In this document: positions 1-38,529 of the stretch, in pieces
Position numbering within the stretch: position 1 is the stretch's first letter
How the letters are laid out: every line of letters begins with the position of its first letter
Source: a virus
Lineage: Duplodnaviria > Heunggongvirae > Uroviricota > Caudoviricetes
Length of the DNA: 38,529 nucleotides
Virus record (IMG/VR): IMGVR_UViG_2563366802_000008
Direction: 5' to 3' (one strand)
Made by a program: the position numbers and the translations under genes
The notes under the pieces: generated by a model
The model's database searches: none
Told to the model about the DNA's origin: nothing
What the model saw: only the letters and a program-made list of their open reading frames with translations

Positions 1-1236
1 CTACGATAACCGCGCATTCAACATAGCTACCTGTTCGTCGTTCATGTCATCAATCCACATACCGTAAATTTCATACACCATCTGCGCAGTTTCATGCCCC
101 ATCTGGCTGGCTATAAATGCCGGGTTCGCTCCTGCCGTCAACAGCCAGCAGGCAAAAGTATGTCGCGTATGGTACGGATTACGGCGGCGAATACCAGCAC
201 GTTTTACTGCTGCATTCCATCTCGCACCCAAACTGCTTACCGAGTAATAAGGTTTCTGTTTTCCGTTACACATCCTGGGCATGAAAACAAAATGCAGTTT
301 TTGCTTTTCGGTTCTGCCGTACTCCCGATGATAAAAAGTGATTTCGCTTTTGCGATGATGCCCGGTCAGTTTGTATTGCTCCTTCAGTGCTTCAAGAGCT
401 GGCTGTAGTAATGTTACCGTCCGGATCCCGGCATTTGTTTTTGGGGGACCGAACATATCAAGTATCGTCAGGTTTCTTCTGACATTCACAATTCCCTTCT
501 CGAAATCCACATCCTCCCACGCCAGAGCTGCCAGTTCCCCGTGACGAAGCCCGGAGTAAACGGCAAATTTCCACAAGTTTTGGCTCTGTCCTTTTTCACT
601 TTCCATTAATGCATTGAATTCTGTTTTAGATAACGGGTCAGGCTTTATTCTGTTTCGCTGTAATTTTTTTACTCCTTCAAATGGTTTGGTTGATATAAAT
701 CCCGACTGATACGCAAAACGTAACAGCGAACAGAGCAGGGCGATATAGTTATCAACTGTGCGCACGGTTCTTCCTTTTTTGTTGGATCTTGGATTATCCA
801 GGTAAAGTGTTTCTCCATGCAGCAGTTCATTCCGGTAGTTTAAGATATCGCTATAACGAATATATGATATCGGGGTACTTTCACAAATTATTATTCTGAG
901 TGTTTTTAATTGTGATTTCGTTTTCTTCATTGTGTTTGTTGTTAACTCTGTCTCTTTAATTTTTGTCCAGATATCACAAAGCTCCCCGAACGTTTTTATG
1001 ACTCTCGTTGTCACCATTTTTGCCCCAGTGCTGGACTGGGGAAAACGTCTTAAATACTCAAATTCACCGGAGTTTATTTCATGAACTATCAGCGCTCTTA
1101 AATTTCCGGCTTTTTTAATATTACTGTTTGTAATCTCCCAGCCTTTTAATGTTTCCCGACATCGTTTTCCTCGAAACATGAACCAGATGCGAATGTTTCT
1201 ACCTCTAATCTCGACACCTGTTGGTAATTTAGACAT
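1..1236 (-). CDS. intR: Phage tyrosine integrase (Rac IntR-like)
   Basis: 411-aa ORF; by recall near-identical to E. coli K-12 Rac IntR (MSKLPTGVEIRGR...); C-terminal HTRHTF...Y catalytic region; stop codon abuts window start. Confidence 0.9.
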   Translation of the reverse strand: MSKLPTGVEIRGRNIRIWFMFRGKRCRETLKGWEITNSNIKKAGNLRALIVHEINSGEFEYLRRFPQSSTGAKMVTTRVIKTFGELCDIWTKIKETELTTNTMKKTKSQLKTLRIIICESTPISYIRYSDILNYRNELLHGETLYLDNPRSNKKGRTVRTVDNYIALLCSLLRFAYQSGFISTKPFEGVKKLQRNRIKPDPLSKTEFNALMESEKGQSQNLWKFAVYSGLRHGELAALAWEDVDFEKGIVNVRRNLTILDMFGPPKTNAGIRTVTLLQPALEALKEQYKLTGHHRKSEITFYHREYGRTEKQKLHFVFMPRMCNGKQKPYYSVSSLGARWNAAVKRAGIRRRNPYHTRHTFACWLLTAGANPAFIASQMGHETAQMVYEIYGMWIDDMNDEQVAMLNARLS

Positions 1237-1237
1237 A

Positions 1238-1453
1238 TCATGAGTCTTTGATAAACTGATTTATCTTTGGATAGTTGTACCAGATAATCCCTCGTTTGCT
1301 GTCTGGCTTACCTAAAGGAGATACTCGTTTGAAGTGGAAGCCCTCCACCCAACAGTTCTGGCGGTATGCTTCAATTTGTCTGGCCCCCAGACCAGTGCGA
1401 AGCATCAGGCCGTATTCAACCATCCACTCTTCATTAAAGATTACTTGTGCCAT
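1238..1453 (-). CDS. xisR: Excisionase (Rac XisR/YdaQ-like)
   Basis: ORF 1238-1477; internal Met ([15 protein letters not shown]...) gives a 71-aa product matching recalled YdaQ; lies immediately upstream of integrase on the same strand. Confidence 0.75.
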
Positions 1454-1552
1454 CGCATCACCTCTGGCAGGCGCCAATGTTAGACTGAAATTGACGCCTG
1501 ATGTTGATTATTAATAATCAGCTATGAAGTTTTAATTTGAATACAATGCAAT

Positions 1553-1741
1553 TCACGAGGACTGAAGTTTCTCGCAATTAAAATTTATCAGTTTTACTTT
1601 CTGCTCTCTGGAAACGCCTGCTTCTTTTTTACCTGAGAGCATTTTTTCGCATTCTGATTTCGTTAGTTTAGATTTTGAATATCTTGTCCAGTTAGTAGGA
1701 GTGCCACCTTCCTTTTCAATTGTAGCGGTAATTTTATACAT
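1553..1741 (-). CDS. ydaC: YdaC-like small protein (Rac early-left region)
   Basis: ORF 1553-1813; start chosen at ATG 1739-1741 (MYKITATIEKEGG...) because it is preceded by GGAGG at 5-nt spacing; start uncertain. Confidence 0.5.
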   Translation of the reverse strand: MYKITATIEKEGGTPTNWTRYSKSKLTKSECEKMLSGKKEAGVSREQKVKLINFNCEKLQSS

Positions 1742-1940
1742 GAACGCCTCCATTAATATTTTCAGTGGTTCGTTTATTCCATCTTTCGAGCGCTTCTTTT
1801 TCACTTCCACCATAGCCAGTTCGGGATTCGCATCCGTTGCATTTTGCCCGGTAATATCCTGAAATGTCTTTCACCGTTACTGATGGACAACCACAAAACG
1901 GACATGGTTTAACATCGTCATATCTCAAAGTTTTTGTCAT
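1734..1940 (-). CDS. ralR: Restriction alleviation protein Lar/RalR
   Basis: ORF 1734-1967; product from MTKTLRYDDVKPCPFCGCPSVTV... matches recalled Lar; CxxC...CxxC zinc-ribbon-like cysteines. Confidence 0.7.
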   Translation of the reverse strand: MTKTLRYDDVKPCPFCGCPSVTVKDISGYYRAKCNGCESRTGYGGSEKEALERWNKRTTENINGGVHV

Positions 1941-1984
1941 AAAAACTATCTCACGTTGGCGGTGCATTACACCGCCAGGCTGGA

Positions 1985-2818
1985 TTATTCTTCTGGATTA
2001 TCGATTACACTGTATTCCCCGGCTATAACCGATATGTCGTCTGGATTAATTGTTTCCACCTCTTTTCCATCCATCGATACTGCACGCTGGATTTCAATAG
2101 ATACCGGCAGATACTTGAACAGTTTTCGTATCACTGTCTTTTTGGCCATGTCTTCAAAGTGTTCATCCCAGATGGACGACGCCCCTTTTGACGCTGCGTT
2201 TTTTGCCGCCTTGCTGTGTGTGTCGCGAACTTTTTCTACTTGTTTGCGGGTCATGACTTCAAACTGCACTCCTCCGTCTTTCAGTTTTGCAACAGCATAG
2301 ACATGGGTTATAGGGGCATCTTCGTTTTCACCGGGACGATGAACCAGTTTTTCATCAAGGCCAAGTTCATAGCTGAATTCATCACATTCACGGACAACAC
2401 GAGCTGACAGACTGATGATTTGACCTGATCGACGGGCAAGGTCGATCATGCCGCGATAACCGATGATCAGCTGTACGTTCTTCTTACCGTTTTTTGCTTT
2501 TCCGTTGCCGAACGGTAGCAGATATGCATGACCGAGGGCGCTACCTGGCTCAAGTCCGAGCTGTGAACACTGTACGATGGCACCGATAAAACTCGTCGAG
2601 TCACAGTTTCTTAGTTCCGGTACTTTACGGATTTCTGTTGTAGCAATGCGGATCATGCGTTCCGCTGTCATGTGACGTGGCAGAGCTGCTGCCAGTTGCG
2701 CTTTCATTGCCGGGCTGTTAATCACGCACAGCACATCCTTATCGTTAACTGCTGCTGGTGCACGGTTTCCCTGAGTTTTTTGCAGATCGGCTTTTGCGAT
2801 AGGTGGTTGCTTAGTCAT
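1985..2818 (-). CDS. recT: Recombinase RecT (single-strand annealing protein)
   Basis: ORF 1985-2875; start at ATG 2816-2818 ([16 protein letters not shown]...) matches recalled K-12 RecT; start sits 2 nt after the recE stop. Confidence 0.9.
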
Positions 2819-5411
2819 TTGCATACTCCTTAGCCCAGCGGGGCAGTGATAACGTCTTAATAGCTGGCCATTCATCGGTATTTAGGCAGTCAGCCAGGGT
2901 CCGCAGATTGCGGTGATATTCCTGCTGGCCTGCCAGTTTTGCTTCTTCGCCCATCATGAAAATCTCAACCGGATAACGTCCGCATTCAACAGTTGTGCTG
3001 GCAACCAGAAAAACGAAAGTTGGCTGCACACCAAACTGTGCTTCATAACCGTCACTGTAGAATGCATCCTGAACGTGATAGCGGTAGTCGTAATAAGACG
3101 TTTTGAATCGTTGAATATCCGCTGTGGTTTTCACGTCCATGATCCAGTGAAATTCAGGAATAATTTTGTCCGGACGGCACCGACACAAAATTCCTGTTTC
3201 CGGATCTTCCCAGTAAATTGATGATTCAGCGTGTCCGGCGCTTTCAACAAGCCATTGCCCCAGCGGCAAAGCCATAACGCTTTGATACATGAGTTCAATT
3301 TTCCGGCCTTCTTCCGCAGTGATAACCGTTTTTCCTGTGCTTGCGCATTCCATCAGAAACGCTTTCTCTTCTTCTTTTCCGGCGTTTGTACGGCGGTTAA
3401 ATTCAGGTGCTACGATAAAGCGGTTACTAAATTCTTCCGGTTCAAGTACCCGGCAGTGGAAAGCGGTTCCTAAATCGAGCGTTTTTGTCTTTGTAGTGTC
3501 CACGGGGGCATTTTTACGCCACAAATACAGTGCCGGAGTATCAGCAATGTCATCGAGCTGAGACTTACTGACACCGGGACCCGCGTGGTAATTCTCATTC
3601 GAAATTCCGTAATAAATACCGGGCTCTATGTCTTCTACGATTACGGGATCTGCGACTTCGCCAGTTTCATCACTGCAATCGCGATGCGGATCGCTGCCAG
3701 CATTCTCATTGTGCGGATGTTCAGCGCCTTCCATTTCCTCCGGATCATTTTCCTGAACTTCAACCTGATTCTCTTCACCGAATGTTTCCTGGTATGTTGC
3801 GTCGCCCATCACCGCACCACAGTCAGGGCAGTTATCCCCGCCAGTCTGACCGCAGGCATTGCAGACTATTTCCTGTTCCTGTTGCACTACTGGCTCAGGT
3901 TGTTTCGCATCCGGGCTGATTATTTCCGTTTCTGGCTGGTTCTGGTACACAGAATCGCGAGTCTGGATCCCCTTTACCCATTTCGGATCGTTCGGGTCGC
4001 TAATTCCGTCAACAAATTCACCACGTGATGCAGCAAGCAATTTATCGGCATCGACAGGATCTTTTGATGGAATGTTTTTTCGGGCTTCATGGAGTTCTAC
4101 CCGCAGTTCCTGATATTTCGCATCAACAGAATTTACCTGTGACTGAGCATCCAGCGGCTGCGTGTCCTGATGATGTTCAGTTGCGTCCGGTTCCATTGTT
4201 TCAGCCTCTCCCTGTTCAACTGCCGTTGTTCCAGATGGTTGCGGTTTTTCTTCATCATCCTGTTTTCCTTCTTCTGTTACTCGCTGCGGCATCGGGGCAG
4301 AGGAGCGACCGCAGGCAATATCCACGATTTCCGGATCAGGGTTGGCATGATCGGTTTCAGTCAGTACTTTGTTCAGATATTCAGTGACGTGCGCGGGGAT
4401 GACCTCGATCCCAATTGGTGCTTCTTTTACGGACGCAACCACGATGGCGTGGGAATAATCCAGCCCGCCAAGCATGGTGATGAATTTGTCGCGGAAAACA
4501 GAAAAGGGCGGTTTATTTTCAGCGATAATTTCCTCAATGCGTTTAGCGTGTGCCGGATGAAGGTTATAGATGTCCAGATCCATTGAACGGGCCAGTACGC
4601 CAGTGGCTACGTCGCGCGCCAGTGACGTCAGATCGTGTACGAAACCTTCGCCGCGATCGGTGAGGTTTCCGCCGCCAGCATTAGCACCGGAAGCCGTGCG
4701 AGTGATGTGTGAAACACGATTACCCTTCATCCACTCTTTTGTCAGCAGTCCTCGATCGGTGTAGTCAGCGTTCAGGTATGCTTCGAAAAAAGCAGTTATC
4801 AGTCCCAGGTTTGAATTACCAGGATTAGGGAAAACTTTGTCAGTGTCACGAACCAGTTTGTGGAGTTCGCGAATTTCCAGCGGGTCGAGCAGGCTGGTTT
4901 TGTGGGAAACAGCCAGGGCAGTAACAGCCGGTAGTTCTTCAGCCCGAGCAATGTGTAATGCCTGGAGTCCGTCGCGTGAAACGTGCGTTACCGGTTTTTC
5001 GCTGCCGTGTTGAGCAAGCCAACGAATGGGCAGTTCCTGGCCAGAAATTGGGAGTAGCATATTCTCCTCAATCTCAGTCATGTCTTCGCCGTTGACGTTG
5101 GTATTGCCTTGATAGTGAGCGTTGTCTGGTGCTGCTCCCGGTTTTAGTTCCCATGTCATGGAGTCTTTGCTGAGTTGATAGCGTTCACTCCAGGTAAAAT
5201 CGATCTCACCTTCAGCGGGCAGGTCATTAACGACAGGAAAATTCGTGGCAACAGCTTTAAAATAGCTGCTCAGTTTTTTACCTGACTTAACGATCAGGTA
5301 GTCCAGAGTGGCACAGGTCGATTCAAAATCGTTGCTTGCCCACAGGACGACGTCAGGTTCACCGGATGATTTTTTCGCTTTCCGTAACAGGAAGAGTGGT
5401 TTTGTGCTCAT
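2811..5411 (-). CDS. recE: Exonuclease VIII RecE
   Basis: 866-aa ORF; sequence ([20 protein letters not shown]... ending ...RWAKEYAND) matches recalled full-length K-12 RecE. Confidence 0.9.
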
Positions 5412-5512
5412 TGTTTTTTAACCTCAACTCAGATTAAAATTCGTTTTGTTCAGTGAATGATCTTGCCGGATACACACTGTTCATAGCCTGCGCCATACGC
5501 AGGCTATTTCTT

Positions 5513-5788
5513 TCAGATTTCACCTTTTAATTTCATTGCAATTAGAGTTGCCAGAAATTCGGCTTTTTTTTCTGCGGGCAGATTCTTTCCGATATGCACC
5601 AGGCACATTTTTTTGACACCTTCATCAAGTGTTTTTACGTTGCCTGATGGACCATCGATATCAACCACAGTGAATGGGGTTTCTTTATTTTCTGTTTTAA
5701 TTACGTAGCCAATGCGCTTTCCTTCCAGATTCACCTCGTGAACAATGTCATCGGTAGTTACAACAGTGGCTTCATAATTGGTAATCAT
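5513..5788 (-). CDS. racC: RacC-like protein
   Basis: ORF 5513-5836; start at internal ATG 5786-5788 (MITNYEATVVTTDD...) preceded by AAGGAG; 91 aa as recalled for RacC. Confidence 0.7.
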   Translation of the reverse strand: MITNYEATVVTTDDIVHEVNLEGKRIGYVIKTENKETPFTVVDIDGPSGNVKTLDEGVKKMCLVHIGKNLPAEKKAEFLATLIAMKLKGEI

Positions 5789-5862
5789 GTTTTTCTCCTT
5801 AATTAAGGTTGAGCGAATACCTGCCATTTCTGGCATAAATTCAGTTTCGAATAGTCAATTAA

Positions 5863-6033
5863 TTAAAGTTCATGTGCCATCTGGTCTTTTTCGGCACAAA
5901 CTTCACTGCAATATTTTCTCGGTTCGTCTTTTGATAAAATCCCGTGCATGAAGTGAAGCATTCTTTCAATAGCTTTGCTTTCTTCAACGTCTTTTTTGCA
6001 AAGGTGGTAAGCACATTTTATTTTCTTAGTCAT
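5863..6033 (-). CDS. ydaE: YdaE-like small zinc-binding protein (56 aa)
   Basis: Not in the ORF track (below length cutoff); manual translation gives [56 protein letters not shown]; its ATG overlaps the kilR stop (ATGA). Confidence 0.6.
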   Translation of the reverse strand: MTKKIKCAYHLCKKDVEESKAIERMLHFMHGILSKDEPRKYCSEVCAEKDQMAHEL

Positions 6034-6254
6034 CACCATGACTCCGCCTTTACAGGTAAACCATCACGACCGAGGAAGACTTTAATCATGCGGTCAGTAA
6101 TGCATGTTTTTGTGGTCAGGTTACGAATATATAGTTTTCGCTTTTTAATATTGTTTGCCGAGGCAATATATGTCCGGCCTTCATGAAGAACATAATCGCC
6201 AGGAGTCACACACTGACGTGGTATTTCATCAGTTCCGAAGTGATGTGCAATCAT
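6033..6254 (-). CDS. kilR: Killing protein KilR (cell-division inhibitor)
   Basis: ORF 6033-6266; start at ATG 6252-6254 ([14 protein letters not shown]...) preceded by GGAGA; matches recalled 73-aa KilR. Confidence 0.8.
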
Positions 6255-6695
6255 AATTATCTCCATTTTTACAAATGAACTTTGTTGATGCGGTGCCTGG
6301 TGCCTCCAGGTGACTGCAACCAGTTAACAATTACAGTCGGCTTTCCCACCCAAACCAATAAGGACTAACATGACTTTTAACTGTGCCACGTGCGCTTAGC
6401 CGCATTCACCGCATCACAAAATTCACTTTAAAAAGGGCGGACATCAGCCGAACTTCAAGAAAAAAACTGATGCCGCCAGGACTACACACAGCAATGTCGT
6501 TATTTACAACCGGAGGCGCACTCCCACCATTTAAATTTAACAGACAAGACCGACTCTTTATGGATATCGGAAATGCGCCTTCGTGTTGTGCCCGGTTTTA
6601 TTTCACCACCTCCGGGCTTCGGTGGTCTCGGCTATACCCCTACAGCGAGAGCTTGTGTTAACATTTCAATACCCTTACAGTTGAGAGTTATTGAT

Positions 6696-7184
6696 ATGTT
6701 GGATGTATTTACTCCATTGTTGAAACTTTTTGCTAACGAGCCACTCGAAAGACTTATGTATACGATTATCATTTTTGGTCTCACTCTCTGGCTGATACCG
6801 AAAGAGTTTACTGTCGCATTCAATGCTTATACTGAAATACCTTGGCTCTTTCAGATTATCGTTTTTGCCTTTTCTTTCGTGGTCGCCATTTCCTTCTCAA
6901 GATTGCGAGCACATATTCAAAAGCATTATTCATTACTACCAGAGCAACGAGTATTGCTTCGTTTATCTGAGAAAGAAATCGCTGTATTTAAAGATTTCCT
7001 TAAAACAGGAAATCTTATTATCACTTCTCCTTGCCGTAACCCGGTTATGAAAAAATTAGAACGGAAGGGCATCATTCAACATCAGAGTGATAGCGCAAAC
7101 TGTTCTTATTATCTCGTCACCGAAAAATACTCCCATTTTATGAAGTTATTCTGGAACAGCAGGAGTAGACGTTTTAATCGTTAG
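6696..7184 (+). CDS. sieB: Superinfection exclusion protein SieB
   Basis: ORF 6573-7184; internal ATG 6696 (MLDVFTPLLKLFANEPLERLMYTIIIFGL...) gives a 162-aa product matching recalled SieB; two hydrophobic N-terminal segments. Confidence 0.8.
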   Translation: MLDVFTPLLKLFANEPLERLMYTIIIFGLTLWLIPKEFTVAFNAYTEIPWLFQIIVFAFSFVVAISFSRLRAHIQKHYSLLPEQRVLLRLSEKEIAVFKDFLKTGNLIITSPCRNPVMKKLERKGIIQHQSDSANCSYYLVTEKYSHFMKLFWNSRSRRFNR

Positions 7185-7336
7185 CTTACTGTGTGCTTCT
7201 CCAACCATCGGCGCGCACCAGTTTCGGTTTTAAATGTTTTGCTTTTGGTATACGTCATGGCAGTGAACGTTCCATCCTGGTTGGGGAACACGCCGCACAC
7301 CAGGGATTCGTTGTTGCCGAGGTCGATTTTTTGCAT
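7181..7336 (-). CDS. ydaF: YdaF-like small protein (51 aa)
   Basis: Manual translation of the minus strand: MQKIDLGNNESLVCGVFPNQDGTFTAMTYTKSKTFKTETGARRWLEKHTVS; below the ORF-track cutoff. Confidence 0.6.
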   Translation of the reverse strand: MQKIDLGNNESLVCGVFPNQDGTFTAMTYTKSKTFKTETGARRWLEKHTVS

Positions 7337-7346
7337 TTTGCGAATC

Positions 7347-7481
7347 TCACATCTTGTTGCTACGTATAGCGACTTCTGCCTGCCAGAGATCCCAGTCGTT
7401 GCTGCGTAAAGCCTGCACAGCCTGGTTGTAAGTGATACCGCAACAATCCATCAAATACTGAACTACTTCGTAATGCACCAT
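7347..7481 (-). CDS. ydaG: YdaG-like small protein (44 aa)
   Basis: Manual translation: MVHYEVVQYLMDCCGITYNQAVQALRSNDWDLWQAEVAIRSNKM; preceded by AAGGGGATAG; below the ORF-track cutoff. Confidence 0.55.
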   Translation of the reverse strand: MVHYEVVQYLMDCCGITYNQAVQALRSNDWDLWQAEVAIRSNKM

Positions 7482-7762
7482 CTTATCTATCCCCTTAACG
7501 CCGGGTGGCGGAACTAACTGCTGCACTGCAAAATTTGAATCCCGCCGTCATGTTCATACGCCTCGGGCTGGCTACTTAACCCCTGACCACTGCCTGGTAA
7601 CTCGAAGTATTGCCCTGCATTCTGTAGGATGGGGTGAGGGAATGAATGAAGTTTAGAAAAACGAACTTTTCAGGTCAATGTTTATTTATCAAAACATTTT
7701 AAGCAGGCAGCTGTTAAGCCATCACCACGATGGCATACAGTTAATCAAATAGATGAGGTTGG

Positions 7763-8401
7763 TTAAATATCTTGTTGAATTTTAAAGCATACGCCCAATA
7801 TGCAAGATAGATCATCCAGCATAATTGAAGGGTAGCGAGGATTCGTGGGGACTAAAAGAATATCCGGCCCTTCTATCTCCAGTTTACGAATGACAGGTGT
7901 TGTGGTCCCTTTGGGTAAGGCAAGGACAATATTTCCTGGTTGTACGGTTCGATCGGGATCAACAAAAACTGTTGAACCATTTGGGATGGAAACTCCCCCA
8001 CCAGATGTTGACATACTGTCACTCTCTAGAACAACTGCAAAGGTATTGACCGGGATTTCTCCGACAAGCTGCACACAAGAGGTTATTGAGGAATTTTTCA
8101 TATAATCACTCCAGCTTGCTGCCTGCTGAAGTGATAGTAGCGGAACCGTTTTTATCGGCGGTAAAGATAGATCAAGCGAATCACCTGTATTTAACTCTCC
8201 TCCATTAAGAAGCCAATTTTCGTTTACTTTCAATATTTTTGCCAGTGAACTTATGTAACGCGAGGACGGCGCTCCTCCACCGTTCATCCATTGACTTACG
8301 GAGCCTTTTGATGCGCCAGTGCCATTGACAAGGTCTTTGCCTTTCAGGTTTAGCGCATGCATACGTTGGGTTATGCGTTCAGATATAGTTTGCTTGCTCA
8401 T
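7763..8401 (-). CDS. CI-like prophage repressor (N-terminal HTH, C-terminal LexA/S24-type peptidase domain)
   Basis: 212-aa ORF; N-terminal HTH-like segment (ERITQRMHALNLKGKDLVNGTGASKGSVSQWMNG); C-terminal region resembles the S24 autocleavage fold; divergent from the cro-like gene. Confidence 0.75.
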   Translation of the reverse strand: MSKQTISERITQRMHALNLKGKDLVNGTGASKGSVSQWMNGGGAPSSRYISSLAKILKVNENWLLNGGELNTGDSLDLSLPPIKTVPLLSLQQAASWSDYMKNSSITSCVQLVGEIPVNTFAVVLESDSMSTSGGGVSIPNGSTVFVDPDRTVQPGNIVLALPKGTTTPVIRKLEIEGPDILLVPTNPRYPSIMLDDLSCILGVCFKIQQDI

Positions 8402-8492
8402 GTTTTGATTTTAAAACACAGATGGTTTTGTTTCTTGACTTTCTTTGGTTTTGATTATTAAACTTTTGACGTTCAGTTTTATGGAGCGACTC
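8402..8492. promoter_or_regulatory. Divergent immunity-region promoter/operator interval (PRM/PR-like)
   Basis: 91-bp AT-rich gap between divergent repressor and cro-like genes, with repeated TTTTGATT/GTTTTGATTATT motifs and a TTGACT hexamer; assigned by position only. Confidence 0.35.
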
Positions 8493-8723
8493 ATGAAAAA
8501 ATCAGAAGTATTAGGCTATTTTGGCGGAGTTGTTAAAACAGCCGCAGCTCTAGGAACGTCAAAAACCACAGTCAGCATGTGGGGGGAAGAGGTTCCGTGG
8601 AAATGGGCGTTGCTAATTCAGGCAGTCACTGCCGGGGCGCTCAAATATGAGTTACACATACCGACGGTTGTCATTCCCGGTTCTGATCATAATCCGCCTT
8701 CTAACCAAGGGGGGGATTCATGA
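8493..8723 (+). CDS. Cro-like DNA-binding protein
   Basis: ORF 8445-8723; start chosen at ATG 8493 (MKKSEVLGYFGGVVKTAAALGTSKTTVSMW...) preceded by GGAG; HTH-like; stop overlaps the next start (ATGA). Confidence 0.6.
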   Translation: MKKSEVLGYFGGVVKTAAALGTSKTTVSMWGEEVPWKWALLIQAVTAGALKYELHIPTVVIPGSDHNPPSNQGGDS

Positions 8724-9145
8724 AAATCAAGCATGAACACATCCGCATGGCGATGAATGCCTGGGCGCATCCGGACGGCGAAAAAGTACCGGCTGCGAAA
8801 ATTACCAAAGCGTATTTCGAGCTGGGAATGACGTTCCCGGAACTGTATGACGACAGCCATCCGGAAGCCCTGGCTCGCAATACCCAGAAAATTTTCCGCT
8901 GGATAGAGAAAGACACCCCTGATGCAGTTGAAAAAATTCAGGCGTTGTTACCAGCGATCGAAAAGGCAATGCCACCTTTGCTGGTGGCCAGAATGCGCAG
9001 CCACAGTTCAGCTTATTTTCGGGAGCTGGTGGAGACGCGGGAGCGACTGGTGAGAGACGCTGATGATTTTGTCGCAGTGGCAATCGCCGGTTTCAATCAG
9101 ATGAACCGTGGTGGCCCGGCAGGAAATGCTGTGGCAGTACATTGA
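8720..9145 (+). CDS. ydaT: YdaT-like protein (Rac toxin/CII-position protein)
   Basis: 141-aa ORF beginning MKIKHEHI and ending ...VH, as recalled for K-12 YdaT; translationally coupled to the cro-like gene. Confidence 0.7.
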   Translation: MKIKHEHIRMAMNAWAHPDGEKVPAAKITKAYFELGMTFPELYDDSHPEALARNTQKIFRWIEKDTPDAVEKIQALLPAIEKAMPPLLVARMRSHSSAYFRELVETRERLVRDADDFVAVAIAGFNQMNRGGPAGNAVAVH

Positions 9146-9216
9146 CTGACAATAGCCATATCGAATCGCTTCCGGCAACTCGTGAGTAAAAAGATTCGGT
9201 ATCAGAAGAGGTGAGT

Positions 9217-10287
9217 ATGGCTAACGCCTGGCTCAGATTATGGCATGACATGCCAAATGACCCTAAGTGGCGAACAATTGCCAGGGTGTCAGGGCAGCCA
9301 ATTGCAACAGTGATGGCAGTGTATATCCACCTCCTGGTGAGCGCGTCACGAAATGTCACGCGAGGTCACATTGATGTCACGACAGAAGATTTGGCAAGTG
9401 CGCTCGACGTGACAGAAGAGGTAATTGATTCAATTTTGCAGACGATGCAGGGGCGGGTACTTGATGGTGATTTAATCACTGGATGGGAAAAACGCCAGGT
9501 GCTTAAAGAGGACAACGGCAATATTTCGCAAACCGCAAAATCTCCTGCAGAGCGCAAGAGGGCGCAGCGAGAGAGGGAAAGAAAGCGGGAACAAAATGGC
9601 GATTGTCACGGCGCGTCACGAAATGTCACGCACATGTCACGACGAGTCACGACAGATAAAGATACAGATAAAGATACAGATCAAGAAGATCAAAACACTA
9701 TGGTCCATGGCGTAAAAAACGCCACGAACCAGGCAGGGGATGTTCAGACCGTCAATCTTGGTCAGCCAGCAGGCACGACACCGGAAGCCGATTCAGCGTA
9801 TGCGCTGAAAGCCGATTCGGGCGCTGTGCAGCAGGTGATGACCGCAAGGCCGGAGCAATCACACCAACTGCAGCAGCCTGAAGCCGATTCCGCCATTCAG
9901 CGGGAAGCCGATCGGGTAGTCCCGGAAAACACCGGGCAGTCTGTGGGACGAGTGGATTATCCGGATGTGTTCGAACAGGTCTGGCGGGAGTACCCGTTGC
10001 GTGCCGGGGCAAACCCGAAGAAATCCGCTTTCAGTGCCTGGAAGGCCAGATTACGCGAGGGGGTGCCACCAGAGGCCATGCTGGATGGCGTGAGGCGTTA
10101 CGCAAGATACTTGGCGGCTACCGGGAAAACGGGAACGGAATTTGTTCAGCGAGCGACGACGTTTTTTGGACCGGACCGGAATTTTGAGAACTCCTGGTTG
10201 CTCCCGGTAAGCGGCACGAACAACCAGCGTTGTGTGAATCATATTTCTGAACCGGATAACGAAATTCCGCCGGGCTTCAGGGGGTAA
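9217..10287 (+). CDS. ydaU: YdaU-like replication initiation protein (lambda O-analogous position)
   Basis: ORF 9211-10287; ATG 9217 preceded by AAGAGGTGA; N-terminus MANAWLRLWHDMPNDPKWRTIA typical of the YdaU family; contains internal iteron-like repeats. Confidence 0.7.
   Translation: MANAWLRLWHDMPNDPKWRTIARVSGQPIATVMAVYIHLLVSASRNVTRGHIDVTTEDLASALDVTEEVIDSILQTMQGRVLDGDLITGWEKRQVLKEDNGNISQTAKSPAERKRAQRERERKREQNGDCHGASRNVTHMSRRVTTDKDTDKDTDQEDQNTMVHGVKNATNQAGDVQTVNLGQPAGTTPEADSAYALKADSGAVQQVMTARPEQSHQLQQPEADSAIQREADRVVPENTGQSVGRVDYPDVFEQVWREYPLRAGANPKKSAFSAWKARLREGVPPEAMLDGVRRYARYLAATGKTGTEFVQRATTFFGPDRNFENSWLLPVSGTNNQRCVNHISEPDNEIPPGFRG
9341..9678. repeat. Iteron-like GTCACG arrays plus tandem GATAAAGATACA repeat inside the replication gene (candidate origin)
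   Basis: GTCACG/GTCACA at 9345, 9355, 9365, 9376 and at 9605, 9615, 9625, 9636, 9646 (10-11 bp spacing); exact 20-mer GCGCGTCACGAAATGTCACG at 9341-9360 and 9611-9630; GATAAAGATACA x2 at 9655-9678. Confidence 0.55.
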
Positions 10288-10327
10288 GTGTTAATTTCTG
10301 GTCATGAGGTAATTTTCAGGAGGGCTT

Positions 10328-10750
10328 GTGGCAAAAGTTTTTACACAAGAAGAGCGGGAAAAAATTAAAGGACAGGTTCTTGAACTCGTACGCCAGAGTG
10401 GGCGCGAGACGTTACGACAACTGGAAGCTAAAACTGGGGCAACAAGATATCTGATGAGCGTTCTGGCCAGAGAGCTGGTTGCCAGTGGCGATGTATACAA
10501 TTCTGGCTACGGGTTATTCCCGTCTGAACAGGCTCGTAAAGACTGGCAAAATGCCCGCAAAAAATTATCGAGGGCAAAGCTGAAGAAACCGGTTGTGGTT
10601 GATCCGGACCTTATCTGGTCGTTACCTGACGGAGAAATACGTCGCTACGACAGTCGCCTAAACATAATCTGTCGCGAGTGCCGGAAGAGCGAAGTTATGC
10701 AGCGCATATTGTCGTTTTATCAGGGGGATGTTCGGTATTTATTGAAGTGA
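10328..10750 (+). CDS. Hypothetical protein (140 aa), GTG start
   Basis: ORF with GTG start 10328 preceded by AGGAGGG; no family recognised. Confidence 0.45.
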   Translation: MAKVFTQEEREKIKGQVLELVRQSGRETLRQLEAKTGATRYLMSVLARELVASGDVYNSGYGLFPSEQARKDWQNARKKLSRAKLKKPVVVDPDLIWSLPDGEIRRYDSRLNIICRECRKSEVMQRILSFYQGDVRYLLK

Positions 10751-10978
10751 CGAGATTAAAGTGCATTAGTTCAGATGCAAATTGACATTTTGTGGCACAG
10801 GGTAGAGCTAGCGTGGTTGTCCACTTTGTGCCAAAAGCGGACCTTTACGTATAGGAATATCGCGAATTAGTCGCACATGAAATGTCATTCCCGGAGACAT
10901 TATTTATTCAGACTTGTAAGGGTATGATTCATACAAACAGCGAATGCCTTCGATAATTTTATCTCGCTCGCCAGGAGA

Positions 10979-11425
10979 TCATTTGTAAAAATCAAAAAAT
11001 TCTTGGCAGTAGATACCAGATAACGCCAAATATACCAGGACGGCAACGTCTGGTTTTGGTCCTCTTTTTATCTCATCCAAATCTTTGTTTGTGCAGGAAC
11101 GCATGGTGTCCCTGATATTCGTATCGTTAGTTAACGATTCGCTGACCGCCAGCACTACTGCTCTCTCAGTATGACTGAGAGCATTACTGGCTGAAATAAT
11201 TCGCCCATAGAGTGCGGGATGTGGGGTATTATTACTTTCCGCTATCGCTTGCTGAACACGTTCCTCCTCTACTGGCATAAGGCGACTGATGAGATCGCTG
11301 AGCAAATCTTGCTTTGACTTATGATCGTACATTACCGTTGCCTTACTGACGCCAGCCTCTTTTGCAACGTCATCGATTGAAAGTCCAACTGCACCTTCCC
11401 GAAGAACAACCCTTTCGCGTTTCAT
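10979..11425 (-). CDS. TetR-family transcriptional regulator (short, about 148 aa)
   Basis: ORF 10979-11512; start taken at the internal Met (MKRERVVLREGAV...); N-terminal TetR-type HTH LSIDDVAKEAGVSKATVMYDHKSKQDLL; divergent from the downstream cassette. Confidence 0.65.
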   Translation of the reverse strand: MKRERVVLREGAVGLSIDDVAKEAGVSKATVMYDHKSKQDLLSDLISRLMPVEEERVQQAIAESNNTPHPALYGRIISASNALSHTERAVVLAVSESLTNDTNIRDTMRSCTNKDLDEIKRGPKPDVAVLVYLALSGIYCQEFFDFYK

Positions 11426-11585
11426 CGTTTCACCGGGTGAGGTCGTGCCAGCGCCGTCGCATCCAACATCATGCGGGCAGCAGCAGATCCCATGGATGCG
11501 AATAAAAACCATTATAACCTATTGATTATTATTTTTAAATTTTAATCCAGTGCTAGATTTCTGCTTATCCCTAGGAACTAAATCA

Positions 11586-11606
11586 TGGAGGTCGAGATTG
11601 CCTCCA
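11586..11606. promoter_or_regulatory. Inverted repeat TGGAGG-N9-CCTCCA between the TetR gene and the deaminase gene (candidate operator)
   Basis: Perfect 6-bp arms at 11586-11591 and 11601-11606 in the divergent intergenic region. Confidence 0.3.
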
Positions 11607-11726
11607 GATCCTTTTGAGTAAGTGTGCATTTTGTACATGAGGGTTTAGTCAACAAGGTCTTTATTTTGGATTAATCCTATGGTAAAAAAGAGAAAATTAA
11701 GAGTTTGGATATATAAGGTAATTAAA

Positions 11727-14052
<2,326 letters not shown>

Positions 14053-14740
14053 ATAGGATTGTGTAATTTTACACCCAAATGGATATTTGTAGATTTAGAT
14101 TTTGTAACTTGAAAATTAAATCATAGCATGGAACTACATAGAAATTATCTTAAGTAACTCCGCGAAGCGGAGCTACTTACTTCGACGTGGTCAATGTGTG
14201 GGCATGACCAGAAATAAATCCTTTTATTTCATTATGTGGAAGCGGTTTCAAAATCTCCATCGGGAGCTTTTTTGTTAGCATTGATATCTATTAACCAGAA
14301 TGTTCCTGTCCGCTTTTCGCTCAAAGCGGACTAGAAGGTTAGCTTGCGTCGGACTTGGCGTATTTAAAGAAGTGCTGGTGGTGACTGGTTGTTGTGTTCC
14401 ATTTCTACAGAATAAAATCACAGAAACTATACCCAATAGTTGTATTGAATCACTGACGAGACAGCCTCATATTTATCAGGACTGGTGTGCGTCTAATACA
14501 GGGGGTTGTCGTGCTGGTTCTCAAATGTGCGCTGGCTATTGCGGCTGTAATGGCAATTTATTGTCTTGCTGTTGTTCTTATGGAGCGGCTTTCTGATTGA
14601 TTACATACTGGCTAGAAAAAAGGTGTTACCTTGGTTTATCTTTGTCCGGCAAGGTGCGCTCATTAATCTTAAGTAAATTTATTGCTCAAGTATTCAGATT
14701 ACTTCTTATGGTTGAAGTCTCCTGTCAATGTAGAACCAAT

Positions 14741-14785
14741 ATATTTACAAAAATGAGACCCGTCGGGGATAGCCCTGCCGGGTCT
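14741..14785 (-). terminator. Putative rho-independent terminator downstream of the YeaR-like gene (possibly bidirectional)
   Basis: Inverted repeat AGACCCG (14756-14762) / CGGGTCT (14779-14785) with an internal GGGG/CCC sub-stem; minus-strand reading is followed by CATTTTTGTAAAT. Confidence 0.4.
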
Positions 14786-14814
14786 GACTGTTAAAGCATT
14801 TTTAATATGATCAT

Positions 14815-15153
14815 CTATTTTTTGGTGCTATAGACTTTTTCGCCCGAGAAGTCTGGAGCGACCCAAAAGTTAATATTAAACTGAGCATCATCGCTTAGTT
14901 CAACACGGTGCCAGTATTGTGGTGGGCTTGTTGCAAAAGCGCCAGCATTAATGACTACTTTTATCTCCGGTTCAGTAGCATTCTCATCAGTAAAACCATA
15001 ATATGTTACAGTGCCTTCCATTACGCACAACTGCCTAAAAACACCTGCTGCTGTATTATGATGTGTTAATAACGCTGAAGGTACGTTCTCTTTTGTGAAG
15101 AACGGAGTTGAGCGTTTGATTACCCAATCTTTAGGAATTCTCTTGTGTGTCAT
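14815..15153 (-). CDS. DUF1971/YeaR-like (TehB N-terminal domain-like) protein
   Basis: ORF 14815-15177; start chosen at ATG 15151-15153 preceded by GAGGAGG; RSTPFF...YWHRVELSDDAQFNINFWVAPD resembles recalled E. coli YeaR. Confidence 0.65.
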   Translation of the reverse strand: MTHKRIPKDWVIKRSTPFFTKENVPSALLTHHNTAAGVFRQLCVMEGTVTYYGFTDENATEPEIKVVINAGAFATSPPQYWHRVELSDDAQFNINFWVAPDFSGEKVYSTKK

Positions 15154-15966
15154 AACCACCTCCTCAAAAACATGCATTATAAATGCGTGTTTTTGAGGGT
15201 TATGTCAAGCTGTTATGAAACACATAATTGATATGTTGATTAGAGGAGAAGATATAATAAATATGGTTGTTTTTCGTATAACTATTTGTTTTACTTTTAG
15301 TTTATGCATTCTGTGTGTTAGGAATAAGTTATTAAAGTTTAATCAAAAAATCTCGATGTAGTCCACATAGATTATTGTTACTGAACCTTATTGTGTGTAT
15401 TAGTTGTGTTCTGAAATTTCAGCTTAATTATTTATGATGTATTTTTTAACGATAAATATTTTCCCAGGATACCTTTACTGTGTATATAAATAAATTATAT
15501 ACACATAAATAATGTAAAGGCGTCCTTTTAGATATATCTTATCAAATGTTAATGACTTGAGTGGGAAATATGATTCCAGCAACTTATCATGTGGCTACTT
15601 TATAAAAATAATGCCCATATAAAAAAACAAGCGAAAAGGATTACGGATAAAAAAGGAGCGAGATGTGCGAACTTGTTATTTTCCATGTTTAACCACCTTA
15701 AATAATTGATGATGACGGGATGATTGCATCTGTAATGCTTTTATTGAAATGTTATGATAAAAAAGAACTTTTGCATAACATTAAAATGTAATTTATCTAA
15801 TCGTTTTTAATAATAAATGTCGTATTTCTATCCTTGTACCAGCTATTTGATATGTAGTGTTTGTTCATGCTATGTGGGGCTTTACACCATAGCCAGTTTA
15901 TTTATACTTTATTCGTCAGCCTGAACAACTGGCATCTGCTGCGCTGCGCCATCGAGAGATTGAGAA

Positions 15967-16566
15967 ATGGCGCATATACAACTGGTCAAACAAACCTCTT
16001 CTGGTTTACTTCTCCCGGCGACGCCGGAGAGTTGCGATTTTCTGCATCAAATCAAAATAGGTGAGTGGATACACGCAGACTTTAAGCGTGTGCGTAACTA
16101 CGCATTCCACAAGCGTTTTTTCAAACTCCTGCAACTGGGATTCGATTACTGGACTCCGGTCGGTGGGGCGATCACGCCTCGCGAACGAGAACTGCTGTCT
16201 GGTTTCGTTGATTACCTGTGCGAATCAGTTGGTCGGGAACACACGCCAGCCCTGAGTGATGCCGCAGAGCAATACCTTAACACCGTTGCGACTCGTAGAA
16301 CCCGGGATACGGCGTTGCTAAAGTCGTTTGAGGCTTTCCGCGAGTGGGTAACCATTCAGGCCGGATTTTACACCGAGCATATTTATCCGGACGGTAGCCG
16401 TGGGCGTCGGGCAAAATCCATCGCTTTTGCGAATATGGACGAAGTCGAGTTTCAGCAGGTTTATAAATCTGTACTGAATGTGCTGTGGAACTGGATCCTG
16501 TTCCGTAAATTTTCCTCGCCGGAACAAGTCGAAAATGTGGCCGCGCAGTTGCTGGAGTTTGCGTAA
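15967..16566 (+). CDS. DUF1367-family lambdoid prophage protein (YdfU-like, nin region)
   Basis: 199 aa; MAHIQLVKQTSSGLLLPATPESCDFLHQIKIGEW... resembles recalled nin-region DUF1367 proteins. Confidence 0.65.
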   Translation: MAHIQLVKQTSSGLLLPATPESCDFLHQIKIGEWIHADFKRVRNYAFHKRFFKLLQLGFDYWTPVGGAITPRERELLSGFVDYLCESVGREHTPALSDAAEQYLNTVATRRTRDTALLKSFEAFREWVTIQAGFYTEHIYPDGSRGRRAKSIAFANMDEVEFQQVYKSVLNVLWNWILFRKFSSPEQVENVAAQLLEFA

Positions 16567-16856
16567 TGGTGAATTTATGTAAAGCGGCGCGGGGCCAGAT
16601 GTGCCAGGTCAGAATTCCTGGCTACTGCAATCACAATCCTGAAACGTCTGTACTGGCGCATTACCGGCTGGCGGGAACGTGCGGAACCGCGATAAAGCCA
16701 CACGATATGCAGGCGGCGATTGCCTGTAGCTCATGCCACGATTTAATCGACGGGAGAGTAAAAACCAGCGATTACACCAAAGAAGAATTACGCCTGATGC
16801 ATGCAGAAGGTGTTTTTCGCACACAAGAAATCTGGAGAAAGGAAGGTTATTTATGA
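16566..16856 (+). CDS. DUF1364-family protein (YbcO/YdaW-like, putative nuclease)
   Basis: 96 aa; LCKAARGQMCQVRIPGYCNHNPETSVLAHYRLAG...ACSSCHD cysteine pattern as in YbcO-like proteins. Confidence 0.65.
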   Translation: MVNLCKAARGQMCQVRIPGYCNHNPETSVLAHYRLAGTCGTAIKPHDMQAAIACSSCHDLIDGRVKTSDYTKEELRLMHAEGVFRTQEIWRKEGYL

Positions 16857-17395
16857 TTTACCCAACAAATACAGGAAAAAGCGGGGAACACCTTCGTCTC
16901 ACCACGCTGGAAAGTGTCTGGATTCAGGGGAAACTGCGTATGTGGGGGCGCTGGTCGTATATTGGCGGCGGTAAGACGGGGAATATGTTTAACCAGTTGC
17001 TGGCATCCAAAAAATTGACGAAAACAGCCATCAATGAAGCCCTGCGCAGAATGAAAAAAGCGGGAATGGATAAAATTGAGCTGGCGATATATTTTCGTGA
17101 GATGATCGAAGGAAAGCAAAAAAGCTGGCTGGCGCATTGTACGGATGCGGAGGCGTTATGCATTGATCGGGTGATTAGTGAAGTGCTGGCAAAACACCCA
17201 GGATTGATTTGTATCCTCCGGCAACGATATGAAGGGAGGGGGATGACTAAGCGTAAAATGGCTGAATTGCTGAATGATGCACATCCTGAGTGGTGTTTTA
17301 GCACATGCGAAAAGCGAATTGCTAATTGGTTAGCCGTTGCTGAATATGCCCTGTATATTCCCATGCGAGAATCATTTGCTCAAAAAATAGCTTGA
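16853..17395 (+). CDS. Putative late-gene antiterminator (Q-like), assigned mainly by position
   Basis: ORF 16733-17395; start chosen at ATG 16853 preceded by AAAGGAAGG and overlapping the upstream stop (ATGA); sits where lambdoid Q genes sit, upstream of tRNAs; family call tentative. Confidence 0.5.
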   Translation: MIYPTNTGKSGEHLRLTTLESVWIQGKLRMWGRWSYIGGGKTGNMFNQLLASKKLTKTAINEALRRMKKAGMDKIELAIYFREMIEGKQKSWLAHCTDAEALCIDRVISEVLAKHPGLICILRQRYEGRGMTKRKMAELLNDAHPEWCFSTCEKRIANWLAVAEYALYIPMRESFAQKIA

Positions 17396-17478
17396 TTTTT
17401 TACGCATAAATTGCTTCAATTCCGGTATGCTTCGCAAAGCTGTATCGCGAGGCGAACCAAGCGCATGAACTTTACCAG

Positions 17479-17507
17479 AACCCGCCATTGAGCGGGTTTT
17501 GTTGTTT
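17479..17507 (+). terminator. Putative rho-independent terminator downstream of the Q-like gene
   Basis: Stem AACCCGC / GCGGGTT with loop CATTGA, followed by TTTTGTTGTTT; a G9 homopolymer follows at 17510-17518. Confidence 0.4.
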
Positions 17508-17549
17508 CTGGGGGGGGGCATTTCGTTAAATGAAGCTGTGTTGTGCGCA

Positions 17550-17585
17550 ATTAGCTAATAACACGAATCGTGAATGTATATAATG
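17550..17585 (+). promoter_or_regulatory. Candidate promoter (extended -10-like TGTATATAAT) upstream of the tRNA genes / late region
   Basis: TATAAT-like hexamer around 17577-17583 with an upstream TG; no convincing -35; assigned by eye. Confidence 0.3.
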
Positions 17586-17731
17586 CGCTTGTTCCTTCGA
17601 TGGTGTATTTGAATAACGGATTACTGAATACAGCTATCCCATTAAGGGAACACCGCCATCTGCTCATCGGGAAGAGCCGACCATCATTTAAGTGGTAGGT
17701 GTGAGGTTCGATACCTCGGTGGCGGTTCTGT

Positions 17732-17807
<76 letters not shown>

Positions 17808-17810
17808 TAT

Positions 17811-17885
<75 letters not shown>

Positions 17886-18065
17886 GCATTTGAAATAAGT
17901 CTTATTGTATTGCAGCACTGGCGTATTTTTATTACGTGGGAGCAGGTTGTTTCGAAAAAGTATTCTGTTCTCTGGCTATGATTTGAGGCCAGGTGTAGCC
18001 TGATCTTACCCAGCAATAGTGGACACGCGGCTAAGTGAGTAAACTCTCAGTCAGAGGTGACTCAC

Positions 18066-18365
18066 ATGACAAAAACAGTATCAACCAGTAAAAAACCCCG
18101 TAAACAGCATTCGCCTGAATTTCGCAGTGAAGCCCTGAAGCTTGCTGAACGCATCGGTGTTACTGCCGCAGCCCGTGAACTCAGCCTGTATGAATCACAG
18201 CTCTACAACTGGCGCAGTAAACAGCAAAATCAGCAGACGTCTTCTGAACGTGAACTGGAGATGTCTACCGAGATTGCACGTCTCAAACGCCAGCTGGCAG
18301 AACGGGATGAAGAGCTGGCTATCCTCCAAAAGGCCGCGACATACTTCGCGAAGCGCCTGAAATGA
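18066..18365 (+). CDS. insE: IS3 transposase OrfA (InsE)
   Basis: ORF 18057-18365; [31 protein letters not shown]... matches recalled IS3 InsE. Confidence 0.9.
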
Positions 18366-19228
18366 AGTATGTCTTTATTGAAAAACATCAGGCTGAGTTC
18401 AGCATCAAAGCAATGTGCCGCGTGCTCCGGGTGGCCCGCAGCGGCTGGTATACGTGGTGTCAGCGGCGGACAAGGATAAGCACGCGTCAGCAGTTCCGCC
18501 AACACTGCGACAGCGTTGTCCTCGCGGCTTTTACCCGGTCAAAACAGCGTTACGGTGCCCCACGCCTGACGGATGAACTGCGTGCTCAGGGTTACCCCTT
18601 TAACGTAAAAACCGTGGCGGCAAGCCTGCGCCGTCAGGGACTGAGGGCAAAGGCCTCCCGGAAGTTCAGCCCGGTCAGCTACCGCGCACACGGCCTGCCT
18701 GTGTCAGAAAATCTGTTGGAGCAGGATTTTTACGCCAGTGGCCCGAACCAGAAGTGGGCAGGAGACATCACGTACTTACGTACAGATGAAGGCTGGCTGT
18801 ATCTGGCAGTGGTCATTGACCTGTGGTCACGTGCCGTTATTGGCTGGTCAATGTCGCCACGCATGACGGCGCAACTGGCCTGCGATGCCCTGCAGATGGC
18901 GCTGTGGCGGCGTAAGAGGCCCCGGAACGTTATCGTTCACACGGACCGTGGAGGCCAGTACTGTTCAGCAGATTATCAGGCGCAACTGAAGCGGCATAAT
19001 CTGCGTGGAAGTATGAGCGCAAAAGGTTGCTGCTACGATAATGCCTGCGTGGAAAGCTTCTTTCATTCGCTGAAAGTGGAATGTATCCATGGAGAACACT
19101 TTATCAGCCGGGAAATAATGCGGGCAACGGTGTTTAATTATATCGAATGTGATTACAATCGGTGGCGGCGGCACAGTTGGTGTGGCGGCCTCAGTCCGGA
19201 ACAATTTGAAAACAAGAACCTCGCTTAG
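18362..19228 (+). CDS. insF: IS3 transposase OrfB (InsF), DDE integrase-type catalytic domain
   Basis: 288 aa; [32 protein letters not shown]... matches recalled IS3 InsF; overlaps insE as expected for a -1 frameshift fusion. Confidence 0.9.
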
Positions 19229-19258
19229 GCCTGTGTCCATATTACGTGGGTAGGATCA

Positions 19259-19599
19259 GAGAACTGAAGCTGGCGAACGCGGCAATTACTGACATGCAGA
19301 TGCGCCAGCGTGATGTTGCTGCACTGGATGAAAAATACACGAAGGAGTTAGCTAATGCGAAAGCTGAAAATGATGCTCTGCGTGATGATGTTGCCGCTGG
19401 TCGTCGTCGGTTGCACATCAAAGCAGTCTGTCAGTCAGTGCGTGAAGCCACCACCGCCTCCGGCGTGGATAATGCAGCCTCCCCCCGACTGGCAGACACC
19501 GCTGAACGGGATTATTTCACCCTCCGGGAACGACTGGTAATGATGCAGGCCCAACTTGAAGGTGCTCAGCAATACATAACCGAACAGTGTTTAAAGTAA
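19259..19599 (+). pseudogene. rzpR: Rz (i-spanin) 3' fragment, truncated by the IS3 insertion/deletion
   Basis: Reading frame entering from the IS3 right end encodes ...[60 protein letters not shown]..., the C-terminal two-thirds of Rz; no N-terminus or start codon on the other side of IS3. Confidence 0.75.
19355..19540 (+). CDS. rzoR: Rz1 o-spanin lipoprotein (RzoR), nested in the Rz +1 frame
   Basis: 61 aa; [24 protein letters not shown] lipobox and proline-rich [15 protein letters not shown]; embedded within the Rz fragment. Confidence 0.8.
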
Positions 19600-19736
19600 A
19601 ATCTTAACTACAATATGATTCATTTTGATGATTGTTTCATAAGGAACAGTGAAGTAAGATCTAAGAGGAGTTAAATTTTATACAGTATAATCATAATATT
19701 GCAGCAAGGTGGTTATAATTGAAAGAATATTTAGAT

Positions 19737-21194
19737 ATGAATACATCTCATGTAAGAGTTGTTACTCATATGTGTGGGTTCCTGGTTTGGCTCTATAGTC
19801 TTTCAATGTTGCCACCAATGGTTGTAGCATTGTTTTATAAAGAAAAAAGCCTGTTCGTTTTCTTTATAACTTTCGTTATATTTTTTTGCATTGGTGGCGG
19901 AGCGTGGTATACAACTAAGAAATCTGGCATTCAATTACGTACCCGTGATGGGTTTATTATAATTGTAATGTTTTGGATTTTGTTTTCTGTTATTAGTGCA
20001 TTCCCTTTATGGATTGACTCAGAACTTAATTTAACGTTCATTGATGCTCTGTTTGAAGGGGTTTCTGGAATAACAACAACAGGAGCAACTGTAATTGATG
20101 ATGTTAGTTCATTACCTCGGGCATATTTGTACTATCGGTCACAGTTAAATTTTATAGGTGGTTTAGGAGTTATTGTTCTGGCGGTTGCTGTATTGCCATT
20201 ATTGGGTATTGGTGGTGCAAAGCTTTATCAGTCAGAAATGCCGGGGCCATTTAAGGATGACAAACTCACTCCCCGCCTGGCCGATACGTCACGGACACTG
20301 TGGATAACTTATTCTTTATTAGGTATTGCTTGTATTGTCTGTTATAGACTTGCAGGAATGCCTTTGTTTGATGCTATTTGTCACGGGATTTCCACAGTTT
20401 CGCTTGGTGGTTTCTCAACTCATAGCGAGAGTATCGGATATTTTAATAACTATTTGGTTGAGCTGGTGGCTGGTTCTTTTTCCCTGCTATCGGCTTTCAA
20501 CTTCACTCTTTGGTATATTGTTATTAGCAGGAAAACGATAAAACCTTTAATCAGAGATATTGAACTTCGTTTCTTTCTGTTAATAGCCTTAGGGGTGATC
20601 ATTGTTACCTCTTTCCAGGTCTGGCATATAGGTATGTATGACTTGCATGGAAGTTTTATTCATTCGTTTTTTCTTGCCAGCTCCATGCTCACTGATAATG
20701 GTTTAGCTACGCAGGATTATGCAAGTTGGCCCACGCACACGATAGTGTTTTTGCTGTTGTCAAGTTTCTTTGGGGGATGTATAGGTTCAACTTGTGGTGG
20801 AATTAAGTCACTTCGATTTCTTATACTTTTCAAACAAAGCAAACACGAGATAAATCAGCTTTCTCATCCCAGAGCGTTGTTGAGTGTAAATGTAGGAGGG
20901 AAGATAGTTACAGATCGTGTAATGAGGTCTGTATGGAGTTTCTTTTTTCTTTATACTCTCTTCACGGTGTTTTTTATACTGGTGTTAAATGGTATGGGAT
21001 ATGATTTTCTTACATCATTTGCAACAGTGGCTGCATGTATTAATAATATGGGATTAGGTTTTGGGGCTACTGCATCGTCATTCGGAGTGCTTAATGACAT
21101 TGCAAAATGTTTAATGTGCATAGCTATGATTCTTGGTCGCCTTGAAATTTATCCTGTTATTATATTGTTTTCAGGTTTTTTTTGGCGCTCCTAA
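19737..21194 (+). CDS. trkG: Trk-system potassium uptake protein TrkG (prophage moron)
   Basis: ORF 19719-21194; start at ATG 19737 (MNTSHVRVVTHMCGFLVWLYS...) matches recalled K-12 TrkG; multi-pass membrane protein; AT-rich. Confidence 0.85.
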   Translation: MNTSHVRVVTHMCGFLVWLYSLSMLPPMVVALFYKEKSLFVFFITFVIFFCIGGGAWYTTKKSGIQLRTRDGFIIIVMFWILFSVISAFPLWIDSELNLTFIDALFEGVSGITTTGATVIDDVSSLPRAYLYYRSQLNFIGGLGVIVLAVAVLPLLGIGGAKLYQSEMPGPFKDDKLTPRLADTSRTLWITYSLLGIACIVCYRLAGMPLFDAICHGISTVSLGGFSTHSESIGYFNNYLVELVAGSFSLLSAFNFTLWYIVISRKTIKPLIRDIELRFFLLIALGVIIVTSFQVWHIGMYDLHGSFIHSFFLASSMLTDNGLATQDYASWPTHTIVFLLLSSFFGGCIGSTCGGIKSLRFLILFKQSKHEINQLSHPRALLSVNVGGKIVTDRVMRSVWSFFFLYTLFTVFFILVLNGMGYDFLTSFATVAACINNMGLGFGATASSFGVLNDIAKCLMCIAMILGRLEIYPVIILFSGFFWRS

Positions 21195-21331
21195 TATATG
21201 GCTGATTTATAATTGTGAGTTTAATATTATGTTGACTCACTCATTGATCCAATACCTAACTTTACCAGCAACCCCTCCGTCCCCAGTAGCACTGGCTGCT
21301 GGGGTGCGTTTTATTCATAAAGCAAGGCTGT

Positions 21332-22123
21332 ATGAGCGAGAAATTAAAGATAGTCTATCGCCCATTACAAGAATTGTCACCGTATGCGCACAACGCCAGG
21401 ACGCACAGCCCTGAGCAGGTGGCACAACTGGTAGAAAGTATTAAGCAATTCGGCTGGACTAATCCGGTGCTGATTGACGAAAAGGGCGAAATTATTGCGG
21501 GTCACGGTCGTGTTATGGCGGCTGAAATGCTCAAAATGGATTCTGTTCCGGTCATTGTTCTGTCTGGCCTGACGGATGAGCAGAAAAAGGCGTACCGCCT
21601 GGCAGATAATCGCCTGCCGATGAATGCTGGCTGGGATGAAGATCTGTTGCGGATGGAGCTGTCGGACCTAATCAATGCTGATTTTGATGTCTCCCTGACA
21701 GGCTTCATCCCGACAGAAATTGATGAACTGTTGACGGATGTTTTGCCCGGTACAGGAAATGAGGAGGAGCCGTATACGACGAAAATTGATACGCCTGTTT
21801 ATGAGCCGTCGGGCGGTAAACCGGATATCAGTGAACTGTACGACGATACGAAAACTCAGGAGCTGATCAGCCGGATACGTTCGGCGTCCCTTGAGCCTGA
21901 TATTGAGAAATTCCTCCTGTGTGCGGCAGAACGTCACACGGTGTTTAATTTCAGCAGAATTGCGGACTATTACGCTCACGCCCCCTCTGAAATTCAGTGT
22001 TTTTTCGAGGAGTCGGCGCTGGTGATCATTGATTATCAGCAGGCTATTGAAAATGGATTTGTCCGGATGACGCAGCGCATGGTGGAGATCATGCATGGTG
22101 GTGAGGAGGAGGAATATGCGTGA
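21332..22123 (+). CDS. ynaK: ParB-like nuclease domain protein (YnaK-like)
   Basis: 263 aa; N-terminal ParB/Srx-type region with GHGR motif (GEIIAGHGRVMAA). Confidence 0.7.
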   Translation: MSEKLKIVYRPLQELSPYAHNARTHSPEQVAQLVESIKQFGWTNPVLIDEKGEIIAGHGRVMAAEMLKMDSVPVIVLSGLTDEQKKAYRLADNRLPMNAGWDEDLLRMELSDLINADFDVSLTGFIPTEIDELLTDVLPGTGNEEEPYTTKIDTPVYEPSGGKPDISELYDDTKTQELISRIRSASLEPDIEKFLLCAAERHTVFNFSRIADYYAHAPSEIQCFFEESALVIIDYQQAIENGFVRMTQRMVEIMHGGEEEEYA

Positions 22124-23048
22124 TGATTTTTGCGCCTTTATTCTGACTCACGGGCGACCGGACAAAGTTCTGACTTACCGGACGTTGCGTCGTGCTGGCT
22201 ATACCGGGAAAATTTTTATCGTTGTTGATGATGAAGATAAGACACGGAATCAGTACATGGCTGAATTTGGTGAACAGGTGCTGGTGTTTTCCAAAGCCGA
22301 TATCGCCAGTCGTTTTGACGAAGCCGATAATTTCTGTGACCGCCGCTCAATTTTTTACGCCCGTAATGCCTGTTTCGACCTGGCAAAACTGGTCGGGTGT
22401 AAATACTTCATTCAGCTCGATGATGATTATCACGAGTTCCAGTTTCGGGTGGATCGCAACTATGACCAGGCCTATTTTCCGATAAGGAAACTGGATGCGA
22501 TCCTTTCTGAAATGCTGGCGTACTACGAATCAATACCTGCTCTTTCCATCGCTATGTCGCAGGGCGGGGATTTTCTTGGTGACAATGGCGGCCATGCTTC
22601 GTGGGTGAAACGCAAGGCAATGAACAGCTTTATCTGTTCGGTTGATCGACCGTTCTCATTCATGGGGCGCATTAACGAGGATGTGAATACGTACACGAAT
22701 CTCGGTCGCTGTGGTGAATTGTTTATGACGATCGGTGCTGTCCAGTTAGGGCAGAAACAGACGCAGAAAAACAGCGGCGGAATGACCGAGCTGTATCTGG
22801 ATTCCGGAACCTACGTTAAAAGTTTTTACTCCGTCATGTATGCGCCGTCGTGCGTAAAAATCTCACTGATGGGTGCCAGCCATAAACGCATTCACCATCA
22901 GGTCACCTGGAACAACGCTGCAGTAAAAATCCTTCACGAAAAATACAGGAAGAAGACACCCTGCATATCAATGGGGGTGACAAATGATTCCGTATTCGAA
23001 AGTCGAGTCTCTGGCAGCGTGCCGGATGACTGCACAACAAATCGCTGA
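22116..23048 (+). CDS. YdaY-like uncharacterised protein (possible DxD-motif transferase fold; tentative)
   Basis: ORF 22095-23048; start chosen at ATG 22116 preceded by GAGGAGGAGG; contains FIQLDDDY; overlaps the ynaK stop. Confidence 0.5.
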   Translation: MRDDFCAFILTHGRPDKVLTYRTLRRAGYTGKIFIVVDDEDKTRNQYMAEFGEQVLVFSKADIASRFDEADNFCDRRSIFYARNACFDLAKLVGCKYFIQLDDDYHEFQFRVDRNYDQAYFPIRKLDAILSEMLAYYESIPALSIAMSQGGDFLGDNGGHASWVKRKAMNSFICSVDRPFSFMGRINEDVNTYTNLGRCGELFMTIGAVQLGQKQTQKNSGGMTELYLDSGTYVKSFYSVMYAPSCVKISLMGASHKRIHHQVTWNNAAVKILHEKYRKKTPCISMGVTNDSVFESRVSGSVPDDCTTNR

Positions 23049-23235
23049 CGTTCTGGATGTTGATCTGAACCGACTGAAAGAAAATCGGGAAGCAATGACA
23101 GATTTTTATGCGGCCATCCGTAAGGGCAGAGCGAAAGGTGAAGCCGAGTTACGAGCGGCATTGTTTAAGCTTGCCAGAAAAGGGGATGCCTTTGCTCTGC
23201 GCGAACTACTCAGGGTGGATAAAAATCAGGACTAA
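22984..23235 (+). CDS. Small hypothetical protein (83 aa), HTH-like, upstream of terminase
   Basis: ORF with ATG 22984 preceded by GGGGGTGA; basic/helical composition; start uncertain (alternative ATG 23026). Confidence 0.4.
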   Translation: MIPYSKVESLAACRMTAQQIADVLDVDLNRLKENREAMTDFYAAIRKGRAKGEAELRAALFKLARKGDAFALRELLRVDKNQD

Positions 23236-23238
23236 CTG

Positions 23239-24333
23239 ATGAGCAGACCGGACTGGGGGGCGTTGCAGCAGGAGTATATTGCTGAATACACCCGCTCCGG
23301 TATATCTCCGGTGGCATGGTGTGAAGCAAGGGGACTGAATTACGCAACAGCCCGTCGTTACATCAAAAAAACTCCGAAAAATGCGCAGACAGAAATGTGC
23401 AAAACTGCGCAAAAAAGTGCGCAGAAAAAATCTGCGCAGACTGCACAAAAGCGGAACGAAAAATCTCAGGAAAAAAAGCCAGTATTCGATGCGGGCCTGA
23501 ATGAGGGCGACGCGGAGGAATTTTCGTTCTGTCCCGATGAATTCGGCATTTCTGACCAGCAGGCTAAGTTTGCGATGCTTGTTGCTCAGGGTAAAAAGCC
23601 GACAGAGGCGTACCGACTAGCCGGTTATGAGGGGCAAGGTGCGACAGCTAACAGCAACGCCAGTCGTATGCTTAGAAATGCCAGGGTTTTTCGCGCTATC
23701 AGCTACTTCCGCAATCAGTACCAGAAACGCTATACCGCAGACCTGGATTTACTAGTGAGTCAGTTGATGGCTATTGTCCTGGCCGACCCCAATCAGCTTG
23801 CACAATTTCGCCGTGTTAACTGCCGTTATTGCTGGGGCGAGAATCATCTCTACCAGTGGCGCGATATAGCAGAATTCGACAAGGCAGCGGCGCAGGCTTC
23901 CAGAGATGGCAAACCCGAACCGGAATATGGAGGCCTCGGCTTTGTTGATAACGCCATACCCAATCCGGACTGCCCGAAGTGCTGCGGTGAGGGAACGGGA
24001 CAGCTTTATATGGCTGATACCACTCTGCTTGATGGGGATGCGCGGCAATTATATGCAGGGGCAAAATTCGGAAAATTCGGCGTTGAGATCCTGCTGGAGG
24101 ATAAGGCTGCCGCCCGGCGTGAATTGTTGCGTTTGTTTTCTGCTGGCGGGGCTTTATGTGCAGATAAACGGCTACAGGAACTGGAAATTGAACGGCGCAG
24201 AATGGAAAACCAGAAGCTGCGCAAAGAGATCGAAACGGTGGAAGATAATGAACATCCCCAGCCTGTGGCGATCAATATTAATGTGGTTGATGCCAGAGTA
24301 AGGAGTGATGAAGATGATCTCTCCGACGCTTAA
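23239..24333 (+). CDS. Terminase small subunit
   Basis: 364 aa; position immediately upstream of the large terminase subunit; segment AYRLAGYEGQGATANSNASRMLRN typical of small terminase DNA-binding regions. Confidence 0.7.
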   Translation: MSRPDWGALQQEYIAEYTRSGISPVAWCEARGLNYATARRYIKKTPKNAQTEMCKTAQKSAQKKSAQTAQKRNEKSQEKKPVFDAGLNEGDAEEFSFCPDEFGISDQQAKFAMLVAQGKKPTEAYRLAGYEGQGATANSNASRMLRNARVFRAISYFRNQYQKRYTADLDLLVSQLMAIVLADPNQLAQFRRVNCRYCWGENHLYQWRDIAEFDKAAAQASRDGKPEPEYGGLGFVDNAIPNPDCPKCCGEGTGQLYMADTTLLDGDARQLYAGAKFGKFGVEILLEDKAAARRELLRLFSAGGALCADKRLQELEIERRRMENQKLRKEIETVEDNEHPQPVAININVVDARVRSDEDDLSDA

Positions 24334-25615
24334 TGTGCCTCAGGCGCGATTTCTTTCAATGCCCCATAAATTTAAAGCCTATATTGCTGGTTTTGGCTCG
24401 GGCAAAACATGGGTTGGGTGTGGCGGCATATGCAAGGGGATTTGGGAGCATCCAGGTATAAATCAGGGATATTTTGCGCCAACGTATCCCCAAATTCGCG
24501 ATATTTTTTACCCTACAGTGGAAGAAGTTGCTGCTGACTGGGGATTGAACGTAAAAATTAATGAGGGAAATAAAGAGATTCACTTTTATTACGGACGCCA
24601 GTATCGGGGAACCACTATCTGCAGATCGATGGAGAAGCCACAAACGATCGTCGGTTTCAAAATTGGTAATGCGTTGGTGGATGAACTGGACATTTTGCCG
24701 AAGGAAAAAGCCAGAACGGCGTGGCGCAAGATAATTGCACGTATGCGTTATAAGATTGATGGACTTCGCAACAGTATTGACGTTACAACCACGCCGGAAG
24801 GATTCAAATTTGTCTACGAGCAGTTTGTTAAAGCCGTGCGTGAAAAAACAGAGCTGGCCTCACTGTATGGTCTGGTGCAGGCATCTACTTTCGATAATGA
24901 AAAGAACCTGCCAGCAGATTACATTCCTTCGCTTCTTGAATCATACCCTCCAGAGCTGATTAAAGCCTATCTTCGAGGACAGTTTACTAACCTGACAAGT
25001 GGTACTGTTTACCATCAGTTTGACCGGAAACTGAATAATTGCGAAGAAGTGGAGCAGCCAGGGGAGCCGATTTATATTGGGATGGATTTTAACGTTGGAA
25101 AGATGGCGGGAATCGTCCATGTGCTGCGTTTGGGGCTTCCATGTGCGATAACTGAAATCATCAATGCCTACGATACGCCGGATATGATCCGCATCATTAA
25201 AGAACGCTTCTGGCTGTATGATGGGAATGATTACCGGAAAGTGAGGGAAATTTATATTTATCCAGATGCTTCCGGGGATTCCAGAAAATCAAGTAACGCA
25301 AGTACGACGGATATAGCCCAGCTTAAGCAGGCTGGTTTTAACGTTGTGGTGAACAGCTCGAACCCGCCAGTAAAAGATCGCGTTAACTCAATGAATGCAA
25401 TGTTCTGCAATGCCAATGGTGAGCGTCGCTATAAAGTTAATGTGAAGCGTTGCCCGTTATATGCCGAATCTCTGGAGCAACAGGTCTGGGATGAGAAGGG
25501 GGAGCCTGATAAAAAATCTGGCAATGATCACCCGAATGATGCCGGAGGTTATTTCATCGTTAAGCAATTCCCTATTGTCAAACCGACCGGAAGAGTCACA
25601 TCACTTCGGATTTAA
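24314..25615 (+). CDS. Terminase large subunit (ATPase/nuclease)
   Basis: ORF 24305-25615; Walker A-like GFGSGKT near the N-terminus; start among clustered GTG/ATG codons after AAGGAG (24314 chosen). Confidence 0.8.
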   Translation: MISPTLNVPQARFLSMPHKFKAYIAGFGSGKTWVGCGGICKGIWEHPGINQGYFAPTYPQIRDIFYPTVEEVAADWGLNVKINEGNKEIHFYYGRQYRGTTICRSMEKPQTIVGFKIGNALVDELDILPKEKARTAWRKIIARMRYKIDGLRNSIDVTTTPEGFKFVYEQFVKAVREKTELASLYGLVQASTFDNEKNLPADYIPSLLESYPPELIKAYLRGQFTNLTSGTVYHQFDRKLNNCEEVEQPGEPIYIGMDFNVGKMAGIVHVLRLGLPCAITEIINAYDTPDMIRIIKERFWLYDGNDYRKVREIYIYPDASGDSRKSSNASTTDIAQLKQAGFNVVVNSSNPPVKDRVNSMNAMFCNANGERRYKVNVKRCPLYAESLEQQVWDEKGEPDKKSGNDHPNDAGGYFIVKQFPIVKPTGRVTSLRI

Positions 25616-25617
25616 TT

Positions 25618-27024
25618 ATGGCTGATATATCAACACCCAACCTCGACTATAACGATATGCTGGAGGCGTGGGATATTAACGACGCACTGATGGGCGGTAC
25701 GCTTGAAATGCGCAGGCAGGGGGAAAATTATCTCCCAAAATGGCCTAACGAAGATGAAGACGCTTATAAAAAACGCCTGTCTGTGGCTACGCTACTTCCT
25801 GTGTATGAAGAAAGCATCAAGCAAAATATTGGGCGCATATTTGCAGAGCCGACAGTATTGAGTGAGGAAACGCCGGCAAAAATCAGGGAATATGCAGAAA
25901 ATATCGACATGGAGGGGAGCCGACTGGATGTGTGGGCGCAGCAATTTTTCAGCCTCGCATTTCAGTATGGTGTGGCACATGCGCTGGTGGACTATCCACG
26001 AACGGATATGAAAGAGATTCGGACAAAAGCCGATGAAAACGCGACCGGTGGTCGTCCGTACGTTACGATGCTGAATCCACGCCAGGTTATTGGATGGAAA
26101 TCGAAAGTTGAAAAAGGGAAAGTTGTTCTCACTGATTTGCGTATAAAAGAGGTCATCATTATTGATGGTGATGATTTCGGGCAGAAGAAGGTGGAGCAGA
26201 TCCGCCATATTATGCCCCGTCGAGTTGAAATTTATCGACGTAGCGAAGGCACTAATGGCGAATCTGTCTGGACGCTTCATGAGTCATGGAATACCAGCCG
26301 TGATGATATTCCTCTGGTAACACTGTACACGAAGAAAACAGGATTTATGCGTGGTACACCGCCATTGCTTAATCTTGGCTTGTTGAATATCAAGCACTGG
26401 CAAAGCCAGAGCGAGCAGGACAATATTCTTCATGTTACCCGCGTTCCATTGCTGGTGGCCTACGGGCTGGACAGGAATGAAGAACTGACGGTTGGTGCAT
26501 CCACCGCTACGATTTTTGAGGACAGAACAAAAAATGGCCTCGAATATGTTGAACATAGTGGCGCAGCGATAGAATCTGGCGAAACATCACTTGAGAAGCT
26601 GGAAAATCAGATGCGTCATGCCGGCGCTAAACTTCTGCGTGCTGAAAATACATCCACCAAATCTGTTGATCAGACTAATGAAGAGCGAATGCAGGAAAAC
26701 TCGCCGCTTTATACAATGGCGAACTCCCTCGAAGATGCCCTCGATAATATTCTCCAGATAATGGCGGAATGGATCGGAGAGAGTTGCGGTGGCAATGTGG
26801 ATGTGCGCACTGAACTGGATGTATCTGCCCAGGTGTTTGACTCATCCTCCGCGCTGGCTGTTCAGTCATTGCGTCAGGGCGGTGATATACGTCAGATTGA
26901 TGCGGTTCGGGTGTTGCAGGCGTTGAAATTTATCGATCAGGATTCCCGTCCAGAGGAAGTGATCGATGAATTAAAAAATCAGAGTGTAATGCTGATGGAA
27001 ATCAATGATGCAAACCGTGAATGA
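25618..27024 (+). CDS. Portal protein
   Basis: 468-aa ORF immediately after the large terminase; size and position typical of portal proteins. Confidence 0.7.
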   Translation: MADISTPNLDYNDMLEAWDINDALMGGTLEMRRQGENYLPKWPNEDEDAYKKRLSVATLLPVYEESIKQNIGRIFAEPTVLSEETPAKIREYAENIDMEGSRLDVWAQQFFSLAFQYGVAHALVDYPRTDMKEIRTKADENATGGRPYVTMLNPRQVIGWKSKVEKGKVVLTDLRIKEVIIIDGDDFGQKKVEQIRHIMPRRVEIYRRSEGTNGESVWTLHESWNTSRDDIPLVTLYTKKTGFMRGTPPLLNLGLLNIKHWQSQSEQDNILHVTRVPLLVAYGLDRNEELTVGASTATIFEDRTKNGLEYVEHSGAAIESGETSLEKLENQMRHAGAKLLRAENTSTKSVDQTNEERMQENSPLYTMANSLEDALDNILQIMAEWIGESCGGNVDVRTELDVSAQVFDSSSALAVQSLRQGGDIRQIDAVRVLQALKFIDQDSRPEEVIDELKNQSVMLMEINDANRE

Positions 27025-28120
27025 ACGGCTGCGTGATGAATCAATTGCTCATGCAGTCTGGATATCCCGCTATAGCACTGGCGTGGCTGCCAGAATGGTG
27101 AAAATACTGAATGACAGCGATGCGGAACTTACTGCTCGCCTGCTGATAGCACTGGACAGCCTCGATCCAGGTAATTTTACCGTTAAGCGCCTGGAGTCAC
27201 TTCTGGCGAGCGTCAGAAAGGTTAACCGCACTGCTATTAACAGCATGTTTACCAGTCTCTCCGGAGAGCTGAACGAGCTGGCAATTTATGAGGCTGGTTA
27301 TCAGTTAAGTCTGTTTGATTCTATGCTACCTGATTTTGTTGCTGATGTTCACCCTCTGGTTGGTATCTCTCCTGATGCACTTTATGCCGCTGCAATGGCG
27401 CGACCATTCCAGGGACGACTGCTCAGTGAGTGGGCCTCAGATCTTGAGGCGGATCGGCTCAGACGCATAACAAATACAGTGCGTCAGGGTTTTTTGCTGG
27501 GGGATACCAATGAGCAGATCGCAAGAAAAATTCGGGGACATGTCAGTAAGGGATTTCAGGATGGTGCATTGCAGATGAGCCGGGCTAATGCGGCCAGCAT
27601 TGCAAAAACAGCGGTTGGACATCTTGCTGCTACTGCCCGTGAGAGTTTTGCCAGCGCGAATAATGATTTGATTAAGGGTAAGCAATGGTTATCAACGCTT
27701 GATAATCGTACTACGCCACAATGTCGAATCAGGGATCGCCTCAAATATACGCTGAATAATAAACCTGTAGGTCACAGCGTGCCTTATTTGCAGGGGCCGG
27801 GAAAAATTCATTTCTGCTGCCGCTCAACGGAAACGTTCATTCTGAAATCAGCGAAGGAACTGGGTATTGATGTTCGCGATATTTCCCCGGCTGAGCGGGC
27901 CAGCATGGATGGCGTGGTGGCCGGAGATACAACCTACAGGGAATGGTTTTTGCGTCAGCCTTACACCAGACAAAAACAGATTGTGGGGGAAACCCGAGCA
28001 AAGCTGATTCGGGATGGTGGTATGTCGCCAGATGAATTTTACACCGATAAAGGCGAATGGCTGACGCTGAAGCAGCTCCGTGAGCGTGATGCACAGGTAT
28101 TCAGAAAAGCAGGGATTTAA
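27005..28120 (+). CDS. Head morphogenesis / minor capsid protein (Mu F / SPP1 gp7-like)
   Basis: 371-aa ORF following the portal gene; assigned by position and size. Confidence 0.6.
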   Translation: MMQTVNERLRDESIAHAVWISRYSTGVAARMVKILNDSDAELTARLLIALDSLDPGNFTVKRLESLLASVRKVNRTAINSMFTSLSGELNELAIYEAGYQLSLFDSMLPDFVADVHPLVGISPDALYAAAMARPFQGRLLSEWASDLEADRLRRITNTVRQGFLLGDTNEQIARKIRGHVSKGFQDGALQMSRANAASIAKTAVGHLAATARESFASANNDLIKGKQWLSTLDNRTTPQCRIRDRLKYTLNNKPVGHSVPYLQGPGKIHFCCRSTETFILKSAKELGIDVRDISPAERASMDGVVAGDTTYREWFLRQPYTRQKQIVGETRAKLIRDGGMSPDEFYTDKGEWLTLKQLRERDAQVFRKAGI

Positions 28121-28139
28121 ATAAATCATTTATTACAAC

Positions 28140-28167
28140 AGGCTACCTTCGGGTGGCCTTTTTTATT
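28140..28167 (+). terminator. Rho-independent terminator-like hairpin inside the head module
   Basis: Stem AGGCTACC / GGTGGCCT with TTCG loop, followed by TTTTTTATT. Confidence 0.5.
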
Positions 28168-28224
28168 GCTGCGATCCGGATGGTGAGCAGCGTAACTGTC
28201 GGAAGACTTAAACCAGGTACTAAT

Positions 28225-28988
28225 ATGAAACTGAAAACGGTCGAGATTAACGGAAAACAATACGCAGAAATTGATACTGCTGGCCTGCCAGTTTATGTGC
28301 ACGACGATGGTAAAGAAATTGGCTTCGATGCACCGCTGGCGACAAAAAAATTACAGAGCTTAATGGCGAGGCAAAAAATCATCGCCTGGCTAAAGAAGCT
28401 GCAGAGGAAAAACTGGCTAAGTTTGCCGCTATCGAAGACCCGAAGAAGGCGATCGAGGCACTGGAAATGCTGTCAAAAATCGACCAGAAAAAGCTGCTCG
28501 ATGCGGGACAGGTTGACCAGGTTAAGGCAGAAATTACGAAAAATTTTCAGCAGCAATTAGATGAAGAAAAGCAACGCTCTCAGATGCTGGAGAAGCAGCT
28601 TTACGATTCTATGATTGGTGGTAGTTTTGCGGGTTCAAAATATATTGCCGATAAAATTGCGATCCCGGCAGATTTATTACAATCACGCTTCGGGCAGGCA
28701 TTCAAAGTGGAAGAAGGGAGGATCGTTGCTTATGACGCTTCCGGCAACAAAATTTATTCCCGCGCGAAGCCTGGCGAACTGGCGCAGTTTGATGAGGCGC
28801 TGGAGTTCCTTGTCGAAAATTACCCTCAGAAAGACTACATCCTGAAAGCCAGTGGCAACAATGGCGGCGGCTCCCGTCCGACACAGCATGATATTGGTCA
28901 GAAAACGATGAAACGCTCTGCTTTTGATGCACTGGATGTTGCAGGTAAGCAAAACGCATTGAAAGACGGTATCACAATCGTTGATTAA
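28225..28988 (+). CDS. Putative scaffolding-type head protein; needs a -1 shift at an A7 tract to be read through
   Basis: Frame A from ATG 28225 (MKLKTVEINGKQYAEIDTAGLPVYVHDDGKEIGFDAPLATKK) turns to basic junk after 28350; frame B is open from 28314 (...ITELNGEAKNHRLAKEAAEEKLAKF...) to 28988; frames overlap at AAAAAAA 28344-28350. Confidence 0.45.
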
Positions 28989-29086
28989 CACATTTGTCAG
29001 CTTCCGGATGGGAGCTGGTGTCAGGGCTGGATAGCTCATTACTCCATCTATTCACAATTACGCAAATTTTTAAGGAATATTTAATT

Positions 29087-30226
29087 ATGGCTGGAAATAC
29101 CCTGACCGGGTTGATCCCGACTATTTATACCGCCCTGGATGTTGTATCCCGTGAGCAGGTAGGTTTTATCCCTGCGGTAGCAAAAAACGCAAAAGCTGAC
29201 GCCGCAGCAAAAGATCAGACGGTAACCGCGCCAGTTGCGCCTGAGGCGAAAACCGAAGATATCGTACCGGGGCCGTCAGCTCCGAATACCGGTGATCAAA
29301 ATATTGGCACTGTTGATGTGAAAATTACTAAATCCAAAATGGCACCGGTTAAATGGAATGGTGAAGAACAACTGGCTCTTGGCCCTTCAGGGACTTACAA
29401 CACCATTCTGGCTGATCAGTTTAAGCAGGCTTTTCGCGCCCTTGCAAACGAGGTTGAGGCTGATCTTGGTGCGTTGTATTTCGGTGCTTCCCGCGCCGTG
29501 GGAACCGCAGGGACAACGCCGTTTGGTGTTAAAGATGATCTTTCTGATGCTGCTCTGGCTCGTCAGGTTCTGGAGGATAACGGCGCACCGACAACCGATC
29601 TGCAGATGGTGCTTGGCTCCAGTGCCATTGCTAATTTGCGCGGAAAACAGTCTGTACTGTTTAAAGTGAATGAATCCGGCACTGAACAGCTACTGCGTGA
29701 GGGCGTGTTGGGGCGTCTGGAGGGATTCAATATTCACAGTTCGGCAGGTGTAAAACGAGCGCCAAAGGTTGCTGCAACTGGTTATCTCGTGAATGGCGAG
29801 AAAAAAGAAGGCGATGTTCTTATTTCCATTGATACTGGTTCGGGGAGTATTTCTGCAGGTCAGATTGTTACGTTCGCTGGCGATCCGAATCAGTATGTTG
29901 TGGCAGCAGCGACCAGCAATCTGATTACTCTTGCAGCGCCCGGACTGCGTCAGGATCTGGCCGATGATACTGCAATCACAGTTGTTGGCTCCTTTACTGC
30001 AAATATGGCGTTTGATCGCAACGCGTTTCTGCTGGCATCCCGTACTCCGGCAATGCCGGAAGGTGGCGATAATGCTGATGATGTAATGAATGTTACGGAC
30101 CCGATTTCAGGGATTACGTTCCAGATTGCACTGTATCGTCAGTATCGCCAGGTGCGCTATGAAGTTGGACTGGCATGGGGTGTTTCATCAGTGAAGCCGG
30201 CACATGGTTGTCTGATTCTTGGTTAA
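29087..30226 (+). CDS. Major capsid protein
   Basis: ORF 28994-30226; start at ATG 29087 preceded by AAGGAA; position after the scaffold-like gene; 379 aa. Confidence 0.7.
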   Translation: MAGNTLTGLIPTIYTALDVVSREQVGFIPAVAKNAKADAAAKDQTVTAPVAPEAKTEDIVPGPSAPNTGDQNIGTVDVKITKSKMAPVKWNGEEQLALGPSGTYNTILADQFKQAFRALANEVEADLGALYFGASRAVGTAGTTPFGVKDDLSDAALARQVLEDNGAPTTDLQMVLGSSAIANLRGKQSVLFKVNESGTEQLLREGVLGRLEGFNIHSSAGVKRAPKVAATGYLVNGEKKEGDVLISIDTGSGSISAGQIVTFAGDPNQYVVAAATSNLITLAAPGLRQDLADDTAITVVGSFTANMAFDRNAFLLASRTPAMPEGGDNADDVMNVTDPISGITFQIALYRQYRQVRYEVGLAWGVSSVKPAHGCLILG

Positions 30227-30268
30227 ACATTCAAACGGGGCTTCGGCCCCATTTTTAATGGAGGGCAT

Positions 30269-30445
30269 ATGGCCGGATTAACTAAAGAGCAAAGAGCACA
30301 GCGTGAAGCCGCACAAAAAACGCAAATTGAGTTAGTGGTTATGGTGACCGATTATCAGATGTTTCCCGGCGCACCAACTATCGCTAATGTTCATCCTGAT
30401 GAAGTTGACAACTGGAAGGCTATGGGCTGGAAAACTCAGGAGTAA
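30269..30445 (+). CDS. Small hypothetical head-module protein (58 aa)
   Basis: Manual ORF MAGLTKEQRAQREAAQKTQIELVVMVTDYQMFPGAPTIANVHPDEVDNWKAMGWKTQE preceded by GGAGGG; below the ORF-track cutoff. Confidence 0.45.
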   Translation: MAGLTKEQRAQREAAQKTQIELVVMVTDYQMFPGAPTIANVHPDEVDNWKAMGWKTQE

Positions 30446-30448
30446 CAC

Positions 30449-30844
30449 ATGATCACTTACGTGACCTGTGATGACGTTGATAATGCGTTTGGGAACGCCT
30501 GGACGAGTGAGAACGCTAAAAATAAAGCTGTTTTAATGGCTAATGCCTGGCTTAATGGCTTCAACCTGAAAATTAACCCATCCCGTATTCCGGAAGAGGT
30601 AAAACTTGCGGGAGCATATGCAGCCAGAATTGCCTCATTCGGTAAGTTGTTTCAGCAGAAAAATGATTCTGGCGTTGTTATCAGTAAAGCCGTGTCGGCT
30701 GACGGGGTCAGTGTATCGAAATCATTTGCTGAGTTGCCATCAAACAGCACTGTATTGCTTGAACCCGATTTACAGCTTGCGATAGCACTGCTGAAACCGT
30801 ACGGACTTAGTCGCTCACAAGTCAGGGTTGTGAGGGGGGGATAA
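30449..30844 (+). CDS. Head-tail connector / head completion protein
   Basis: 131-aa ORF between capsid and neck genes; assigned by position. Confidence 0.5.
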   Translation: MITYVTCDDVDNAFGNAWTSENAKNKAVLMANAWLNGFNLKINPSRIPEEVKLAGAYAARIASFGKLFQQKNDSGVVISKAVSADGVSVSKSFAELPSNSTVLLEPDLQLAIALLKPYGLSRSQVRVVRGG

Positions 30845-31227
30845 TGGGGCTTCGTGAAGAGATTCAGTCAGAGGTTGCCGCTGCTTTTGATGAGGATTTA
30901 GCGGACGCCGTGAGTGATTTTTCTGGTTCTTACGTTACGCACCGGCACTGGGATCCTGTGACGGAAACTGGCGGCGAATCCACCGCAATCTATACCGGGC
31001 GAGGCGTGTTGACACGTTATAAGCTGGGCAGAATTGATGGGATTAATATTTTGCATGGTGACCTTAAATTAACCGCTCTGGTATGCGAGGTTACGGATAA
31101 ACCCGCTGTCGACCATATTATTGAGATTTATGATCCTGTATTAAGGCAGTTACAACGATACGAGGTAATTACAGCGAGTGTAGATCCTTCCGCATCAGTT
31201 TACTCTATCCAGTTAAGGAGAGCGTAA
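30844..31227 (+). CDS. Head-tail joining protein
   Basis: 127-aa ORF; start overlaps the upstream stop; assigned by position. Confidence 0.5.
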   Translation: MGLREEIQSEVAAAFDEDLADAVSDFSGSYVTHRHWDPVTETGGESTAIYTGRGVLTRYKLGRIDGINILHGDLKLTALVCEVTDKPAVDHIIEIYDPVLRQLQRYEVITASVDPSASVYSIQLRRA

Positions 31228-31608
31228 ATGGCAAAGGCATGGGATATAGAACCGTCAATATTTGCCGGGATGATTGAGGAAGATGTGGGGCTGAAAATTC
31301 GCTACATCGCTATGCAGATTCTTACTGCTATTGATATTGCTGCTCCGGTTGATACCGGACGTTTCAGAAATAACAACCTGGTGTCGTTACAGCATCCCGA
31401 TTTTGGTATATCTGATAACGTGGATCCGAACGGTACGATTGCGGTTCAGCGTGGGATCGGGGTTATTTCGAAAGCTGCAAATTACGGAGTTATTTATATC
31501 CAGAATAACCTTCCTTATGCAGAGGCTCTTGAAAACGGTCATTCACAACAAGCGCCAACTGGCGTGTATGCCAACGCTTTTCATGGTGTTTTACAGGCTT
31601 ACAAATGA
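31228..31608 (+). CDS. Neck protein, HK97 gp10-like
   Basis: 126 aa with VDTGRFRNN and LPYAEALENGHSQQAP motifs characteristic of the HK97 gp10 family. Confidence 0.65.
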   Translation: MAKAWDIEPSIFAGMIEEDVGLKIRYIAMQILTAIDIAAPVDTGRFRNNNLVSLQHPDFGISDNVDPNGTIAVQRGIGVISKAANYGVIYIQNNLPYAEALENGHSQQAPTGVYANAFHGVLQAYK

Positions 31609-31997
31609 CATTTACTGAAATCAGAAATACGGTTATTTCCAGAATGACGGCACAGACGATTATTGATGGAAAAGACGTATTGTATCCGAACGCGCCAACG
31701 TTCGATCCTTCCGGTAAGTTAATCTGGGCGCGGTTAAGTAATATTCCCGGGCAGGCTGGAGTTAATGAAATTGGCGCGGGGCCGATTGTTTATCGCACGG
31801 GGATAATCATTATTCAGTTATTTGTCCCCGCAGGTTCTGGTTCAAAACTCATTACTGAGACAGCCGATAAATTGCGGGGACTGTTTGAGTTTCAGGATGA
31901 CGATCGTCTCAGTTACCAGGCTGTTTCCTCAATAGCCGTTGGCGAAAAGAATGGCTGGTTCCAGCTTAATCTTCAAATTCCATATCGCGCGCTCTAG
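31605..31997 (+). CDS. Tail completion / tail terminator protein
   Basis: 130-aa ORF; start overlaps the upstream stop; position before the major tail protein. Confidence 0.5.
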   Translation: MTFTEIRNTVISRMTAQTIIDGKDVLYPNAPTFDPSGKLIWARLSNIPGQAGVNEIGAGPIVYRTGIIIIQLFVPAGSGSKLITETADKLRGLFEFQDDDRLSYQAVSSIAVGEKNGWFQLNLQIPYRAL

Positions 31998-32023
31998 CGC
32001 AATTAATGACATAGGAGGCTCCT

Positions 32024-32986
32024 GTGAGTTCAGGTGCAAAGGTTATCTCGGCATTTATCCGGGAGACGGTTGCAGGCACTACGCCAGCAAGTGGTGACTG
32101 GAGTTTATTAAAACGCACAAGCTGGGGAGTAAAACCCACCCAGAATAAAGGCGAAAATAATGAGATTGGTGGCTCCCGGATGGCTCAGGGGGCGACGCCT
32201 GGCACTGTGGATGTCGGCGGTGATGTTGGTACCAAATTTCGCTGGGGTCAACATGATGATTTTCTTGCATCCTGTTTCGGCGCGGAATGGTCAGGCGATT
32301 CTCTGACAATGGGGAATGAGCGAATAACATTTTCTCTGGCGACCTATGCGTCCGATGTCGGAATTGCCTCTGTCGTCAGAGGAGCGCAGGTTGGCTCATG
32401 GAAAATGCAGATCCCTAACGACGGCGATATTACAGCGACCGTAACCTTTGCCGGACTGGACTGGGAATCAAAGGCCGATGATACGAATTTTATCAAAGGC
32501 GAACCTGTGGATAGTGCAGGAAAGCTACGTTATTCGTTTAAGGAGGTTTCAGCAGTAAGCCTGAATGGTGTTGCCGGAGGTAACGGTTTTTGTATCGACA
32601 GTTTTGATATTCAGTTCGATAACAAACTCCAGACACAGCGTTGTATCGGGACTGGCTCGCCTTATGCAGGAGCAAATATTCCGACTACTTTTACACCGTC
32701 CGGTACGGTGACGCTTTCATGGTCTAAAGCCGCGTGGGAAATCTGGAGTAAAACACTGACTGGAGAAACAGTTCCGTTCAGCTTCACGCTTTCGAATGGA
32801 GAGGGGGCATACACTTTCAGTTTCCCGAAGGTTCAGGTGTCAGGTGAATGGCCTGATGGGGGTAATAGCGACATTATCCAGGTTCAATTGAGCATTACCG
32901 CAGCAGATGAAGCACCTACGATAACCAGAAAAAAAAATTCCCCGGCTGCCGTGATCGCAAAAGCCAGTGCTGAGGCGATTAGTTGA
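32024..32986 (+). CDS. Major tail (tube) protein
   Basis: 320-aa ORF with GTG start after AGGAGG; directly upstream of the chaperone/tape-measure genes. Confidence 0.65.
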   Translation: MSSGAKVISAFIRETVAGTTPASGDWSLLKRTSWGVKPTQNKGENNEIGGSRMAQGATPGTVDVGGDVGTKFRWGQHDDFLASCFGAEWSGDSLTMGNERITFSLATYASDVGIASVVRGAQVGSWKMQIPNDGDITATVTFAGLDWESKADDTNFIKGEPVDSAGKLRYSFKEVSAVSLNGVAGGNGFCIDSFDIQFDNKLQTQRCIGTGSPYAGANIPTTFTPSGTVTLSWSKAAWEIWSKTLTGETVPFSFTLSNGEGAYTFSFPKVQVSGEWPDGGNSDIIQVQLSITAADEAPTITRKKNSPAAVIAKASAEAIS

Positions 32987-33034
32987 TTTTCCGTTATTCC
33001 TCCTGTGGTACTGCCCTACAGGGGGACGCATTGA

Positions 33035-33496
33035 ATGAGGTTATGGATGTTTATTCTTAATCAGAAAATTATCATTGGTGGAGAACGCTGGTTTACGCCA
33101 ATGAAGGACTTAAAACCTGTAGACGGGTTAAAACTGTTGGTGGCAAGCAGCGATAACGATCAGTATCGCTCCCGTAATGCATTAATCCGTCGCCACATTG
33201 AGAAAATGGATGCCAGTTTGCACGTCGGAACGAAGGAGTTTGATATTTCAAAGGTTTCCGAGGTGAATTCTGTTGATGATTTACTCATTGATAATGCCGC
33301 TCGTTATCTGCTGAAAGACTGGAAAGGGGTTGGTGAACTGGTTAATGGTGTTGAGGTTGCACTGGAATATACGGCAGAACGAGGGATCGCGCTGCTTAAG
33401 CAGAATCCAGAGTTGTACTGGCAGATCCTTGCAGAAGCAGCCAGCATCGCCCAGGGTAAAGAGCAGCAGAAGCAGGATACGATAAAAAAGCCATAG
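33035..33496 (+). CDS. Tail assembly chaperone (gpG-like)
   Basis: 153-aa ORF upstream of the tape-measure gene, ending just after the slippery heptamer A AAA AAG. Confidence 0.7.
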   Translation: MRLWMFILNQKIIIGGERWFTPMKDLKPVDGLKLLVASSDNDQYRSRNALIRRHIEKMDASLHVGTKEFDISKVSEVNSVDDLLIDNAARYLLKDWKGVGELVNGVEVALEYTAERGIALLKQNPELYWQILAEAASIAQGKEQQKQDTIKKP

Positions 33497-33804
33497 CTGC
33501 CCAGCGGTGGTTATCGGAGTTCGGGGGAGAAAGGGGGGAAAAGGCAAGATGGAAGCGAGAAAAACTCAGGTTGCCACCGATACCGGAACCAGAAATAGAC
33601 CCGGTGCTTAAGGAGTTGTTGTACGCCTATTCGGTAATATCCCGTGCCCGACGTTATGCTGGAATGGCTGGGGTGCCTTTGCCTTTATCTCTGACAGAGA
33701 TAAATGAATATTTAGCCACTCATCCGGTATTGATTGAGCGCGATGAATTTGAAGCAGTGATCTTTGCACTGGATGACCAGTATTTTCAGGAGCAGTGTGT
33801 GTAG
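33035..33804 (+). CDS. Tail assembly chaperone frameshift product (gpGT-like, -1 shift at 33484-33490)
   Basis: -1 frame is open from the slippery site through ...RWKREKLRLPPIPEPEIDPVLKELLYAYSV... to a stop at 33804; canonical G/GT arrangement. Confidence 0.6.
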
Positions 33805-33967
33805 TTGTTAATTACGTACACTCTGTTACAGAGATGTGATGGTGTCTTTAATTAAATCGATGATGCTCCTGGAGAAAAGCATTGCGTGGCCTCGTAATCG
33901 CTATATCTACTATTATGTCGCCTGAAACCCACTTCGGTGGTTTTTTTGTTGTCAGGAGTTTTAATAA

Positions 33968-36900
33968 ATGGCAGAGCAAACCTCGCGTCTCGCAATAATT
34001 ATTGATAGCACTGGAGCGAAAAATAATGCTGACAATCTGACCTCCTCATTAGTCAAAATGACGCAGGCTGGGGAAACTGCTGCAAATAGCGCAGGGAAAG
34101 TGACTAAGGCAACAGAAGATGAGAAGAACGCGCTCGCAAAATTAAAAGCAGCTATTGATCCAGTTGGTGCCGCAATTGATACTGTCGGTCGACGCTATTC
34201 TGAATTAAAGAAATTTTTCGATAAAGGGCTTATTGATAAAGAAGAATATGAATTTCTTGTCCGTAAACTTAATGAAACCACAGAGGAATTGAGCGGGGTT
34301 GCGCAAGCGCAGAGAGAAGCCGAGAAGGCCGGAAAACTTGCTGCCGCCCAGCAGGAAGCGCAGGCTCAGGCCTTTCAAAGAATGCTGGACAAGATCGACC
34401 CTCTGGCTGCGGCGCTAAGAAATCTTGAACAACAGCAGGATGAACTTAATGCTGCGTTTGCATCCGGGAAAATAAATGGTTCTCAGTTTGAGAATTATAG
34501 CCGAAAAATACAGGAAACACGGCGAGAGCTTACCGGAGAGGCTCAGGCAGAGCGAGAAGCAGCAAAAGCGCATGATGAACAGGTTGCTGCTTTGCAACGT
34601 CTGATTGCTCAACTTGACCCTGTCGGAACTGCTTTTAATCGTCTGGTAGAACAACAGAAACAGCTCAATGAAGCAAAAGCTAAGGGGATGCTCTCTCCTG
34701 AAATGTATGAGGAACTTTCTGGAAAACTTCGTGCTATGCGGAGTGAGCTTGAGGTTACTCAATCTCAATTAAGCAAAACCGGAATGTCGGCAAAACAAAC
34801 GGCTTTTGCTATGCGCATGTTGCCTGCACAAATGACGGATATTGTTGTTGGGTTGTCCACTGGTCAGTCGCCTTTTATGGTGTTAATGCAGCAGGGCGGC
34901 CAGCTAAAAGATATGTTCGGTGGGATTGGCCCGGCGATCAAAGGTGTTGGTTCTTATGTGCTGGGATTAATTAATCCTTTTACCCTGGCCGCAGCAGCCG
35001 TTGGCGTCTTAGGGCTGGCTTACTATAAAGGCTCTCAGGAGCAGGACGAATTTAATAAATCTCTTATTCTTACCGGAAATCAGTTGGGGACAACCAGCGG
35101 GCAATTGGCCGATATAGTTCAACGTGCCGGGAATGCGGCTGATTCGACAACTGGCGCTGCGGCGGCAGTATTAAACCAGCTTGTGCGTTCGGGAAAGGTA
35201 GCGAGCAGTTCGCTGGAGCAAGTGACGACAGCGATAGTAAAAACGAGTGAAGTAACAGGAATATCAACCGAACAACTGGTTAATGACTTCAATGAAATTG
35301 CAAAGGATCCTGTCAGTGCCATATCAAAACTTAATGATCAGTACCATTTTCTGACAATTGCGACTTATAACCAGATTAAGGCGCTACAGGATGAAGGGAA
35401 CCAGCAGGAGGCCGCCCGCATTGCGACAGAAGCCTACTCATCCTCAATGATCCAGCGCACCAACCAGATTAAAGAAAATCTTGGTTATCTTGAGACTGCA
35501 TGGAAAGCTGTCGCAGACTCCGCAAAATGGGCATGGGATTCCATGCTGGATATTGGCCGTGAGGCCTCCCTTGATCAAAAAATCTCAGATGTTCTCCGTC
35601 AAATTGATGAAATAGAAAAAAATACCCGACCCGGAGTTTTCGGGTTAGGTGGCATTGGAGATGGCGGAGCTCAAAATAAAAGGCTGGCACGATTAAAGCA
35701 GCAATTGGGCGTACTTCAAGCAGAAAAAATTGCTCAGGACGTACTAAATTCATCAATAAACGATTACAACAAGCGACAACAGGAAGGAATTGAACTCAGA
35801 CAGAGAGCAGATGCCTTTTCAAAACAATATCAGACCCGGGAGCAGCAGAGAGCTAGTGAACTTGCAAAACTGGAAAAACTAAAGAGTCAGTATTCAAAGG
35901 AAGAATATAATAATCTTATCGCTCAAATAAATGAGCGTTATAAAGATCCAAAGCAACCAAAGGCGAAAGGTTATTCGGATGATGCTGCCCAACGAATGAT
36001 TGATCATCTGAATCAACAGAATGCGTTACTAAGTTCACAAACTGAATTAACCGTTAAATTAAGTTCCTCTGAACAGGAACTGGTTAAGTGGCGTCAGCAG
36101 ATTGCCGACCTGGAGTCACGACCGTCATCGAAATTAACCAAGGATCAGAAATCGCTTCTCTTACACCGGGAAGAAATAACCGCGTTGATGGAGAAAAATG
36201 TTGCGATTGAAAAAAATAACAGGCTAATCAAGGAATCCGCCGAAATAGCTGCATGGCGTGATTCATTGCAGGCTTCGATTGATAATCGTCAACAGGGGTA
36301 TGATATTCAGATTGCTGGTTATGGGGTTGGCGATAAAAATCAGCAACGCCAGCAGGAATTACTGCGGATTGAACGTGAATATAACAATCAGCGTCTGCAA
36401 CTTGAACGTGACTATGCAGATAAATCCCGTGGGATGTCAAATCATGTTTTTCAGGAGAAAATGCAGGCTCTGAATGATGCTCTGGAACGAGAAAAAGAAA
36501 TTGTCAGACAGAAAAACGAGCAGCTCGATATTCAGGCAGGAGACTGGGTTAGTGGTGCCTCCCAGGGATTCAATAACTGGCTGGATGACACTAAGGATAT
36601 CAGTGAGCAGATAAAATCAACCACGACTCAGATGTTTGATGGAATGACCGATGCGCTGGGTGATTTTGTCACGACAGGCAAGGCAAATTTTCGTTCTTTC
36701 GCTACTTCCGTGATTTCGGATCTTAGTCGAATAGCATTAAAGGCTTCAATTACTGGGATTTTCGACAGCATTAGTAACAGTTCTTCGGGGGGGATTTTAG
36801 GAACTATCGGGAGTGCTATTAGTAAATTTATTCCGAATGCAAAGGGCGGTGTTTATGAGTCTCCGTCATTGAACACGTATTCGAACGGTATTTATGATTC

Positions 36901-37201
36901 CCCGCAATTTTTTGCTTTTGCAAAAGGGGCTGGTGTTTTTGGTGAGGCTGGTCCGGAAGCCATTATGCCATTAACACGAACTTCCGATGGTTCTCTTGGT
37001 GTCAGAGCTATTAATAGTAAAAGTGGTAATGGAGGCGGAGATATTACCTATGCCCCTGTATACCAAATCACTATTCAAAATGACGGCCAGAATGGAGAGA
37101 TTGGCCCTCAGGCAATAAAAGCACTTATGGGGATGGTTGATCAGCGGGTGCAGGGCAATCTGTTAAATATGCGACGTGATGGGGGAATGTTAAGTGGCTA
37201 A
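33968..37201 (+). CDS. Tail tape measure protein
   Basis: 1077-aa ORF, coiled-coil-rich (repeated Q/E/A/K/L segments), glycine-rich C-terminal region; position between chaperone and gpM-like gene. Confidence 0.85.
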
Positions 37202-37532
37202 TACGGAAGAATTTCACTGGTTACCAGAGGATGGAATGAAAACAGAAAATAAACCATCGATAAAAACTGTAAGATTTGGCGATGGTTATGAGCAACGAAG
37301 TCCAAATGGACTTAATCATTCTCTGCGCGTTTTCACCTGTGATTTCAAAGTTGAGGCGAATGAACGTGATTCATTTGAAAAATTTTTAGCCCGGCATGAA
37401 GGCTATAAATCTTTTTTTTGGCGCCCGCCGGGTATTAACAGAAAAATCAGAGTGGTGTGTCGAACGTGGTCAGCGACAGAACATATCACCTATACCGATT
37501 TTTCGTGTCAGTTTGACGAAGTGGTGATCTGA
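37194..37532 (+). CDS. Minor tail protein (lambda gpM-like)
   Basis: 112 aa; GTG start after GGGGGA; size, position and sequence resemble recalled lambda M. Confidence 0.7.
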
Positions 37533-38230
37533 TGCAGGACATACAACAGGAAACGCTGAATGAATGCATTCGTGCGGAGCAGTCGGCCAGCGTGGTGCTC
37601 TGGGAAATCGACCTGACCGAGGTAGGCGGGGATCGCTACTTTTTCTGCAATGAGCAGAATGAAAAAGGTGAGTCTGTCACCTGGCAGAGTCGGCAGTATC
37701 AGGCCTATCCCATTCAGGGGAGTGGATTTGAGATGAACGGCAAGGGCAGTGCTGCCCGTCCGACACTGACGGTCTCTAACCTGCACGGCATGGTCACCGG
37801 GATGGCGGAAGATCTGCAGAGTCTGGTCGGCGGAACGGTGGTCCGGCGTAAGGTTTACGCCCGTTTTCTGGATGCGGTGAACTTCGTCAACGGAAACAGT
37901 GACGCCGATCCGGAGCAGGAGGTGATCAGCCGCTGGCGCATCGAGCAGTGCAGCGAACTGAGCGCGGTGAGTGCCTCTTTTGTACTGTCCACGCCGACGG
38001 AAACGGACGGTGCCGTTTTTCCGGGACGTATCATGCTGGCCAACACCTGCACCTGGACCTATCGCGGCGATGAGTGCGGTTATCACGGTCCGGCGGTCGC
38101 GGATGAATATGACCAGCCAACGTCCGATATCACGAAGGATAAATGCAGCAAATGCCTGAGCGGTTGTAAGTTCCGCAATAACGTCGGCAACTTTGGCGGC
38201 TTCCTTTCCATTAACAAACTTTCGCAGTAA
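37532..38230 (+). CDS. Minor tail protein (lambda gpL-like)
   Basis: 232 aa; start overlaps the upstream stop (TGATG); C-terminal cysteine cluster CSKCLSGC as in lambda L. Confidence 0.75.
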   Translation: MQDIQQETLNECIRAEQSASVVLWEIDLTEVGGDRYFFCNEQNEKGESVTWQSRQYQAYPIQGSGFEMNGKGSAARPTLTVSNLHGMVTGMAEDLQSLVGGTVVRRKVYARFLDAVNFVNGNSDADPEQEVISRWRIEQCSELSAVSASFVLSTPTETDGAVFPGRIMLANTCTWTYRGDECGYHGPAVADEYDQPTSDITKDKCSKCLSGCKFRNNVGNFGGFLSINKLSQ

Positions 38231-38235
38231 ATCCC

Positions 38236-38529
38236 ATGACAGAGACAGAATCAGCGATTCTGGCGCACGCCCGGCGATGTGCTCCAGCGGAGTCGTGCGG
38301 CTTCGTGGTAAGAACGCCGGAGGGGGAAAGATATTTCCCCTGCGTGAATATCTCCGGTGAGCCGGAGGCGTATTTCCGTATGTCGCCGGAAGACTGGCTG
38401 CAGGCAGAGATGCAGGGTGAGATTGTGGCACTGGTCCACAGCCACCCCGGTGGTCTGCCCTGGCTGAGTGAGGCCGACCGGCGGCTGCAGGTGCAGAGTG
38501 ATTTGCCGTGGTGGCTGGTCTGCCGGGGG
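38236..38529 (+). CDS. Tail assembly protein (lambda gpK-like), 3'-truncated by the window end
   Basis: Open frame from ATG 38236 to the window end: MTETESAILAHARRCAPAESCGFVVRTPEGERYF...LVHSHPGG... (MPN/JAMM-like HxH-type segment); no stop within the window. Confidence 0.7.
   Translation, partial: MTETESAILAHARRCAPAESCGFVVRTPEGERYFPCVNISGEPEAYFRMSPEDWLQAEMQGEIVALVHSHPGGLPWLSEADRRLQVQSDLPWWLVCRG

Follow-up and report, generated by a model that had tools for sequence, protein, structure and literature searches.

In phage lambda, the replication origin is situated inside the initiator gene O, in the segment which codes for the interdomain linker (PMC3349717; PMC7466680). It is composed of repeats to which the initiator binds and, 3' of them, an AT-rich, purine-rich tract of about 40 bp, and transcription of the early right operon passes through it. 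The lambda iterons are 18 bp long, possess internal dyad symmetry and are spaced by about 20-24 bp. They form one array, at nt 349-434 of the 900-nt gene, and no copy is found upstream in the part which codes for the N-terminal domain. The Stx phages 933W and P27 contain six-iteron origins (PMC3349717; PMC7466680). In gene 18 of phage L, six imprecise 11-bp direct repeats (TGTCCAACGGA) were proposed as the origin, and gene 18 of P22, likewise a proposed origin, contains four repeats of about 20 bp (PMC8022706); no second array is reported for either gene. The SPP1 initiator G38P, which possesses a DnaD-like N-terminal DNA-binding domain, has its binding sites within its own gene, at oriL (PMC5737612, PMC6316719), and a second origin, oriR, lies at a distant position. 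Firmicutes phages carry further origins within genes for replisome organizers. The Rac prophage of E. coli K-12 has a replication origin that is active, oriJ (PMC3945230; Potrykus et al. 2000, cited in PMC11014345).

The locus analyzed here belongs to a Rac-site lambdoid prophage. The window, that is the whole stretch of DNA analyzed, comprises 38,529 nucleotides, and the gene of interest occupies 9217-10287 on the plus strand. It codes for a protein of 356 aa in which a predicted DnaD-like winged helix forms the N-terminal domain, joined by a disordered linker to the C-terminal domain. The protein matched phrog_3729 (replication initiation protein) over its full length, residues 1-356 on profile positions 1-356, with E=2.9e-257. 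The predicted structure of the N-domain is a winged helix with the DnaD N-terminal domain as its closest counterpart. The sequence profiles point in the same direction below their thresholds, PF09681 covering positions 1-118 of 121 at 12.8 bits (cut-off 23.3, E=0.12) and TIGR01714 positions 1-119 of 119 at 15.4 bits (cut-off 49.8). The C-terminal domain is assigned by phrog to the type 'DnaD-like helicase loader / primosomal'; no family was found for it in the Pfam search, and the homologue search returned mostly partial E. coli proteins. Neither the lambda-O type family nor a Rep family was present among the Pfam hits of the protein. The gene is a phage replication initiator. It is called 'protein O' in some phage records, by position only.

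The C-terminal end of the protein is a 25-residue tail (...VNHISEPDNEIPPGFRG; 10210-10284, plus strand) which is also found in DnaT of E. coli and in YdaU of K-12. With DnaT, BLASTP gave 15 identical positions of 25 (E=6e-8), and positions 156-179 of the DnaT model NF002770 are matched as well. The tail is a candidate short motif for contacting host replication proteins. The first-pass annotation had named the gene YdaU-like, and as a statement of homology this label is wrong. PF07120/DUF1376 gave no hit to the window protein even at E<=10, while K-12 YdaU scored 2.7e-26 in the same run. In BLASTP, significant similarity between the two proteins was confined to the last 19 residues (13/19 identical, E=8e-6), and a second stretch, in the low-complexity linker, reached E=0.006. 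The N-domains are thus different, and what the gene shares with ydaU is its position in a Rac-type prophage, after YdaS/Cro-like and YdaT/cII-like genes. The K-12 ydaU gene also shares the GATAAAGATACAGATAAAGAT tract, and its product the ...IPPGFRG tail. The comparison with K-12 suggested earlier did not recover the repeats themselves, as K-12 ydaU contains no GTCACG units and carries its own irregularly spaced TGTTCAA-type repeats instead of phased ones. K-12 also has a DnaC-like gene, ydaV, beside ydaU, whereas no loader gene accompanies the window gene.

Two arrays of a (T)GTCACG unit, an asymmetric core repeated directly every 10-11 bp, were found in the plus strand of the initiator gene. 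Array 1 (9345-9381) consists of four units starting at 9345, 9355, 9365 and 9376, with spacing of 10, 10 and 11 bp. It had been described as four copies of GTCACG; three are exact, and the unit at 9365 is the variant GTCACA. Array 2 (9605-9651) has five units, starting at 9605, 9615, 9625, 9636 and 9646 and spaced by 10, 10, 11 and 10 bp, and here all five are exact, as had been reported. A single inverted unit is present on the minus strand at 9408-9413, 32 bp past the last unit of array 1. The 20-mer GCGCGTCACGAAATGTCACG, which comprises two units and their flank, occurs exactly twice in the window, at 9341-9360 and, 270 bp downstream, at 9611-9630, and it was not recovered in any of 100 shuffles. 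The spacing, the shared 20-mer, the 12-bp tandem repeat following array 2 and the location of all these elements inside the initiator coding sequence had been noted in the first-pass annotation and were reproduced. In the whole window GTCACG has 19 matches on both strands, ten of them within 307 bp. The total only mildly exceeds the shuffle mean of 12.4, so the signal lies in clustering and phasing. Every frame is used to translate the hexamer (GTC ACG as VT, G TCA CG as SR and GT CAC G as xHx), so it is not a peptide repeat. Array 1 codes for residues 43-55 (ASRNVTRGHIDVT), which comprise the last part of helix 3 and the loop preceding the helix-turn-helix, and array 2 falls in DNA coding for the disordered linker, where the structure model has pLDDT below 50 at residues 129-162. 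DnaA boxes (TTWTNCACA, up to one mismatch) were no more frequent than expected around the arrays or across the window (88 against 88.3).

Array 2 is directly followed by an AT-rich tract (9652-9700), purine-rich on the plus strand, which is proposed as the unwinding and helicase-loading region. It contains the tandem repeat, identified by Tandem Repeats Finder as ACAGATAAAGAT x2.9 at 9652-9686 with 95% matches and coding for DKDTDKDTDQ. The GC content of the gene reaches its minimum, 0.30, at 9660-9699, with an AT skew of +0.57. Purine content in the 36 nt after array 2, taken from the near-identical copy L006, is 0.75, against 0.76 in the AT tract of lambda, which has a GC content of 0.24. 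An imperfect inverted repeat with 13-nt arms and a 5-nt loop (9701-9731) comes directly after the tract. The scan rated it a terminator-like element of the minus strand; it is partly conserved in the O157 locus L003 and is a possible part of the origin. Apart from this hairpin, the promoter and terminator scan of the gene gave nothing above chance.

Conservation was analyzed in 59 species-level loci from Proteobacteria and Acidobacteria. Both phased arrays were kept in 41 of them, with array 1 at the same gene position, and 18 failed the strict two-array test, for which the control with all other 5-mers is not clean, 5-mers overlapping the same iterons passing too. Successive cores were 10 bp apart in 172 and 11 bp apart in 38 of 249 cases. 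Each locus uses one core, identical in its two arrays, and GTCAC (n=24), GAACG (n=21) and GTAAC (n=6) were found. The inverted copy was present at about nt 193 of the gene in most loci of the GTCAC class. Array 2 of the relatives has 3-5 units and adjoins an AT tract. The copy-number variation which had been proposed as a check was observed: two relatives have an array 1 of six units (+21 bp), and a third has 18 bp more in the tandem repeat. The distance between the arrays was 249, 258 or 267-270 bp. It changes by steps of 9 bp, or three codons, which are not helically phased, so a rigid looped complex is not supported.

The nature of the constraint was analyzed from codon usage. Among 24 GTCAC-class relatives with locus GC of 34-69%, the eight conserved-residue codons with their third base in an array 1 core were compared with 52 others. 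The synonymous codons inside the cores were near-invariant, with a modal-codon fraction of 0.97 against 0.53 (Mann-Whitney p=6e-6), a contrast somewhat inflated by the choice of loci partly for having the core. The AT tract showed a similar behavior. In 49 relatives its GC content was 0.34 against 0.56 for the whole gene and its purine content 0.74 against 0.57, and it persists even in loci with 55-69% GC. Where locus GC is 55% or more, GAT and GAC were used 77:4 in the tract and 222:336 elsewhere, and the threonine codon ACA accounted for 34/53 in the tract against 49/416 elsewhere. Four loci keep the GATAA motif in a different reading frame, and the net charge of the encoded peptide varies from -5 to +4. 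The reading of the unit in three frames, the near-fixed synonymous codons and the persistence of the AT tract against genomic GC indicate that the constraint on the arrays and the tract acts on DNA and not on the peptide.

On the basis of these comparisons, the segment 9345-9700 is probably the vegetative replication origin of the prophage, located inside its own initiator gene, and a probability of roughly three in four is assigned to this reading. The lambda-like arrangement suggested by the first-pass annotation is well supported by comparative evidence. The best reading is a two-part origin of the ori-lambda kind, for which initiator binding and origin activity are predictions. Like ori-lambda, it would be placed in the linker-coding segment of the initiator gene, with binding repeats preceding a purine-rich AT tract and transcription from the early right operon, and the position of array 2, nt 389-435 of 1071, is close to that of the lambda iterons. 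It differs from ori-lambda in having 10-11-bp direct repeats with a 6-7-bp core, two arrays, an initiator outside the Pfam lambda-O family, and no loader gene next to it where lambda has P beside O. The repeats of phage L gene 18 resemble the window arrays in unit length and direct-repeat geometry and differ in core sequence, and a search of the phage collection at E<=1e-5 detected no N-domain similarity to either Salmonella phage, P22 or L. The initiator resembles G38P of SPP1 in its predicted DnaD-like N-domain with marginal sequence similarity. The window family is set apart from the replisome organizers of SPP1 and Firmicutes by its Proteobacteria hosts and its C-terminal domains of DnaT-like or other types, and the second array is only 270 bp away, unlike oriR. 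An origin within a gene is already familiar; the new feature is a second array in the DNA which codes for the predicted DNA-binding domain. Full-text searches of the literature outside subscription sources gave no account of a phage origin with GTCACG-type repeats or with two arrays, and papers on Stx-phage replication regions (Eru types) make no mention of iterons or this module.

In the proposed mechanism, the predicted DnaD-like winged-helix N-domain would bind the (T)GTCACG units, which should lie on one face of the helix because they are direct repeats 10-11 bp apart. By analogy with lambda, array 2 and the AT tract would be the counterpart of the four iterons and the 38-bp AT tract, array 2 nucleating an O-some-like complex that opens the adjoining purine-rich DNA. 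The C-terminal domain and its DnaT-like tail may then bring in the helicase-loading machinery of the host. Array 1 and the inverted unit, 230-270 bp upstream, could serve this protein as a further array of binding sites, possibly reinforcing the origin complex or giving initiator-dependent control; this step is less certain, as lambda has no counterpart of array 1. A parallel for such an arrangement comes from plasmids. F (incB/incC) and P1 (oriR/incA) possess two arrays of one direct repeat associated with the initiator gene, one adjoining the AT-rich opening region and the other not. Their arrays flank rep, the units are about 19-22 bp, the initiators are of the Rep_3 type and control by handcuffing has been demonstrated, whereas the window arrays lie inside the initiator gene. 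Handcuffing-type control by the window arrays is a conjecture from this analogy.

Three other explanations of the repeats were weighed. They might be a by-product of coding or of replication slippage without function as DNA, reflecting a mixed-charge linker of the DKDTDKD type together with the conserved peptide ASRNVTRGH. That peptide is indeed conserved among the relatives, copy number varies, array 2 and the tandem repeat code for a disordered linker in which slippage would be tolerated, and a charged linker could matter as protein, since DnaT contacts PriB through its acidic linker (PMC13377028). Against these points, the 10-11 bp period is not a multiple of three, which puts the unit in all three frames, synonymous positions are near-fixed inside the cores and vary freely beside them, and codon choice in the AT tract opposes genomic GC. 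Neither the varying peptide charge nor the survival of the motif through a frame change fits a constraint on protein. The arrays also switch core class jointly, and with the change from GTCACG to CGAACGC the loop peptide becomes wholly different (SRNVTRGH to SNATERGR). The comparative evidence thus largely refutes this explanation, and it is regarded as very improbable. A regulatory role is harder to dismiss and still unlikely. The arrays would be functional DNA sites with the true unwinding site elsewhere, the initiator or another phage protein blocking pR transcription from within the gene in an autoregulatory manner, or pairing of the two arrays or of two genomes limiting initiation; incC and incA are control iterons of this kind in F and P1. 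The presence of two separate arrays of one unit, one of them without an adjacent AT tract, the sufficiency of a single array in lambda and the lack of helical phasing between the arrays would all suit such a role. Array 2, however, always abuts the AT-rich, purine-rich tract, even in loci with 55-69% GC, and such a tract typifies an unwinding element and would not be needed by a roadblock. The gene position of array 2 matches that of ori-lambda, and no other region with repeats and an AT tract was seen in the replication module. A regulatory role of array 1 by itself is compatible with the origin reading.

The tract could also be mainly a joint of the GATAAAGATACAGAT type, at which lambdoid phages recombine to exchange N- and C-modules, rather than an unwinding element. 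Similarity to the relatives L002 and L003 ends exactly at the tract, and the same 21-nt tract is present in K-12 ydaU, whose N-domain belongs to a different family. Varied forms of the tract are, however, kept in hosts ranging from Enterobacteriaceae to sphingomonads and Acidobacteria, where exchange with E. coli phages is implausible, and it always stands immediately 3' of array 2. A mainly recombinational role is unlikely. The two roles are not mutually exclusive, since an unwinding element common to many origins would also serve as a recombination joint. The organization of the module is consistent with an origin tied to its own binding domain: the N-domain, arrays and AT tract move together, and the C-domain is exchanged directly after the tract (L002, L003). 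The O157 initiator (L003) has no detectable N-domain similarity and carries two arrays of a unit of its own, AAGGGGCTT, separated by 256 bp and again followed by a purine-rich tract.

Array 1 was further considered, as a long shot, to be a site with two roles, a binding array of the two-part origin which at the same time codes for the loop that sets iteron specificity (residues 43-55). This would explain why the loop peptide is wholly changed between iteron classes and the rest of the winged-helix domain, with the presumed recognition helix, shows little difference between them, and reader and site would then share the same nucleotides and change together. N-domain identity outside the array 1 loop was 0.63-0.71 within and 0.61-0.67 between iteron classes, and residue 31 was the only class-specific position outside the loop. 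The N-domain thus barely separates the classes, and the usual link between specificity and recognition helix is not visible, a point against the origin reading. With the loop masked, the nearest neighbour had the same iteron class in 42 of 59 loci, an association with phylogeny too weak to be used as evidence of covariation. In a scan of viral contigs, every hit agreed with the query at 100% identity across the 168 residues matched and was thus uninformative on variation.

For most temperate phages the origin is unmapped, and a sequence rule would allow origins to be annotated in many Proteobacteria prophages. The rule proposed here asks for two phased arrays, built on one 6-7-bp core and set at fixed gene positions, with a purine-rich AT tract after them, and it also predicts classes of replication specificity (incompatibility) from the core sequence. 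The locus is in addition a natural case of overlapping codes, in which a site array dictates the loop sequence of the protein that presumably binds it, making the cost and tolerance of overprinting testable.

In the relatives, the next gene codes for a lambda-P-like protein, a DnaB-type helicase or a DnaC/IstB-type ATPase, and initiator and neighbour together make up a classical replication module. The replication module of the Rac-site prophage in the window differs from that of K-12 Rac. No helicase-loader gene was found beside the initiator in the window prophage or in Tritos, a plaque-forming phage (PMC9928086) which carries the same initiator gene with 98.5% nucleotide identity and an N-domain 100% identical. 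The initiator is the sole annotated replication gene of Tritos, and the module is thus functional. The missing loader gene and the tail resembling the DnaT C-terminus suggest a testable route for recruiting the host helicase. The initiator family is large, with 2252 clusters when grouped at 50% identity, and of 5426 complete E. coli genomes 1646 contain 80% or more of a 1.3-kb query around the gene.

The window represents a lambdoid prophage of E. coli from the Rac neighbourhood. Its initiator gene (9217-10287, plus strand) is preceded by recE, racC, kilR and sieB and then by an S24-peptidase repressor, a P22-Cro-like gene and a YdaT/cII-like gene. Over its full length, the 356-aa product of the initiator gene fits phrog_3729 'replication initiation protein' (E=2.9e-257), and close copies of the gene are labelled 'phage replisome organizer' by PGAP. 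The first-pass annotation called the gene YdaU-like. This homology was rejected, as the product has no DUF1376 match, against 2.7e-26 for K-12 YdaU, and its BLASTP alignment with K-12 YdaU is limited to the last 19 residues.

Two phased arrays of GTCACG were found on the plus strand of this gene. Array 1 possesses exact units at 9345, 9355 and 9376 and the variant GTCACA at 9365 (spacing 10, 10 and 11 bp), so that three of the four copies originally counted are exact. Array 2 contains five exact units at 9605, 9615, 9625, 9636 and 9646 (spacing 10, 10, 11 and 10 bp), as first described. One exact inverted copy is present at 9408-9413 on the minus strand. The total of 19 GTCACG matches in the window is unremarkable by itself (shuffle mean 12.4), and the signal therefore lies in clustering and phasing, with 10 of the 19 matches of the 38.5-kb window packed into 307 bp. 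The 20-mer reported as common to both arrays about 270 bp apart was recovered (GCGCGTCACGAAATGTCACG; exactly two occurrences, at 9341 and 9611, and none in shuffles), as was the 12-bp tandem repeat behind array 2, which Tandem Repeats Finder placed at 9652-9686 (ACAGATAAAGAT, 2.9 copies). Both arrays, both 20-mer copies and the tandem repeat are situated inside the ORF. Array 1 codes for residues 43-55, which form the end of helix 3 and the loop preceding the helix-turn-helix, and array 2 with the tandem repeat codes for the disordered linker. Because of the 10-11 bp period, GTCACG is read in each of the three frames (VT, SR, xHx), which makes it a repeat of the DNA and not of the peptide. Directly 3' of the AT tract, an imperfect inverted repeat (9701-9731; 13-nt arms, 5-nt loop) scored terminator-like on the minus strand and is partly retained in the O157 relative L003; it may be an origin part or an antisense terminator.

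Origins inside initiator genes are textbook knowledge for lambda. Lambda gene O has four annotated 18-bp iterons at gene nt 349-434 of 900, and the 38-nt tract 3' of them has a GC of 0.24 and a coding strand that is 76% purine; this anatomy of ori-lambda has been described (PMC3349717; PMC7466680). In the window, the start of array 2 is at nt 389 of the 1071-nt gene, and behind the array lies the stretch with the lowest GC in the gene (0.30, 9660-9699), which is strongly A-rich on the coding strand. Array 2 and the AT tract are thus the counterpart of ori-lambda in position and composition. The two differ in that lambda has 18-bp dyads and the window short direct repeats, and array 1 has no counterpart in lambda; no iteron core was found upstream in gene O. 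P22 and phage L are further cases in which an in-gene origin has been proposed, in phage L with six 11-bp repeats (PMC8022706), and one of the same general kind is known in SPP1, so the interpretation is of a known kind. On the best reading, the arrays and the tract probably form an ori-lambda-like origin (probability about 0.75), and the lambda-like candidate origin of the first-pass annotation gains support from this match and from the conservation of the arrays in relatives. The initiator would bind array 2 and the adjoining purine-rich AT tract would then be opened, with array 1 as an additional array for this protein. A purely regulatory role of the arrays is less likely because of the AT tract next to array 2. 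The tract could also be a recombination joint, which is compatible with origin function.

The N-domain was searched and aligned, and the resulting seed was used to scan one genome per species. The scan yielded 64 loci from gamma-, beta- and alpha-proteobacteria and Acidobacteria, and array statistics were taken from the 59 with a full-length gene. One of three cores was strongly over-represented at gene nt 100-530 in 51 of the 59, namely GTCAC(G) in 24, (C)GAACG(C) in 21 and GTAAC(G) in 6. Absence of the repeats from homologous replication genes had been named as one argument against an origin; under a strict test, both phased arrays are present in 41 of the 59 loci, array 1 at nt ~129-160 and array 2 at nt ~355-430. 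Successive cores are separated by 10 bp in 172 of 249 gaps and by 11 bp in 38. The core is always identical between the two arrays of one locus, and with a change of core the loop peptide becomes entirely different (ASRNVTRGHxxVT vs ASNATERGRTQ). Tripeptides of the loop recur in the linker. With the loop masked, the N-domain barely separates the iteron classes. Steps in the inter-array distance are whole codons (249, 258, 267-270 bp) and not helical turns, which speaks against rigid looping. The gene on the 3' side of the initiator varies between loci (lambda-P-like, a DnaB-type helicase, a DnaC/IstB-type ATPase or DUF6475), as expected for a replication module. The family comprises 2252 representatives at 50% identity (E<=1e-3), with relatives in phages of Aeromonas, Pseudomonas, Ralstonia and cyanobacteria. 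Seven short metagenomic proteins (P0042, P0060, P0061, P0073, P0097, P0098 and P0105) carry N-domain relatives at 56-72% identity joined to an HNH endonuclease domain (PF01844, PF14279) and not to the replication C-domain.

The idea that the repeats are a by-product of coding is largely refuted by the reading of the unit in three frames and by codon usage at the cores and the tract. Among 24 GTCAC-class genes, codons of conserved residues with the third base in an array-1 core (TCA, GTC, ACG, GGT, CAC) are nearly fixed, with a modal fraction of 0.97; for 52 other codons of conserved N-domain residues it is 0.53 (p=6e-6). The size of this contrast is somewhat inflated because presence of the core partly guided the choice of loci; however, of the 27 loci closest in protein similarity, 24 belong to this class. 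In the relatives, the 48 nt that follow array 2 average a GC of 0.34 vs 0.56 for the gene, and a purine content of 0.74 vs 0.57. In 29 loci with GC of at least 55%, tract codons differ from those elsewhere for Asp (GAT:GAC 77:4 vs 222:336), Lys (AAA:AAG 55:23 vs 138:264) and Thr (ACA in 34 of 53 vs 49 of 416). The net charge of the encoded peptide ranges from -5 to +4 among relatives, and in four loci the GATAA motif lies in another reading frame.

Comparison of close relatives distinguished exchangeable parts of the gene. E. coli strain 755 (L002) and E. albertii (L007) share an N-domain 87% identical to that of the window, six units in array 1 (+21 bp, seven codons), five in array 2, and the tract GATAAAGATACAGATAAAGAA. 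Right after the tract their protein switches to a DnaT-type C-domain (PF17948), and a lambda-P-like gene comes next. The tandem repeat of another locus, L004, is 18 bp longer; the copy-number variation anticipated in relatives is thus observed in array 1 and in the tandem repeat. The initiator of E. coli O157:H7 E32511 (L003; gene 1981-3072) shares the C-terminal half of the window gene from 9692 on, and its N-domain has no detectable similarity and carries its own repeats. These are AAGGGGCTT at gene nt 187 and 198 and at 443, 454 and 465 (11-bp spacing, groups 256 bp apart), the second group being followed by a purine-rich GAACAGGA-type tract. All five exact AAGGGGCTT 7-mers of the 5.6-kb locus fall in the initiator gene, and a DnaC-like ATPase gene lies downstream. 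As an N-domain without detectable similarity has the layout with another unit, two arrays may be a general feature of lambdoid initiators outside the lambda-O type. K-12 ydaU (L005 4120-4977, DUF1376) has direct and inverted TGTTCAA repeats at gene nt 149, 234, 393, 426 and 438 and the same GATAAAGATACAGATAAAGAT tract as the window; on sequence grounds, repeats and tract are likely candidates for the genetically known oriJ. These comparisons show that binding domain, repeats and AT tract travel together as one module, with exchange of the helicase-recruiting half directly after the tract. A run of C follows the tract within ~10-20 nt in K-12 ydaU and in five other loci (L010, L012, L015, L018 and L019); such runs, e.g. 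GATCCCCCC or ATACCCCCCT, encode PP(L) and may be either a signal in the DNA or the beginning of the C-domain.

No helicase or helicase-loader gene was found next to the initiator in the window (10288-10750), where the next gene is DUF977/Ren-like (10328-10750). Phage Tritos, which forms plaques and was propagated on MG1655 (PMC9928086), carries an initiator gene with 98.5% nucleotide identity over 1.3 kb and an identical N-domain. It is the sole annotated replication gene of Tritos, likewise followed directly by DUF977, with a loader absent. Growth of Tritos is evidence of a working replication module. The last 25 residues of the initiator (10210-10284; ...VNHISEPDNEIPPGFRG) are 60% identical to the last 25 of E. 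coli DnaT. This tail is also common to K-12 YdaU, and the remainder of the three proteins does not align; it is a short motif common to host and phage replication proteins. We hypothesize that the host helicase is recruited via this DnaT-like tail.

No earlier description of the two-array layout, the three-core conservation or the GATAAA-type tract was found in literature outside subscription journals. The features that may be undescribed are the layout itself, with one array overprinted on winged-helix coding sequence, its retention, with three related cores, throughout a very large family, and the near-universal GATAAA-type purine tract.

The 1.3 kb around the gene (9100-10400) are 100% identical to E. 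coli strain 3359, and parts of the region occur at up to 6 places per genome. At the repressor/cro position (7763-8723), the window has intact ORFs of 212 and 92 aa, while strain 3359 (L001 4664-5637) has a repressor annotated as a short LexA-family fragment and a frameshifted cro; the window therefore probably comes from another strain with a more intact immunity region. In protein searches, many database entries of the initiator were 'partial' proteins on short contigs, suggesting that assemblies often break inside the gene, plausibly since several prophages per genome have parts of it in common. Between the replication module and the late genes, a cargo cluster (10979-14052) comprises a divergent TetR-like gene (10979-11512, minus strand) and, on the plus strand, an adenosine-deaminase-like amidohydrolase (11679-12707; deaminase part of PADLOC CARF_ADA, E=7e-36), a non-canonical purine NTP pyrophosphatase (12704-13258) and a SIR2 protein (13258-14052; SIR2 part of ThsA, E=9e-32). 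The cluster resembles an anti-phage defence operon and is a candidate for one.

Follow-up and report, generated by a model that had tools for sequence, protein, structure and literature searches.

Probable loss of the holin and endolysin genes of a Rac-type prophage of Escherichia coli through a deletion beside a resident IS3

We propose that an IS3 element already present in a Rac-type prophage, within the late region, brought about the loss of about 1.4 kb next to it, a reading to which we give a probability of roughly 0.8. The prophage lies in the window, by which we mean the whole stretch of 38,529 nucleotides that was analyzed. In this prophage at ttcA, intramolecular transposition that used one end of the resident IS3, or an equivalent adjacent deletion by the transposase, would have taken Rz codons 1-41 together with a small ORF, the holin gene essD and the lysozyme gene rrrD. 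The element would thereby have been left between sequences that are not neighbors in intact relatives, and without a target-site duplication. The deletion is linked to the IS3 by the missing duplication, by ends that coincide exactly with the IS termini and by a junction in common with strain 3359. We infer the molecular route and the choice of the original insertion flank from comparison with relatives, the ancestor and the order of events being unobserved.

The window was recognized as a Rac-type prophage of E. coli by its gene content and order and by the ttcA site. intR occupies positions 1-1236 on the minus strand and adjoins ttcA in the near-identical prophage of strain ET210; it is followed by recET, kilR, sieB, trkG, ynaK and ydaY in the order of K-12 Rac. 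Tail gene K is cut by the window end, beyond which the distal tail genes lie. The ET210 prophage is collinear with the rest of the window at an identity of at least 99.9%, and both of its flanks of the missing interval are 100% identical to the window. The features around the IS3 are collected in Table 1.

Table 1. Features from the late antiterminator gene to trkG, in window coordinates.
Feature	Position	Strand	Basis and remarks
Q-like late antiterminator gene (DUF1133)	16853..17395	+	PF06576 5.5e-104; PF06530; phrog_753 9.5e-77
Terminator-like hairpin and T-run, downstream of Q	17476..17501	+	consensus scan only; retained
tRNA-Thr(tgt)	17732..17807	+	ARAGORN; intact
tRNA-Gly(tcc)	17811..17885	+	ARAGORN; intact
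Retained 115-bp spacer after tRNA-Gly	17886..18000	.	100% identity with ET210 as far as the IS3
Complete IS3	18001..19258	+	1258 bp; 0 differences (100% identity) vs the IS3 of ET210 and of 3359
IS3 IRL	about 18001-18039		
IS3 orfA	18066-18365		PF01527 (HTH_Tnp_1)
IS3 orfB	18362-19228		PF00665 (rve), PF13333 and PF13276; rve_2
IS3 IRR	about 19220-19258		
Truncated Rz (i-spanin), residues 42-154	19258..19599	+	tblastn 100% identity; PF03245; phrog_13 positions 43-154 of 154
Rz1 / RzoD o-spanin lipoprotein gene	19355..19540	+	PF06085 2e-19; 61 aa
trkG, Rac prophage K+ transporter moron	19719..21194	+	ORF list and relatives' annotation

The initial annotation had described an IS3 whose left end abuts sequence just downstream of the tRNAs and whose right end abuts an Rz frame that begins mid-protein, and it had placed this arrangement between 17886 and 19599. 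Each of these points was borne out, the interval opening immediately past tRNA-Gly and closing on the stop codon of Rz. The DUF1133 gene upstream of the position of the lost cassette was likewise correctly described as Q-like: it matches PF06530 (E 2.2e-06, 28.0 bits versus a cutoff of 26 bits) as well as phrog_753, which carries the name 'anti-termination protein Q-like'. The hairpin downstream of it is a candidate tR'-type terminator, a role proposed from its form and position, and both tRNAs are annotated at the same place in relatives. The spacer between tRNA-Gly and the IS3 matches the intact relatives and stops 3 nt short of the start of a hypothetical ORF that they carry. With the Q-like gene, the terminator-like hairpin and both tRNAs still in place, transcription of the late region could still initiate and continue across the IS3. 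The G-run just after the hairpin (17510-17518) is one G longer than in ET210, a homopolymer variation in the intergenic region between Q and the tRNAs.

On the right, the IS3 abuts codon 42 of Rz, an intact copy of which has 154 codons; the first base of this codon is the terminal A of the IS3. Only the last 113 Rz codons are left, and they do not make a complete i-spanin, which has a membrane anchor at its N-terminus and a coiled-coil domain in the periplasm: the hydrophobic stretch at about residues 5-23 of intact Rz (TAIISALVICIIVCLSWAV) is deleted in the window. The gene for Rz1, which had been called intact, is indeed complete; it is embedded in the +1 frame of Rz, contains ...LVVVGC and is identical to the annotated RzoD of ET210. 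The next gene downstream, trkG, is kept in the window and lost in strain 3359.

The missing interval was sized by alignment to intact Rac-type prophages, as had been suggested at the outset. The left flank ends at position 4499 of the FDAARGOS_1268 locus (L001) and at 5761 of the ET210 locus (L002), and the right flank resumes at 5903 and 7175, respectively, so that 1403 bp are missing compared with FDAARGOS_1268 and 1413 bp compared with ET210. In these relatives, the gap holds the hypothetical ORF (106 codons, no PHROG match), essD, which encodes a phage-21-type holin (PF04971), rrrD, which encodes a lysozyme (PF00959), and Rz codons 1-41. The cassette belongs to the essD-rrrD-rzpD/rzoD type of DLP12 and intact Rac-type prophages, from which the window keeps only the Rz remnant and the Rz1 gene. 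The undeleted layout (tRNA, hypothetical ORF, essD, rrrD, Rz, trkG) was matched at a coverage of at least 80% in 154 of 5426 complete E. coli genomes.

The absence of holin, endolysin and Rz N-terminus that had been noted was also supported by searches for displaced copies. Homologues of EssD and RrrD were not found elsewhere in the window by tblastn (best E-values 0.74 and 1.7), so that no holin and endolysin pair stands downstream of Q in the window as in a complete lambdoid lysis cassette. No other lysis genes are annotated in the collinear ET210 prophage, and none lie in the distal part of the 3359 prophage, a region that carries ISEc22 and IS5 insertions. A lambdoid prophage without holin and endolysin cannot lyse its host, and with both genes gone the window prophage is likely unable to do so with its own genes. 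In lambda Rz, the hydrophobic N-terminus is the membrane anchor. As the Rz fragment is devoid of it, the intact Rz1 likely has no working partner. Other prophages of the host may carry lysis cassettes. Flagging the prophage as probably deficient in self-lysis bears on calls of 'intactness' and on the prediction of inducibility, and its value is mostly practical.

We examined how the IS3 came to occupy this junction. The termini of the element read TGATC...GATCA, and its two 40-nt ends agree at 28 of 40 positions; the inverted repeats share no exact 9-mer, and the match of the ends was established by hand. As read from the sequence, orfB overlaps orfA in the -1 frame, and RefSeq lists the copies of ET210 and 3359 as 'IS3 family transposase, programmed frameshift', annotated as functional. 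Length, termini and the two-ORF layout fit IS3 membership, and programmed frameshifting is predicted. The intact element joins sequences that lie apart in relatives, and the deletion boundary coincides exactly with the IS terminus, chance overlap there amounting to no more than 1-2 nt (T at the left end, CA at the right). A 3-bp target duplication is not present around this IS3, the flanks being GCC on the left and GAG on the right, while control insertions of IS3 in this late region from three further strains (L003, L004 and L005) show the duplications GGA/GGA, TAA/TAA and GTC/GTC. The missing duplication means that this copy is not a simple insertion; it is no argument against its identity as IS3.

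Because the three controls have a duplication and the window has none, a plain insertion is ruled out, including one into an older deletion junction. The same observation bears on the broader idea of a single step, in which the IS3 either arrived together with the deletion by inserting into a break or entered a pre-existing deletion junction. For IS5 in E. coli C, an arrival coincident with a large deletion and without duplication has been proposed (PMC11708052). Normal insertion into an existing junction would have left a 3-bp duplication, and we rejected this version on that ground; moreover, strain 3359 shares one junction with the window and differs at the other, so that the IS3 was already resident when at least one of the right junctions formed. 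We therefore regard a single step as highly improbable.

Strain 3359 is the only one among the 5426 complete E. coli genomes that shares the left IS3 junction. Its junction is one C shorter (GTAGC versus GTAGCC in the window); we attribute the missing C to mutation or misassembly, although the two strains may instead have undergone separate events at a hotspot. The right end (IRR) of the 3359 element abuts window position 22085, compared with 19259 in the window itself, and the additional 2826 bp to the right, with the truncated Rz, Rz1, trkG and ynaK, are gone. Over about 24 kb, 4 positions distinguish the window from 3359, and both carry the A8-to-A7 frameshift of the scaffold gene; the simplest reading is that they inherited one and the same IS3 copy. 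With one IS junction in common and different endpoints on the other side, the deletions of the two prophages are nested, with that junction as their anchor. A shared left junction with differing right junctions implies that at least one of the latter formed beside an already resident IS3. Together with the missing duplication, this larger rightward deletion supports the initial proposal of an IS-associated deletion. As a natural case of stepwise deletion from an IS3 anchor in a prophage, the pair is a clean one, and it opens no new question.

Both right-hand endpoints begin with GAGA (19259-19262 in the window and 22085-22088 for strain 3359). This common tetranucleotide could reflect a target preference, or it could be a 4-nt microhomology that was used when the longer deletion arose from a window-like state.

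We also considered that the junction is an artefact, with a contig collapsed or misjoined at a repeated IS3. IS3 is a multicopy element and a frequent cause of misassembly, and the right junction was absent from every other collection searched. This explanation is hardly credible, given that the flanks belong to one prophage, stand in the correct order and orientation and lie only 1.4 kb apart in relatives, that the independent complete genome of 3359 has the same left junction, and that the remaining window is collinear with ET210 at the high identity given above.

The exact right junction (GGATCA+GAGAACTG) was found in 0 of 5426 complete genomes and 0 times in the genome, metagenome and viral contigs scanned; for the left junction, the contig scan covered viral contigs only, and it was not found there. 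A simple insertion with a GCC duplication would read GGTGTAGCC+TGATCTTACC together with GGATCA+GCCTCAGTGCTG, and an original insertion in Rz would read AATGCCAGAG+TGATC together with the observed right-junction k-mer. A simple IS3 insertion at either junction with an intact cassette was not seen among the 5426 complete genomes, and neither the complete genomes nor the contig scans yielded a precursor in which IS3 is simply inserted at this position. The window allele is unique among the collections searched; its biology is not new.

These searches bear on a second route to the same arrangement, namely that IS3 had inserted twice in direct orientation, after tRNA-Gly and within Rz, and that homologous recombination between the copies removed the interval and one of them. 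The product would be identical, with one IS3, no duplication and non-contiguous flanks, so that sequence alone cannot tell the two routes apart; as the IS3 copies are identical, there is no chimeric signature to look for. IS3 enters the late region repeatedly, strain F467 (L004) has two IS3 and one IS2 inside its cassette, and duplications are known to go missing through recombination between IS copies (PMC11708052). Against this, none of the genomes has an IS3 at either of the required positions with an intact duplication, the two IS3 copies of F467 are inverted and sit at other sites, and two further insertions would be needed for the 3359 junction. Because no intermediate was found, we rate recombination between two copies below adjacent deletion and consider it doubtful.

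Adjacent deletion by a resident IS3 is in line with published cases. IS3 reportedly deletes neighboring DNA over varied lengths (PMC8860574), and in the Lenski long-term evolution lines the IS3-family element IS150 produced adjacent deletions that were often small at first and later larger (PMC11708052). In the deletions by IS3 and IS3-family elements described by Sekine et al. 1994 (as far as cited in PMC8860574), by Kanai et al. 2022 (PMC8860574) and for IS150 (PMC11708052), the IS is kept at the junction, as in the window. The published deletions start exactly at the IS end, lack a duplication, vary in length and can grow stepwise, a pattern that the pair of window and 3359 fits. Unlike those deletions, which were directly observed in experiments, the window event is reconstructed by comparison. 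We regard it as ordinary prophage decay through an IS-associated deletion, a well-known phenomenon.

K-12 Rac is of the same prophage type, sits at the same ttcA site and shares intR, recET, kilR, sieB, trkG, ynaK and ydaY with the window. In its ydaW'-rzpR'-rzoR-trkG region it resembles the window in having no holin and no lysozyme, with a 5'-truncated rzpR, an intact rzoR and then trkG. Its breakpoint differs, however, since its Rz homology begins at nt 21 (about codon 8) instead of codon 42, and its junction is free of IS3. The losses in K-12 and in the window are thus independent. The K-12 deletion also took the Q-like gene and the tRNAs, which the window keeps, and K-12 Rac has lost most head and tail genes, the segment 21585-33145 of the window being absent there. 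A breakpoint common with K-12 Rac, as a BLAST match from 19257 might indicate, was rejected: Rz of K-12 runs about 100 nt further left, and the match appears to start there because the homology of the window itself begins at that point. Records labeled 'phage' that match from query position 3291 reflect the same artefact of where the window homology begins.

A different view of this decay is that Rac domestication is selected and recurrent instead of random. IS3 would repeatedly strike the region from Q to trkG, deletions would drop the lethal lysis genes and keep trkG, trkG and Rz1 would land directly downstream of the outward IS3 promoter P3R, and K-12 Rac would have reached the same end state independently. 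We find this rather improbable.

In the Rac-type Q-to-trkG region of other strains (L002-L005), independent IS3 copies lie in the Q-like gene, in tRNA-Thr, in the gap between essD and rrrD, in rrrD and in Rz, and one strain also has an IS2 in this region. The spacing between IS3 and Rz takes at least six different values among 13 genomes. These many positions suggest that IS elements may recurrently inactivate the lysis module. One of the insertions belongs to ET210, which we rejected as the ancestor of the window: its IS3 is inverted, lies inside tRNA-Thr and has its own short duplication, which marks it as an independent insertion.

The virion module, which the initial annotation had called intact-looking, does not entirely deserve this description. 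The DUF6651 gene (28225-28988), located between the minor head protein gene and the capsid gene, encodes a homologue of head scaffolding proteins (phrog_206, 1.9e-22), and a 1-nt deletion at about 28344 (A8 to A7 versus ET210) splits it into two ORFs; in addition, the distal tail lies past the window end. The gene is annotated as frameshifted in 3359, with the same change. Judged by this frameshift, the virion module is probably defective as well, unless the shortened homopolymer is a sequencing error.

The sequence just left of IRL contains GCCAGGTGTAG (11 nt, window 17988-18000). In a comparison of left flanks (L011 and L010), this motif recurred 6 nt from the IS end of an unrelated IS3 near ydeQ in isolate 648, and the left flank of the K-12 IS3 copy beside an autotransporter pseudogene has CAGGTTGTA. 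There is a loose resemblance between the motif and the IRR end of IS3 itself. Its recurrence may point to a target preference of IS3.

Elsewhere in the window, recE (2811-5411) is a full-length ORF of 866 codons, and recE of ET210 is interrupted by IS421; decay is affecting different genes in the two prophages. Between the replication and late regions, a three-gene island (11679-14052) encodes an adenosine-deaminase-like amidohydrolase (PADLOC CARF_ADA-like, 6.8e-36), a protein named non-canonical purine NTP pyrophosphatase in relatives, for which there was no PADLOC match, and a 264-aa SIR2 protein (ThsA-like SIR2 domain, 8.9e-32). From these assignments, the island looks like a candidate anti-phage cargo module. 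A full-length ParB/Srx-like ynaK (263 aa), shortened in K-12 and many other strains, lies within 21332-23048 and is followed, just upstream of the terminase genes, by a gene for a 317-aa protein that RefSeq names 'GREB1-related' and that matches phrog_842, named beta-glucosyl-HMC-alpha-glucosyltransferase (1.2e-103).

Follow-up and report, generated by a model that had tools for sequence, protein, structure and literature searches.

Introduction

Phage head scaffolding proteins (PHROG 206) have a functional model in gp8 of phage P22, whose procapsids hold 60-300 scaffold copies per 415 coat subunits, and the P22 protein tolerates large N-terminal truncations, with fragments 141-303 and 238-303 still able to assemble capsids (PMC9962691). 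Two further bodies of work bear on such a gene when its reading frame is interrupted at a run of adenines. In translation, A_AAA_AAA belongs to the heptamers at which frameshifting exceeds 0.10% even without stimulators, and it serves in IS elements, unstimulated heptamers reaching at most about ten times a background of 0.055% (Sharma et al., PMC4066793). In transcription, slippage on A runs which restores the reading frame has been documented, and the slippage-prone A/T runs of many bacteria are about nine long (Baranov et al. 2005, PMC1088944).

Here we consider a scaffold-like gene which is divided between two frames at a run of seven adenines (A7). It is found in the IMG/VR virus record IMGVR_UViG_2563366802_000008, and by the window we mean the whole stretch of DNA that was analysed, 38,529 nucleotides in length. 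Our preferred reading, to which we give a probability of about 0.88, is that of a real, inherited contraction from A8 to A7 in the DUF6651 scaffold-like gene of a Rac-type prophage, making it a frameshifted pseudogene.

Architecture of the divided gene

The initial annotation had described a head gene split over two frames at an A7 run, and both the frame translations and the match to an uninterrupted relative confirm that description. From the ATG at 28225-28227 the starting frame reads MKLKTVEINGKQYAEIDTAGLPVYVHDDGKEIGFDAPLATKK, after which come 69 junk codons rich in lysine and arginine and a stop at 28558-28560; standard decoding of the A7 allele yields a 111-aa product made up of 42 native and 69 junk residues. 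The run stands in the context GCG ACA AAA AAA TTA. The −1 frame is closed before about 28314 and open from there to the stop at 28986-28988, its translation past that point (...KKITELNGEAKNHRLAKEAAEEK...) being free of stops until 28988, and the third frame is full of stops across the locus. From the A run onward the −1 frame reads ITELNGEAKNHRLAKEAAEEK...GITIVD, so that the sensible continuation reported earlier stands, its exact length being 212 codons rather than 210 aa. This segment matches the Pfam family DUF6651 (PF20356) with E = 5e-61 and 203.5 bits, against a cut-off of 27, and the junk-tailed 111-aa product gives no Pfam match. Strain ET210, where the run is A8, encodes an uninterrupted protein of 254 aa that is identical throughout to the 42 and 212 residues joined together. 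Since the −1 segment carries a recognisable domain and the joined residues equal an existing protein, the pattern of two frames is not a product of chance. Runs of seven or more adenines are themselves not rare in the window, where nine are observed and 2.9 expected.

It had also been stated that the second frame has no start codon of its own. This holds for the stretch 28314-28466, in which the list of open reading frames shows no ATG, GTG or TTG, and fails beyond it, as there is an internal ATG at 28467 with a GAGG motif ahead of it, opening an ORF that is called on hundreds of public contigs. The features of the locus and of its surroundings are collected in Table 1.

Table 1. Positions in the window of the divided gene, its parts and the neighbouring features
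Feature	Position	Strand	Remarks
Frameshifted DUF6651 (scaffold-like) pseudogene, entire	28225..28988	+	Limits equal those of PGAP's M5T33_RS11550 in E. coli strain 3359
5' segment, codons 1-42, starting frame (MKLK...LATKK)	28225..28350	+	Identical to the N-terminus of intact 254-aa homologues
A7 run, site of one-base loss	28344..28350	+	Intact alleles have A8
Out-of-frame tail of 5' ORF (LQSLMARQKIIAWLKK..., 69 junk codons and stop)	28351..28560	+	No Pfam match
3' segment, −1 frame, codons 43-254 of the intact protein (ITELNG...TIVD and stop)	28350..28988	+	Whole DUF6651 domain
Internal-ATG ORF, 173 aa, from Met82 of the intact protein	28467..28988	+	GAGG at 28455-28458, 8 nt upstream
DUF4055 portal gene	25618-27024		Upstream of the scaffold-like gene, as is the terminase
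Mu-F-like minor head protein gene	27008..28120	+	Upstream neighbour
P22-type major capsid protein gene	29087..30226	+	PF11651, phrog_283; downstream neighbour
IS3 element	about 18001-19258		Replaces holin and endolysin genes
Truncated Rz	19246-19599		After IS3

Identity and neighbourhood of the gene

When repaired, the 254-aa protein matches phrog_784, to which no function is assigned (E = 7e-126), and also phrog_206, annotated as "head scaffolding protein" (E = 1.9e-22). The window has the gene order portal, minor head (MuF), scaffold-like and major capsid, and the place of the gene between the MuF-like and P22-type coat genes, together with the PHROG scaffolding match, supports the earlier description of a scaffold-like head gene. 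On position and profile the label is a fair one, and scaffolding is the putative activity. A PDB profile search with six homologues as query found no solved-structure relative below E = 0.2, the protein has no match in NCBIfam, and a full-text literature search found no paper mentioning DUF6651. A single-sequence AlphaFold2 model of the 212-aa continuation is mostly helical, with low confidence (pLDDT 54, pTM 0.32).

Two features of the neighbourhood are recorded here in their own right. Between the MuF-like and scaffold-like genes, at 28141-28170, lies a GC-rich hairpin, AGGCTACC-TTCG-GGTGGCCT, followed by TTTTTTATT, and the corresponding stretch of phage HK639 (1197-1218 of the HK639 extract) is annotated as a terminator. 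Directly upstream of the terminase genes there is a gene with a PF20691 domain (TAGT / 'GREB1-related'; 22095-23048).

Length of the run in relatives

The alignment that had been proposed as a check, of homologous genes to see whether they are contiguous with A8, gives a clear answer, in that A8 and a contiguous gene are near-universal in close relatives. Over 961 bp the sole difference between ET210 and the window is one extra A, giving A8, and the ET210 gene encodes one contiguous 254-aa protein (WP_113383106.1). The scaffold-like DUF6651 gene is present in about 14% of complete E. coli genomes. These carriers number 747, of which 646 could be typed by exact 86/87-mers around the run in three sequence backgrounds, the other 101 carrying further variants. 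A8 was found in 639 of the 646 and A7 in seven, or about 1%, distributed as 370 A8 and three A7 on the background GCGAC...AATGG, 53 A8 and no A7 on GCGAC...AATAG, and 216 A8 and four A7 on GCGAT...AATGG. Sixty genomes sampled across the 747 carriers gave 58 genes ungapped at the A8 length and one with a one-base deletion (A7); in the remaining genome, NCTC11129, the gene is cut by an IS element after the run, which is A8. All flank-matching contigs in IMG/VR (43/43) and in metagenomes (29/29) likewise have A8, and the commonest intact 254-aa variants each occur on at least about 1000 contigs. The run with its flanks had no match, as A7 or as A8, in GTDB species-representative genomes, a result which has no bearing on run length.

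Further afield, none of five distant phage homologues (protein identity 54-78%) has an A run at the site, and each is encoded in one uninterrupted frame of 250-254 aa, the corresponding sequences being GGAAAAATC in Klebsiella phage 5 LV-2017, GGGAAAATC in ST405-OXA48phi1.3, AGCACCATT in Flyfo siphovirus Tbat2_3, GCGACCATC in Erwinia phage Gungnir39 and ACCAAAATC in HK639. Of the possibilities first offered, that of a one-base deletion from A8 to A7 giving a pseudogene is the one borne out, because the intact allele has A8 and a single 254-aa ORF.

Origin and consequences of the lost base

Under the preferred reading, strand slippage in DNA replication at the run would be the likely cause of the lost A. 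The loss shifts the frame after codon 42 and leaves the 212 C-terminal codons, with their DUF6651 domain, stranded in the −1 frame, which is where the translations place them. We infer loss of scaffold function from the A7 allele because DUF6651 is then out of frame with the start codon, and the earlier remark that the prophage possibly lacks a functional scaffold is a reasonable one. Some frame restoration, by −1 slippage of ribosomes or by insertion of an A by RNA polymerase, would probably occur, at a frequency between well under 1% and a few per cent, an estimate derived from published reporter data. By analogy with the scaffold stoichiometry of P22, restoration at that frequency would lie far below the need for a stoichiometric scaffold, and a leak of less than one per cent would not be enough. 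The host prophage is presumed to be under no selection for virion making, and comparison with relatives shows that its holin and endolysin genes were lost separately to an IS3 element.

Decay of the surrounding prophage

The window contains a Rac-type lambdoid prophage which starts at intR/xisR/recET and in strain 3359 adjoins ttcA. Over 19 kb it differs from ET210 by one SNP and two indels, and lacks about 1.4 kb (9719-11128 of the ET210 extract) in which ET210 has essD for holin and rrrD for endolysin, together with a small ORF and the beginning of Rz. Compared with strain 3359 the window has 2.8 kb extra (19263-22084), with seven SNPs and one indel besides; in strain 3359 the deletion beside IS3 is larger and also takes out window positions 19263-22084, with Rz/Rz1, trkG and ynaK. 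Judged by its gene content the prophage is defective, IS3 standing in place of the holin and endolysin genes.

Related prophages that all carry A7 can be arranged as a series of decay. One contig (L087) retains holin, lysozyme and Rz; the window, GCA_000408605.1 (L085) and contig L090 have the IS3 replacement; and strain 3359 and contigs L086 and L092 have the larger deletion beside IS3. Since A7 is present at every stage, it appears to be an early lesion, with erosion of the prophage coming later.

Several other features of the prophage deserve mention. A gene for a Cro/YdaS-like helix-turn-helix protein upstream of ydaT (8493-8723) encodes 76 aa, with its stop codon shortly beyond a G7 run at 8709-8715; in strain 3359, which does not differ from the window in this region, PGAP flags the gene as "frameshifted", and it may be a second homopolymer frameshift in the prophage. 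Other long homopolymers are an A9 run at 32929-32937, close to where the tail tube gene (32024-32986) ends, a G9 run at 17510-17518 and a G8 run at 11809-11816. Run lengths in the window and ET210 are, respectively, A7 and A6 at 15621, G9 and G8 at 17510, and A7 and A6 at 23365, and the small terminase subunit of ET210, with its A6 at 23365, is flagged as frameshifted. A block of cargo genes (about 10979-14052) encodes a TetR regulator followed by an amidohydrolase/adenosine-deaminase-like protein, as well as a non-canonical purine NTP pyrophosphatase and a SIR2-family protein, and may be an anti-phage or nucleotide-depletion module.

Possible residual function of the stranded segment

The alternative which survives best, and which we nonetheless regard as unlikely, is that the 173-aa ORF beginning at ATG 28467 is translated, keeps the whole of DUF6651 and still supports capsid assembly. 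The ORF has a plausible Shine-Dalgarno sequence at a spacing of 8 nt and retains the full domain at the E-value given above, and the tolerance of P22 scaffolding protein to truncation is the reason why we keep some activity of such a product at low probability. The analogy between DUF6651 proteins and P22 gp8 is, however, a loose one. Moreover, the residues that would be lost, 43-81, are well conserved in distant homologues, in which N47, E49-A50-K51, H53-R54, K57 and A59-A60-E61 are invariant, and ribosomes translating the overlapping 111-aa ORF would cross ATG 28467.

Related to this, and in our judgement quite improbable, is that the A8/A7 run regulates capsid assembly like a valve that leaks or can be switched: in A7 carriers a little full-length scaffold would be made through −1 slippage on A_AAA_AAA or through stuttering of RNA polymerase, or else the N-terminally truncated 173-aa protein would serve as scaffold and keep the head genes partly functional. 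Such a valve, if it existed, would explain both the persistence and the recurrence of A7.

Reality of the A7 allele

Homopolymer length is the commonest assembly error, and the initial annotation had allowed for a sequencing error at the run. It is very unlikely that the gene is in fact intact, with A8, in this strain. ET210, the nearest A8 relative, does differ from the window mostly by homopolymer lengths, and some public assemblies that show A7 or A6 contain evident errors: in contig L089, which has 29 gap openings relative to the window, the short run is probably an error of long-read-only assembly, and in contig L108, with three contracted runs within 32 bp, it is probably a long-read error. 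Against this stands the recurrence of A7 on one and the same haplotype in seven or more assemblies made in different years by different projects, among them a RefSeq complete genome, which argues against an error peculiar to the window; this evidence consists of consensus assemblies rather than raw reads. From 18467 to 38529, its right half, the window matches scaffold KE137186.1 of GCA_000408605.1 at 100% identity, and A7 is found on the haplotype of the window in GCA_000159895.2, GCA_964044885.1, GCA_022977015.1, GCA_028436165.1 and GCA_033441415.1, each with 0-3 mismatches over 16-20 kb, as well as in strain 3359 from RefSeq and in an ENA metagenome scaffold with 15 mismatches from the window.

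Across the 961 bp surrounding the run, the window and E. coli strain 3359 (NZ_CP103739.1) are 100% identical, and strains 2779 and 3059, from the same accession series, have A8, so that the pipeline which produced strain 3359 was not systematically dropping an A. PGAP annotates the strain 3359 locus as one CDS, "DUF6651 domain-containing protein", marked as a pseudogene and "frameshifted" (M5T33_RS11550). The pseudogene status of the identical sequence is already flagged in RefSeq.

Gene callers report the 173-aa remnant ORF, in exactly the form that the window has, on 173 public contigs drawn from NCBI, ENA and the Logan assemblies of public sequencing runs. They are mostly 10-20 kb long, as is typical of short-read assemblies, and all ten sampled from the 173 have A7. 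Exact look-ups of the 111-aa and 135-aa products of frame 1 returned no called gene; what callers choose is the internal ORF of 173 aa. With the same haplotype appearing in assemblies from other projects and in rebuilt public runs, the possibility of a sequencing error that was raised at the outset is unlikely.

Recurrence and spread of the contraction

A7 has been seen on three backgrounds, GCGAC...AATGG, GCGAC...AATAG and GCGAT...AATGG, defined by SNPs at distances of 1 nt and 23 nt on the upstream side and 15 nt on the downstream side of the run, and with the SNPs so near the run recombination is not the simpler explanation of this distribution. It also occurs at two chromosomal sites, the Rac site and a degraded remnant lying between ybhC and bioA, where the attachment site of lambda is, the latter being common to two Asian strains, which share even the same truncated tape-measure gene. 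With three or more backgrounds and two chromosomal locations represented among the A7 alleles, the A8 run of the DUF6651 gene is a recurrent slippage hotspot, and about 1% of carriers have A7. Other variants of the 173-aa remnant occur on 310 and 153 contigs, with A7 in seven of eight and four of ten sampled, respectively; the others sampled had lost 5' sequence or had A6, a different frameshift or what is probably a nonsense change.

The protein variant of the window, with Ser154, is known in its A7 form from 173 contigs and in its intact A8 form from 39. As the broken form is the commoner, it must have persisted and spread with a clone, a spread that neutral hitch-hiking would explain.

Runs of eight mutate far more slowly in mismatch-repair-proficient E. 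coli than known contingency loci do. This general observation bears on the suggestion, which we hold to be highly improbable, that A8/A7 is a reversible contingency switch for virion production by the prophage. Repeated contractions on at least three backgrounds, and the existence of on and off alleles in the near-identical prophages of ET210 and the window, would suit phase variation. A7 makes up only about 1% of alleles, however, and is stably inherited along the decay series with no flickering, and other homopolymers of the same prophage vary in a like manner, so that the run in the scaffold-like gene is not special.

As a separate observation, public databases list 173-aa remnants of frameshifted or 5'-deleted alleles as ordinary entries, EFH6366164.1 and CAM7191334.1 among them, under the name "hypothetical protein" or "DUF6651 domain-containing protein". 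Clustered at 90% identity, the intact 254-aa proteins fall together with MuF-like minor head proteins of 370 aa, for which a fused gene call may be the reason.

The case for recoding

The initial annotation had also proposed slippage of ribosomes or RNA polymerase on the run. Read in the frame of ATG 28225, the A7 run forms an A_AAA_AAA heptamer which is phased for −1 tandem slippage (its non-slippery counterpart is GCGACGAAGAAG), and a predicted hairpin starts 6 nt after it; together these make some restoration of frame physically plausible. The hairpin is not significant (z = −1.7, with 13 of 200 shuffles folding at least as well), and its sequence is equally present in A8 alleles, which need no shift. 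At seven, the run falls below the length of about nine that efficient transcriptional slippage needs in many bacteria.

That the gene is programmed for recoding, by −1 frameshifting on the heptamer or by addition of an A by RNA polymerase, to give full-length scaffold is hardly credible, for all that the heptamer is in phase and has a predicted hairpin downstream of it, that the motif shifts unaided and serves IS elements (PMC4066793) and that transcriptional slippage on A runs can restore frame (PMC1088944), since about 99% of carriers are contiguous with A8, distant homologues have no run, the conservation that defines such sites is absent, unstimulated heptamers reach no more than some ten times a background of 0.055% (PMC4066793) and the run is shorter than slippage-prone ones (PMC1088944). 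With neither the split layout nor the A run conserved, a conserved programmed frameshift is not supported. A programmed frameshift in the intact A8 gene, which would have produced a 47-aa N-terminal peptide, was considered as well and dropped, because the run is absent from distant homologues.

Elsewhere in the window, an A_AAA_AAG heptamer is found at 33484-33490, two codons before the stop of a YdaY-family ORF (...ATA AAA AAG CCA TAG). This ORF (33035/33137-33496) sits between the tail tube and tape-measure genes, and the −1 frame from the heptamer is open to 33804 and enters the ORF 33571-33804 (...LRLPPIPEPEID...). It looks like a conserved programmed −1 frameshift of a tail assembly chaperone, of the lambda G/GT type.

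Implications for annotation

For annotation purposes the preferred reading, an inherited A8 to A7 contraction, means that 28225-28988 should be treated as one frameshifted pseudogene, and neither as two genes nor as a recoding site, and that the prophage should be scored as defective; the wider import is small. A7 alleles lead gene callers to emit a spurious 173-aa "DUF6651 protein", which is now in public protein databases. The window also offers a contrast between a non-conserved homopolymer frameshift, in the scaffold-like gene, and an apparently programmed one at 33484-33490.

Comparison with known systems

In its setting the gene resembles those for phage head scaffolding proteins, as it adjoins a P22-type coat gene and follows the portal and MuF-like genes; it differs in that DUF6651 is a Pfam family with no assigned function, scaffolding being the role suggested by its context here. 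With the programmed −1 sites of dnaX, IS3/IS911 and lambda G/GT it shares an in-phase X_XXY_YYZ heptamer joining two overlapping frames, from which it departs in that layout and run are not conserved, and no stimulatory element was found that reached significance. The rescue of frame by transcriptional slippage offers another likeness, namely a frameshifting indel within an A run that can be partly corrected in mRNA, although the bacterial runs on record are about nine long and sometimes eight (PMC1088944), and with a run of only seven such rescue should be slight. The closest counterparts are the frameshift pseudogenes that arise by homopolymer slippage in decaying prophages. As in those, there is a one-base change of run length relative to intact orthologues, present as a minority allele in a prophage which has other lesions (IS3 and a deletion), and RefSeq applies the label "frameshifted". 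We see no material difference from such pseudogenes, the mildly notable aspects being the repeated, independent contraction of the run and the clonal spread of the contracted allele to 173 contigs.
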